Below, in pieces: positions 1-64,000 of a stretch of DNA of 64,000 nt. How positions within the stretch are numbered: position 1 is the stretch's first letter; each line of letters begins with the position of its first letter. Both the position numbers and the translations under genes were made by a program. The notes beneath the pieces were generated by a model. The model did no database searches. It was not told where the DNA came from and worked only from the letters and a program-made list of their open reading frames with translations. This stretch comes from Eledone cirrhosa (Eukaryota). Where the stretch lies: the NCBI GenBank assembly GCA_964016885.1, contig OZ024740.1, positions 237,832,001 through 237,896,000 of the forward strand, given 5' to 3'.

Positions 1-2230
1 CTAGGAGACAAGTGTACTTCGCAAGAAGGGAAGCAGAGGAAAGAAAGTTCAAGCATGTTCTACAACGCGAGGACCAAAAACGTGAGGTGTTCAGGATTGC
101 TAGGCAATGTGTCAAGAAAAACCGTGATATTGTCAGGGAGAAGTGTGTCCTTAATGATGATGGTGTACTTGCCATCACTGACGCTGATAAGAAGGTAGCT
201 TGGAAGTGTCACTATGAAAGGCTACTAAATGAGGAGAATAAATGGGAGAAAGACAGTCTCCCCCACATCGATCCAATAGAGGGACCAGCAGTGTTAGTCG
301 AAGGAAGTATAATAAGTAAGGCAATCAAAGATATGAAGATGGGTAAGGCGGCTGGGCCTTCGGAAATAGTTGCTGAAATGCTGAAAGCTTCTGGAATGGT
401 GGGACTCACCATGGTCACCCGGATAGTAAACCAAGTCATACAGAATGGGGTTGTTCCGAAGGACTGGCATAGCAGCATCATCATTAACTGCTACAAGGGT
501 AAAGAAGATGCCCTAGATAAGGGTAACTATAGAGGCATTAAATTAATCGACCAGGTCATGAAGGTCACAGAAAAAGTAATAGCGCAACTAATCAGAGAGT
601 GAATTGATCTAGATGAAATCGGAAAAAGCCTTTGACAGAGTCCCCCATTCCATTATCTGGTGGGCTCTTAGAAAACTAGGTGTTGATGAATAGCTTGTGA
701 AAGCTATACAAGCCATTTATAAAGAAACAGTCAGCAAGGTTAGAATTAACAACGAATATAGTGAAGAGTTTAGCATAAAAGTTGGTGTTCATCAGGGCTC
801 CGTTCTTAGCCCCCTACTATTTATTATTGCCCTTCAGGCTATAACAGTGGAGTTCAAGACCGGCTGCCCATGGGAACTCCTATACGCAGATGATCTAACG
901 CTCATAGCTGAATCAATGGCTGAACTAGAGAAGAAATTCCAAACATGGAAGCATGGCCTAGAATCAAAAGGCCTTAAAATTAACCTGTCTAAGACTAAAG
1001 TTCTAGTTTGTAGGAAGGAAAATAGGGCACCGGTCCCATCCGGGAAATGGCCATGCTCAGTGTGTAGGAAAGGAGTAGGTAGAAACTCCATTTTATGTCC
1101 CAAATGCAAAGTATGGGTGCATAAAAGATGTAGTGGGGTCACAGGTAAGCTAACTAAGAATATAGATTTTATATGTGGCCGGTACTCTGGTGCAATAAGT
1201 AGCAGCAAGTGCCCACAGAATACTAGCTTATTCCTTTGCTCAGATGGTTCTATAGAAATAGTGGACACCTTCCGTTACTTGGGTGACAAAATCAGCAGTG
1301 GTGGAGGGTGCTCTGAAAGTACAGTAGCTAGAGTCAGAACTGGATGGAAAAAGTTCAGAGAGCTTATACCACTATTAGCCGCTAAAGGGTTCTCTCTAAA
1401 AATGAAAGCAGGCTGCATATGAAAGCATGCCTGCATACGAACAGCAATGTTACATGGCAGTGAGACCTGGGCATTGTGTGCAGAGGATATACGCAGACTG
1501 GAGAGGAACGAAGCTTGCATGCTCTGCTGGATGTGTAATAGTAATATACGTGAATGGCAAAGCATAAACGAACTAAGGGAAAAATTAGAAATAAGAGGGA
1601 TCAGATGTTGTTTACTCGAGAGAAGACTACATTGGTATGGTCACGCGATGCGCATGAAAGACGACAGCTGTATAAAAAAGTGCAGGGCAATAAAAATAGA
1701 CGGTAGCCATGGAGTAGGCAGACCCAGAAAAACCTGGGACGACTTGATAAATTCCGACCTCACACACTTACACCTCTCCAAGACAATGTCACTGGACCGA
1801 GATCTTTGGCGCTACACAGTAATACAGAAGACCCGCCTTACCTAAGTACAAAGTGAAAGCTACTACAGTCACTAGGCACTTCTAACAAAAATACACCCCC
1901 GTCCCACCACCCCCATCCCATCCACACCACCCTTTTCAATGTAAAGTTATGTTGGTACCACAACATCCAGTCCGAAACAAATGAGGTCGTGTAGGTGTCA
2001 CGACAAAAAAACACCCAGTCCACTCTGTAATGTGGCCGTGTAGGTAACACGGTAAAAACCTCCCAGTCGACACTGTAAACGTGGTTGGTGTTAGGAAGGG
2101 CATCCAGCCGTAAAAAACCCGCCAGACAGTCCTATGCGAGCAAGACAACCACTCTTGCCTCAAGTGGGAAAACTCCTGTCCAAACCCATGCAAGCGTGGA
2201 AGATGGACGTTAAACGATGATGATGATGAT
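1..2230 (+). mobile_element. RTE-clade LINE, cut by the window edge at its 5' side, with stops, frameshifts and an internal deletion; 3' UTR and (GAT)n tail
   Basis: ORFs 12-602, 697-1422 and 1447-1845 give RT motifs (GVHQGSVLSPLLF, LLYADDL, FRYLG) and the RTE C-terminus (RRLHWYGH...GRPRKTW). The 3' UTR has GGTTGGTGTTAGGAAGGGCATCCAGCCG and ends in gatgatgat. Confidence 0.93.
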
Positions 2231-2360
2231 ATATATATATAAAATATATATATATATAAAATATATTTATTAAAATAATAGATTAAAGTTTAAGCAAAGA
2301 ATATATATATATCCCTTGCAAGCAGGGAAAAGCAGACGTAAAATGATGATGATGATGATG

Positions 2361-2410
<50 letters not shown>

Positions 2411-2470
2411 TATGTATATATTATGGAATACTGTTGGCTTTTTGCTACAATATTTTCTATACCTTTCATT

Positions 2471-2601
<131 letters not shown>

Positions 2602-2793
2602 TATATATAAAGCTAGAGCAAATATTTATTATAAGTATAGATTAAAGTTTAAGCAAAGAATCGCTGCTTTCACCCTTTCCAAAAATGGAGAAAATATATA
2701 TAATATATATATATATTAGGTCGTCAAGTATGAAATTTGTAGAAATTTGTGGGGAAAAAAAAGAAATTTCAACAAATTTCATACTTGATATGT

Positions 2794-2856
<63 letters not shown>

Positions 2857-2929
2857 CACCCTTGCAAGCAGGGAAAAGTGGACGTGAAATGAAATGAATA
2901 TATAGATATATATATATATGTGTGTGTGT

Positions 2930-4330
2930 CTGATGGTAGCTAAGATGCTTCTATAGGCGGTATGCCGGTTGAGCACTCTATGCTCTTACAGAGCAGAGTA
3001 TGATATAATGCGTGTTACAATTGTTTCGCCGGTGGACAGCTCGAGACACAATCATTGTGTGGATCTGTCTGATTCTGGACCTGCAGGTTCGACGGACACG
3101 TCTAATGATTTCGGAGCAAATTCTTTCACTCAAAAACTTAATCCTCTTGAATATGTAAATAAGGTTGAGTTATATGATTGAAAAACCGTTATTTTAAACG
3201 CTATGGAAAGTTTTGATATATTAGTAAGAGAGAAAGAAAGAAAAAAGAAAAAAGGAAAAAGAAGACCACGTTAATTTGGGGAAAATAAATTTTATGTAGA
3301 ATATGGAGAATTATGTTTGTAAGTATTTATCTTATTATAATATTGTAGTGGGTTAAATATATAAATATCTATATATATTTTAATAATAGGATATGTATTT
3401 TTATTACAAAGATAATTTGCGATTATTAGTTGTTTATAATATGAGTTACGAGGGTGTTGATTTTGTGTTTTATGTAGATAAATAAATAAATAAATAGGTA
3501 GTTCAAGTTTTAGGTGGTTGTTTTTAATATGAGTTACGAGGAATGTTAATTTTGTATTTTATGTAAATAATTCTGTTCTGAGATTAATAGAGTTTTGACA
3601 GTTAATTATATAAAAAAAATTCTTCAATTCACAATTTACAGATTTTGATAAAGCCATATTTCGGTTCGCAGGTGCTTTTGAAATGGTTTCCAAGATATTG
3701 AATAGTCTATATTCTTGCTTTTTAAGTTCCATATAAGATGTGAAAGAGAAGTAGAAGATTTTTTATCAGATCTTCTGAAAGAATGATTGTGATTATTCCA
3801 GCGATCTTTAAATTTTGTAGAAGTGGCACCGACATAGTTAAATATATTATCACTAGTTTTAACTGTGCATTTATAAGACTACGTTTTTATCTAAACACTT
3901 ATTTTGTAAAGGGCAGTTTGATTTGATTCTACAGTTACATTTTACGGAGTTGTTGTTGCTCGGAACGGTACTATTATGTTGGATATTACTAATAATATTA
4001 TTATTGCTATTATGGTTATTTTGGTTAGGGTTTAAATTTAAGTTTCTATTATTAATTCTATTTATATTTTGTGCTATGCTCATAGTAGTAGAGTAGGATA
4101 GTTTTATAGTATGTCTGTTAAAGATTGAGTGGTATCTGTGGGCTTTAGGAAAACATTTTTCTAGTGCTTTAAAGAATAGTTTTGCTAAAGGTGTTTTAAC
4201 GCTTAATGAGAATGGGGGTGAGTACCAAATAATATTTCTTTTGTTTGGTTTAGAGTTTAAGTTAAATTGTTTATTATTATTATAATTAATACTAGGGTGA
4301 TTTGCCATGTTATTGTTGTCAATGTATTTA
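2930..4330 (-). mobile_element. 5'-truncated Penelope-like element: C-terminal ORF fragment and 3' non-coding pLTR region
   Basis: ORF 3871-4308 (RNIIWYSPPFS...KLSYST...CNCRIKSNCPLQNKCL) is homologous to the PLE ORF at 53514-55901. A frameshifted GIY-YIG region (YVGATSTKFKDRW) continues to about 3560. Confidence 0.85.
3011..3100 (-). ncRNA. Degenerate type I hammerhead ribozyme in the PLE 3' region
   Basis: Minus strand reads cgtgt-CCGTCGA-long stem II-GAAAC aatt GTA-acacg. Stem I is perfect; the core has 2 mismatches to CUGANGA. Confidence 0.5.
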
Positions 4331-4444
4331 ATTTTATTCGAATACCCTGCTCTATTTAAAGCTTCATTATAATATTCAGCCTTATCATCAAAAATATATA
4401 TGTATGTATGTATAATGTATGTATGGTGTATGTATGTATGTATG

Positions 4445-5080
4445 TCAGGTCACTAGTTGGTGCTACTGGTAACATGTATCCCAGTACAACCTGTCTCATG
4501 GTCGGGTCGTTGGCGACTAAACTGGCAACCCCACCAAGGTTTCTTGGTGAGGAGGGTGACTTTGGACATCCTGCAGGACTAAAAACAAAACCTGTCAAAG
4601 GGCAAAGGAGCTCTTAAGAGTCAATGGCCATCCAAAATCACCGGGAGAGATGACCCCTTTAGCCTTAGTCAAGGCAGAATTCTAGGAGAAGGAAAACTCT
4701 GATATAACACCTGCAACCCTGATGGTATCCAATGATGTTGACTTGTTCTTCTTTTTGGTAAATAGCATCTTGGTTAAGAGAGTGGGACTGGCTTTGTGCA
4801 GTGCCTTTGCTCACTATAAAAGCTTCACGGCACAGGCATTGCTTTATATCTGGAGATCTCTCTGCACTTGTCCTCACATGGGCCCAGCACTATGTGTCAA
4901 TAATTGTCCTACCATGGGCCTAGCACTATGTGTCAATGATTGTCACAGGTGTAGTGTTTGTACCAGAGGTTTCAAGTCGCTGGCTGGACTAAAAAGTCAC
5001 ACTCGTTCAGCGCTTCGGTAGGGGTTATCCTACATGGATGTAAAGTAGTGGCCGTACTCGAAAACGAGTTGGCAGCCACC
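4445..5080 (+). mobile_element. Non-autonomous, internally deleted RTE-like element (5' UTR-like part joined to a C2H2-encoding 3' end) flanked by (ATGT)n
   Basis: RTE-5'UTR-like ctaggagaaggaaaactctga at about 4682; CSVCTRGFKSLAGLKSH at 4950-5000; 3' hairpin actcg-aaaa-cgagt; (ATGT)n on both sides. Confidence 0.55.
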
Positions 5081-5574
5081 ATGTATGTATGTATGTATGT
5101 ATGTATGTATGTATGTATCTATGTATGTATGTATGTATGTGCATGTGTGTGTATGTATAGATGTATATAAAGTATTGGGGAAGCCTATACAATGTGAATA
5201 GGAAATATTTCATGATATTTAAAGGTTAGAAGCTTTTTATGAAGGTTAGAATCAGAGCATTTTGTTCTCACAATCTATTCTTTTGTTGCTATATACAAGG
5301 TGCAAACTGGTTGATGTAACTGGTCTGTGCATGTCACATTTCTACAAATGGTCAATCGCACAACAAAGAAATGGGTTGTCAGAATAAAACACTCCAATAT
5401 TTTCCCATTTATCATTTGAAGAAAATCATAAAATATGTATGTATGGTCCTGTAACTGCTGATAGAGTCGTGAATGTGCCATATTGACATACAGCGTTTCT
5501 TGTGCATTTTAAGCCTGGTAGACCCCATCCCTCTTCAGGCCTGTGTACAGTAAATTTCTTCTAGAGAGAGGAAG

Positions 5575-5720
5575 AATCCACCCCAGTACTAGACTGGTAC
5601 TTTTTTTATCAACCTCAAAATGATGAAAGTCAAGTTGACTTCGGTGGGGTTTGAACTCAGAGAGCAGAGAACCAGAATGAATACCACAAAGCATTCTAAC
5701 AACTCTAACAACTCTGCCAA
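5575..5720 (-). mobile_element. Degenerate Meta-domain-like SINE
   Basis: Reverse-complement similarity to the SINE at 38842-39035 (gagttcaaa...gactttcatc...gataaaa...gtacc). Confidence 0.55.
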
Positions 5721-5879
5721 ATTGCTGCTTATTCATAAAATATGCAAGGTAAAAATATTGTTTTGTCTTCTCATCCTTATTTTACCTTTCTGTATTTCTA
5801 TTTTTATATTTCCTAATCACATTGTGCTGGCTTCAATAATATTTTCTTTATTACATATCTCACAATGCACCATATAAAC

Positions 5880-6245
5880 TATAGTACAATGGTATGGACA
5901 TGTAATGTATATGAAGGATGAGAACTACATAAAGAAATGCAGAGCACTTAAAGTCAAAGGAACCCTTGGAAGGAGAAGACATAGGAAAACATGAGATGAT
6001 ATGGTGAAAGCTGAATTTATGCAGTTGAACCTCGCAAAGATGACCCAGGATCAAGAAAACTGGCATTATTCCATAATACAGATAATTCACCTTCCCACAT
6101 AGCACAAGGAGGATGGCTAACCACCTTTCTTCCTCCACCCTAATCCCAAAGATGAAGAGAGGTGGTACAATACTTAAGTCCCACCTCATGCCTGTCAGTA
6201 TACTTTTGATCCCCTTCTCCTCCCTAAACCCCTCAAATTCCAATT
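5880..6245 (+). mobile_element. Old RTE 3' fragment
   Basis: Translates as QWYGHVMYMKDENYIKKCRAL, matching the RTE C-terminus. Confidence 0.65.
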
Positions 6246-6289
6246 AATTATTTAAACATTGATATTATCAATCCCACAACAAAATATTT

Positions 6290-6606
6290 CATCATCATTC
6301 ATCATTTCATTTTTTACGTCCGCGTTTTCCCTGCTTGCAAGGGTGGGACGGGAATTGATGCTGGCTTGATTTCTACAGCTGGATGCCCTTCCTAACACCA
6401 ACCTCATTTACAGTGAGTGCTGGGTGCTTTTTTGCCGTGGCACCTACACAACCACTTTGCAGTGGAATGATATGGACCCCTGTCCCTATCATCTCATTTC
6501 TACAGCTGAGTAAACTGGAGCAATGTGAAATAAAGTGTCTTGCTCAAGGAAACAACACATCACCCGGTCTGAGAATTGAACTCACAACCTTTCGATTGCA
6601 AGCCCT
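6290..6606 (-). mobile_element. tRNA-derived SINE (CORE-like body, RTE-derived tail), head truncated
   Basis: Near-identical reverse complement of 39051-39438. Confidence 0.88.
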
Positions 6607-7294
6607 TTCATATTTTATGATAATTGGTTTTGCATTAAATACTGCAACCAAGTATTGTTTGATGTAGCCAAGGTATCATACAATGTAGATGAGAGTTGTG
6701 AACAAATAGAACCATACATGGACTTGCTTCAGAATAGATTCCACTCCACAAAGTTTGGTCTTTACTGTGATGATTGACTATTCATGTTGTGGATTATGAA
6801 TGACCATACAATGGATGCTGTTAAGAAGGAGTTCATAGACATCTTCAAGGTAGATATGAATCTAAACATAATTAATTCCTTATATATAATTCTAGATTTA
6901 GGTACTGGTAAATACAGCCTCTATAGTAAAACTAACAAAAAAAGCAGTATATTGATATAAATTTCAAGCACTCCCAATAAAAACTATTACCTAATAATAT
7001 CTAGCATATCCTTAGACAAGCAATCCTTTTGCTGGGCTACTCATTATTACCACAACTCATTAAAATATAGTAACTTCAAAGATAGAATTCGTTACATACA
7101 AAAAACACTAATATTCATAAACACAATGAAATATTATATGATGTAATTTTCCATATACGAGCTTAAATGTTGATTATTTCCATAAATCTTTTAAATATAA
7201 TAAATATAATCTGAGTTTTTCGAATATTAATAATAATATTCGATTCGTTTTGTTATTTATTTTAAATATAACATTTTCTTTTAAACCATAAATA

Positions 7295-7508
7295 TAGGAT
7301 GGGCCAAAAGTCACTTCTTGCCTATTTTCATTAATAAAACATTACAAATTAACTCAAAACTAATTTTTTCTATTTTTAAATTATATTTCATAATTGCATC
7401 TTGTTTTTATTCAACTTTAATCTTAAATGAAAAAAAATATAATATTTTAATAATAAAAAAAATTATGAATTTGTTTTTTTAATAGGAAGTGACTTTTGGC
7501 CCACCCTG
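7295..7508. mobile_element. Tc1/mariner-type MITE
   Basis: TIRs taggatgggccaaaagtcacttc and gaagtgacttttggcccaccctg, TA on both flanks, AT-rich interior. Confidence 0.8.
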
Positions 7509-7857
7509 TATAATAAAATTATTAATAAAAGTGGTAAGGTGAGCTAAATATATTTGGAATTTAAAGAATGATAGTATGAACAATTATAAAATTAATTTGT
7601 CATTATAGAACATATATCCTATATATTAGTTGTTCCAGAGGTTGTTGTCTCAGTATCTAGAAGTATTTATTACAAAGATGATTTTATTCTATTATAATCA
7701 CAGAATAAGGAAATATTTTTTACTTGTTGATAAAACAATTTGGCTGTCATCAAAAATAACTTATACAATTATATACAAAAACTTATATATTAAATGCTTC
7801 AATTTTCGATTTTACTTATAAGGGAGAGTGCCGATGTTAGCTGATTGTCTGAGTTAG

Positions 7858-7970
7858 CCAAATCCTGCCAAGGTTAACTTTGCCTTTCATCCTTAAGAGG
7901 TCGATAAAATAAAGTACCAGTAATGCACTGGGATAATTGCTAGCCTTGTGCCAAAAGTAGAAACAATATT
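7858..7970 (+). mobile_element. Meta-domain-like SINE, 3' part; further copies at 10205-10277, 46608-46712 and 46721-46835
   Basis: gcctttcatccttaagaggtcgataaaataaagtaccagtaatgcactggg...agtagaaacaat is shared with 38842-39035 and 62672-62870. Confidence 0.8.
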
Positions 7971-8573
7971 ATTTATGCATATAATATGGGAAGTATATAC
8001 ACTATATACTGAACACAAACAGCAAATTTACTGAAAATACTGTAGATATCACATATGAGGGTTTGCTGTCAATGAAGGAGTGATGCTAGTCTTGTAAAAT
8101 CTTGCATGTATTAATTCCAACTCTTCTTATTAATAACTGCATTGTTTCTTTCCAGGGACTATGTTGAAAAATAAACCTCATTTGGTCGTTTCATGAGAGT
8201 ATCTTGGTCAGCCTATGAACTTTCCAGTCGACCCTTGTAATTATACAAAACATACAAATATATATTTTATAAGATTATTTAACATTTTCTATGAAAACTT
8301 TATAATGGTTAATATCGTAAGTTATTAATTTCATTTACTTTTGGTAAATAACAACTGAGCTTGATGAGGTGCAGGCTGGTGCAGAGCTCTAATACTTCAC
8401 TAGCTGTTGCCCTCCACTTATGGCTGAGAAAGGAGTGAGTCAACAGCAGGTGGGTTATCAATATCAATAGCAAGCTTACCAGCTGCAGCAGGATAGGGAT
8501 GAATTGGCCTAAATAATAAGTCAAGTTTCAGTTTTTTACCCTACAAATGCTGCTTCCAGATGAGTTCGTTTAA

Positions 8574-8943
8574 CCATTTAGCATTTACATTACTCTGTAT
8601 ATACTATTGTATATTTGCAGTAAAGGCTTAATCTCGCATAATTATCTTACATAAACGTGTTTGGTGTTAGGAAGGGCATCCAGCCATAGAAAACCCGTCA
8701 GAGAGTCCTATACAAGCAAGACAACTAATCTTGCCTCACGTGGGACAATTCCCGTCTAAACCCATGCTAGCGTGGAAGATAGACGTTAAACGATGATGAT
8801 GATGATGATGATGAATATTGAATCTATGAGATTTTGATAGTATTTATTTTGAGAACAATACCTTAACATCTGGTTATGGCCGGTTTGACCAGGAAGAGGT
8901 GAAAGAATTCTGGCTGGATACAGCTGGTTTAAACGCTAAATGG
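8574..8943. mobile_element. TTAA-flanked (piggyBac-like) MITE interrupted by an RTE 3' tail (about 8655-8812)
   Basis: ttaa-ccatttagc ... gctaaatgg-ttaa; an uninterrupted sister copy lies at 46242-46441. Confidence 0.75.
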
Positions 8944-11347
8944 TTAAGGCTTTATGATATTGATAAGAATAGAGGACATCATTTTCTATTGATAATTCAA
9001 TGTATAAAACATGTGTAACAGAGAGGTTGGGTTTCTTGTGTAATGCTTTGTTTTTTTTACCCTCTTCACTAATCTCTCCTGTCAACAACAAAAACTTCAT
9101 CTTTATTTTATCTCCTCTTAACACTTGGTATCCAAGGTCACCCTCTGTGTCTTCTAGTGAAACTTGAATGTCATCTGTGACATCTACTTTACTTGGTCTT
9201 TGATGTAAACAATGAAAATTTCCTGCCCTGAAACTTTCAACATCAAATTCTATTATACCTCCATATCATACAGAAGTTTGGTGCTTCTTCCAACCACACC
9301 AAGTTTTGGCTAAAATGGGTGTCTTCAGTGCCTTCCATGATGATGCTAAATCGAATATTACAGGCTTGAGGTTTGTAGTTTTGATGTGACTTTGACTTTA
9401 TATGTTTTTCATAAGAGATTGTCTTCTTTTATCATCATGAGAACTACATCCTAATATCTTCATTTTCATAATCACTTGCAAGCTACAAATATATCATCAT
9501 CTACTGGTTAACTTGGTTGACTCATGAAGGAGACAAAAACACACACCCTATTTTACCATCTTTACTGACAAGCTGCTTTGGGTTAGATGTGAAATGTTGG
9601 CCCCATATCAAATTGTTCATTAAATATTTTAGCAATCAGTGCTAAATATGGTTTATGTATGTACATTACAGGTATATGTATATATATATATGTACAAAAT
9701 AACAGAACAGAATACAATAACTAGAATTTGTGATGATTAGACCCACTCAAAATTGCAAGCTGCAGTGAAGGCAATCAGTCTAGGAAGACAGTGACTTCGA
9801 ATAAAAAACACCTGCATAGGGCAGATGAGGACTCCATAAGCCAGAGCGAAGGCAGTCTGACTAGGAGAATAGACACACTGAATAAAAACTGATGTAAGAT
9901 GCAGAAGAATCTCAAGTCCAGTAAGACATCCTCTCTTGTGCTGGTGACATGAACAATGCACCCAGTCTATGCTCTAAAGTGGTTGATGATAGAAAGGGCA
10001 TCCAGCCAGAAAAATCCCTGCCAAAAACTATAAAAAGCAGAACAAAGTGTAACACTAATTGTGGTCCAACCAATGCAAGCATGAAAAAACAGATGTAAAA
10101 CAGTGATGAATGCCAAGTGGCCTAAGTGGTCTTTCTTGGTTCCTTCACTCCATCAGATGAGAGTTTGAGGACATCTCCCTGGTATTTTTGCAAACATTAT
10201 TATGGGGCAATAAAATAAAGTACCAGTAATACACTGGGTAATTGCTGGCCTTGTGCCAAAAGTAGAAACAATTATTTAGCGGTATTTGGAATATAACTCA
10301 ACAAAGCTTCGTACATAAAATTATGAAGGAAGAGTTTTACATAGATTTAAATACTTTAAAACAATTTACAATTAGATGTGACAGCTTCATTCTTAAAAGC
10401 TTGGATGATCTAGGTTTGTGACTGCAAATACAACCCAGTGTCCCTTCTATTATCCACTTAGGAGCCCTTCATACTTAAGTAATTTAACTGCTTTCTAAAT
10501 AATTCAATTTTCTATGTGCTTGCTTCATCATGGATAATTTTATGGTTCATTCCATGACTTTGACATGTTTAATGTCCATGTGCTGTAAAAGTTGGAAATA
10601 AAAGAGATGTGTATGATCTTTAACCTACATGAAAGGTAGAAAATATGTGAGCTGAGAGCATGTCTAGGAATATAAACTAATTGGTAATGTATGTGCTGCA
10701 TTGTAGTGAGACACCTGTGCTGAATTTGGAAAATTTGTGGAGACTGGAGATAAATGAAGTGAATTTAATCTGTTGGATGTGTACTGTTTATTAATATGAA
10801 ACCAGTAATGACAGTAGTGATGATGTATAGTACAATATGGGTGAGCTAGGTGAGTAACTGGACATTAAAAGAAATATCAGCTGAAATGATCAACAGAAGA
10901 AAGAGAGATAATGTGCTGATTTGGATGTGATGTAAATAGATGAAGAGTGATGAATGAAAAGTGTTGTATGCTGGTTGTGGAAGTCATTTGTGGTAAAAGA
11001 AGACTAAGATAGGAAGAAGTGGTAATATGGTTGTGGTGGTGGCAGTAAAGATAGATATAACAGGGATGATGGTGGTGGTGATGGGAATGATGAAAAGATT
11101 AGGATGGTATTGGTGGCATTGTGGCAGGTATGATGATGAAAATTATCATGCAGTTCATGATGATGATGATGATGGTTGTGGTAATCATGCTTATAGTTGT
11201 TGTGATAGTAGTGATGATGATAATAACAGTGATTATAAAAGCAATCCACAAAAATCCTCATTTATAAAATATGTTTTTAACTGATTACCTTTCAGGGGAT
11301 TGTTTTATTCCTATGTTTCTCAATAAACAACACTAGACTATATAAGA

Positions 11348-12146
11348 CTAGCATTAAAGCCCGGCGTTCCTCGGGGTCATTAAGTTACCAAAGTTAGGTT
11401 GCACCACCCATTTTATGGCAGCACTTTTTTGTCTGCCAGGCACTGGGTGAATGAATTGCAGACCTGGAAGCAGGAGCTGCGCCAGCAGTGACAATTGTAG
11501 TTTCGCCTATGGATATTATTTCTGTGCAAAAAAGTGTTGAAATGTATTGTTTCACAGTACTTGCGCAACATGCACGTAGACGATGCCAGCCGAACAACAG
11601 AGCTGCGATGGAGTTTTTCTGCATGGTTGTCTGTGTGTTTTCTAAATTTAAGATAGTAGGGAGGGTTGTGATATGAGGGAGAGTTAGCTGTTGTTTCTAG
11701 CAGGTTTAGTGACCTCATAGAGGATATGTGTTTTCTAAATTTAAGACAGTAGGGAGGGGTGCGATATGGGGAGAGTTAGCTGCTGTTTCTAGCAGGTTTA
11801 GTAACCTCATAGAGGATATGTGTTTTCTAAATTTAAGACAGTAGGGAGTGGTGTGAACGGACAGTATCACCATCAAGCTTGGAAAGAGAAAGTAGCAGAA
11901 AGTATGAAGTTGTATAGATTTTGAATGGTAGTAGAAAGAGTTCAGCAGTTTAAATGAGAGAGAAAAATCGTAAAATATTGAGTTTTATCTATTTTTTGCG
12001 TAATTGTGGGTGAAATTGAAAAAATTATCTGCGTCAAGACGCAATCGAAGCTATTTCGAATACTGAATTGTAAATTTCAATTGAAGAAATTCTATATCGT
12101 AGATTTCTATAACGAAGGAGCATGACCACACACTGAGCTTTATAGA
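11348..12146 (-). mobile_element. Non-autonomous Helitron with an internal ~92-bp tandem repeat
   Basis: Minus strand starts A|TCTATA (about 12146) and ends cccg-aggaacgc-cggg-ctttaatg-CTAG|T at 11348. Internal ISIGETTIV...KKCCHKMG resembles a degenerate Helitron Rep N-terminal Zn region. Tandem units lie at about 11634-11850. Confidence 0.75.
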
Positions 12147-12399
12147 TTATGATGATACTATTTAAATTATTTGATATAGAAATGATATCTTGTTCTTTTT
12201 ATTTGTGAGACATTCACAATAAGACTTTATCTCATAAAAAGGAAAAACAATAGAATTGATGATGCATATATATTAATTATTCATTGGAAATGAAATTTAA
12301 TGGTTCATTTCAAATTCTGGTGTGTTATTTTTTTATTTAATGTGTTATTTTTTTATTTTGTGTTCATAGACGTTCTGATAAAAAAATATTCATAACACT

Positions 12400-12679
12400 T
12401 CTGTTACAGAGATATCTGCATATATACTCAAGAAACTATTGCCTCTCTAAATTTCTTCTTGGGACTCAACAGATTCATCATAATTACTGTGCAAACCATC
12501 AAAGATTGAATACCAGGTAAATCAGTGGCTGATGAAATTTTTTGCATTGAAGAGAGAAGAATTCTACCGGGATGGAATCATGTGCCTTCCTAAATGATGG
12601 CAGTTGGGGCAGTTGGTAATCGCAAATAATCTGATTATTTTGACTTGTAAAATTTTCCAAATGTTAAAAGAATTCCAAC

Positions 12680-12684
<5 letters not shown>
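12400..12684 (+). mobile_element. Degenerate mariner transposase C-terminus and right TIR
   Basis: EFYRDGIMCLPK*WQ-like translation; ends ccaacctaa-TA. Confidence 0.55.
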
Positions 12685-12758
<74 letters not shown>

Positions 12759-12775
12759 GTATGTATATATATATA

Positions 12776-12988
12776 TAGAAGTGGTTACACAACAGTTAGT
12801 TGACCATACCGAGAACAATTGTTTCACCTTAGCGGATCCTCAGCTCGCATTCCGAGCTGAGGATCCGCTAAGGTGAAACAATTGTTCTCGGTATGGTGAA
12901 CTAACTGTTGTGTAACCACTTCTACCTAACTCGTCCCATGGACTGAGTGCTCTACCACTACGGATATTACCTTCCAGTGTTCCACCAC
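12776..12988 (+). mobile_element. PLE-type 3' end with a 72-bp near-perfect hairpin, inserted in (TA)n
   Basis: Arms 12776-12847 and 12853-12924 differ by one mismatch, with a 5-nt loop; a gagtgctc motif follows, then (TA)n. Confidence 0.75.
12852..12891 (+). ncRNA. Minimal type I hammerhead ribozyme (inverted copy at about 12809-12847 on the minus strand)
   Basis: ccgag-CTGAGGA-tccgctaaggt-GAAAC aatt GTT-ctcgg; palindromic stem III, GUU triplet. Confidence 0.8.
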
Positions 12989-13069
12989 TATATATATATA
13001 TATATATATGTATACCGTCTAACCCATGCTAGCGTGGAAGATGGACGTTAAACGATGATGATGATGATG

Positions 13070-13108
<39 letters not shown>

Positions 13109-13118
13109 AAAATGTTTA

Positions 13119-13213
13119 ACCCCGACGGCAGAGCTCAAGCCGTTTCGATGGCTATTTCTGGACTAAATTAGAATTTTTAGCATGGTAATAAATAGCCGAA
13201 CTTTTCAAGGGGT
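13119..13213 (-). ncRNA. Type I hammerhead with a U3-A8 core variant
   Basis: Minus strand reads acccc-TTGAAAA-g..ggctattt/aaatagcc..c-GAAACGG cttgagctctg CCGTC-ggggt. All three stems pair. Confidence 0.72.
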
Positions 13214-14251
13214 AATTCCTTATATGGGAAAATTGTAGTTGTCAAAAGGATCTGTCAAAATTTCTTATAAACACAATTAAATCATTCATGGCAGTGGGTG
13301 GGAGGTGGGGGTGGCTGAACTTGCCTGTAGAACAATGAGGGAGTGGGTGGAGCCGGTCAAGCTTTGAAAGTGAATTCTATACAGCAAATTCTAATGAGTG
13401 TGTATGAAATTAGGGTAGTTAGGAAGCAGGCGAAAAAGGATTCTGGAGGAATTAGAGAGTGGGACATTATAGAATTAAAAGGTTAATAAATTGAGATTAA
13501 AAGATAATAAATAAAAAAAATAAAAATAATAAAATTAAATAGTAAAAAGTAATAAAAAAATCTCTAGAGTCTAAAGCAGCTGCTATATTTTTAGTTGGTA
13601 TTGCGTTTTCGGCCAATGCTATATATAATTTACTGGGGTGGGGGTACTGTGGCTACATAAGCCCGATGGGCTGCCTTGGGGTAGGCGAAAGAGGAAAAAG
13701 GAAAAGGAAGAGAGGAGGGAGTGGAAGGAAGTGATAAGAAGGGATAAAGGAAAAAGAAAAGAAAGAGAAAAAGAAAAAGAAAAGAAGTACATCTACCTAT
13801 GTATGCTGGGGTTTCCCCTATCTTGTTCAGAAAGTGGGGAAAAGAAGGATGTTGCAGCCATTGTCTACCCACCCGAATCATGAGGGGGTTTGAGGGCGAG
13901 GTAAGTCCTACACAATCGGTGTTTACATGCAGTTACAAGTTACTGCATGTAAACACCGATTGCGTATTGTCTATTTTTAGATAGTAGTGACAAAGGCCTC
14001 GGTTGGCTAAAAGCAATAATAAAAATGCTTCAAAATAAGCCCACGCAACAAGCACTGTAGAAAATCACAGGTATAGATATATTTGTTATCATCATTATCA
14101 TTTAATGTCAGGTCTGTCTGTCTGTCTCTCTCAATGGATCATATGAGCAAGATATGGTCACTTGACCTGCCTAGCCTTATGACATGAGACTTCTTGTCTA
14201 ACCCATGTAAGCATGGAAAAGAAAAGAAACATTATATGGTGATGATGATGA

Positions 14252-14307
<56 letters not shown>

Positions 14308-14361
14308 TCATCATCATCATCATCATCATCACCATATAATGTTTCTTTTCTTTTCCATGCT

Positions 14362-14677
14362 TGAAAGAGTGAAGAATAACATGGTCAACAGTATAAAAAG
14401 GGTTTTATTTATAGTATTAACAATTGTTTCATTGATTAGGATGTCTAAAGATTGCTAATCACTTGAAGTTGTGTCACTCAATCTTAAATACAGTGTATGC
14501 CTAATCAAATCATCGGAATAACTGAGTTATTTGTTTAGGCATACACTGTATTTAAGATTGAGTGACACAACTTCAAGTGATTAGCAATCTTTAGACATCC
14601 TAATCAATGAAACAATTGTTAATACTATAAATAAAACCCTTTTTATACTGTTGACCATGTTATTCTTCACTCTTTCA
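14362..14677. repeat. ~149-bp near-perfect inverted repeat (PLE-type inversion) containing a hammerhead 3' half, GAAACaattGTT
   Basis: Arms 14362-14510 and 14529-14677; the element continues to about 14842 before TA. Confidence 0.85.
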
Positions 14678-15111
14678 CTATTATTACTCCAAGATTAACC
14701 TCCATAGGAATTCCCGGGAACTCGCCACCTAACTAAGGAAACCTCTTGTTGAGTCAAACAACGCCGTACGTTAAAACTATCCACAATACAGGGTACTCAC
14801 AACCTCTAACTGAATTACCTATAACGATGATTTGTTATCCCATATATATATAGTAAATACAAATTTTAAGGAATTTCACTTGTCCGGCCTCCTGTCATTT
14901 TACTCAATAATAATTAACTCCCGCACCACCAACAGGATTCAACATCAAAGATGGATGAGTTGCATAATATCGAGTGCTTTTCCTACTATTACATCATGGT
15001 TAACTATGTGGAATGACCAGTTCTATCTAGTGGTGAACCACCAAATGTAAAATGATGATGATGATGATATATATATATATATATATAAAGAGAGAGAGAG
15101 AGAGAGAGAGG

Positions 15112-15148
<37 letters not shown>

Positions 15149-15309
15149 GGGTTAACCAAAAAGGGATGTGCAGACCACATTATGGTCTGTCAGTTGTGAA
15201 GCAGATAAAAAGAAGTGCTCAACGACCTGTTTAAATGGTGCAGACCACAGCATTATATATTATTAAAAGATCAGAGGCCATAATCAGTTGATTCGGGTTT
15301 ATTTAAAAC

Positions 15310-15371
15310 ACCATTATATATATATTTCATTGAGGACTATCAGTTATGATAGCCTGAGCTCTTCAGATGGC
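15310..15371 (-). ncRNA. Type I hammerhead ribozyme
   Basis: Minus strand reads gccat-CTGAAGA-stem II (ctatca/tgatag)-GAAA tatatata TA-atggt; AUA triplet; the base of stem II is imperfect. Confidence 0.65.
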
Positions 15372-15971
15372 AAAACCTATAAAAACTTGAAAACATTGAA
15401 ATTTCCTTTAAAAAAAATCTTTAAATTTAAAAAAATCCAAAAATTTCCTCAAAAAAGATTTTCTTTTCTTGATACAGGGGGATGCCCCTGTATGACCCTA
15501 TAAATTTTGGCGGAAGTGTTGTTCAGTTCAGGTCCCATGTCATTATTGCAGGATGTTTTGTGTAGGAATTAATATAATCAGCTAGTAGCTCGTCCCCCCC
15601 CTCCTCCCTGGCAGTCAGTTATAGTAGTAGTGACAACTATCTCCTCCCAACTTCACTTTGTTCACAGGTTTGCAACAACTGTGAATATTATAACCAATAC
15701 CAAGAAGTAAATATATAATAAATTAATTAAAAGGAATAGTTATATTAAAGGGAATGAATATGTGAGGAGAGATAATTATAATGAAAAAAATTGATAACAA
15801 AAAAAATATTATAATGAAAAAAATTTAGAGAAAAACATGATAGTATGTAGGCATATATATATATGATAAAGAACACAAGAGCGTCTACAACATCAAAAGA
15901 TTTTTATTGGCTTACAATGTTTCTTCCTTACGTAACCGTAATGAATATGTGAGGAGAGATAATTATATATA

Positions 15972-16068
<97 letters not shown>

Positions 16069-16073
16069 TATAT

Positions 16074-16118
<45 letters not shown>

Positions 16119-17421
16119 AACAAGCAGGTAGGACTTTCAAACACACAAATCTGCAGACACACCCAGAACAAATGCAAGCAATCATTGAATACCCTATACG
16201 CAAATAATACACTCAGAAAACAAAGTCAACAATAAACAAGACATCCAGTGGATAAGACTATCAGATCCAAACTCATAAAAATTATATTCATAAAATCAAA
16301 GCCAATCATGAACTAAATGTCTATACTAGAACTAAGACATCAACCATAATCCTTACCTCAGACATCAACCATATTTCCCAATCACTAAACTACTCTAAAT
16401 ATGAGTATGTGGGAGACGGACATTTTCAAGCTGCAGCCATCAAATTACGCAGTTTCTGTATAAGAATAGACATTAAACAATATCTATTATTACCTGCAGT
16501 AACTAAAACCCCATTACATAATAGGCCTTGGTCCACCCTCTTCCATATACCCTTTACCTTAACCCTTGAATTAAGATTAAATAAAATATACATGTATCTA
16601 CAAGCATAAAATATTCTTATACAGGTAAAATTCCATTATAATGAATATCAATATAACAAATTTTTCAGTATAACGAATTTTTTTTCAATCCCCGAGGTAA
16701 TAAAAAACAAACACTCGATTTGTTTTGGTCAATCAAAGTCCAAAACAAGTCCAGCCTCACCAGGAGAGACAATCTTTTTATTTAGTTGATTCAATTGCAT
16801 CATGATGAGGTAGTTTTTGTCATTTAGTGTGTATGTGTGTCATAGTTTTTGTCATTGTTACTGTACATAATATCCAGAATAAAGAGTGTGAGTACATTCC
16901 AACAGGTGGGTTGAGATTAGTGTATGAGGGGAGAAGGTGGAGCGTGACTTAATAAATCGGTAATTTTGTGAATTAATATATAAAAAGATTGTCTCCCCTG
17001 ATGGAGCTGTCCATGTTGAGGACTTTGACTAGAAATTAAACAATTCAAAGCCCGTCAGCCAGCCGGCCAGCCAATGTGGGTGTCTACCCTCCATACTATA
17101 TCTATATATATGTATGTGTATGTGTGTGTGTGTGTGTGTGTGTCTGCATGTACACATACATAAATAAATATATACATAAACAACAAGCATTTTATAGCCA
17201 TTCTTCTTGCTAGAGCAGCAGATATTAGCCTTGTGCAACCGATGACAACCTGGCATCCTTTCTGATGCCAATTTAGAAAGATCTTAGTCACCTCTTATAG
17301 CATGAAGGAATATAATATATCTATTCTAAGCTTGATGTGCAAAGTATAAAATATATCTATATATACATATATATATATATGCATATATATATATATATGT
17401 GTGTGTATATATATATATATA

Positions 17422-17565
17422 TGGACACACTAGAAGAGGAAGACCAAGGTTAACGTATGTTGATGCCCTAAGGACAGACACTGGTCTGTTGGAGACGCAG
17501 GACATGGCAGCGATAATGAGGGACAGAGACTGCTGGAGAGAACTCGTCCATGGATCTCGGGAATT
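17422..17565 (+). mobile_element. Short 3' fragment of a different RTE-like LINE
   Basis: GHTRRGRPRLTYVDALRTDTGL...MRDRDCWRELV. Confidence 0.7.
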
Positions 17566-17594
17566 TTACCCGCCTTATATATATATATAAGGCG

Positions 17595-17643
17595 GATTCC
17601 TGATGATTTCTAAAGAATGAAACAGTTCTAGTCCTGTAGAATC
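17595..17643 (+). ncRNA. Type I hammerhead ribozyme in a ~140-bp insert between (TA)n tracts
   Basis: gattc-CTGATGA-tttctaaagaat-GAA ACAG ttctagtc CTGT A-gaatc; GUA triplet. Confidence 0.75.
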
Positions 17644-17726
17644 TCATCTATATTAAAACTTTTATACTCTGCTATGTATTGAGTACCTTACTTACTGTGG
17701 TTACCTCCGATTCAACCCGGAATAAC

Positions 17727-20340
<2,614 letters not shown>

Positions 20341-20453
20341 TTTTTTTTTTATATATATACATATATATATATATAATGAAGTAGTTGTGGCAAGGAACCA
20401 GATGGACCATAACGCACCAGAGTACTCAATACTTAGGGCAGTAGAGTGGGTAA

Positions 20454-20593
20454 TAGGAGAAAGTATGACCCCGACGGCAGAGCTCAAGCCGTTTCAACGG
20501 CTATTTCTGGACTAAATTTTACAAAAATTCTAATTTAGTTCATAAATAGCCGTCGAAACGGGTTGAGCTCTGCCGTCGGGGCCATACTGTCTC

Positions 20594-20596
<3 letters not shown>
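20454..20596. repeat. Hairpin built from two inverted hammerhead 3' halves (same family as 13119-13213)
   Basis: GAAACGG gttgagctctg CCGTC gggg at about 20555-20582, with its inverse at 20468-20495. Confidence 0.8.
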
Positions 20597-20643
<47 letters not shown>

Positions 20644-20647
20644 CACA

Positions 20648-20801
<154 letters not shown>

Positions 20802-21109
20802 CAAATAACATGCAATAATCCACTTCTCGTGAAAAGTTTTTTTTAGAACATCTCACTGAATACAACAACAGTTTGTGTGTGTGCATGTGTGCATGTGTGC
20901 ATGTGTGCATGTAAGTCTAACAATATCCTCTGTGGATTACTTATTAACAACCACACAATAAATTTGCCAATTGAAAACTGCAGATTCTGTGAAAACCAAG
21001 AATGTTGACCAATTGTCATGTTAATGTGATAACTGAGAAATATCCCATGAAGAATATTCTCAATAATACACATATGCACACAAACAGAAACAACATAAAT
21101 ACATATATG

Positions 21110-21142
<33 letters not shown>

Positions 21143-21349
21143 ATTGACACACACACATACACATATAGAAAATGAAATCAGTGTAAGAAAGTTTTGCAAG
21201 CTGAAGTAATGCTATACTTCACCAATAATTTCTGACTACAAGCAATGAATGCTGATGGGAATTTTACTGACATGATGTCAAGATAGCGCAGTTCCATTGG
21301 TGATGCATGGATGGTTGTACTCTGATTGCTTCATTTGATACTTATACAT

Positions 21350-21500
<151 letters not shown>

Positions 21501-21501
21501 C

Positions 21502-21563
<62 letters not shown>

Positions 21564-22089
21564 GTATATGTATATATATGTATGAATCAAAGTTGTATAT
21601 GCAATATAGCAGGTATATATATATGTATACACACACACACATACACACACACATATATCTATATATATATCTATATCTATATATATATCTATATATATAT
21701 ATGTATATAAATCAGAATGGATGCAGTAAAAACCACTTAGACCATTACTCACCACAGTTTGTATCTAGCTATCTAGCTGTTGAAACAGCAGGAGCTCAGC
21801 TATTGGGGGTCCCGAATTTTTCATATATATACATGCTTTTTACATTCATTTGATTTATTGATTTATTGATATTTTATCTGAGTGTCCCGAATCTTCCAGA
21901 TCGTAATTTTTCGGTCGTATGGTTGATTTTAGACATGTTCTATGTGTGTCGGTATTTTAACGATAGTTATAGCTCTGATTTATCTGAATTATTGAGCCCT
22001 CTGCCGCTCATTTCGAATTTTGTTTATCGTGAACTCGTGCGCCGATTTTTCGATACTCGATTATTCTACTATATATATATATATATATA

Positions 22090-24205
22090 CAGTGGCGTAG
22101 CTAGGGTGTGGCAAGCAGGGCACATGCCACGGGCGCCACATTTAGGGGGGCGCAATTTCGACCGAGATCGATTTACATCCATGTCGTTTTTATCATTTTT
22201 AAAAATATAAGCCAAAAATGAAGCATGTGATTTCTTGATAGCCGACTTCCACGCCATGTCTAGACAGAGCAGATGTCTGATTTGACCCCCCCCCCCCCCC
22301 CCACACACACACTGACTGAAGGGACGTAGTTTTGGATGTGCAGCTGGTGGACACGCAGGTGCTATTTTTAGCAATGCATTGCAATGACCAATACAATATA
22401 ATTATAATTATGAAGCTGGTTTACAAAGCAGAGTAGTTTGTCTTTTACAACTGGTACATAAGACGTATAGAAAAGGTATCACAATCCAAATGGACAGATA
22501 GGATCGGATAGCTTCTATTAGGAATTCAATTTGACTCCAGTTTAGATGGTTCAATGTTGTCTTCTATAATACAGTTCGTCAGAATTTACTAAATCGTATC
22601 CCAAAAGCAAGATACTATGGTCTGCTGATTGATTCGACCCCTGACCAGGCGCACCGAGAACAACTGTCAAAACTGTCGATGTTGATTTCAATATGAAGAC
22701 GGTCGATGTGAGGGAATCTTTTCTTGGATTCATTCAAGTAATCAAAAAAGATGCCGCAAGCCTTGTTGAAACAATCGTGAAAGAGCTAGAAAAAGATGAC
22801 CTACCACTGCAGAACTGTCGATCGCAGTGCTACGACAATGCTGCCATAATGGCTGGGCACCGCAGTGGGGTTCAGCAGAGAATGAGAGAGAAGAATAATT
22901 TGATTCACTTCGTTAATTGCGATAACCATTCCCTTAATCTGGCTGGTCTTCATGCAGCCCAAAACGATTCTGCTATGATGAACTTTTTCAGTTGCATTGA
23001 CTCGTTATACAACTTTTTTTCTCGTTCAACACGACGATGGGAAGTCCTTAAAGAAGTTGCTCCAGTGGTTGTTAAATATCGTTCCCACACGCGGTGGAGT
23101 GCTAGATGTACCGCAGTCAGACCGGTGGCGAATTATTTGACGCTGATTGTTCAAGTTCTCGAAAAAATTAGTGATGATGAAACAGAGACATGCGAGAGTA
23201 GAAGTGATGCCAGTAATCTCCATAATTGGATACTGAGTTATGAATTCCTGAACTTGATTGGATTCTGGAACACGATTCTCTCACGAATTGACCGGGTTCA
23301 AAAGAGACTTCAAGATCCAAGAATGAATTTCCACGATGCTGCAGCTGATATAGGAGCCCTTCAACTTTATTTTAAAGAAGAAGGAACATCCTTAATCAAC
23401 GAGTCTTTTGAAATGGGCTTCGACCTCTGCCAGAAATGGAATGTCGATCTTCCAAGGAGGCGAGGAAGACGACAAACCAATACCGAAATTACTGAGGACG
23501 TCGAGGTGGCTGCCAGAAAAGAGTTAGAGAGAGCAATGCAAAGTTCACTCAATCGTCTTCAAACAGAAATGGTAGAACGGTTTATTCGACTTAAGGAAAC
23601 CGACTCAAGTTTTGGCTTTCTTCTTGATGTCAACTATCTGTTTTATTTGGCTGCTCCTGATAACCTTGTCCTTAAACAACGGTGCAACAGTCTTGCGGAA
23701 CTATACAACTCCGACATCGACGGAGAGCAATTGTATGAGGAAATCTTGGACTGCCGATCTTTGCTGGCTACTAGGACAGCTGACCCAATTTTAAAGCCGG
23801 AGGCACTTCTCCAATTCATCATACAATATGGCGATGAATGTGTTTTTCCCAATTTGCGAATCAGCATTCAAATAATGTTGACGATTTCTATTTCAATTGC
23901 CAGTTGCGAGAGGTCGTTCAGCAAGCTGAAGCTAATACATTCGTTTTTGCGAACCTCAATGGGGCAACAACCGCTGACTGACCTCACCCTTTTGAGTGTA
24001 GAAATCGAAGAGTTTGAACGAACTGATTTCGAGGAAATTATCAACCAGTTTGCCTCATTAAAAGCCCGAAAAATCAAGAGTTATAACCGTTTTTTGTTTT
24101 TTTATTATAAATTCTACCGCAATTTCGTCTTTGTGGATCTTGACTTTTTGATGGGGGGCGCAATTTTGATGTTTGCCCTGGGCGCCGTTTACCCTATCTA
24201 CGCCA

Positions 24206-24208
<3 letters not shown>
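22090..24208 (+). mobile_element. hAT DNA transposon, internally deleted, inserted in (TA)n
   Basis: TIRs cagtggcgtagctagggt and accctatctacgccactg; flanks are (TA)n, compatible with an 8-bp TATATATA TSD. Confidence 0.93.
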
Positions 24209-24292
<84 letters not shown>

Positions 24293-24306
24293 GAGGAGAG
24301 AGTTAG
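22693..24306 (+). CDS. hAT transposase (ZMYM1-like group), N-terminally truncated; the ORF reads through the right TIR
   Basis: SQCYDNAAIMAG, CDNHSLNL, TRWSA and dimerisation motif ASCERSFSKLKLI. The natural end is about 24085. Confidence 0.88.
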
Positions 24307-24565
24307 AGAAGAAAACACACGGGAGCGTGTGTGTTTATCAGGTTACAGGGATACCACTAGCGTATGCAACTTATAAACTAAGAAGATAAATTAAAAAGAT
24401 AAACTAAAATGATAAACACACACTTTCTCTCTCGTATGTTTTCTTCTCTATTTTATATTTGAAGAGCCCATAATTCTTTTTCTTTTGAGCTCATGAATTA
24501 CAGGGACTAACGCAAGTTTCTGACTCCTTTACTTCATTTTGATTTATATATATCAAAATGAAGTT

Positions 24566-25088
24566 ACAGAGTAGGTAGACCCAGAAAAACCTGGGACGAT
24601 TTGATAAATTCTGACCTTACACACTTGCACCTCTCTAAGACAATGTCACTGGACTGAGATCTTTGGCGCCACGCAGTAATACAGAAGACCCACCCTGCCT
24701 ATGTACAAAGCGAAACCTACAGTCAGTAGGCACCTCTTAACCAAATATACACCCCAACCCACTACCCCTACTCCATCCTCCCACTCCCACCAACACCACC
24801 CTTTCTCTGTAAAGTTATGTTGGTACCACTATATCCAGTCCAAACTAATGAGGTCGTGTAGGTCACGACAAAAAACACACAGTCCATGCTGTAATGTGGC
24901 CATGTAGGTAACACGGTAAAAAGCTCCCAGTTCACACTGTAAATATGGTTGGTGTTAGGAAGGGCATCCAGCCATAGAAAACCTGCCAGATACAGTCCTA
25001 TATGAGCGAGACACGGTCAGCTGACCAATCTTGCCTCAAGTGGGACAATTCCCATCTAACCCATGCTATCATGGAAGATAGACATTAA

Positions 25089-25135
<47 letters not shown>
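24566..25135 (+). mobile_element. RTE LINE 3' fragment with (GAT)n tail
   Basis: Near-identical to 35820-36353. Confidence 0.9.
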
Positions 25136-25190
25136 ATATATATCATCATCATCATATATATATAAACATCATCATCATCATATATATATA

Positions 25191-25237
<47 letters not shown>

Positions 25238-25241
<4 letters not shown>

Positions 25242-27455
25242 TCATCATCATCATTTTGCGTCCGCTTTTCCCTGCTTGCAAGGGCACAGCATCTCTCCAC
25301 TTGTCACGGTCTTTCGTCATCTCCTCCGTGAGTTTCAGCGATCTGAGGTCTGCTCACACCACCTCTGCCCATGTTTTTCGTGGTCTTTCTTCTACTGGGA
25401 TTTCCTGACACTTCTTTACCCAGCGGTCATCCTCCATGCGCATCACATGTCCATACCATCTCAGTCTTCTCTCCTGCACACCACAACTTATCCCTCTTAT
25501 ACCCCGTTTCTTTCTCAACTCATCTATGCTTGGTCGTTCACGCACATTGACATTGCACATCCAACAGAGCATGTTTGCTTCATTTCTCTCCAGCCGTTGC
25601 ATATCCTCTGCAGTTGCTGCCCATGTCTCACTACTATGCAGCATCGTGCATCTCACCCAGGCATCATATAACCAGCCTTTCGTATGCAGGAGAAACCCTT
25701 CTTTGTCAACAGAGGAAGCAGCTCCCTAAACTTCTTCCAACCCGTCCTTATTCTAGATACTATGGCCTCAGACCCCCCTCCCTCCCATGCTAATCTGATC
25801 ACCTAGGTACCGGAAGCTATCAACCACTTCTATAGAACCCACCTGCATTGGAAAAATGTGTCTATCACTGCGATTACTACTGCCAAATTTCCCTGTACAT
25901 CTACTGCATACATAGTTTTCCCTACATGTTAGCTTGCCTGCTATCCCACTACATCTCTTGTGTACCCAAGATTTGCATTGCGTACATTTTATGGAATTTA
26001 TGCCAGTTCCTTTTCTACATATCGAACATGGCCATTTCCCTGATGGAATCAGAATATTGTCCTCTCTTCTACTTATCAACACTTTTGTCTTAGCTAGGTT
26101 CACTCTCAGTCCTCTTGATTCCAACTGCTGTTTCCATAGCCAGAATTTATTCTCTAGCTCTTCTACTGATTCTGCTATAAGAACCAGATCATCAGCATAG
26201 GGAAGTTCCCATGGGCAGCCAGTCTTAAACTCCTCTGTTATGGCTTGGAGGACTATACTGAACAAGAGCGGGCTGAGGACCGAACCCTGAAGTACACCTA
26301 CTTGTATCTGGAATTCCTCACTAAACTCCATTCCTACTCTCACTTTACTGACAGCACCTCTGTACATAGCTTGCACTGTCCTCACAAGCCATTCCTCTAC
26401 ACCTAATTTCCTTAGGGACCACCAGATGACCGATCGGGGTACCCTATCAAAGGCCTTCTCTAGGTCAACAAAAGCTAAGTATAGTGGCTTATTCTTCTCT
26501 AAGAACCTCTATTGTAGTTGTCTTACTAAGAAGAGGGCATCTGTTGTACTTTTCCGAGACACAAACCCAAACTGCATCTCATCTAGTTTGACCCTTTCTC
26601 TACTTAGTTGCGCTAATATGCTTTCTGCCACTTTCATAACCTGATCCACCAATTTTATGCCCCTATAATTGCTCCTCTCCAGAGCACCTCCTTTACCTTT
26701 GTAGCAATTTATGAGAATACTGCTGCACCAGTCTTTGGGTATGACACCACCATATATAGCTTAATTGATGATGCATGCAACCAGTTTAGTGCCTACTTCT
26801 CCTGATGCCTTCAGCATCTCAGCAACTATCCCTGATGGTCCAGCAGTCTTACCATTCTTCACTTCCTTAATTGTCTCTTGTACCCTATATTCGTCAATCT
26901 CAATAGCTGGTCCCTCTGTCTACTGGGGGTCTCTCTCCCATTCATTCTCCACATTCATCAGTCTCTCATAATGACATTTCCAGGCCTCCTTTTTCTGATC
27001 ATTCGTGACACTAAGTGCACCGGCTTCATTCCGGACACATTTATTTCCAACATCCTGATTTGCACTGACACTCTGCCTTGCAATGTGGAACACCGCACAC
27101 CTCTGATCTTCTCGTCGCAGGACATTGGCAAACCTCCTACTCTCAGCCTCCCTGCGTGCTAAGTACACATGATGTCTAGCTTCTCTCTTAGCGGCTGTGT
27201 ATCCTTCTCTACTCCCACCATTTTTCCAAGCGTTCCATGCCAGTCTTTTGTCTCTAATGGCTCTATCTACCGTGCTGTTCCACCACCAGGTCACTCTCTG
27301 TCTGGTTGAAGCTCTGTCCCAACCACAAGTTTCTTCAGTAGTCTGCAATAAGTTGTCACATAAGAAATTCCAGTTATCATCTATGTCATACGATTCTAAA
27401 TCGTCTTCTTTTTCGTCATACATATCTTGAAGGGCTTTCCTAAATTTATATTTTA
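25238..27455 (-). mobile_element. RTE LINE, second subfamily with short 3' UTR, 5'-truncated and degenerate
   Basis: ORFs 26920-27486, 25768-26385 and 25354-25656 carry RT motifs (QGSVLSPLLF, YADDL); the tail is cttgcaagcagggaaaagcggacg-(atg)n. Confidence 0.92.
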
Positions 27456-27458
27456 GTG

Positions 27459-29240
27459 AAATTGAATATAAAAGAAAAACGAACACAGATATTTACATAT
27501 ATGTGTTCAAATCGTAAGGGACCAGATTCGCTTATATTCAATTATAATATACGGCTCGGAAATATCTTATAACAAAATACTAGTGTGTATGAATATAACA
27601 AAGATGGTCGGTTGTTTGTATAACGTTTAATTAACAAGTTGAAGTTATGTAGAACAGTATAGTTAACATGTCAATGAGTAGTAGATGAAAGAATGAAGTA
27701 AAGTTATTTGTTACCGTTTTGAAGTTAGCTCGCAAGAGGCCATATTAAGGTTGCCAGACGAACGCGCCTGGCCGAAGGGCCAGGCAGGTTAGAAGGCCAG
27801 GAGCCGAAAGGCAAATGAGAGGTAGAGAGCTGAAAATTATTCCCTTTATAGGTCCTGGGACGGAAGTGACAAAAAGGGCTCTGCCACCCCAACGGGAAGC
27901 AACTCCAGCTACTTCCTGTCTAGAGAGTGTTACTCTATTGGTGATGTGATCGTCACAACAAGGGAGGCAACTCTTGCTACAATCTCTTTCTTAGAGCTAT
28001 TTTGTTGTAAGAGACTTTAACGAAGGGTATAAATAGAATTTGGAATGTTAGAATGTGTATAGGATGGTTTTCTGATATGGGATAATAACAAGATAGTTAA
28101 ATGTAATAACAATAATATGAAGAATATAAGGAATATAGGATTTGGTTATATATAGTTTACTTCACGTGAATCATTTAATAAGTACACATAAAAACAGTTA
28201 CCAATGGTTGTTAAAGTTGTTATCGTTTCTGATGTGAGGCTGTTGTAGTCTGTTGTTATTGGTGTTAAAATAGCGAGTTACAGATAATTGTTGTTGTTGT
28301 TGGAATTCGTGGTAATAGTTGTTAGACCGTGTTAGTTAGAGAGTATGGTATGTATAGCTCTGAATGGTCTGTAGTAACTGAGAAATACCATGAACTGCAT
28401 ACAGCGGTGTGGTCTGTAGTAACAGAGGTTCCAATCTGTGTGTGTGTATCTGTAGACTTCATGGGGTCTGTTGGTAGACCAAAGGGATCTGTTAATAGCA
28501 GTAATCCTTACATAGTTAGTTGTATATCCTATCGCTTCGATGTCTCTGTGTGAAATGGCTTGTACATGGTCTGTATATAGCTGTCACTTCCTGTCCCCCA
28601 CCTTGAGAGAACAGCCAACGAATCCACCTGTCTACACCAAAGAGAGTGTTGACCTAGGATTTAATCTTTAGGTATCACCCAAAGTTCAAGGCGCGGACAG
28701 ATTTCGCTACAAGACTATTTTGAGTTCCTAACTCAATATATACCTTTGATATATTCGGCTCTGTTAATTTGTTGAGCTATTTCAAATGTCGAATAAACCT
28801 GACTGCTATTTTTAGTGGTGTAAGTTTGTGAGACACGCTGAGATGCCATGTACACTATTCAGTTTCTTAATATACTTAGAAGTGTCTAGGATACTAATTT
28901 ATCACCTACTGATGAGCATAAATTGGTAATTCTATTCACAATTAATTTTGCGAAACAACACCAAGGTGCCTGGGTGATTGGTAGTTACCACAATTCCGGT
29001 TTGTATTTATTTTCTTGATTTTTTCTTAAATTGAGACAAGCAAACCCAATTGTCTATATTTAGTATTCTTTTCACCTTAGCGAATCTGGTCCCTTATGAT
29101 TTGAACACATATATGTATATACCTGTGTTCGTTTTTCTTTTATATTCAATTATAATATACTGCTCGGAAATATCTCTTTCTTAGAGCTATTTTGTTGTAA
29201 GAGACTATTTTGAGTTTCTAACTCAATATATACCTTTCAT
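27459..29240 (+). mobile_element. Non-coding ~1.8-kb PLE-like element with a terminal inversion and a degenerate hammerhead
   Basis: 27459-27531 is the inverse of 29079-29152. HHR-like atcaccta-CTGATGA-gca..tgc-GAAAC..GCC-tgggtgat lies at 28901-28978. Confidence 0.55.
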
Positions 29241-29279
29241 ATATATATATAAAAAAAATTTAAAAAAAAACAAAAAAGA

Positions 29280-29607
29280 ATCAGTCCACGCTGTAATGTG
29301 GCCGTGTAGGTAACACGGTAAAAAGTTCCCAGTTCCACACTGTAAATGTGGTTGGTGTTAGGAAGGGCATCCAGCCGTAGAAAACCTGCCAGATAGTCCT
29401 ATATGAGCGAGACACGGTCACCCGACCTACCTTGCCTCAAGTGGGACAACTCCCGTCTAACCCATGCTAGCGTGGAAGATGAACGTTAAACGAAGATGTT
29501 GATGATGATGATGATATGCATATATATATATAAGCATATATATATACAAACCCATGCAAGCGTGGAAGATGGACGTTAAACGATGATGATGATGATGATG
29601 ATGATGA
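29280..29607 (+). mobile_element. RTE 3' UTR fragments with (GAT)n tails
   Basis: Match 36130-36353. Confidence 0.85.
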
Positions 29608-29608
29608 T

Positions 29609-29671
<63 letters not shown>

Positions 29672-29681
29672 TATATATATA

Positions 29682-29729
<48 letters not shown>

Positions 29730-29732
<3 letters not shown>

Positions 29733-30495
29733 AAAAAAAAATTGTAGCTCTACATGGCTGAATACAATAAACGTAATCTGAGTTTTTCAAATATTAATAA
29801 CATTCGATTCGTTTGCAATTATGCAAGCAAGCCTCATTTTTAAAGCACTGTTCAGAGCTAGTGAAAATATATGCTATTTTCTGAAATATACAGTGACTGA
29901 TCAGCCTGATTTGCATATTAGCTGACTGTCTGATCAGTCAGATCTGCATATTAGCAGATCCACTTTTAGCCAGATTTACATATCAGCAGACTGGCCAGTC
30001 AGTTTCCTGTATAGGAGTGATAAATGGCCGGCGTTGCCAAATTCAAATAAAAAGAAAAAAAAATTTTTCGTCTACATGGCTGAATACAATAAATGTAATC
30101 TGAGTTTTTCGAATATTAATAATAACATTCCATTCGTTTGCAATTAGGCAAGCAAGCCTCATTTTTAAAGCCATGTCAGTAGAACTGGCTGAAAGTGGAT
30201 CTGCTAAGATGCAGATCTGACTGATCAGCCAGTCTGCTAATATGCAAATCAGGCTGATCAGTCACTGTATATTTCAGAAAACAGCATATATTTTCACTAG
30301 CTCTGACAGTTGGCAGGTGAACAGTGAACTGTACTGATGAAGGGTAATACCCAGAAACATTAGTGTCTGCAGTTCTGTTTACATGCCGACATAAGAGCAA
30401 GAATGAAGGGTTCATTCTACTGACATGGATTTAAAAGTGAGGCTTGCTTGCATAACTGCAACCAAATCATTTGAAAAACCCAGATTACATTTATA
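29730..30495. mobile_element. Retrozyme-like family A: more than one unit on the minus strand (HHR segment deleted), then an inverted switch to the plus strand at about 30185
   Basis: 29733-29846 is repeated at 30055-30171; 29853-29975 is the inverse of 30185-30306; flanked by (TA)n. Confidence 0.8.
30326..30375 (+). ncRNA. Canonical type I hammerhead ribozyme (GUC), family A
   Basis: gaactgta-CTGATGA-a ggg taata ccc a-GAA ACA ttag TGT C-tgcagttc; 8-bp stem I, extendable. Confidence 0.88.
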
Positions 30496-30565
30496 TATAT
30501 ATATATATATATGCAAGAGGGAGTTCAGAGATGTGAGAAAAACTACAGACCCTCCATCTCAACTC

Positions 30566-30605
30566 TACTTTTGAAAAGTATAAGAACTGCGAAACCGGTA
30601 AAGGA
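30566..30605 (+). ncRNA. Minimal hammerhead with U3-A8 core, related to the pLTR motif at 20160-20196
   Basis: tactt-TTGAAAA-gta taagaac tgc-GAAAC cg GTA-aagga; weak stem I. Confidence 0.55.
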
Positions 30606-30673
30606 ACCAAATAAATATATATATATTTTTTTTAAATAAGACTCCAGTTGCATTTTCGATTTCATCTTTTTTT

Positions 30674-30735
<62 letters not shown>

Positions 30736-31075
30736 ATACTTGGGGTGGGCCATGTTGCCAAAACAAGATGGCGTAGGACAGAACAAAGGAGAGGCACAAA
30801 AACAAAGAAAAGAATTCCCAGTCACTGAAGAGGTCACAGAATGTGTGACGAAAGAACTTTGACAATATATAAATAACCATCTGGTTGTGGAACCAACCAA
30901 CCAACCAACCGGAAATTTATAAATTCCTAAATTTATAAATTTATTATAATAAATTGAAGTGAAAGTAACTGGTGCGTGTGTTTCTTATTGGCAACATGAC
31001 CCTCCCAAAGTATAACAATATCGGTTTCAACACACGTTTTCAGATAAAGAATCTTGCTAAACAAATTCAGAAACG

Positions 31076-31152
<77 letters not shown>

Positions 31153-31224
31153 TATACTCTTTTAGTCTTTTACCTGTTTCAGCCATCTGGCTGAGGCCAT
31201 GCTGGGGCACCGCCCTTGTTGCTA

Positions 31225-31495
31225 CACATTTTATCTCCAGCCTTTATTGCTTGGCCACTGGTGCAAGAGGGAGTTCGCTGCTGCTACCCTTAGGTTTTCC
31301 TTGTGCCTTGCTGTGGGCTCATCCGGGATCCTGGATAGCAAGGTGTCGAGATGTTTCTTGAAAACATCCATGTCCACACCATGCATATCTCTCAGATCCC
31401 CCCGGCAGCTTGTTAAAGAGTTGAGGGCCCTTGAACCCCAGGCTATTGTAATATCTGCTCCTTATTCTAGATGTGGAAGACGGGACCTTTGGCAC
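31225..31495 (-). mobile_element. CR1-like LINE 3' fragment, with a SINE tail adjacent at about 31155-31214
   Basis: Minus translation SLGFKGPQLFNKLPGDLR...FKKHLDTLLSRIPDEP parallels the C-terminus of 47684-50704. Confidence 0.7.
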
Positions 31496-32183
31496 CACAC
31501 AGAGTTAAAATGAGTATTATGGAGATGTGGTAACAGTAGCAGAAGTGAGACAGAGGACAATCTCTACTGGATGTATTGTATAACAGTATTTCTAGAGTGT
31601 TTGCTAACTAAAGGTTGGGGAAGTGGCTGCAGTATGTGGTGGGTTAATGGAGGGAGGGGGTATGCATTTGAAAATGGTGGTAATGATGGATATGGTGGTT
31701 GGGAAGGTGATGATGATGATGGTTGTTCTTATGATTCAGCACCAAATCTTACTTGATTAATCAAACTTATGATCAACGGTGTTCAGTCCCTGACGATCCT
31801 TTCAAGGAAGGGGGGGGGCAGTATGATCCAGAATGACATTGTACAATGTGTCTTTCCCCTTTTTAAGATGGTGGTAGTATATGATGAAGATTTGTTTGCT
31901 GTTTCCTGCAGATTGAGTGACTGCAGAGAAACACATGTTGATCAATGTGATGTGGGTGGGGAAGCAATGATGAGGGTGAGGTGCAGGTTTGTAATAACCA
32001 TTGTAATGGTGGCTGTTTGTGGAAGCTGTTGTAGTGGCAGTAATGATGATGGTCGGTCTACACACTTCTGTTAATGTAGTAATAACATCGTATTAATGTC
32101 ATAATTGCAATATTTACTTTGATTAAATTACATTCTAATGAATCAATCCTGTATGTGTGTGTATATATTTACATATATATATA

Positions 32184-32456
32184 TCATCATCATCATTTTA
32201 CGTCCGCTTTTTCCCTGCTTGCAAGGGTGGGACGGGAACTGATTCTGGCTTGATTTCTACAGCTGGATGCCCTTCCTAACACCAACCTCATTTACAGTGA
32301 GTGCTGGGTGCTTTTTTGCCGTGGCACCTCCACGACCACTTTGCAGTGGAATGATATGGACCCCAGTCCCTATCATCTCATTTCTACAGCTGAGTAAACT
32401 GGAGCAATGTGAAATAAAGTGTCTTGCTCAAGGAAACAACACATCACCCGGTCTGA
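32184..32456 (-). mobile_element. CORE-like SINE with RTE tail, head truncated
   Basis: Reverse complement of the 39051-39438 family. Confidence 0.88.
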
Positions 32457-32464
32457 CCACCCAT

Positions 32465-32852
32465 CAGTAGACCTTTCACTCTATCTTTCTCCTGGCCTTA
32501 CTGGCTTACCTTCTCATATATATATAACGGAATACTCCTATATTTTACCGGCGAAGATTCAAAACCGAATCTGGGCTTTCCCGCCTCTGGAACACTCAAT
32601 CATTGGACGTTCTCGCCTTTGTCCTGTCAACGATGATGGATGACATTCCATTTGACCTGTGACCCCAACCCCTTGGGAGATGCTAACCACAGGTCAGATC
32701 ATATATCCATCCTTCTATCTTAGCACTTATTATAAATAAAAGGACTGAGGGAACAAGAGCAAAATCGAAGCAACAGTCAAGAAGATAACTATGTGGCGTC
32801 AGTAGACCTTTTACTCTATCTTTCTCCTGGCCCTCACTGGCTTACCTTCTCA
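32465..32852. repeat. ~52-bp direct repeats bracketing about 285 bp (period about 335)
   Basis: cagtagaccttt(c/t)actctatctttctcctggcc..actggcttaccttctca at 32465-32516 and 32800-32852. Confidence 0.8.
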
Positions 32853-33243
32853 GTCAGACAGCCAGCCATGCCTGCCTGACAGATTGACCGTTACTACTAT
32901 GAGAATAAGATAAACTAAGAATAGACACACACACACATGCATAGTAAGTTCATATTGTTATATTTTACTCTCATCCTATTCTTCCTGCCATATTGTATCT
33001 GCAAGACACAACCCAACTTATATATTATATCGTCTTCTCTGATACATACATTTACGTAGCTCGTAGCAGCTACCAATTTATTGTACGGATGTGTTTGTGT
33101 CATAAATTCTATCATTTGATGTTCAAATTGAATATTGTTATTATAAAATGAACATTATTAACAACTCAATCATAGCATTATTCTTTTCATCAAAACCATC
33201 ATACCAACAACACAACATATCCATTACATATATATATAAATAC

Positions 33244-33305
<62 letters not shown>

Positions 33306-33308
<3 letters not shown>

Positions 33309-33990
33309 GGTGCGGACGATATTTGTTCACAAGATTACTGTCTAGGAAAAAATAACACAGTAGTTTTATTTTTTTAAGATATATTTATCAAACTTGGGTC
33401 AGTTTGTCTTCATGACTTGTTCTTTCGATCTCACTCAATAAACCCGCTATTGGCTTTGATGACAGCCTCAAGGCGGCCTCGGAACCGGCTACAGGCCTTC
33501 GTCACTGTCCCCCAACTTAGAGCGCTGAGTCTTGCTGCCACACGTACGGCCTACCTGCAGCTATCTGGTCGATCCAGAGTTTTACTACCTCACCCAGAAC
33601 GCGGATGTAGCCATCGGTGTTCAGCTTGAGGCCCTCAGGGAAGAAGTGAGGTGGCATGATGTCACCTTGACTGCTGACGACACCTAAGACCAATGTTGTC
33701 GCTGGAAACTTTGTCTATAGGACTCTGGGCACGTCTTTGGATGAGACCATTCTCCTGCTGACACTGAGAAAGTCTGAAATTTCCTTATTTGTCCTCCCGG
33801 CGCGGATTCCAAGAAGAACTCAGTGTCTCTTCCACAAATTTGGAGGTTCAAAATTATTCATAATCTATTATTCTGAAAATAAATAATGAAAATATAGTGA
33901 CTGTTTTTATGAAGACAAGAGTGACCACAGAAGTAAAAACATTTGCATAAAATTAGCAGTTGAAAATTGCGAACAAATATCGACCTCACC

Positions 33991-33993
<3 letters not shown>
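33306..33993 (-). mobile_element. Internally deleted Tc1/mariner-superfamily element (DD37D/maT-like)
   Basis: TIRs gagggtgcggacgatatttgttc and gaacaaatatcgacctcaccctg, TA flanks; minus strand ACSRFRGRLEAVIKANSGFIE* is a transposase C-terminus. Confidence 0.8.
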
Positions 33994-34024
<31 letters not shown>

Positions 34025-34027
<3 letters not shown>

Positions 34028-36353
34028 GGGATGGGAGAAGTAGAGAACACTATCAAGTGGCCAGGAGAGAAGCTAGGAGACAAGTGTACTTTGCAAGAAG
34101 GGAAGCAGAGGATAAAAAGTTCAGTGAGGTGTTCAGGATTGCAAGACAATGTGTCATGGAAAACCGTGATATTGTCGGGGAGAAGTGTGTCCGTAATGAT
34201 GATGGTGTACTTGCCATAACTGATGCTGATAAGAAGGTAGCTTGGAAGTGTCACTATGAGAGACTACTAAATGAGGAGAATAAATGGGAAAAAGATAGTC
34301 TGCCCCAATCTATCCAATAGAGGGACCAGCAGTGCAAGTTAAAGGTAGTATAATAAGTAAAGCAATCAAAGATATGAAGACAGGCAAGGCAGCTGGGCCT
34401 TCGGGGATAGTTTCTGAGATGTTGTAAGCATCTGGAATGGTTGGACATACTATGGTCAACCGGATAGTAAACCAAGTAATACAGAATGGGTCATACCAAA
34501 GGACTGGCGTAGCAGCATCATCATTAACTGCTACAAGAGTAAAGGAGATGCTCTAGATAGGGGAAACTATAGATGCATTAAGTTAGTTGACCAGGTGATA
34601 AAGGTCACAGAAAGAGTTATAGCACAACTAATCAGAGATCGAATTGATCTAGATGAAATGCAGTTTAGATTTGTGTCAGGTAAAAGTAACACAAACGCTC
34701 TTTTCCTTGTACGACAACTACAGGAGAAGTACCTAGCTAAAAGTAAACCCCTCTACTTAGCTTTTGTTGACTTGGAGAAAGCCTTTGACAGATTCCCCCG
34801 TTCCATTATCTGGTGGGCTCTTAGAAAACTAGGTGTCGATGAATGGCTTGTGAGAGCTATACAAACCATATATAAAGAAACAGTCAGCAAGGTTAGAATT
34901 AACAATGAATATAGTGAAGAATTCAGCGTAAAAGTTGGTTTCCATCAAGGCTCTGTCCTTAGCCCCCTCCTATTTGTTATTGCCCTTGGGAACTTCTATA
35001 CACAGATGATCTAACTCTCATAGCTGAATCTATGGCTGAACTAGAGAAGAAATTCCAAACATGGAAGCATGGCATAGAATCAAAAGGCCTTAAAGTTAAC
35101 TTGTCTAAGACTAAAGTTCTAGTTTGTAGAAAGGAAAAAAGGGCACAGGTGCCCTCTGGAAAATGGCCATGCTCAGTGTGTAGGAAAGGAGTAAGTAGAA
35201 ATTCCATTTTATGTCCCAAATGCAAACTGTGGGTACATAAAAGATGTAGTGGGATCACAGGTAAGCTATCTAAGAACATAGATTTTATATGTGGCCGATG
35301 CTCAGGTGCAATAAGTAGCAAGTGTCCACAGGATACTAGCTCCTTCTATTGCCCAGATGGTTCTATAGAAATGGAGGACACCTTCCGTTACCTGGGTGAC
35401 AAAATCAGCAGTTGTAGAGAGTGCTCTGAAAGTACAGTAGCCAGAGTCAGAATGGGATGGAAAAAGTTCAGAGAGCTTATACCGCTGTTGGCCACAAAAG
35501 GTTTCTCTCTAAAAATGAAAGGCAGATTGTATGATGCTTGTATACGAACGGCAATGTTACATGGCAGTGAGACATGGGCACTGTGTGCAGAGGACCTGTG
35601 CAAACTGGACAGGAACGAAGCATGCATGCTCCGTTGGATGTGTAATAGTAATTTACGCGAACAGCTAAACTTAAATGAACTAAGTGAGAAATTAGGAATA
35701 AGAGGGATCAGATGTTGTTTACTCGAGAGAAGACTACGTTGGTATGGTCACGCGATGCGCATGAAAGACGACAGCTGTATAAAAAAAAGTGCAGGGCAAT
35801 CAAAATTGATGGTAGTTACGGAGTAGGTAGACCCAGAAAAACCTGGGACGATTTGATAAATTCCGACCTTACACACTTTCACCTCAGTAAGACAATGTCA
35901 CTGGACCGAGATCTTTGGTGCCACGCAGTAATACAGAAGACCCGCCTTGCCTATGTACAAAGCGAAACTTACAGTCAGTAGGCACCTCTTAACCAAATAT
36001 ACACCCAACCCACTACCCCTACTCCATCCTCCCACTCCCACCAACACCACCCTTTCTCTGTAAAGTTATGTTGGTACCACAACATCTAGTCCAAACTAAT
36101 GAGGTTGTGTAGGTATCACGACATAAAAACACACAGTTCACGCTGTAATGTGGCCGTGTAGGTAACACGGTAAAAACCTCCCAGTCCACACTGTAAATGT
36201 GGTTGGTGTTAGGAAGGGCATCCAGCCGTAGAAAACCTGCCAGATAGTCCTATACGAGCGAGACACGGTCACCCGACCAATCTTGCCTCAAGTGGGATAA
36301 TTCCCATCTAAACCCATGCTAGTGTGGAAGATAGACGTTAAACGATGATGATG
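34025..36353 (+). mobile_element. RTE LINE, 5'-truncated and degenerate, with (GAT)n tail
   Basis: ORFs 33967-34320, 34595-35014 and 35032-35826 are homologous to 56592-58709. Confidence 0.93.
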
Positions 36354-36370
36354 ATATATATATAAATACC

Positions 36371-36432
<62 letters not shown>

Positions 36433-36516
36433 CATTAATATAATAATATTTCACTGTCAATCAGGTTGAGGAACGATCTATTTATGATCGAACCTGACAC
36501 GAGTCTACATGTTAAA

Positions 36517-36595
36517 ACATATCTGAGGAGCTTCAGGTTCGATCATTAATAGATCGTTCCTCGAGCTAATCAACAGTGGAACATATGTAATATGT
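36517..36595 (+). ncRNA. Type I hammerhead (GGAAC variant) in a PLE-type end with a 5' inversion
   Basis: acatat-CTGAGGA-gct..agt-GGAAC atat GTA-atatgt. The inverted copy at 36449-36497 keeps GAAA. Downstream agagcatcgagtgctc..ggcataccgcctat matches the inverse of 2950-2988. Confidence 0.7.
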
Positions 36596-36728
36596 AATTA
36601 AATATGTATATGATGCTACACTGATTCTTTGTTCGTTTGTATATTATTATTATTGATAATCTGGTACCCAAGAGCATCGAGTGCTCATTTGGCATACCGC
36701 CTATGGACGCAATTAATTTGCTCCTTAA

Positions 36729-36808
<80 letters not shown>

Positions 36809-37502
36809 ATGAATTCTTTTACAATGGAATCAGCTCGAAGGAGGAAAAATACCCCCTGAGCAGTGTATAAATTAATATGTATGTGATGAAACTGCTCCTA
36901 GTTTGAGCTGCAAGCCGCCTCATATATACGACTGTTATTTCTAGCAGTACGGTTATGAGACTAGTTAGATACTGTAAAGCCATGTGCGTCACGCAGTCTT
37001 TTAAATTATTTAGAAGTGAAGCATATCAATTTGTCTCTGGATGTTTACTGAGGAGAGCAGGGCATGATATTCCTACACTTATTTAACTCGAAACATATTT
37101 GGATCTTAAAGTCTAAACTTATCTACGGAACAGGTTTGATTTTGAAATTTAAATGTGTCTAAACATCACGGCCTCTTGGCAATACAGTTCGTCTTCGTTG
37201 ATTTATTATTTTAAATCGATTTGGACAAACTGTAGTATAATAATTAGTATACTTCAATCTGGCTAAATTTTTCTTTTGCAATATATATACAGATGTGTTG
37301 GTATCTGTGTTTCATCACATACATATTAATTTATATATATATATATATGTACGTCAATGTACGTCAATACTCATCTTTTTCCATTTATCTGAGGGTTCTA
37401 AACCCCATTATCAGGCTAAAATTCCTTTAGTCAAAAATACGGTGAAAGCTATATAGTTCCTAGTTTCAAACCTGTTCACTGTTTCAAAACATACTTACTT
37501 GA

Positions 37503-37553
<51 letters not shown>

Positions 37554-37557
<4 letters not shown>

Positions 37558-38232
37558 AATAGAATGAAACGAAATTTCATTTCTCACTCTTAGTACGGCA
37601 CTTACTTAAATGTAAGTATGTATACGTACATACATATATGTATACAGACGTACAGTAGTATGTATATATATATATATACATACATGCACACACATATATA
37701 TATATGCACGTATCGGTTTACCGAACATTTATTATAATGCTCGGTTTGTTTGTAAACAAACAAACAGCCCGAATTACGCCGTACAGTGTTTAGGCAACCA
37801 CGTCACCTTTTTGTTCAACACTGACACAGGAACGATGTACTAGTTTCTAGCTATCGTCAGCATCGTATACCTTCCTTCCAGATGGTTGAACGTCTGAAAG
37901 TATATACTTTCCTTATGCATATTAACGGCTGAGCAGCCTAATTTGCATATCGAGTGAGTTCAGTCGGCCGGGCACACCGAAAACGATAAATGGAATAGAA
38001 TGAAACGAAATTTGTCAGTGTTGAACAAAAAGGTGACGTGGTTGCCTAAACACTGTACGGCGTAATTGGGGCTGTTTGTTTGTTTACAAACAAACAAACC
38101 GAGCATTATAATAAATGTTCGGTAAACCGATACGTGCATGTATATATGTGTGCATGTATGTATATATATATACATACTACTGTACGTCTGTATACATATA
38201 TGTATGTACGTATACATACATATATACTTACA
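37554..38232 (-). mobile_element. Retrozyme-like family B: one 436-nt monomer with 24-nt terminal redundancy and an inverted segment
   Basis: atggaatagaatgaaacgaaattt at 37554-37577 and 37990-38013; 38013-38232 is the inverse of about 37611-37826; (TA)n flanks. Confidence 0.82.
37832..37866 (-). ncRNA. Minimal type I hammerhead ribozyme, family B
   Basis: Minus strand reads acgatg-CTGACGA-tagcta-GAAAC ta GTA-catcgt; palindromic stems II and III. Confidence 0.85.
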
Positions 38233-38267
38233 TATATATATATATATATATTTATTTATTTATATAT

Positions 38268-38836
38268 AAAAAAAAATTTCGTTCTACATGGCTGAATACA
38301 ATAAATATAATCTGTAAACAGTTCTCTTCACATGCCAACACAAGAGTAAGAATGAGGGACTTGTTTGCATAATTGCAAATGAATTGGATATTATTATTGA
38401 TATTCGAAAAACTCAGATTACATTTATTACATTCAGCCATGCAGAGCGAAATTTTTTTTATATATTTAAATGTGGCAAAGTCAGCCATTGATCGCTCGTA
38501 TACAGGAAACTGACTGGCCTATCTGCTGATATGCAAATCTGGCTGATCAGTGGATCTGCTAATATGCAGATCTGACTGATCAGTCAGTCTGCTAATATGC
38601 AAATCAGGCTGATCAGTCACTGTATATTTTAGGAAATATCATATATTTTCACTTACTCTAACAGTTGGCAGGTGAACAGTGAACTGTACTGATGAAGGGT
38701 AATACTCAGAAACATTAGAGTCTGCTATTCTGTGCACATGCCAACACAAGAGCACAAATGAGGGGCTCATTCTACTGACATGGCTTTAAAAATGAAGCTT
38801 GTTTGCATAATTGCAAACAAATCGGATATTATTATT
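38268..38836 (+). mobile_element. Retrozyme-like family A: about 1.25 head-to-tail units with a short 5' inversion
   Basis: 38319-38400 recurs at 38725-38836; HHR copy at 38681-38730; 38268-38314 is the inverse of 38415-38459; three ~33-bp internal repeats at 38521-38620. Confidence 0.82.
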
Positions 38837-38841
38837 TTTAT

Positions 38842-39035
38842 AGGTAGTGGATTGGCAGTATCGGTAGGGGGTCAGACGCCATGCTTTCCAGCATAATTAC
38901 GTCCCTTTACGATCTGAGTTCAAATCCCGCCGAGGTTGACTTTGCCTTTCATCCTTACGGGGTTGATAAAATAAAATAACAGTAATGCACTGGGTAATTG
39001 CTGGCCTTGTACCTAAAGTAGAAACAATTATTATT
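38842..39035 (+). mobile_element. tRNA-related SINE with Meta-like domain
   Basis: Box-B-like gagttcaaatcc, then gcctttcatccttacggggttgataaaat, then an (att)n tail. Confidence 0.8.
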
Positions 39036-39050
39036 AATATAGGTAGGAAT

Positions 39051-39438
39051 GGAGGCACATGGCTTAGTGGTTAGAGCATTGGCTTTGCAATCGAAAAGTT
39101 GTGAGTTCAATTCTCAGACCAGGGGATGTGTTGTTTCCTTGAGCAAGACACTTTATTTCAGATTGCTCCAGTTTACTCAGCTGTAGAAATGAGATGATAG
39201 GGACTGGGGTTCCTATTATACCACTGCAAATTGGTCGTGGAGGTACCACGGCAAAAAAGCACCCAGCCCACACTGTAAAGTGGACGTGTAGGTGCCACGG
39301 AAAAAAAGCACCCATCACTCACTGTAAATGAGGTTGGTGTTAGGAAGGGCATCCAGCTGTAGAAATCAAGCCAGAATCAGTTCCCGTCCCACCCTTGCAA
39401 GCAGGGAAAAGCGGACGTAAAATGATGATGATGATGAT
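39051..39438 (+). mobile_element. Full-length tRNA-derived SINE with CORE-like body and RTE tail; other copies at 44745-45080(+), 58852-59025(+) and 59547-59895(-)
   Basis: Box A tggcttagtgg, box B gagttcaattc, ccttgagcaagacactt, RTE-shared ggttggtgttaggaagggcatccagc, (atg)n tail. Confidence 0.9.
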
Positions 39439-39517
39439 TCGAAAAACTAAGATTACATTTGTTTATATATATATATATATTTATATTTTATTTATATATA
39501 TATTTATATAAAAAAAA

Positions 39518-42265
39518 ACCGACAACCACCTGATCACCTATAGATCAGGGGAGCACTCCAGTCAGATAGATTTTATCCTCATCAGAGGACGTGACAGATG
39601 GACGGTCGTAAACACAAAAGCCTTCCCTAATGAGGAATGTACATCCCAACATAGCTTAGTTGTCAGCGACCTCACGGTCAGAACTAGACGAACCTGGAAA
39701 CAGAGGCCAACCTGGAGAAGAAAGATCTGGAAGCTGAAAGACCCCTCAACCAGTAACAGATTTTAAAATATTTTACTCAACGCCTACGACAGTAAAGAAG
39801 AACAGATAGAGACATTCAATGTAGAAGAGAACTGGGAGTTCCTAAAAAATAATTTACTAGAGGCGACGGATGAGGTCTGTGGCTGGAGTAAGACCTCAAG
39901 CAGGAGGAGAGTGACTTGGTGGTGGAACAATAAGGTAGATGAAGCAGTTAAGGCCAAGAGACAGGCATGGAAAGAATGGAAGAACGGGGGGAGCAGGGTA
40001 CATTACATAGAGACCAAGAGGGAAGCTAGGCGACAAGTATACTTAGCTAGGAGGGAAGCAGAGGATAGAAAATTCAAGCATGTTTTGCAACGTGAGGACC
40101 AGAAACAGGAGGTGTTCAAGATTGCGAGGCAGTGTGTCAGAGATAGTTGTGATGTCATTGGAGAGAAGAGTATCCAGAATGATAAAGGTGAGCTTGCCCT
40201 CACAAGTGCTGAGAAGAAAGATGCATGGAAGAGTCATTATGATAGATTACTAAATGAGGAGAATGTATGGGAAGAAGAGACCCTACCCCAAGTAGACCCT
40301 ATAGAGGGGCCAGCAGTAGAAGTCAGCAGCAACGTAGTAAGTAAGGCAATCAAAGATATGAAGATGGGGAAGGCATCTGGTCCATCGGGTATAGCTGTCG
40401 AGATGCTGAAGGCATATGGGTCTGTAGGTCACACTATAACCACACGTATTGTTAACCAGGTAATACTAGAAAGTGTCATACCAAAAGATTGGTGCAGTAG
40501 CATCATTGTCAACTGCTACAAAGGTAAAGGTGATGCACTAGATAGAGGAAACTATAGAGGTAAAAAGTTAATGGACCAGGTCATGAAAGTAACAGAAAGA
40601 GTTATAGCACAGTTGATTAGGGACCGGGTGAAAATAGACGAGATGCAATTTGGGTTTGTACCAGGATGAGGCACCACTGATGCCCTCTTCCTTGTGAGGC
40701 AGTTACAGGAAAAGTACCTAGCTAAAAGTAAGCCACTCTACTTTGCATTTGTCGACCTTGAGAAAGCCTTTGACAGAGTTCCACGTGCTGTAATCTTAGA
40801 AAACTAGGAGTAGTTGAATGGCTTGTGAAAGCGGTACAAGCCATGTATAGGGGAGCAGTCAGCAAAGTTAGGATTAGCAATGAGTATAGCGAGGAATTTA
40901 GTGTACAGGTTGGTGTCCACCAGGGCTCTGTTCTTAGCCCTCTCCTGTTCATCATAGTCCTGCAGGCAATAACGGTGGAGTTTAAGACCGGATGCCCATG
41001 GGAACTCCTGTATGCTGATGACCTCGCACTTATAGCTGAATCTATGGTAGAACTAGAGAATAAATTCCAAACTTGGAACTAGAAAGAAAGGGTCTCAAAG
41101 TCAACATGACAAAGACTAAGGTCCTTGTAAGTAGACAAGAAAACAGAACCCAGATCCCCTCAGGGAAATGGCCTTGCTCAGTATGTAGGAAAGGTGTAAG
41201 TAGGAACTCCATTCTCTGCCCCAAATGCAAACAATGGGTACACAAGAGATGTAGCGGGATCTCAGGAAGCTTAATTAAGAATGTAGGCTTCACATGCAGC
41301 AGCTGTGCTGGGACAGCAAGCAGCAAACAGCCACAGGAAACAAGTACCACCAATCTCTGGGAGGGCTCTGTAGAAACAGTAGACAGCTTCTGCTACCTAG
41401 GTGATCGAATTAGCAGCGGAGGTGGGTGTTCAGAAAGTACAATAACTAGGGTAAGAACGGGATGGAAGAAGTTTAGGGAACTACTACCACTGCTAGCTGC
41501 AAAAGGCTTCTCCCTCAGAATGAAAGGCAGACTGTATGATGCGTGTATCCGAACAGCAATGTTACATGGTAGTGAGACCTGGGCGCTGAAGGTGGAAGAC
41601 TTACGTAGATTAGAGAGAAATGAAGCCTGCATGCTCCGATGGATGTGTAACAGTAATATACGTGAACGACAAAGCATAAATGAATTGAGAGAGAGACTGA
41701 GCATAAGAGGAATCAAATGCTGTGTGCAGGAGAGGCGGTTGCGCTGCTATGGACATGTGATGCGTATGAAGGATGACAGCTGCATAAAAAGGTGCAGAGC
41801 ACTAGAAGTCGATGGAAACCGCGGAGTGGGGAGACCCAAGATGACCTGGGTGAGGTGATAAAAGCCGATCTTACCCAATTACACTTCTCAAAGGCAATGA
41901 CACATGACCGTGACCTCTGGCGTCACGCAGTAATACAGAGTACCCGACCTCCCATGGGTACATGCTGAAGCATATAAACAATATGCCCCCCCCCCCACCG
42001 CAAGGTGGTCGTGGAGGTGCCACGGCAAAAAAGCACCCAGCCCACACTGTAAAGTGGACGTGTAGGTGCCACGAAAAAGCACCCAGCATTCACTGTAAAT
42101 GAGGTTGGTGTTAGGAAGGGCATCCAGCTGTAGAAATCAAGCCAAATCAGTTCCTGTATGAGCAAGGCATGGTCAGCCGACCAGACACTGCCCACAACAG
42201 GACAACCCGTCTAACCCATGCTAGCGTGGAAGAACGGACGTAAAACGGTGATGATGATGATGATA
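39518..42265 (+). mobile_element. RTE LINE, third subfamily, including the endonuclease C-terminus; disrupted
   Basis: TYRSGEHSSQIDFIL...SQHSLV at 39535-39665; RT ORFs 39911-40669, 40825-41082 and 41073-41858; (GAT)n tail. Confidence 0.92.
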
Positions 42266-42267
42266 AA

Positions 42268-43790
42268 TGTACCACTGATGCTCTCATCCTTGCAAGGCAA
42301 CTGCAGAAGTACCTAGCTAAAAGTAAACCCCTATACTTGGCATTTGTGGACCTGGAGAAAGCTTTTAACAGAGACCCCCGTTCCATTATCTTAGAAAACT
42401 AGGCGTAGATGAGTGGCTTATGATGGCAGTACAAGCCACATATAGAGGAACAGCCAGCAAGGTTAGAATTAACAAGTATAGTGAAGAATTTAGCATGAAG
42501 GTAGGAGTACATCAAGGCTCTATTATTAGCTTTCTTCTTTTTATTATTATTCGGCAGGTTATAACAGAAGAGTTTATGACTGGCTGCCCATGGTTGTTTC
42601 TGCTGAATATCTAACCCTTATAGCTGAATCTATGGCAGAACTAGAAAAGAAATTCAACCTGGCAAAGACCAAAGTCCTAGTATGTAGAAAAGATTTCAGG
42701 GCCCAGATTTCCTCAGGGAAATAGCCTTGCTCAGTGTGCAGGAAAGGAGTAGGTAGGAATTCCATCCTATGCCCCAAATGCAAACTATGGGTACACAAGG
42801 AATGTAGTAGGATCTCAGGTAGGCTAACAAAGAATGTAGGTTTTATATGTGGTCATTTCACAGGCACAGTAAGTAGCTACAGCCCACAGGATACTTGCTC
42901 CTTTAAATGCCCAGAGAGCTCAGTAGAAGTAGTTGATAGTTTCCATTACTTAGGTGACCAAATTAGCAGTGGAAGTGGATGTTCCGGAAGTACTGTAACT
43001 AGAGTGAGAACAGGATGGGGAAAGTTCAGGGAGCTACTACTGCTGCTAGCCTCAAAAGGTTTTTCCCTCAAAATAAAAGGCAGATTGTAAGATGCATGCA
43101 TACAAGCAGCAATGTTGCATGGCAGTAACACCTGGCACTGCAGAGGACATACCAAGATTGGAAATACATGAAGCTTCCATGCTTCGATGGATGTGTAATA
43201 GTAATATACATGAATGGTAAAGCATAAATGAACTGAGAGAGAAACTGGGTATAAGAGGAGTCAGGTGCAGTGTGCAGTAGTGGAAAATACATCAGTATGG
43301 ACAGGTAATGCATATGAAGGATGACAGCTGTATAAAAAGGTGTAGGGGGTTCAAGGTTGATGGAAGCTATGGCGTAGGAAAACATAGGAAGTCTTGTGAT
43401 GAGGTGATAAAAGCTGACCATGCACAATTGTACCTCTCAAAGTCAATGAAACAGGATCAATATCTCTGGTGTTATGAAGTTATACAGAAGATCCACCATT
43501 CCATGTGCACAGGTTGAAGTATACATCTTGTACGCACTGATTTCCCCGCCCCCTTCCATACATCTCCCCACCCTAACAACCCTTCCCCCATCATTGTACC
43601 TCCCCCTCTTGGACCTCAAATATTCTAACACTCCACCCATGACTGAACACCACACCCCTAACCCACACTGTAAAGTGTTCTTGATGGCGACACGGTAAAG
43701 TAATTGTGAAGGTGTCATGACAATACATGATACATGAATACAAAGGGGTTTTCACTAAGAAGGATATCCAAAACTGATGATGATCATCAT
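42268..43790 (+). mobile_element. Older degenerate RTE copy
   Basis: Fragmented ORFs 42420-43517 are homologous to the RTE RT and C-terminus. Confidence 0.88.
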
Positions 43791-44063
43791 CACCATAATC
43801 ATACGTGAATTCAAGATGTAATCCCCCCTCTCTCTCCCTCTCTCTCACCTTTCAACTTCATCAGCTAAATGTAAACTCATAGAAGTGGTTAATCTGCCAT
43901 GCCAATATCAGCCACTCATCTGCTTAGATATTTTATTTTTCACATTTTTCTCAAGAGTTTTACTACTAAGTTTCAGATAAGCGAATTATTTGCTATTCAA
44001 TTATTATTTAAGGGTTTCTCTTGTAGAAATTGTATATATGTTATATATATTGAAACAGGAGTG

Positions 44064-44201
<138 letters not shown>

Positions 44202-44238
44202 GGAAACATCCTTTAAATGATGATGATGTTATAATGTG

Positions 44239-44356
<118 letters not shown>

Positions 44357-44370
44357 CATGTTTGTGTGCA

Positions 44371-44409
<39 letters not shown>

Positions 44410-45078
44410 TATATATATTATATATATAATATAGCAAAGGCAAAGATATATACGTAACTCAAATATGTGTGGAAAATTATATATTCAAGTATATATTGCC
44501 AAACAATTTAGAAATATCTCAATGCTTTCATATATTAGTCTGGAGAAAAGGGAGAATGATTTTAGGGAGAAAAAGTTGGAAGGACAAGCATAAACAGAGA
44601 GCAAATATAATCAAATATATTGATGGAATTTAAAAACTAATTTTCCCATCTATATATTTGATTATATATAATATATATATAGATAGATAGATATATGAAT
44701 ATGTGTGTATATGTATTACATACATATATATATACACACACACATGGAGGCACATGGCTTAGTAGTTAGAGCATTGGGCTTGCAATCGAAAGGTTGCAAA
44801 TTCAATTCTCAGACCGGGTGGTGTGTTATTTCCTTGAGCAAGACACTTTATTTCACATTGCTCCAGTTTACTCAGCTGTAGAAATGAGATGATAGGGACT
44901 GGGGTCCCTATCATTCCACTGCAAAGTGGTCGTGGAGGTGCCACGGCAAAAAAAGCACCTAGCACTCACTGTAAATGAGGTTGGTGTTAGGTCCAGCCGT
45001 AGAAATCAAGCCAGAATCAGTTCCCGTCCCACCCTTGCAAGCAGGGAAAAGCGGACGTAAAATGATGATGATGATGAT

Positions 45079-45125
<47 letters not shown>

Positions 45126-45220
45126 TTGTAACTAGCAAATAGTTTATCGCATAATTGCAAACGAATCGAATATTATTATTAATATTCAAAAAACTCAGAT
45201 TACATTTATATTCATATGAG

Positions 45221-45263
<43 letters not shown>

Positions 45264-46241
45264 TTCTCTTTATCACTCCATATATGTTTCTCCCTTTCTC
45301 ACACACTCTCTCTCACTCTTACACTCTCTTTCTTTCGCTCACCCTCTCTATTTTTCTTTCTGCACCTTCACCATCTAAAACTTCATTTATTCATTTCACC
45401 AGCTAATCAACCATGTCAGCATCTATGGCTTCTCTACAGGGCATATTACTTTTCATTTGCTTGAAGAAACTACCATAAAACTACTGCTTAGTTTCAGTTA
45501 AGTGAATTATTTCTCTTGCTTTATTATTATTAATAGCTTCGCTTAGCTGCTAGAAATTGTATATATGCTCGTTATGTTAGTAGAACAGGTGAACACAACT
45601 TATAACAAGAATGGTGGTCACCTTTCTCCCTCCCTAGACTAGTATGTCTCACCATATATCAAACTATCCAAATGACATTGAAACTCCTTTGCTCATTTTA
45701 TTTGCTAACCTGACATACCCTATGCCATTGAGACTCCTTTTACAGTCACCTACCTCAGACCATGGGGCAAACTGAGACAGCTCTAGAAGACAGCCAACCA
45801 GCTGGTAGTTAACTACCTGAATAAGCTGTATAAAGCAAATAGCCAAGGAGATCAGTAATCATCATCATTATCATCATTATCATCATCATCTTCATCATTG
45901 TTTTACATCTGCTTTCTTTGCTAACAAATGTTGGACTGGCCTTCACAGCCCGAATCAGCACAGAAGCAGGGCTACTGACCTCCTAGATAAGTTCGGGGTC
46001 TGCATCTCTCTCATATATGATCTCACATTCTACCAAGTGAATTAAATTCAACATGAGTAAGATGTCCTTTCCACAAGCTGCAGTGAACAAAAACCATCTA
46101 AGAGAGTACTAACTCTGAATAAAGGAGACACAAACTCTGCAAAATACAATGAAGATAATCCATGCAAGAAAGCAGCAATTTTGAATAAAATCTGATACAG
46201 TGTAGGCAGAATACTTCAATCCTCTTAAACAATCTCCTTAA

Positions 46242-46441
46242 CCCTTTAGCATTCATATTACTCTATATTTACTATTGTATTTTCACAGAAAAAGCTTTAC
46301 CTCATATAATTATTTCACATAATATTGAATATGAGATTTTGATACTATTTATTTTGAGAACAACACCTTAAAGTCAGTATGAAGGACCAGTTATGGCTGG
46401 TTTGTGAGAGAATTCTGGCCGGATATGGCTGGTTTAAAGGG
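46242..46441. mobile_element. TTAA-flanked MITE
   Basis: ttaa-cccttta ... taaaggg-ttaa; interior matches 8574-8943. Confidence 0.72.
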
Positions 46442-47104
46442 TTAATGTGGGTGGCATGCTAAATTGTAATTACTCCATGTTGTAAAAGAGTTTATAGTGA
46501 GAAGAGCATCCAGATTTTAAAAAAAAAACATCAAAAATATGCCAGTCAAATTAATGAAAAAAATAATTGTATACCCAAGGCTACCATATTATTACTGTAC
46601 ACAGTATTGAGGTTAACTTTGCCTTTCATCCTTACGGGGTCGATAAAATAAAGTACCAGTAATGCACTGGGTAATTGCTGGCCTTGTGCCTAAAGTAGAA
46701 ACAATTATTACTGTACACAGTCAAATCCCGCCAAGGTTAACTTTGCCTTTCATCCTTATGGGGTCGATAAAATAAAGTACCACTAATGTACTGGGTATTT
46801 GCTGGCCTTGTGCCTAAAGTAGAAACAATTATTACTGTACACAGTAGTGAGGTGACTAGTTGGGCACATCTGGTCAAGTGGGACAATCTCCTGACTATCA
46901 TGAAATGATTGCACTCTCTCAAATATCCAATACTAATTATATTTATCCAATATATCCAATACTAATTATATTTCAATGTATTTGGAAATATTTCTGCTGG
47001 TGTAATGTCATATAGCTTTCCTACATTAATAATTTGAATAATTGGAAACATGAAACTTCAGCTTCTAATAACTCAAATGCATTCTATTTTATACAGTGAA
47101 TACT

Positions 47105-47144
47105 TTTCCTCATCTGTAAACACAAATAGTCACTTATCCATATG

Positions 47145-47177
<33 letters not shown>

Positions 47178-47228
47178 ATGTGTGTGTGTAAGTATATATA
47201 TATATATATATATATATATACTTACACA

Positions 47229-47290
<62 letters not shown>

Positions 47291-47335
47291 CATATGGATA
47301 AGTGACTATTTGTGTTTACAGATGAGGAAATAATG

Positions 47336-47415
<80 letters not shown>

Positions 47416-47470
47416 CATTATTTCCTCATCTGTAAACACAAATAGTCACTTATCCATATGTATATATATA
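47105..47470. repeat. Three alternating inverted copies of a ~40-bp unique segment pivoting on microsatellites
   Basis: tttcctcatctgtaaacacaaatagtcacttatccatatg at 47106(+), 47291(-) and 47421(+). Confidence 0.9.
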
Positions 47471-47476
47471 TATATA

Positions 47477-47582
<106 letters not shown>

Positions 47583-47683
47583 TATATAACTTTGAATAAC
47601 TTTGAATAACTTTGAAATGTTTTGGCCAGTATTGGCCCAGGCCATGTCTAACTTAATAGCACCACCTGGCGAAGTCTTTCAAT

Positions 47684-50600
47684 TCAGGATTTGGGCACCA
47701 TGGCCCATTCGAGAAGAGAATTACTGTTTGCGGAGACATATCCGGGTGTGGGTGGTTTGTCCGGGATTACTTGGAGGAATTTGTCCAAAGACTTCTTGAA
47801 TTTTGTGTGGTCAGTTTCTGTTTTGACATGTCCTGGTGTGATGTTGAAGAGAGCAGGGCCGATTGAGGTGAAATAATTGTGCCGTATTGTTGTTATGAGT
47901 TGCGATTTAGATTTTTGAATGGGACGGATAGCACGGGGCCCAAGCCTTGGGTGTATCTTGAAGGCGATGCCAACATCATTTGGGCAGTGATGATGGAACA
48001 TTTTCCACATCATGCAGATAATATAACGCTCACGGCGACGTTGGAGTGAGTAAAGTTTCAGGTTTTCTAATCGACCCCAGTAGTCAAGGTCTGACATGCC
48101 ATCTATCTTTTTCGTGATTGCCCTTTGAGGAGCTTCAAGTTTCATGATACTTTGTTTCGTGTGGGGAGACCACAGTGGACAACAGTATTCAAGGTGTGGT
48201 CGGGCGAAAGTAGAGAAGAGAAGGATAATGGTGCGGGAATCTCTCGACTGGAAGGTTCTGAGGATCCAGGAACACATTCTGCGGGCCATGTCAACTTTGC
48301 TGCTTATATGCGTGGTCCAGCTTATGTTGCTGTCCACGGTTACTCCCAAGTCTCTGATGTTGTTAGATGCCACGAGAGTTTCCCCGGAGGGAAGGGAGTA
48401 CGGGAGTTTCAGAGCATCCTCTTTTCCAAAGTGGATCAGTTCGAATTTGTCTTCGTTCAGTAACATGTTGTTCTTTTCTGCCCATTGGGTAACAGCCAGT
48501 AGGTCTGACTGAAGGCTTATCCGGTCATCCACGCCATTGATGACCTTTTTGAGCTTGGAATCATCAGCGAAAATTTTAATGTTGCTGTGTTTGATGATGT
48601 CAGTGATGTCATTAATATAGATGATGAAGAGAAGTGGGCCCAACACAGTGCCTTGTGGGACCCCACTACTGACTTTGGCTGGGCTTGATTTGACTCCCTC
48701 AACTACAACATGTTGGGTTCTGTTTGACAGGAAGCTCTTGATCCACTGCAGCAGCTTTCCAGTGACACCAATATTGGACAGCTTTCGCAGTAGAATGTTA
48801 TGATCAACCCTGTCAAAGGCCTTGCTGAAATCAAGGTAGATAACATCAGTGTTGGAACCCTCTCCCAAGGCTCTCAAAATGTCATCAAAGTGATGCAGTA
48901 GCTGCGTCAGGCAATCCCTTCCATTACGGAATCCATGCTGGTTGGAGTTCAGCATATTGTTACTCTCAAGGAAGTGGGTCATTCGCGATCTCACCACTCG
49001 CTCAAATACCTTAATGATATGAGAGGTGAGTGAGATTGGACGGTAATTCACGGCAAGGGATTTGTTTCCCTTTTTGAAAACTGGGACAACAGACTGGGAT
49101 AGGAGGTTTTCTGGCACATATCCAGCATCCAGTGAGTTCCGCCACAGATTGGCAAGAGGAGATGCAAGTTGGTGTTGACACGCCTTCAAGACACAAGCAG
49201 GGAACCTATCGGGACCTACTGCTGAATTATGCTTGATTTCCTTTATTGCCGCCAAGACATCAGGGGCGCCAAACGTTATGTCCGATAAGGTGTAATGGGG
49301 AGTAACATCACCGATACAGCCCAGATCGGCCATATCAGGATTGCTGAAAACAGAGCAGTATTGTTTCTGCAGTATCTCACCCATGGTTTTAGCATTGTCT
49401 TGAAGAGTGCCATTTTCATCAATTAGAGGGCCAACAGTAGAGCCAGTGATTTTGTGTTTTTTTGCAAATGAAAAGAACACTTTGGGATTGAGTTTGATCT
49501 TCTCAATGGCCCAGGCCTCTTCAGCTCTTCTCTGATTGTTGATGAGGGACATTATGTTGTTTTGGAGGTTATGTTTTTTAATCTCTAGTGATGAAATGGC
49601 AGTCAAGTTGATGTGTTGCTGCTGACAGTATTTCAGCTTGTTGATTTTTTTGTTCGTTCTCTTAATTTTTCTGATGAGCGTTTTTCTATTTCTAGGGATT
49701 CTGCTCTTAGATTTGTTTATAGTTCTTAATGGGGTGTGTTTAGCACATATGTTTGTAACAGTGTCCACAAATGTCTGCCAGGACTTTTTGATGTTAGTGG
49801 GTGTATGAGTGTGCGTGAAGGACCAGTCGACATGTGCAAGATCATGACTGATCGCTTCCCAGTTTGCATTGTGGAAATCCATAGCGTCAAACGGATGGAC
49901 AGGAGAGATGACATTGGGTTTGTATATTGGACGGTGGAATCTCAGATCACAGAGAACCATGTCATGATCAGAGAGTAGAGTTTTCTCCACTGCAATATTG
50001 TGGATATTGTCAGTGTGATTGCTGAAAATTAAGTCTAGGACGTTTTTGTGGCACCTCGTTGGTTCGAGCACCAGTTGGGATAGGAAGAAATCATCCATGA
50101 AGTCAAGAAGCGATTCCACAGCTTCCCTGTCAGAGGTTGAGGCAGAAGAACCTGGTGGCAGGCTGTTTGTGGACCAGTCAACTCCGGGGAGGTTGAAGTC
50201 CCCCATCATTAAGATGTTGTCAGGGTGACACTCTTGGATGAAACACTTTATGCTGTTGAGGCATTCCTTGAAGCATGGTACAGGCGTTTGGGGTGGCCTA
50301 TAGAGCCCAACTACTAATAGGTTGTTGGTTTGACTGAATACAGTGACTGCCTCACAGTATCCATTAGTGAATATGTTCATAGCCTCTGTTGAGAAAGAAT
50401 TATGGACATAAATGGCAGTTCCGCCCTTTCTTCTGCCAGCGCGATCAGCACGGATGGCTTTGAAATTTTTCACTTTCACCTCGGCTTCCAAGTGGAGGTT
50501 ACTGAGATGGGTTTCAGTGAGGACGAAGAAAGGGATGTGGTTTGGATGGACATCAATCCAGTCCTCCAGGAATTTGATCTTCCATTTTTGAGTATTGGTG

Positions 50601-50704
50601 GAAGGGCTGATGCCTTGGGCGTTAAGCAAAAATGTAGAGGCGAGAGTGGATGGTTTTAATTGTTTTGGTGTGTTGTTAATTTGTTTGTTTGTTAATGGCA
50701 GCAA
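47684..50704 (-). CDS. ORF2: APE endonuclease plus reverse transcriptase, 1006 aa
   Basis: LTETHL, GDFNLP, LDLIF, SDH (EN); NYRPISLTS, YLDFSKAFD, GVPQGTVLGPLLF, FADD, RDLGV (RT). Confidence 0.95.
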   Translation of the reverse strand: MLPLTNKQINNTPKQLKPSTLASTFLLNAQGISPSTNTQKWKIKFLEDWIDVHPNHIPFFVLTETHLSNLHLEAEVKVKNFKAIRADRAGRRKGGTAIYVHNSFSTEAMNIFTNGYCEAVTVFSQTNNLLVVGLYRPPQTPVPCFKECLNSIKCFIQECHPDNILMMGDFNLPGVDWSTNSLPPGSSASTSDREAVESLLDFMDDFFLSQLVLEPTRCHKNVLDLIFSNHTDNIHNIAVEKTLLSDHDMVLCDLRFHRPIYKPNVISPVHPFDAMDFHNANWEAISHDLAHVDWSFTHTHTPTNIKKSWQTFVDTVTNICAKHTPLRTINKSKSRIPRNRKTLIRKIKRTNKKINKLKYCQQQHINLTAISSLEIKKHNLQNNIMSLINNQRRAEEAWAIEKIKLNPKVFFSFAKKHKITGSTVGPLIDENGTLQDNAKTMGEILQKQYCSVFSNPDMADLGCIGDVTPHYTLSDITFGAPDVLAAIKEIKHNSAVGPDRFPACVLKACQHQLASPLANLWRNSLDAGYVPENLLSQSVVPVFKKGNKSLAVNYRPISLTSHIIKVFERVVRSRMTHFLESNNMLNSNQHGFRNGRDCLTQLLHHFDDILRALGEGSNTDVIYLDFSKAFDRVDHNILLRKLSNIGVTGKLLQWIKSFLSNRTQHVVVEGVKSSPAKVSSGVPQGTVLGPLLFIIYINDITDIIKHSNIKIFADDSKLKKVINGVDDRISLQSDLLAVTQWAEKNNMLLNEDKFELIHFGKEDALKLPYSLPSGETLVASNNIRDLGVTVDSNISWTTHISSKVDMARRMCSWILRTFQSRDSRTIILLFSTFARPHLEYCCPLWSPHTKQSIMKLEAPQRAITKKIDGMSDLDYWGRLENLKLYSLQRRRERYIICMMWKMFHHHCPNDVGIAFKIHPRLGPRAIRPIQKSKSQLITTIRHNYFTSIGPALFNITPGHVKTETDHTKFKKSLDKFLQVIPDKPPTPGYVSANSNSLLEWAMVPKS

Positions 50705-51828
50705 TGGGAGTTTGTGCAGTGGGGTGATAGTGGAGGGTGGTGCTGGGTGATAGCTCGAATGTTTTTTTCCAGTTCTTTTGCCAGATTCATTATGGCTAAA
50801 AAAGAGGAAGAAGTTTCCTGTTTAGAAGACTGTTGGTGACTGTGGTAGTGGTTATTTTTATGTAGGTTATGGTTTTTGTTTTTGCTTTTATTTTTAATTT
50901 TATTTTCATTTGTCCGACGGGTCCCCGGGAGATGGGTAAAGGGACAATCCCGGTCTAAACACAATCTGTCTCGCAGGGAAAAACGGCAGATTTGTGGATT
51001 CCTTGTTTGAGTTATTGGTGGTTGTGTTGGTGTTAAATTAGAGTATGTATTATGGTGGTGGCTGTTTGTGGGGATAGATCGTTTTGTCCTAGGTAAATGG
51101 GTGAATTTGCAGCCACTATCCGTACATATTCTATAGCGTAGAGAGTAGCGGCAAATGATGGGGTTTCGAGTGGGTGTGTGTGTTGTGAGAGGTGTAGATG
51201 ATGGTTTGGGTAGGATTTGACGACCTTTGTGGACTGTGGGAGGGAGAGTTCTTGTTCTGGTATTAGAAGGTAAATTCCTTGACATAGCAGTAGACAAAAA
51301 TGTTGTAGTAGTAGTAGTAGTAGTAGGCAGAGATGGAGATGTTGGCAGTGGTGATGATTGGACTGCTGGGCCAGAGAAAGGATGTGGCGTTTCATGCTGT
51401 GAGACAGAGGCTACTGGGGGGTCAATAGTTTCATTTAGTAGATCGGCCATTGTTGATGAATCAAGGAGTGGTTCACACTGTTGTTGTCGTTGTTGTTGTT
51501 GTTGCTGTTGTTGTTGTAGCTGTTGTTGTTGTTGCTGTTGTAGCTGCTGTTGTTGTTGTTGCTGCTGCTGGACAGCATTCGAAGAGAAAACACACCGTAG
51601 TTTATCCAAATGTTTATTGATTAATTTAAAAGCAATTTCGATTTGCTTTAATTTATTTTGAATCTGTTGTTCAGATCGAGTTTTCAAAAATTGAACTGTA
51701 CGTTTAGCAATGTCGTTCAGAGATGAAGCATGTATGTCTTCTGTTTGGGAAAGGCGATGCCATGTGTTTATTAGAATGTCGATTTCATTATCAGACCAGT
51801 TCTGTTTGGATTTTTGCTGGTTAGCCAT
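50692..51828 (-). CDS. ORF1: Myb/SANT-like N-terminus, polyQ, two CCCH zinc fingers, 378 aa
   Basis: [13 protein letters not shown]...[11 protein letters not shown]; [21 protein letters not shown] and [21 protein letters not shown]. Confidence 0.8.
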
Positions 51829-51867
51829 TCTAGTTTTGAGTGTGTGTGTGTTTTAGTTAAGTATTTC

Positions 51868-52439
<572 letters not shown>

Positions 52440-53513
52440 AGATCAAAAGATGGTTAAAGGAGTTCCATATATTTTATTATGCGCATTTCAAAAACAAACA
52501 TCATCAAGCAATAATATTTGTGTTTTCATCAGATAAAACAGGAGAACATGATATGAAGGCTAAAAAACACTTGTTGATAGTGCAGTTTTAAATCAACATA
52601 TGAAAAGTGGTTTTAGATTGATGTGTGATATTGGGAAAAATATTTTATTTAGAGTGGGGGGGGATGAAAAGGGAAGGAGATGAGAGGGAGAGATGGGTGA
52701 TAGAGAGAAAGAGATAGTTTTTATAACTGAGAGGAGATATATTTTTTACATAGAGGGGTTGAAAACCGTTGGAAGATACTGTATAAATTAAAAATTTTGA
52801 AAATTAACGAAGGGAGGATATGTGCGAGGAAAAAATATTTTATTTAGGGAGGGGGGGAGGATGAAAAAAAGGGGGGAGGAGATGAGAGTGAAGGTGGAGA
52901 GGGAGAGATGGGTGATAGAGAGAAAGAGATAGTTTTTATAACTGAGAAAAAGATATATTGTTTTAATATAGAGAGGTTGGGAACCGTTGGAAGATAATGT
53001 ATAAATTAAAGGAATTTGAAAATTAACGAAGGGAAGTTATGTATGAAGATAGAGAGAAAAAAATAATAATTGTGGGTGAATATTCTAACGTCAAAAGAAG
53101 AAATGTATGTATTGTGGCAATTTCAAAATTAGCGAAGAGAAAAGTTGTTATGGTTTGTGTGTAGAAGGATTTGAGAAAAATAATGTGAAGTTAAAGTTTG
53201 TATATTGAATTGATATGTATTAATAATGAGTTCGTTGATGGGGAGAAAAAAATAATAATAAATTAAGGATGAAATTGAGATTAAAAAGATTTATGATAGA
53301 GAGAAAAAATAATAATGATTGCGGATGAATATTCAAAATGTCAAAAACAAATGTTATTATTTTACGAGAAGATAGAATGAGGGTAATGAGTAAACGAGTA
53401 TTATAGAGTGTATAATGCCCTTTAAAGTAAGGTAAGGTAGATGGGTATATTTTAAAGAGGTGTATGTATATGTGCCTTTGAGAAAAGATTCTAAATTGAT
53501 AAAGAATTGAATA

Positions 53514-55901
53514 TTAACTGTATACTTTGTGAAAAGTTCTATGGAATTTATGCAGGCAGATAGAAAACAAATCTGAGCGTCTGTTTATTATAGAATCTAG
53601 GTTAGAGATAATGGTAAATTTTTCATTTAGGCAGAGATTACAGATTTTAGATAGAGAGCTGTTCAAGTATGAGGATGCAGAAGAAATCTTTTTCCAAAAG
53701 ATGTTATATTTAATGTTTTTGTCTTTTAAGGACCATATGAGTTCTGAGAGAGCAGTGTTAGTTCTTTTAAGTTTGTATTTGAAAGATGAATGATGATTAT
53801 AGAGACGAGCTTTAAAAGAGGTGGAAGTGGAGCCAAAATAGGTGAAGGAATTGGTGCTAGTTATAATTTTACATTCATAAATTAAGTTTTTATCGAGGCA
53901 ATGGTTGTTGAGAGGACATTTATTTTTGATGCGGCAGTTGCAATTAGAAAGATTATTAATGAGTGATCTAGTGTTATCTATAGAAGGAATTGGATTGGAG
54001 AAGTTGTTTGCGATAGGAATAATAGGAATAATAGTTTCTTGATTTAGAGTTGGATTGTGAACATTTAGCGAAGTTGTGTTTGACGTTGTATTTGGGTTTT
54101 CAGAAGTTAGCCTAGGGTTTACAATGACATCGGGAGTACTATTACTGTTATTATGAAATTCGATATTGGAAGGAAGAGATTTAGTATTTAATATTTTGTT
54201 GTTGTGTTTAGAGATGATGTTGGAAATATTGGAGGATGTAGAATACGAAAATTTGATGGTGTGTTTGTTAAATATTTTACTATAGATATGTGAGGGAGGG
54301 AAGCATTTATTTAAGGCACTAAAAAATAATTTAGGAATATTGTTATTAATAGAGATGGAGAAAGGAGCATTATACCAGATTATGTTTTTGTATCTAGGTC
54401 TTTTATTAAAATTATTGGAATGGTCATGATTAATTATTCTACTGTAAGTTTTCCTAGAATTTGTTTCTTTATTATATTTGATTTTATCTGGATAGCCGGC
54501 TTTAGAAAGTGCGTTATTATAGTAATTGGCGTTAGCATCAAAGATGTTTTTATTAGAAGATATGTTAGATATTCTATTTCCAATATTATTAACTATAGCA
54601 TTCTTGATATTGGTAGGATGGTTAGATTTAAAGTTAACATAATTAAGATTCTCATTGTTTTTATGGTAAGGGTAATATAGGCCAGTGTCAAGATTAAGAG
54701 ATACATCCAAGAAATTAGCTAGTTTGATACTATTATCAAATTCAATTTTTAGGTTATGTTGGTTAAAGAGATTACGTATATTGTTCTTAATAATATTAAG
54801 TTTAACTATATTGCAATTTAGGATAGTAAAGAGTCCATCGTCACGATAAATTCCACCTCGAAGTTGAGGAATTTTCCGACTCAAAGAGTTCAAAATGAAG
54901 ATACCAATTAAATCAGTCAATTGGGATGAATCGGATGCTCCCATTGTGATGTCGAAGTTGTTAGAGGTATCGGCTCTGGTCCAATATTCGTTGTTGAACT
55001 CTAGGAGGGTTTTACGTGCGGTGAGGATGATGTGAAGTTCATCTGTGGTGATGTCAGAATATTTAAGTGCGAAAGATAGAGCATTATTGAGAAGTGAAGG
55101 CGAAATGGAGGAATAGTAGCTGGCAATATCGAATTGAATAAATTTTAGTTTGTTTTTATTATCCAATTTGTTGAACCAGCCAATCACTTCAGAAGTACCA
55201 AACCATAAATTTAGGTTTAAAGAAGAGCAATTAGAACTAACCTGTGGGATAATCCTATCCAAGATGGCTTTACTAACAACCCCCAGATCAGATTTAGAGG
55301 GGGCGATTAATCTAACAGGTAGTTCAGTGCGAAAATTGTTTTTGTGATCCTTGAGATTTATCCTCGGAGTTCTTGGGAGGAATGGTTCGGTCTTTTTTTC
55401 AATGCCAAGTTTTGACATAATCTCATAGGCTTCAAGGTTTATGCATTCTAAATTTTCATGGTTGGTTTTACGATACTTTTTCCTAAGTTCCTTTAGGATA
55501 AGGTTGTTATAATTATCCTTGGAAATACCATATAGGTTATTGGTTTTGTCAGAGTGGACTAAAACATTTTTTGAGGAATTTAGGTTAGAGATTGTGTTCT
55601 TGAGATTTACAAGGTGCTCTTGTCCTTTGTAAGGGTATCTCTTGAATTTAAGATTTTTTATTATTTTAGTTAATTCTTCCTCGAATTGTGCTAGATTTTT
55701 GTTGGAAGGAGGATTTCGTCTAGAATTAAAAAGATGATCGAGGAAGTTGTGTTCTTTGGTATGAAAGTTCCCTTTTAGGCGCTGGTCATGACCAGCGCCT
55801 AAAAGGGAACTTTCCCTAAAAGGGAACCATCTCTCCCTCTCATCTCCTTCCCTTTTCATCCCCCCCCCTCTCTCTAAATAAAATATTTTTCCCAATATCA
55901 C
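53514..55901 (-). CDS. PLE reverse transcriptase plus GIY-YIG endonuclease; the first ~25 codons come from the inverted pLTR, so the true ORF is 5'-truncated
   Basis: SDKT, QFDIASYYSSI, FDITMGA, IYRDDG, NFLDV; CNCR..CPL..CL, LIYEC..YFGST..FKARLYNH, CNLCLNEK. Confidence 0.92.
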   Translation of the reverse strand: MILGKIFYLERGGGMKREGDERERWFPFRESSLLGAGHDQRLKGNFHTKEHNFLDHLFNSRRNPPSNKNLAQFEEELTKIIKNLKFKRYPYKGQEHLVNLKNTISNLNSSKNVLVHSDKTNNLYGISKDNYNNLILKELRKKYRKTNHENLECINLEAYEIMSKLGIEKKTEPFLPRTPRINLKDHKNNFRTELPVRLIAPSKSDLGVVSKAILDRIIPQVSSNCSSLNLNLWFGTSEVIGWFNKLDNKNKLKFIQFDIASYYSSISPSLLNNALSFALKYSDITTDELHIILTARKTLLEFNNEYWTRADTSNNFDITMGASDSSQLTDLIGIFILNSLSRKIPQLRGGIYRDDGLFTILNCNIVKLNIIKNNIRNLFNQHNLKIEFDNSIKLANFLDVSLNLDTGLYYPYHKNNENLNYVNFKSNHPTNIKNAIVNNIGNRISNISSNKNIFDANANYYNNALSKAGYPDKIKYNKETNSRKTYSRIINHDHSNNFNKRPRYKNIIWYNAPFSISINNNIPKLFFSALNKCFPPSHIYSKIFNKHTIKFSYSTSSNISNIISKHNNKILNTKSLPSNIEFHNNSNSTPDVIVNPRLTSENPNTTSNTTSLNVHNPTLNQETIIPIIPIANNFSNPIPSIDNTRSLINNLSNCNCRIKNKCPLNNHCLDKNLIYECKIITSTNSFTYFGSTSTSFKARLYNHHSSFKYKLKRTNTALSELIWSLKDKNIKYNIFWKKISSASSYLNSSLSKICNLCLNEKFTIISNLDSIINRRSDLFSICLHKFHRTFHKVYS

Positions 55902-55987
55902 ACATCAATCTAAAACCACTTTTCATATGTTGATTTAAAACTGCACTATCAACAAGTGTTTTTTAGCCTTCATATCAAGTTCTCCTG

Positions 55988-56054
55988 TTTTATCTGATGA
56001 AAACACAAATATTATTGCTTGATGATGTTTGTTTTTGAAATGCGCATAATAAAA
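55988..56054 (+). ncRNA. Type I hammerhead in the PLE pLTR; identical inverted copy at 52472-52538 on the ORF-sense minus strand
   Basis: ttttat-CTGATGA-stem II (acaaatattatt/gatgatgtttgt)-GAAA tgcgca TA-ataaaa; palindromic stem III. Confidence 0.85.
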
Positions 56055-56191
56055 TATATGGAACTCCTTTAACCATCTTTTGATCTTATATTATGCATAC
56101 TCCAGTACCACAAACTGTAGAGTGCTTCTTATCCGATATCTGCATTGCTTTATTGTACTACAATAAAACTCACCTCCTACATATATATATA

Positions 56192-58830
56192 TATCATCAT
56201 CATCATCATCATCAACGTTTAACGTCCGTGTTCCACGCTTGCATGGGTTTGGACGGGGGTAGTCCCACTTGAGGCAAGAGTGATTGTCTTGCTCGCATAG
56301 GACTGTCTGGCAGGTTTTCTACAGTTGGATGCCCTTCCTAACACCAACCACATTTACAGTGTGGGTCTGGGAGGTTTTTACCGTGTTGCCTACACGGCCA
56401 CATTACAGCGTGGACTGTGTGTTTTTTTGTCGTGACACCTACACGATCTCATTTGTTTCGGCCTCGATGGCGCGGCACCAACATAACTTTACATAGAACG
56501 GGGTGGTGTGGATGGGGTGGGGGTGGTGGGGGTGGGACGGGGTGTATTTTGTTAGAGATGCCTACTGGCTGGAGTAGGTTTTACTATATATTTAGGTAAG
56601 GCGGGTCTTCTCTGTTACTGAGTACCGCCAAAGGTCTCGGTCCAGTGACATTGTCTTGGAGAGGTGTAAGTGTGTGATGTCGGAGTTTATCAGCTCGTCC
56701 CAGGTTTTTCTAGGTCTGCCTATTCCGTGACTACCGCCTATCTTTATTGCCCTGCACTTTGTTATACAGCTATCGACTTTCATGCGCATCACGTGTCCAT
56801 ACCAACGTAGCCTTCTCTCGAGTAAACAACATCTGATCCCTCTTATCTCTAATTTTTTCCTTAGTTCGTTTATGCTTTGCCGTTCACGTATATTACTGTT
56901 ACACATCCAGCGGAGCATGCAAGCTTCGTTCCTCTCTAGTCTGCGTATATCCTCTGCACACAATGCCCAGGTCTCACTGCCATGCAGCATTGCTGTTCGT
57001 ATGCAGGCATCGTACAACCTGCCTTTCATTTTTAGTGAGAACCCTTTAGCAGCTAATAGTGGTATAAGCTCTCTGAACTTTTTCCAACCAGTTCTGACTC
57101 TAGCTACAGTACTTTCAGAGCACCCTCCCCCACTGCTGATTTTATCGCCCAGGTAACGGAAGCTGTCCACTATTTCTATAGAACCCTCTGCGCAATTGAA
57201 AGAGCTAGTATTTTGTGGGCACTTGCTGCTACTTATTGCACCAGAGCACCGGCCACATGTAAAATCTATGTTCTTAGTTAGCTTACCTGTGATCCCACTA
57301 CATCTTTTATGCACCCATACTTTGCATTTAGGACATAAAATGGAGTTTCTACCTACGCCTTTCCTACACACCGAGCACGACCATTTCCCAGAAGGGACCG
57401 CCGCCTTGTTTTCTTTCCTACAAACTAGTACTTTGGTCTTAGCCAGGTTAATTTTAAGTCCTTTTGACTCTAGGCCGTGCTTCCATGTTTGGAATTTCTT
57501 CTCTAGCTCGGCCATTGATTCCGCTATGAGTGTCAGGTCGTCTGCGTATAGGAGTTCCCATGGGCAGCCTGTCTTGAACTCCTCTGTTATAGCCTGAAGG
57601 GCAATAATAAATAGTAGTGGGCTGAGAACAGAGCCCTGATGGACGCCAACTTTTACGCTAAACTCTTCACTATATTCGTTGTTAATTCTAACCTTGCTGA
57701 CTGTTTCTTTATACATGGCTTGTATAGCCCTCACAAGCCATTCGTCAACGCCTAGTTTTCTAAGAGCCCACCAGATAATGGAGCGGGGGACTCTGTCGAA
57801 GGCTTTCTCCAAGTCGACAAAAGCTAAGTAGAGGGGTTTACCTTTAGCTAGGTACTTCTCCTGTAGTTGTCGTACTATGAAAAGAGCGTCTGTGGTACTT
57901 TTGCCTGACACAAACCCGAACTGCATTTCATCTAGGTCAATTCTCTCTCTGATTAGTTGCGCTATTACTTTTTCCGTGACCTTCATGACCTGGTCGATTA
58001 ATTTAATGCCTCTATAGTTACTCCTATCTAGGGCGTCTCCTTTACCCTTATAACAGTTAACGATGATGCTGCTATGCCAGTCCTTCGGAACAACCCCATT
58101 CTGTACGACTTGGTTAACTATGCGGGTGACCATGGTGTGTCCCACCGTGCCAGATGCCTTCAGCATCTCAGCAACTATTTCCGAAGGCCCAGCCGCCTTA
58201 CCCGTCTTCATATCCTTGATTGCCTTACTTATTATACTCCCCTCGACTAACACTGCTGGTCCCTCTATTGGGTCGATATGGGGGAGACTGTCTTTCTCCC
58301 ATTTATTCTCCTCATTTAGTAGCCTTTCATAGTGACACTTCCAAGCTACCTTCTTATCAGCGTCGGTGATGGCAAGTGTGCCATCGTCGTTTAGTACACA
58401 CTTCTCCCCGACAATATCACGGTTTTCCTTGACGCATTGCCTAGCAATCCTGAACACCTCACGTTTTTGGTCATCGCGTTGTAGAACATGCTTGAACTTT
58501 CTTTCCTCAGCTTCCCTTCTTGCTAAGTACACTTGTCTCCTAGCTTCCCTCCTGGCCACTTGATAGTCCTCTCTACTTCCCCCATCCCGCCATACTTTCC
58601 AAGCCTGCTTTTTGGCCTTAATTGACCCCTCCACCTTACTGTTCCACCACCATGTTACTCTCCTCCTGCCTACAGGCCTGCTCCAGCCACAGACTTCGTC
58701 TGTCGCCAACAGCAGGTTTGCTTTCAGAAATTCCCACTCTCCCTCTATATTGTCCGACTCTAAATGTTCTTCCTTACTGTCGAAAGCATCAAGTAATATG
58801 CTTTGAAATTTATTCCTGGCTGTGGGGTCC
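56192..58830 (-). mobile_element. Young RTE LINE, 5'-truncated (no endonuclease)
   Basis: Uninterrupted ORF, 3' UTR and (GAT)n tail. Confidence 0.95.
56592..58709 (-). CDS. RTE reverse transcriptase (partial) with an internal PHD-like finger
   Basis: NYRGIKL, QFGF, AFVDLEKAFDRV, GVHQGSVLSP, YADD, CSVC..CPKCKVWVHKRC..CGRC, FRYLG, RRLRWYGHV. Confidence 0.95.
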   Translation of the reverse strand: MATDEVCGWSRPVGRRRVTWWWNSKVEGSIKAKKQAWKVWRDGGSREDYQVARREARRQVYLARREAEERKFKHVLQRDDQKREVFRIARQCVKENRDIVGEKCVLNDDGTLAITDADKKVAWKCHYERLLNEENKWEKDSLPHIDPIEGPAVLVEGSIISKAIKDMKTGKAAGPSEIVAEMLKASGTVGHTMVTRIVNQVVQNGVVPKDWHSSIIVNCYKGKGDALDRSNYRGIKLIDQVMKVTEKVIAQLIRERIDLDEMQFGFVSGKSTTDALFIVRQLQEKYLAKGKPLYLAFVDLEKAFDRVPRSIIWWALRKLGVDEWLVRAIQAMYKETVSKVRINNEYSEEFSVKVGVHQGSVLSPLLFIIALQAITEEFKTGCPWELLYADDLTLIAESMAELEKKFQTWKHGLESKGLKINLAKTKVLVCRKENKAAVPSGKWSCSVCRKGVGRNSILCPKCKVWVHKRCSGITGKLTKNIDFTCGRCSGAISSSKCPQNTSSFNCAEGSIEIVDSFRYLGDKISSGGGCSESTVARVRTGWKKFRELIPLLAAKGFSLKMKGRLYDACIRTAMLHGSETWALCAEDIRRLERNEACMLRWMCNSNIRERQSINELRKKLEIRGIRCCLLERRLRWYGHVMRMKVDSCITKCRAIKIGGSHGIGRPRKTWDELINSDITHLHLSKTMSLDRDLWRYSVTEKTRLT

Positions 58831-59070
58831 TATATATATATATATATATATTCCACTGCAAAGTGGTCGTGGAGGTGCCACGGCAAAAAAGCACCCAGCC
58901 CACACTGTAAATGAGGTTGGTGTTAGGAAGGGCATCCAGCTGTAGAAATCAAGCCAGAATCAGTTCCCGTCCCACCCTTGCGAGCAGGGAAAAGTGGACG
59001 TAAAATGAAATGAAATGAATGAATGATATATATATACACACACACACATATATATATATGTATGATATAT

Positions 59071-59273
59071 AATTTATACTGAGTACAATAGAATTCTCAT
59101 GTAGTAATAACTTGTCGCTTTTATTTAATAATGCAATCCTATACAACAAATTGAAGATTATCAGAATATATATATATATGTTTTGCATTATTATATATAT
59201 ATATATATTGCATTATTAAATAAAAGTGACAAGTTATTACTACATGAGAATTCTATTGTACTCAGTATAAATT
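59071..59273. repeat. ~67-bp inverted repeat around short TA tracts
   Basis: 59071-59138 is the inverse of 59207-59273. Confidence 0.85.
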
Positions 59274-59469
59274 GCAATGTTGTTGTAATGAAATAAATTC
59301 TTGACTAGAGTATCAATCAAATATTCCCTTTAACTATATATCTCTGCAGAAAGACAACTATATAAGACAATTATTGTGCAATAGTGTATCTGACATTAAC
59401 ATATGATGGATGTAAATCTGCCTGTAGCATGAAATATTTGAAGTAGAACTACAAAATATATGTGTAATA

Positions 59470-59547
<78 letters not shown>

Positions 59548-59997
59548 CATCATCATCATCATCATCATTTCATTTTACGTCCGCTTTTCCCTGCTTGCAA
59601 GGGGGGGACGGGAACTGATTCTGGCTTGATTTCTACAGCTGGATGCCCTTCCTAACACGAACCTCATTTACAGTGTGGGCTGGGTGCTTTTTTGCCGTGG
59701 CACCACCACGACCACTTTGCAGTGGAATGATAGGGACCGCAGTCCTATCATCTCATTTCTACAGCTGAGTAAACTGGAGCAATGTGAAATAAAGTGTCTT
59801 GCTCAAGGAAACAACACATCACCCGGTCTGAGAATTGAACTCACAATCTTTCGATTGCAAGGCCAATGCTCTAACCACTAAGCCATGTGCCTCCATATAT
59901 GTATATATATGTGTGAAGTATTTCTGTCAGAAAGGTACAGGAAAAAAGAGTGCTCTATGTAGGCTACAGAGCTTAGAGAGAGAGAGATGTATGTAAA

Positions 59998-60113
59998 ATC
60001 CCGACCATGGCAGTTTCAGTTTGTGTGTTCAGCAAGCCTTTTCAATATAGACTATGCCCTTGAAAAGATTTGCTGAACACACAAGCCGAAACTGCTTGGC
60101 ACAGTAGTCAGAA
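59998..60113. ncRNA. Two inverted, diverged copies of a U3-A8-core hammerhead
   Basis: Plus: gccc-TTGAAAA-gatttg..caagcc-GAAACTGC..GTAGTC. Minus: TTGAAAA-ggcttg..caaact-GAAAC..GTC-gggat. Complete stems appear only in the consensus of the two. Confidence 0.55.
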
Positions 60114-60370
60114 TTTTTCACATCTCTATAATCTCTATACCCCTTCTACATCTCCCTATATATTGAGTACTCACATGATTTGTGGTCTCTTCAGTCTCAG
60201 CACCGCAGACTCACTCATTCTCTCTATATATATATATCATCATCATCATCATCATCATCATTTTATGTCCGCTTTTCCCTGCTTGCAAGGGTTGGACGGG
60301 TCCTATTCAGCACAGCATCTCTCCACTTGTCACGGTCCTTTGTCATCTCCTAGTAATCTCTATATATATA

Positions 60371-60405
<35 letters not shown>

Positions 60406-60412
60406 CATGTGA

Positions 60413-60730
60413 AGGTGCGTGGCTAAGTGGTTAGGGTATTCAGCTCAGGATTGTAAGACCATGAGTTTGATTCCCAGCAGCGTGCTATTTCCTTGAGCAA
60501 GACACTTTATTTCACATTGTTCCAGTCCACTCAACTAGAAAAAATGAGGTGTACCTGTAATTTGAAGGTCCAGCCTTATCACATACTGTATCATGCTGAC
60601 TCTCCCTGAGAACATTAATGGTACACATGTCTGTGAAATGCTCAGCCACTAGCGGGTTAATTTCTGAAGCAGGCTGTTCTGTTGATCATATCAACACTCA
60701 TCGTTACAACTGATGGAATGCCAGTTTTTT
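60413..60730 (+). mobile_element. tRNA-derived SINE with CORE-like body and a different tail
   Basis: tggctaagtggttagg...gagtttgattccc...ccttgagcaagacactt. Confidence 0.78.
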
Positions 60731-61151
60731 ATATAGCTTCATATTCTATTATCAAAGCTACTCTCTTCAAGTGACGCTATTTTTATAATCACTTAAAGAT
60801 ATTTATGATAGTCACTTCAACCTGATTAGAAATACTCTATTAGCTGCTTTAATTAGCTTATTGATTTTACCAGTAAGCTGATTGTGAAACGTAAGGATTT
60901 TAACATTTACACATTTACAAATTATATTGTGGCAGTAATTCCCTTTAACCAATTAGAGTCTCCTAGCCTCATCGTCCACATCTAACATAAGAGACCTTTC
61001 TAGAATTTGTTCCATTTCTATGCATATAATCATCATTGTCATCATCTTTTTATGTCTACTTTCCATGCTGGCATGGGTTGGATGGGTTGCTGGAGTTTGA
61101 GAACTAGTCATGTCAAAGAACCACATTTTGCTTGTATTTTCCCTTTTTAGC

Positions 61152-61626
61152 ATCATTCTTTATGTACTTACTTGTACTTGTACTTGTGTCGACATTCACC
61201 CTGGATGGGTTGAGCCGGCTTTTTCCCTTATCCTGACGGCATCCCGAACCATGGCAGCGCACGCACGACAGTCCTGGGTAAGGTCACTGGAGATAGCAAG
61301 CCAGTCACGGTTCCATCGGCGCAGGCTGACCACCTGCGGACCTGAGAGTTCGGAGAGGTCCTCCTTGAACGTCGTTGCCCAGGTTTTCAGCTGCCCGCCA
61401 ACGCGCTTGCGCCAGTTAGGGAGTGGAGGTGGGAGGAGAACATCCTCGGCGTCACCTCGTCACGTGGCGATCCAATGATGGAAGAACAGCCAATCAGATT
61501 GACTACATCCTGGTCAGATCTCGGTGGGCCAGCTCAGTGATGGACTCGTGTGCGTATCGAGGGGCTGATACGGGCAGTGAGCATGGGTCAGACCATACTC
61601 TTGTTCGAGCAATCATTCTTTATGTA
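61152..61626 (-). mobile_element. RTE-like insertion with an inverted endonuclease fragment and a 15-bp TSD
   Basis: TSD atcattctttatgta at 61152-61166 and 61612-61626; minus-strand (CAAGTA)n tail; plus-strand VTWRSNDGRTANQIDYILV...SDHTLV. Confidence 0.85.
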
Positions 61627-61776
61627 TATATATATAATAAAGATGCCTAAACTACAGTATTGGAGACTTTTTTAACTGGGTTACTCTCCGACACAATTTG
61701 GAAGCCTACATATATATATATATATATATATATTATTTACAGGGAAGAGCGAGGGCCTATGACTCCTTCAATTTAT

Positions 61777-61816
<40 letters not shown>

Positions 61817-61823
<7 letters not shown>

Positions 61824-62101
61824 TAAAAAAATAATGAATAAACAAAGAAACAGTTCCTTATATTAAACAAAAAAAGTTAATTATTTTACGATCGTTTCTA
61901 GGACACTTTTTTTGTTTAATATAAGGAACTGTTTCTTTGTTTATTCATTATTTTTTTAATATTTTATCTTGACTCTGTATTCCGTTTATCTTTCACCGAA
62001 AGTGATTTTTGAATGCATCTCTTCTTTTCATGATATCCGGATTACATTGAGTTCTTCATACGGATTGGACACTACCGTAAACTCTTGGTAGATTTATCTA
62101 C

Positions 62102-62102
<1 letters not shown>
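61817..62102. repeat. PLE-type end with a ~62-bp inverted repeat between (TA)n tracts
   Basis: 61817-61878 is the inverse of 61906-61968; the loop holds a minus-strand hammerhead half, GAAACgatcGTA. Confidence 0.7.
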
Positions 62103-62143
<41 letters not shown>

Positions 62144-62434
62144 ATACACACAAAATGAGAAAGAGACACATACACCCAGTGATCTGAGTGCTTCAAACAA
62201 AACAAAGCCTGAGAATGTAGAAAGGTTTGTTTGTGAAAGAAGTTGTAATGCTACTTCTGAGCTTGACATAAGAAAAATGTACGAGACTTCTTTGACAGCC
62301 AGGATTCCAAGCATAAGTGTGGTGAATCATAAAAAAAAAACAGTTCCAAATTTATGTACTGCTGGAGTTTGAGACCTGGTTGATCAAAGAGTGTTAGAAT
62401 TCAGTGCTTAGTTGCTTGCATGAGTGTTGTATTC

Positions 62435-62870
62435 ATCATCATCATCATCATCATTGTTTAACGTCCATTTTCCATTCTAGCATGGGTTAGACAAGTCATC
62501 CCATTTTAGGTAAGTTGGGTCAGGTGACCATGTCTTACTCGTATAGGACTGTTTCTGGCTAGGTTTCTATGGCTGGAGACCCTTCCTAACACCAACCACT
62601 TTACAGTGTGTGCTGGGTGCATTTGCCATGACTCCTACACAACCACTTTAAAGTGTGGGCTGACACCTACAGGGCAGTGGATTGGAAGAATCGATAGAGC
62701 GTTGGACACCATGCTTTGCAGCATAGAGTTTTGGCCTTTTATGTTCTGAGTTCAAATCCTGCCAAGGTTAGCTTTGCCTTTCATCCTTACGGAGTCGATA
62801 AAATAAAGTACCAGTAATGCACTGAATGATTGCTGGTCTTGTGCCAAAAGTAGAAACAATTATTATTATC
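62435..62870. mobile_element. RTE tail (minus, 62435-62670) followed by a Meta-like SINE (plus, 62672-62870)
   Basis: Similarity to other copies in the window. Confidence 0.8.
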
Positions 62871-63329
62871 AAATAGGTACTAGTGTGTTATTAGTGCAAT
62901 GTCAATAGTACAGTAATTTCTATGATGAAACAATAGTTTGGAAGACATCGTAATAACTCACTCATGCATAATAGAGACTATTATAGAGATTTAACATAAG
63001 ACTGTCTGCTTCATACAAACATCACATCACATACAGATATAACCAGATCCAGATTGATCTAGTACAATATTTATTGACATGTAGTTAGGTAAATCAATTG
63101 AGGGACACTAGTCAAAGACAGAACTACATTGATCTAGTATCTATTCCTTGACAGTTAAGTTCATTGTGGTTGAAGGTTGAATAACATTGTGCTTGTACAT
63201 ATTCCTTGAACATTAAACAGATTGACTAAAGAGTTGTTGTCTGTAACAAAAAATATAAAATGTAAAAAGAGATTCATCCAGTACTGATTCCCGACAAGAA
63301 TATCAGCAGAGTCTCATTTTAATTTTGCA

Positions 63330-63640
63330 GTGTTGAGACTCTTAGGAGATTATTACCAAGTGATTTTCTTTTTGATGATCATGGCAAGTTTGGATATCAC
63401 TAATTTATGATAAGTCAAACATTCTGCTCCATACGTGGCCCTAGTTTCCAGAAAATCTTGTCTACCTGTCTGCCATAAGATGATATAGTCAAACATGTAT
63501 CAGTTTTTAGATCTAGGATGCATCCATGTAGACTTGTTGTGGTCATCTGCAAGGCAGAATATAGTATTCATAATCAAAAGCCCATGTTCACTGCAGGCTT
63601 TGAGGACAGCTGATAGCTTGGTGAAGTAATTGAAGAACTG
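63330..63640 (-). mobile_element. Degenerate RTE-type APE endonuclease fragment
   Basis: CSEHGLLIMNTIF...KSTWMHPRSK. Confidence 0.65.
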
Positions 63641-64000
63641 TGTCTCAGGTTTAATTAAATTGCTTATGTTTACTATTCCTAACAACCAATCAAACTGATT
63701 GGTGGACTTTGGTCCCCGATTGGATTAGATTTATAAAGCATTTATGACTAATGGTTAGAAACTGTGCCCTGAAACAGCTATAGCAACTGCAGAATTTCAC
63801 AGTGGAGTGTCTTGTCCAGAAATACAAAAAGTACCTATAGCAGATTTAAACTCACAAACCTCTGAGTAGAGAATCCACATCTTTATCCACTTAGCTACCA
63901 TGAAACAGATACAAATATCATTAGTGATAATTACCCAATAACAAACATCTTAATCGATAAATACTTTATTTTGATTTACAACCCAAATTAATTTTTATTT

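What the first reader, a model, noticed from the sequence alone, without database searches (positions are those of the whole stretch)
37554..38836. Two different ~440-nt hammerhead retrozyme families share a spaced octamer / TATA-like / ribozyme module
Seen: family A (30242-30367; 38597-38722) and family B (minus, 37951-37838) have different HHR stems and bodies. Both still carry ATATGCAAATyAGGCTGmTCAG, then about 35 nt after the octamer ATATAyTTTCA, then CA..TGG.AGG, then CTGANGA about 35-38 nt after the TATA-like box. Both have monomers of about 436-445 nt and sit in (TA)n. Established: ATGCAAAT is the POU/Oct octamer used in snRNA gene enhancers, and animal non-LTR retrozymes are tandem type I HHR repeats that yield circular RNAs and are thought to use PLE machinery. 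Inference: each monomer carries its own promoter just upstream of the ribozyme, so multimeric or permuted copies can transcribe, self-cleave, circularise and re-insert. I know of no description of such a module, but cannot check the literature.
Basis: partly seen in the sequence, partly recalled or inferred. Interest (0 to 1): 0.9.

Follow-up and report, generated by a model that had tools for sequence, protein, structure and literature searches.

The report
Retrozymes with host U3-type promoter
Four related families of small, protein-free jumping repeats in this animal genome carry, just ahead of a predicted self-cutting RNA motif, DNA boxes in the same order and spacing as those in front of the host's own U3 small-RNA genes, which likely lets each repeat switch on its own transcription.

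Summary
The module is real. A and B are not unrelated: with two further families (D, G) they form one colinear group of 418-467 nt non-LTR retrozymes, roughly 30,000 modules genome-wide, inserted in (TA)n with Penelope-type inverted, two-ended footprints. Their longest invariant block is TATGCAAAT, then ATATA 41-43 nt later. The box matches the element at -76 to -78 of the host's U6, U6atac and MRP genes, but those place TATA 46-48 nt away. Host U3 genes, fetched last, have the retrozyme geometry: box -71 to -74, TCA -54 to -57, TATA -31/-32. A model built from the retrozymes alone finds it in 10 of 12 U3 copies. Predicted start: box+72/73, at the edge of ribozyme stem I. Pol II is favoured (U3 layout; T5-T10 runs inside A, D, G). 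Against: both boxes also lie in RNA hairpins, and no RNA data were available. The three window copies have one ribozyme each; two are damaged.

The parts
29719..30494 (.). Family A insertion 1: back-to-back arms between (TA)n runs (minus arms 29719-29846 and 29847-30184, plus arm 30185-30494)
29847..29917 (-). Inverted family A module cut off before the ribozyme (box, TCAGT, TATA-like only)
30241..30253 (+). Octamer box, like the host U6/MRP/U3 proximal box
30258..30269 (+). TCAGTnnnTnTA, full match to the host U1/U2/U5 element at about -56
30285..30296 (+). TATA-like box at box+43; also loop and 3' arm of a small predicted RNA hairpin
30315..30315 (+). Predicted transcription start (box+73, by U3 geometry); not measured
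   Evidence: inference
30311..30388 (+). Intact type I hammerhead: core at 30334, predicted cut after 30367 (GUC)
37550..38236 (.). Family B insertion: minus arm 38013 to 37550 (long 3' end), plus arm 38013-38236 (short 3' end), both ending in (TA)n
37937..37949 (-). Octamer box of B; also 5' arm of a predicted RNA hairpin (z -2.9 on the consensus)
37921..37932 (-). TCAG element at box+16, partial match to the host Pol II element
37895..37906 (-). TATA-like box at box+42, the U3 spacing
37876..37876 (-). Predicted transcription start of B (box+72); not measured
   Evidence: inference
37826..37878 (-). Type I hammerhead of B: core at 37860, predicted cut after 37838 (GUA); stem II lacks 8 nt found in genomic copies
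38347..38836 (+). Family A insertion 2, main arm (492 aligned nt, just over one monomer)
38521..38619 (+). Three 33-nt repeats, each with an octamer or variant; the third is the module box (38596-38608)
38640..38651 (+). TATA-like box; predicted start at 38670
38666..38742 (+). Damaged type I hammerhead: core at 38689, predicted cut after 38722; two stem I mismatches and one in stem III

Best explanation
These are non-LTR retrozymes whose every monomer carries boxes laid out like the host's U3 gene promoter, which likely makes them self-transcribing, probably by RNA polymerase II. Shown: the boxes, their spacing, their match to host promoters, the ribozyme fold, and the insertion anatomy. Inferred: a POU-type factor and SNAPc/TBP bind box, TCA element and TATA. 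Transcription starts at box+72/73, the 5' edge of ribozyme stem I, and runs through the monomer into the next. The two hammerheads cut about 45-55 nt after each start point. The released unit is permuted, so the promoter sits near its 3' end, and it is ligated into a circle. A Penelope-like reverse transcriptase/endonuclease copies the circle into (TA)n from two fixed start points. Only insertions that reach from one promoter to the second ribozyme can restart the cycle; the three window copies cannot.
For: Host U6 (top two hits and the C19 cluster), U6atac (top hit) and MRP (only hit) have the box at -76 to -78 and TATA at -30. A matrix from those five scores the four retrozyme boxes 15.3-18.7 bits, reached by 5 of 2.77 M background positions. 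Box plus TATA at 41-44 nt scores 18.7-24.0 bits (0-2 background sites), at the U6 spacing 46-48 only 9.3-15.4. U3 genes, fetched afterwards, have box -71 to -74, TCA -54 to -57, TATA -31/-32. A model built from the retrozymes alone puts its best site there in 10 of 12 U3 copies (13.1-21.4 bits) and at -76 to -78 in 5 of 5 Pol III genes, but reaches at most 7.9 bits in 12 U1/U2/U5 promoters. A matches the host Pol II element TCAGTnnnTnTA fully, G with one mismatch. TATGCAAAT (9), ATATA (5) and CTGA (4) are the longest invariant runs among 99 invariant of 394 ungapped columns. In copy sets not selected on the box it diverges 3% against 7-10% in flanks, CpG excluded (p 0.018 and 0.041, sites treated as independent). 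In D the ATATA sits in a stem arm, not a loop, yet keeps its distance from the box. T runs of 6-10 in 5 of 6 A copies read, and T5 or longer in 28 of 30 reads of one D site; the five host Pol III genes have no T4 before their terminator. U3 is Pol II-transcribed in yeast and humans (PMC7277114). 22 of 45 two-arm insertions pair a long with a short 3' end, none pair like ends. Single arms run past one monomer (up to 965 aligned nt in D).
Against: No start site, binding, cleavage or circle was observed. The box is the 5' arm of a predicted hairpin in B, G and D (z -2.9, -3.2, -4.5; A -0.2), and the TATA hairpin shows a compensated change between A/G and B, so RNA structure is under selection at the same letters. 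The four families share ancestry, so they count as one origin. The retrozyme box word is the U6/MRP form, not the U3 form (ATGTAAA), and the upstream AATTA of U3 (-98 to -104) and U1/U2/U5 (-88 to -91) is missing; the full Pol II model scores the module at most 4.3 bits against 11.9-30.2 for host genes. D lacks the TCAG element. The U3 copies are about four distinct promoters, and which polymerase reads host U3 was not shown (plants use Pol III). B has only one T4 run. Most other hammerhead families in the genome lack the box yet spread. No sequence link to the one autonomous Penelope 3' end examined.
Confidence: 0.62

Rival explanations
1. The module is a promoter, but a U6-type Pol III promoter with compact spacing. 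Read-through of the T runs in a minority of transcripts supplies the ribozyme-to-ribozyme unit.
For: G's 13-nt box is identical to that of U6 L061 and MRP. The retrozyme-only model scores host Pol III genes 10.1-19.1 bits. The long 3' insertion end lies at or next to T-rich stretches in A, D and G. The schistosome precedent is Pol III.
Against: Box-to-TATA is 46-48 in 5 of 5 host Pol III genes and 41-43 in the retrozymes. Such spacing is precisely conserved in insect Pol III promoters (PMC1761439). The Pol II-type TCAG element is in A, B and G and absent from the five Pol III genes. T5-T10 runs lie between start and next ribozyme in A, D and G.
Confidence: 0.18
2. The letters are kept for RNA reasons: two hairpins of the self-paired circle, or a binding site for the Penelope protein or a host RNA-binding protein. 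They were inherited from a common ancestor, and transcription comes from neighbouring promoters.
For: Monomers fold 67-71% paired as circles (z -7.6 to -16.3), with both boxes in local hairpins. The TATA hairpin covaries. Families are homologous. Two earlier scan notes preferred a hairpin or paired-octamer reading. Family E and the Penelope-type families lack the box.
Against: The 5' arm is invariant while its pairing partner varies, unlike ribozyme stems I and II, which change on both sides. A has no significant hairpin there but has triplicated the box. Structure alone does not predict that a retrozyme-trained model lands at -71 to -78 of 15 host small-RNA gene copies.
Confidence: 0.16
3. 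The likeness to host promoters is chance in an AT-rich genome plus shared descent.
For: TATA-like words are common here; one ancestral event explains all four families; host training sets are small (5 Pol III, 12 Pol II, about 4 distinct U3).
Against: Background frequency of the combined score is 0-2 in 2.78 M positions and 7e-7 to 1.4e-5 per position for the U3 hits. The best site in each of the four monomers is on the ribozyme strand, 87-100 nt before the core.
Confidence: 0.04

Closest known systems
Metazoan non-LTR retrozymes (Cervera and de la Pena 2020, PMC7229834: passages and Discussion read, supplement not readable; Li, Clavereau and Pollet 2026, bioRxiv 10.64898/2026.07.22.740005: parts 1-3 of 5 read)
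   Same: Short low-GC (35-38%) repeats with one type I hammerhead per unit, monomers to multimers, proposed Penelope mobilisation through circles.
   Different: Units of 418-467 nt are above the 170-400 nt of the 2020 paper but inside the 51-972 of the 2026 one. Neither main text analyses an internal promoter (2 uses of 'promoter', both T7; 0 uses) or names a cephalopod. No similarity to the one Penelope terminal region tested.
Newt satellite 2 (Coats, Zhang and Epstein 1994; Cremisi 1992; neither held, seen only as cited in PMC2220036 and PMC6765202)
   Same: Hammerhead repeat with an internal snRNA-type promoter, transcribed by Pol II. This is the working model here.
   Different: Different phylum. 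Here the promoter is a compact box/TCA/TATA unit of about 50 nt that follows this host's own grammar, and it is untested. That the newt promoter has an octamer and a PSE is my recall, not from a call.
Schistosoma Sm-alpha / Sj-alpha (as described in PMC6765202, passages)
   Same: Promoter followed by hammerhead; after cleavage the promoter ends up at the 3' end, so only tandem copies propagate.
   Different: Pol III promoter; no snRNA-type upstream boxes described in the passages read.
Host U3 snoRNA gene promoters (L350-L359) and U6/U6atac/MRP promoters (L061-L063, L131, L229)
   Same: U3: order and spacing of box, TCA and TATA. U6/MRP: the exact box word.
   Different: U3 has ATGTAAA and an extra upstream AATTA; U6/MRP have 4-5 nt wider spacing and no TCAG. 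In the retrozymes the promoter lies inside the mobile unit.
Penelope-like elements, Neptune-type pLTRs (Craig et al. 2021, PMC8557442, passages)
   Same: Tandem and inverted 5'-truncated insertions, a 3' extension on one arm, (TA)n targets, type I ribozyme with short palindromic stem III (B, D, G).
   Different: No protein-coding role seen; extension about 45-70 nt rather than 30-40; the autonomous element's 3' region examined has no octamer box.

Membership tests
Non-LTR retrozyme | Type I hammerhead in each unit | tested here: met
   Core and stems with different paired letters in four families; weak HH9 hits below gathering score; position 10.1-11.1 is a mismatch in A, B and G.
Non-LTR retrozyme | Short tandem repeat, monomers to multimers, GC under 45% | tested here: met
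   Periods 438-441, 441-444, 467; GC 35-38%; two ribozymes behind a promoter in 1/29 A, 2/29 B, 1/14 D, 0/20 G loci (D and G stretches were short).
Non-LTR retrozyme | No protein coding | tested here: inconclusive
   Longest ATG frames in three-fold concatemers are 119, 79, 20 and 173 aa and not shared; not searched against families.
Non-LTR retrozyme | Self-cleavage and abundant circular RNA | not testable with these tools
   No RNA holder listed. Arms longer than a monomer are only indirect.
Non-LTR retrozyme | Co-occurrence with, and footprints of, Penelope-like elements | tested here: met
   Young element with GIY-YIG/HTH_animal-like C-terminus in the same genome (Pfam scan blank); same (TA)n two-end pattern. 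The actual partner is not identified.
Host U3-type promoter | Box at -71 to -74, TCA at box+17, TATA at box+40 to 44 | tested here: met
   Box, TCA(G) at +16 (CCA in D), TATA-like at +41 to +43.
Host U3-type promoter | Upstream AATTA about 25-30 nt before the box | tested here: not met
   Absent in the aligned consensuses.
Host U6-type (type 3 Pol III) promoter | Box word | tested here: met
   15.3-18.7 bits, within the host range.
Host U6-type (type 3 Pol III) promoter | Box-to-TATA 46-48 nt; no T4 before the terminator | tested here: not met
   41-43 nt; internal T runs.
Host U1/U2/U5 promoter | AATTA at -88 to -91 plus TCAGTnnnTnTA at about -56 plus TATA-like | tested here: not met
   TCAG and TATA spacing met in A, G, partly B; AATTA missing; D fails.
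Any snRNA-type promoter | SNAPc/TBP binding and a start at the predicted site | not testable with these tools
   Needs RACE, reporter or ChIP.

The most novel reading that the evidence does not exclude
An animal retrozyme lineage captured or mimicked the host's U3-type housekeeping promoter and wrote it into letters that also fold as hairpins of the RNA circle. It placed the start exactly at the edge of the ribozyme, so that self-cleavage removes the cap and carries the promoter along. Newts would have reached the same solution separately, making 'host snRNA-type promoter plus hammerhead' the general reason why animal retrozymes are expressed in all tissues. Some 30,000 such promoters would be scattered through (TA)n tracts of this genome.
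Probability: 0.4. Interest if true: 0.72.

Novelty: new variant of a known kind. Interest (0 to 1): 0.55.

Why it matters
Animal retrozymes are reported as heavily transcribed in every tissue tested, yet the 2020 and 2026 papers offer no promoter. Here a specific 50-nt candidate, a single predicted start base and a polymerase prediction make that question directly testable, in a phylum far from the newt precedent. The comparison also yields this animal's promoter grammar for U6/MRP, U3 and U1/U2/U5, including an octamer at -77 rather than far upstream; that is useful for building guide-RNA vectors. I found no paper on it in two searches. It is not a new class of element.

Tried and rejected
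Whole-window Rfam gave no hammerhead. RNA evidence: no RNA holder listed; the two contig runs laid (one sample, kind unknown) only confirmed the longer stem II of B and say nothing on expression. The first consensus build for B and D drifted into TA repeats and into each other; discarded and redone with family-restricted loci. Family E (310 nt) looked by eye like a pure U1/U5-type promoter, but scored -2.1 and 1.3 bits (background 0.2-0.4% per position): not significant. A pile-up of 5' ends at the predicted start or cut site was looked for and not seen; 5' ends are scattered. No similarity between A/B/D/G/E and 1.16 kb of the Penelope 3' region except TA repeats. Two 5-kb extensions did not give a full-length Penelope element. 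Pfam was blank on the Penelope fragment. Rows left out of host models: of 20 U6 loci fetched (48 matches) 3 were used, the rest being cluster near-duplicates or copies without upstream boxes; 1 of 8 U6atac (top hit; the other 7 lack the box); 3 of 5 distinct U2, 5 of 11 distinct U1, 4 of 7 U5. The longer Pol II element and the 41-44 spacing were chosen after looking; the U3 test came after the spacing was fixed. U3 3' flanks, 7SK, RNase P, U4, U11 and U12 were not examined. Coats 1994, Cremisi 1992 and Luzi 1997 are not held. The supplement of PMC7229834 was unreadable and bioRxiv supplements are closed; they may list cephalopod retrozymes. Searches for prior description.

Full report
Observation. 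The ribozymes are type I. Stem I pairs over 6-8 bp with different letters in each family, stem II has 4-5 bp, and stem III is two pairs plus a loop in A or a four-base palindrome in B. Rfam gives only sub-threshold HH9 hits; a hand-written descriptor gave 54 hits in 600 kb of genome and 1 in a shuffle. Only the 30334 ribozyme is intact. The B copy lacks 8 nt of stem II that genomic copies and independent contigs carry, and 38689 has stem mismatches. Each window insertion has one ribozyme.

Genome context. The window lies in a 3.0-Gb animal genome. I take it for an octopus from recalled SINE motifs and earlier scan notes; this was not tested. A and B each give over 2,100 first-look candidates. 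In 140 evenly spread 10-kb stretches I counted 11 B, 3 D, 1 A and 1 G modules, which scales to roughly 30,000, a rough figure. D (467 nt, copies about 99% alike, 822 candidates) and G (about 418 nt, 84-89%, 1,559 candidates) came out of the same sample. The four are colinear homologs: B-G 70% over 410 nt, B-D 61% over 418, A-G 75% over 122, A-B 65% over 78 and 71% over 52. So the module is inherited, not convergent. Of 104 hammerhead hits in 1.4 Mb, an upstream octamer-like word was seen only in B (6 of 8), D (3 of 3) and A (1 of 1); the single G hit was truncated, and the families of 28, 27, 11, 7, 4, 3 and 2 hits had none.

Conservation. Across the four consensuses 99 of 394 ungapped columns are invariant; the longest runs are TATGCAAAT (9), ATATA (5) and CTGA of the ribozyme core (4). 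In G copies (box outside the query) and in B copies from the random sample, the box diverges about 3% against 7-10% for flanks, CpG sites excluded (p 0.018, 0.041). A has three 33-nt repeats of the box.

Host promoters. I read the upstream regions of the host's own small-RNA genes. The two best U6 hits, the U6 cluster, the best U6atac hit and the single MRP gene have TATGSWAATKAG at -76 to -78 and TATA at -30. Twelve U1, U2 and U5 promoters have instead AATTA at -88 to -91, TCAGTnnnTnTA at -55 to -58 and a TATA-like word near -30. The retrozyme boxes score like the U6/MRP ones (15.3-18.7 bits; 5 background sites in 2.77 M), but their TATA is 41-43 nt away, not 46-48. A, G and partly B also have the Pol II-type TCAG element at the Pol II distance from TATA. 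This looked like a hybrid with no host model until the U3 genes were fetched: 10 of 12 have a box variant at -71 to -74, TCA at -54 to -57 and TATA at -31/-32. A model built only from the retrozymes puts its best site at that box in those 10 (13.1-21.4 bits; background 7e-7 to 1.4e-5 per position). It does so at -76 to -78 in all 5 Pol III genes (10.1-19.1), and it reaches at most 7.9 in the 12 U1/U2/U5 promoters. The two U3 misses are low-scoring copies with altered 5' ends. The 10 hits are about four distinct promoters. By this geometry the start is the A at box+72/73, the 5' edge of the extended stem I.

Polymerase. U3 is made by Pol II in yeast and humans and by Pol III in plants (PMC7277114, passages). 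All 10 host U3 copies have a T4 at +11, and U2 has T4 and T5, while the five Pol III genes have no T4 before their terminator. A unit must be read from one start to the next ribozyme, across T6-T10 in 5 of 6 A copies read, T5 sites in D and T5 in the G consensus; that Pol III stops at such runs is established knowledge, recalled. B has only T4. I put Pol II at about three to one over Pol III.

Results against. Whole monomers are 67-71% paired, so hairpins are expected everywhere, and the box arm stays fixed while its partner varies. Dual use is the likeliest reading, but structure alone is not excluded. The upstream AATTA of host Pol II genes is missing, D lacks TCAG, and families without the box also spread. 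No transcript evidence was available.

Mobility. 3' ends fall at two fixed places, each followed by (TA)n: B near 337-347 and 404, D near 360-365 and 434, A near 269-274 and 293-317. 5' ends are scattered. Of 45 back-to-back insertions 22 pair a long with a short end and none pairs like ends. This is the Penelope footprint described by Craig et al. 2021 (PMC8557442, passages). The hammerhead at window 12857 belongs to the 3' end of a young element whose upstream frame has GIY-YIG/HTH_animal look-alikes in the Atlas (score 0.97, family on 17% of members of the top cluster). It shows the same two ends, about 66 nt apart, but no sequence link or octamer, so it is a candidate partner only. Arms longer than a monomer that run through the cut site point to a circular or multimeric template (inference). 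A promoter followed by two ribozymes was seen in 4 of 92 loci; these would be the source copies.

Literature. Non-LTR retrozymes are known (PMC7229834, passages and Discussion; bioRxiv 10.64898/2026.07.22.740005, parts 1-3 of 5); neither main text analyses an internal promoter or names a cephalopod, and their supplements could not be read. Internal promoters in hammerhead repeats are known: newt satellite 2, snRNA-type and Pol II, and the schistosome repeat, Pol III (PMC2220036 and PMC6765202, passages; the originals are not held). Six searches (listings only) showed no description of this module in a mollusc. Also seen as passages: PMC1761439, PMC6155905, PMC10886601, PMC6962438. Earlier scan notes on other pieces of this genome reached the snRNA/U6-like reading or rejected it; they are unchecked and not independent support. 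The eight notes shown for a U3-promoter look-up did not mention it.

Verdict. A real, well-supported candidate internal promoter in a retrozyme lineage, closest in layout to the host's U3 promoter. New variant of a known kind; function untested.

Noticed in passing
L074 (G000:C10:48072680-48072786, minus): A full U6 copy whose 3' T-run is joined exactly to the base after the predicted cut of another hammerhead family (F; window core at 17600; L153, L187). It suggests in-vivo cleavage and ligation to U6 before reverse transcription. The scan noted similar chimeras in another genome.
   Followed up: partly
window 12778-12990; L199-L228: 3' end of a young Neptune-like Penelope element (943 candidates, copies 96-100% alike) with a minimal hammerhead, inverted copy and two (TA)n ends; no octamer box.
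   Followed up: yes
L061, L062, L063, L131, L229, L350-L359, L081-L111, L330-L336: Three host promoter grammars: octamer at -77 plus TATA (U6, U6atac, MRP); box variant at -73 plus TCA plus TATA (U3); AATTA at -89 plus TCAGTnnnTnTA plus TATA-like (U1, U2, U5). U6, U1, U2 and U5 occur in tandem clusters.
   Followed up: yes
L160 (G000:C3:55003700-55009350), also L189, L234, L269, L291, L301, L308: Family E: 310-nt hammerhead tandem array with inverted halves in (TA)n, no octamer; a U5-like layout 77 nt before the core is not significant.
   Followed up: partly
L135 (G000:C19:7531494): A U6atac retrocopy directly abuts an inverted family A arm at its 5' end, possibly a template switch.
   Followed up: no
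L075: U6 copy fused at its 3' end to the 3' part of another common repeat.
   Followed up: no
L145, L158, L163, L183, L185, L189 and others: The commonest dispersed hammerhead family (27 hits in 22 of 140 stretches) has a long stem II and a palindromic six-base stem III; likely another Penelope terminal repeat.
   Followed up: no
window 38236-38268: The B insertion and A insertion 2 share one TA run; elements of different families pile into the same microsatellites.
   Followed up: no
window 39060-39117 (+) and 59828-59885 (-): Partial tRNA-like hits just under the gathering score, probably SINE heads.
   Followed up: no

Follow-up and report, generated by a model that had tools for sequence, protein, structure and literature searches.

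Two-armed insertions of a non-coding hammerhead retrozyme family in (TA)n tracts of Eledone cirrhosa and their Penelope-like footprint

The window copy and its hammerhead motif

The window, i.e. the whole stretch of DNA that was analysed, comprises 64,000 nucleotides of contig 1 (OZ024740.1, positions 237,832,001 to 237,896,000 of the forward strand) in the 2.996-Gb Eledone cirrhosa assembly GCA_964016885.1, which was also the genome searched for relatives. The copy under study consists of two arms placed back to back between two (TA)n tracts, and a coding Penelope-like element in the same window was used as a control. Sites A and B in the following list are the two fixed 3' ends of the family.

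37502..37553, no strand: (TA)n tract, the target microsatellite, at the 3' (outer) end of the long arm
37554..38013, minus strand: long arm, 460 nt, ending at fixed site B; its 5' end lies 24 nt beyond one unit by chance
37554..37577, minus strand: second copy of a 24-mer, the site-B end of the family
37990..38013, minus strand: first copy of the 24-mer, part of the unit's interior, where the long arm was cut off
37554..37610, minus strand: "tail" of about 60 nt from site A to site B, predicted to fold into a hairpin (in a sister copy, z -2.3), on the long arm only
37610..37709, minus strand: TA/TG/CA microsatellite-like part of the unit, a predicted long hairpin, ending at site A
37832..37866, minus strand: core of the type I hammerhead, with the predicted cut after 37838; an 8-nt deletion private to this copy, between 37848 and 37847, has removed helix II
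37941..37948, minus strand: octamer-like motif, recognised from sequence, about 110 nt upstream of the cleavage site and common to the neighbouring hammerhead family
38013..38232, plus strand: short inverted arm, 5'-truncated, ending at fixed site A and sharing 1 nt with the long arm where the two meet
38233..38251, no strand: (TA)n tract bordering the short arm on its outer side
52437..56170, minus strand: coding Penelope-like element with a 738-aa frame and inverted arms, both ends in (TA)n

The preliminary description of this locus had noted a 24-mer at both ends of 37554-38013, and this repeat was confirmed as exact, with a spacing of 436 nt and a match that ends at letter 24. The inverted arm (38013-38225 against 37826-37610) showed 92.8% identity, begins 11 nt past the predicted cleavage site and ends at about 38232-38236 in (TA)n, and (TA)n adjoins both outer ends of the copy, which is an A/B arm pair. 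Compared with the family majority the window copy differed at 2 of 275 scored columns, in addition to the 8-nt deletion. The octamer-like motif is putatively a promoter element, a role that we assume by analogy to newt satellite 2. A second hammerhead family is located next door (window 38521-38730 and 29795-30370) with three 33-nt repeats, each carrying an octamer-like motif, and the 22-nt stretch that contains the octamer is 91% alike to the studied unit. Elsewhere in the window, at 17823-20315, two 515-nt inverted arms with 97% identity and 1,463 nt between them lie near a hammerhead-like motif at 17600.

The hammerhead core is located on the minus strand at 37866-37832 with a helix I of 6 bp. 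The compact form present in the window occurred in none of 100 dinucleotide shuffles of the window, and any type I form with a helix I of at least 6 bp occurred 0.04 times per shuffle. A search of the window with Rfam at E values up to 1 did not find a hammerhead, and the family form gave a weak match to Hammerhead_HH9 (17.6 bits, E 0.062, below the gathering threshold of 52). All aligned family copies carry 8 bases that the window copy lacks, and these build a helix II of 4 bp capped by a 4-nt loop, its basal pair being U-U. Helix I measures 6 bp, and helix III consists of one pair (a 1-2 bp layout) and a palindromic tetraloop. The deleted form, as assembled, had one match in the genome compared with 3,563 exact copies of the full 35-nt core, and the deletion was found in 1 of 261 hammerhead-covering segments, a sample biased towards intact cores. 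The hammerhead had been described as a natural minimal one; the core is real, and its minimal form is this private deletion. By its layout the motif of the family is a type I hammerhead of canonical type and the window form is a damaged copy of it, in which an alternative hairpin is predicted to occupy the core so that the ribozyme, having lost helix II, would misfold. Minimal hammerheads of Penelope-like elements lack helix III and have a helix II of 7-8 bp, according to the available text of Cervera and de la Pena (2014, PMC4209133). As far as that text goes, the likeness lies in the type I core and a predicted need for a dimeric fold; the family differs in having the canonical metazoan layout of 6/4/1-2 bp, and the window copy is without helix II through deletion. 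Cleavage of the family hammerhead as a dimer is plausible from the palindromic helix III and by analogy to axolotl and newt.

In the same sample, with its bias towards intact cores, the ribozyme changes that characterise subfamilies fall on tolerated positions, including a G-U wobble in helix I (74/261), a two-sided change to U-G (10/261), and changes at a free core position and at the cleavage-site base. Divergence was 1.8% in the core vs 6.2%, a difference that was left out of the evidence because many of the loci had been selected by an exact core. Contigs from four runs, whose kind is unrecorded, cover the unit in three organisms, mostly with the longer hammerhead, and are silent on expression and circles. 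A short intron around the ribozyme was considered by eye and rejected, as no matching skip was present among the joints listed in these contigs.

Units, arm ends and pairing in the family

Positions in the unit (M) are numbered on a natural 444-nt family unit (L009:1501-1944) in the phase of the originally described unit, with predicted cleavage after M184. A genome search with the unit gave 2,178 candidates, and among the 40 that were scored there were near-full-length matches at 95-97%; a 24-mer downstream of the core had 6,026 genome matches. Units are arranged head-to-tail, and exact matches to one and the same 28-mer read through into a next unit in 1,121 cases and ended in (TA)n in 1,072, so that both the reading across the unit junction and the tandem multimers that had been predicted are found in the genome. 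The period of 436 nt does not hold for the family, as the natural tandems have units of 442-448 nt (L009), 424-438 nt (an older subfamily) or about 483-491 nt (L252, a third subfamily). Three subfamilies can be told apart: the young one lies on average 2.9% from the majority, another is older and the third has longer units. No sense ORF above 40 aa was found in a natural dimer, and the G+C content is 0.38. The longest array has 48 units in higher-order repeats and a mostly broken core (G000:C1:70055695-70077133; loci L115, L121-L150 and L209); its repeats contain identical units, the first core base is changed in most of them, and the array is still bounded by an inverted A arm.

Arm ends were determined in a sample that consisted of the first 100 contig 1 matches per pattern together with best-match loci, mapped on a natural four-unit array. 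Among the position-ordered chromosome-1 loci, 180 of 214 arms ended at one of the two sites (84 at A and 96 at B), with site A at about M405-415 and site B at M28 of the next unit, about 60 nt apart. TA adjoined 155 of these 180 ends, and many of the 34 off-site ends were visibly cut by later events. The 5' ends were spread across the whole unit, and arm lengths fitted an exponential distribution (KS test, p = 0.62, n = 87 arms). Of 96 B arms, 61 were shorter than one unit, seven measured one turn plus at most 40 nt and 28 were longer. Given this spread, the terminal redundancy of the window copy is that of any B arm cut off just past one unit, and given that the 3' ends are fixed at two sites while the 5' ends alone vary, "one turn plus 24 nt" reflects where this arm happened to be truncated. 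The overlap had been read as a signature of a full turn, a reading that does not survive with 7/96 B arms in that length class, and the circular permutation proposed with it applies to the 5' ends only, since the 3' ends stay at A or B.

Back-to-back arms were of opposite type in 39 of 44 classifiable pairs at the position-ordered loci (p = 7×10−8), with five homotypic pairs and 20 further pairs in which one end was off-site; over all loci the count was 59/67. The inverted arm of the window copy is the second half of such a Penelope-type two-armed insertion and is unrelated to the cleavage site. Its start 11 nt past that site had been reported correctly, and the offset is a single draw from scattered 5' ends.

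The (TA)n tracts flanking loci L001-L211 are nests of many hammerhead- and Penelope-type families, whose ends recur beside those of this family. At several loci (L082:1500-4725, L039, L037, L185, L204 and L012) its arms stand head-to-head with 5'-truncated arms of other TA-targeting families, and at L082 the partner element is coding and RT/GIY-YIG-like, with the free base of the family recurring in its hammerhead-like core. These mixed pairs could be co-insertions that name the driver, or later insertions accompanied by target deletion.

Evidence on the copied template

Among 99 recovered matches to the downstream motif, 70 arms reached M195 and 69 of them passed the cleavage site. Only one of the 70 stopped between M195 and M175, within 10 nt of the site, compared with about 5.5 expected, and no other sharp run-off or pile-up was seen among the 5' ends of the family, unlike in the control family. 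This indicated that the template was either a ligated circle or an uncut multimer and that cut linear monomers were not the usual template; the latter were rejected for want of a 5'-end pile-up at the cleavage site. Reassortment of cut monomers was likewise rejected, as linkage was not lost across the cleavage site (mean r2 0.49, vs 0.53 within).

Neighbouring units nearly always shared subfamily alleles, for example in 87/87 and 44/44 cases at two sites. In a few arrays haplotypes of different subfamilies were mixed (at five sites, 4-10 of 62-110 pairs were discordant), which is unexpected from a single circle. Rare variants were common to neighbouring units of short young arms in 0 of 61 cases, a neutral result. 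In longer arrays variants were shared by subsets of units, and together with the higher-order repeats of the 48-unit array this shows that DNA-level duplication also builds multimers. Opposite arms shared 31 rare variants where 2.9 were expected, but 14 of these came from one fold-back duplication and eight from one complex locus, and the nine that remained in 40 insertions after removing the two loci are few. There was no family-wide excess of A>G editing (85 vs 65, p = 0.33). At one insertion (L163:860-1680; G000:C1:21377529-21378330) both arms share about nine private changes, six of them A>G on the RNA strand, in a motif that genome-wide was present in those two arms alone. This suggests that the two arms were copied from one edited RNA, a single-locus observation for which gene conversion is also a possible cause and which fits a circle or a line.

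The lack of a 5' run-off and the shared subfamily alleles favour the circle, and we lean slightly towards a ligated unit-length circle. The template lacked a defined 5' end, and its cleavage junction was intact. In the available text of PMC7229834, circles are shown for coral, mussel and axolotl retrozymes. A substantial though less probable alternative is that the same element and enzyme use an uncut linear read-through of dimers or longer arrays, with the ribozyme playing little or no part in copying and the multimers being maintained through DNA-level duplication or template jumps. This would account for the crossing of the cleavage site by 69/99 arms, the arrays of up to 48 units with visible DNA-level duplication, the mixed haplotypes of some arms, and a ribozyme whose helix III is weak and whose helix II has U-U as its basal pair. 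It is also in line with published in vitro results, insofar as the portions at hand report them: uncut RNA was the dominant substrate of the anole Penelope protein (PMC11167929), and 8/9 Xenopus retrozyme dimers were uncleaved (10.64898/2026.07.22.740005). However, the 5' ends show no transcription-start run-off, and daughters of a linear template can only become shorter, yet multimers with matching neighbours recur in at least three subfamilies. Moreover, the variants that mark the 48-unit array are seldom found in other places, and the subfamily changes of the ribozyme fall where they are tolerated.

Proposed mechanism and relation to known elements

The control element (52437-56170) provides the layout of a Penelope-type insertion at close hand. 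Its 738-aa frame gave a weak BLASTP match (E 2e-5) to a Pfam-confirmed RT/GIY-YIG protein and no Pfam match itself, and the arms of the element are inverted and lie in (TA)n, a tail of 80 nt being present on a single side. In its end family all 14 of 14 classifiable pairs, read by eye, were A/B pairs, a count that leaves out one complex locus, one locus cut at its edge and one with both ends off-site, and most arms started at one fixed 5' position. Hammerhead-like motifs are present in the element at 55994 (plus strand) and 52532 (minus strand). Its short relatives begin at one fixed position some 125 nt upstream of where cleavage is predicted, and for two partner arms the start lies no more than 2 nt from the cleavage site.

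This layout is that of the Penelope-like elements described in the accessible text of PMC8557442 and PMC11167929. There, an inverted 5'-truncated copy with a tail at one end only is reported by Craig et al. (2021, PMC8557442), and two internal RT start sites that define the tail, AT-rich targets and a predicted dimer by Frangieh et al. (2024, PMC11167929); a bias towards (TA)n targets is known from published Penelope-like elements. To the extent covered by these texts, the retrozyme family resembles such elements in 5' truncation, partial tandems, an inverted 5'-truncated arm, a tail at one end, two internal start sites and (TA)n or AT-rich targets, and differs in having no ORF, in a tail of about 60 nt instead of 30-40 and in that the whole element is the repeat unit. 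Two fixed 3' ends, an inverted 5'-truncated arm and a microsatellite target, as expected of a sequence mobilised by Penelope, are all present in the family, and the attached ORF with RT and GIY-YIG domains that marks an autonomous Penelope-like element was not found.

By every sequence-level feature the family is a member of the known non-LTR retrozymes. The units of L009 and other arrays (442-448 nt) fall within the described repeat length of 150-450 bp, those of the third subfamily measure 483-491 nt, each carries a type I hammerhead, and coding sequence and LTRs are lacking; arrays are present in the family, and the window copy has a single damaged motif. With metazoan non-LTR retrozymes, as characterised in the available parts of PMC7229834 and 10.64898/2026.07.22.740005, the family shares non-coding tandem units of 150-450 nt with one type I hammerhead each, a G+C content below 50% (38% here), co-occurring Penelope elements, and thousands of copies from partial monomers to long arrays. 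From the same material, the U-U pair at the base of helix II is shared with axolotl HHR_Amex2 and the palindromic tetraloop on helix III with HHR_Amex1. The present family is described at the sequence level; fixed two-site 3' ends, A/B-paired inverted arms and (TA)n targeting are not among the traits described in those parts, and a pLTR homologous to the unit was not found at the 50 GIY-YIG loci compared here. In the accessible main-text literature, mostly outside subscription journals, we found no description of A/B-paired retrozyme arms or of a cephalopod retrozyme.

We consider the two-armed insertion of this high-copy non-coding retrozyme into (TA)n by a Penelope-like RT/GIY-YIG enzyme acting in trans to be the most probable mechanism (probability about 0.8). 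The analysis showed 3' ends that are fixed at A and B next to (TA)n, 5' ends dispersed over the unit, pairing of A with B, tandem read-through, passage through the cleavage site and the lack of an ORF. In the proposed target-primed reverse transcription, the enzyme would nick both strands of a (TA)n tract, one cDNA would begin at A, inside the unit, and its counterpart at B, and the two unfinished cDNA 5' ends would then be joined. ORFs of 636-938 aa with RT plus GIY-YIG are present in the genome, which has 10,596 GIY-YIG candidates. At 50 GIY-YIG loci of these approximately 10,600, no Penelope family with sequence likeness to the unit was seen.

Other explanations of the copy appear much less probable. 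The unit might be what is left of the pseudo-LTR of a coding Penelope-like element, or the 24-mer might be a target site duplication or short LTR, as the preliminary description had allowed for. A resemblance of retrozymes to pLTRs has been reported (Li, Clavereau and Pollet 2026, 10.64898/2026.07.22.740005, as far as its available text extends), and the end pattern is that of Penelope elements, but what stands upstream of a unit is the previous unit (the 1,121 read-throughs), the 99 non-inverted 5' flanks had no upstream sequence in common, and no ORF end ran into the unit in any of 95 flanks searched with 11 Penelope-like ORFs. ORF matches occurred in 15 of these 95 flanks, 12 on the opposite strand and three short ones on the same strand in a low-complexity start, so that no Penelope ORF was attached to the unit in the flanks examined; the 24-mer proved to be internal unit sequence. 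We therefore regard this explanation as improbable. More improbable still is a satellite or fold-back element spread at the DNA level without RNA: duplication is visible in the long arrays and in at least one fold-back, but 3' ends that are fixed where the 5' ends vary, the pairing of A with B and the targeting of (TA)n are marks of retrotransposition, and both arms face outward from a joined 5' junction. Equally hard to sustain is the original reading, which takes the copy for one complete circuit of a circle and a brief overlap, its hammerhead for a natural minimal form and the inversion for one linked to the cleavage site. Its coordinates are correct, and two other loci (L024 and L022) have their 5' end at or near that of the window copy, but 61 B arms are below one turn and 28 longer compared with seven in its length class, the minimal form is unique in the genome, and the cleavage site is avoided rather than favoured by 5' ends.

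The window copy is a damaged product of the retrozyme cycle and hence adds little alone. That Penelope enzymes copy retrozymes from RNA circles has been proposed on the grounds of co-occurrence and repeat similarity. The thousands of young insertions with a Penelope footprint at both ends add support at the level of junctions and name two candidate start sites. Tentatively, one Penelope RT-endonuclease dimer might copy one unit-length circular RNA, with one site A and one site B, starting simultaneously on the two strands of a (TA)n break, and the A/B pairing, the lack of a 5' run-off and the L163 arms would then be the record of this event. We find this doubtful at present; if true, these insertions would constitute a direct assay of how ribozyme RNA circles enter animal genomes.
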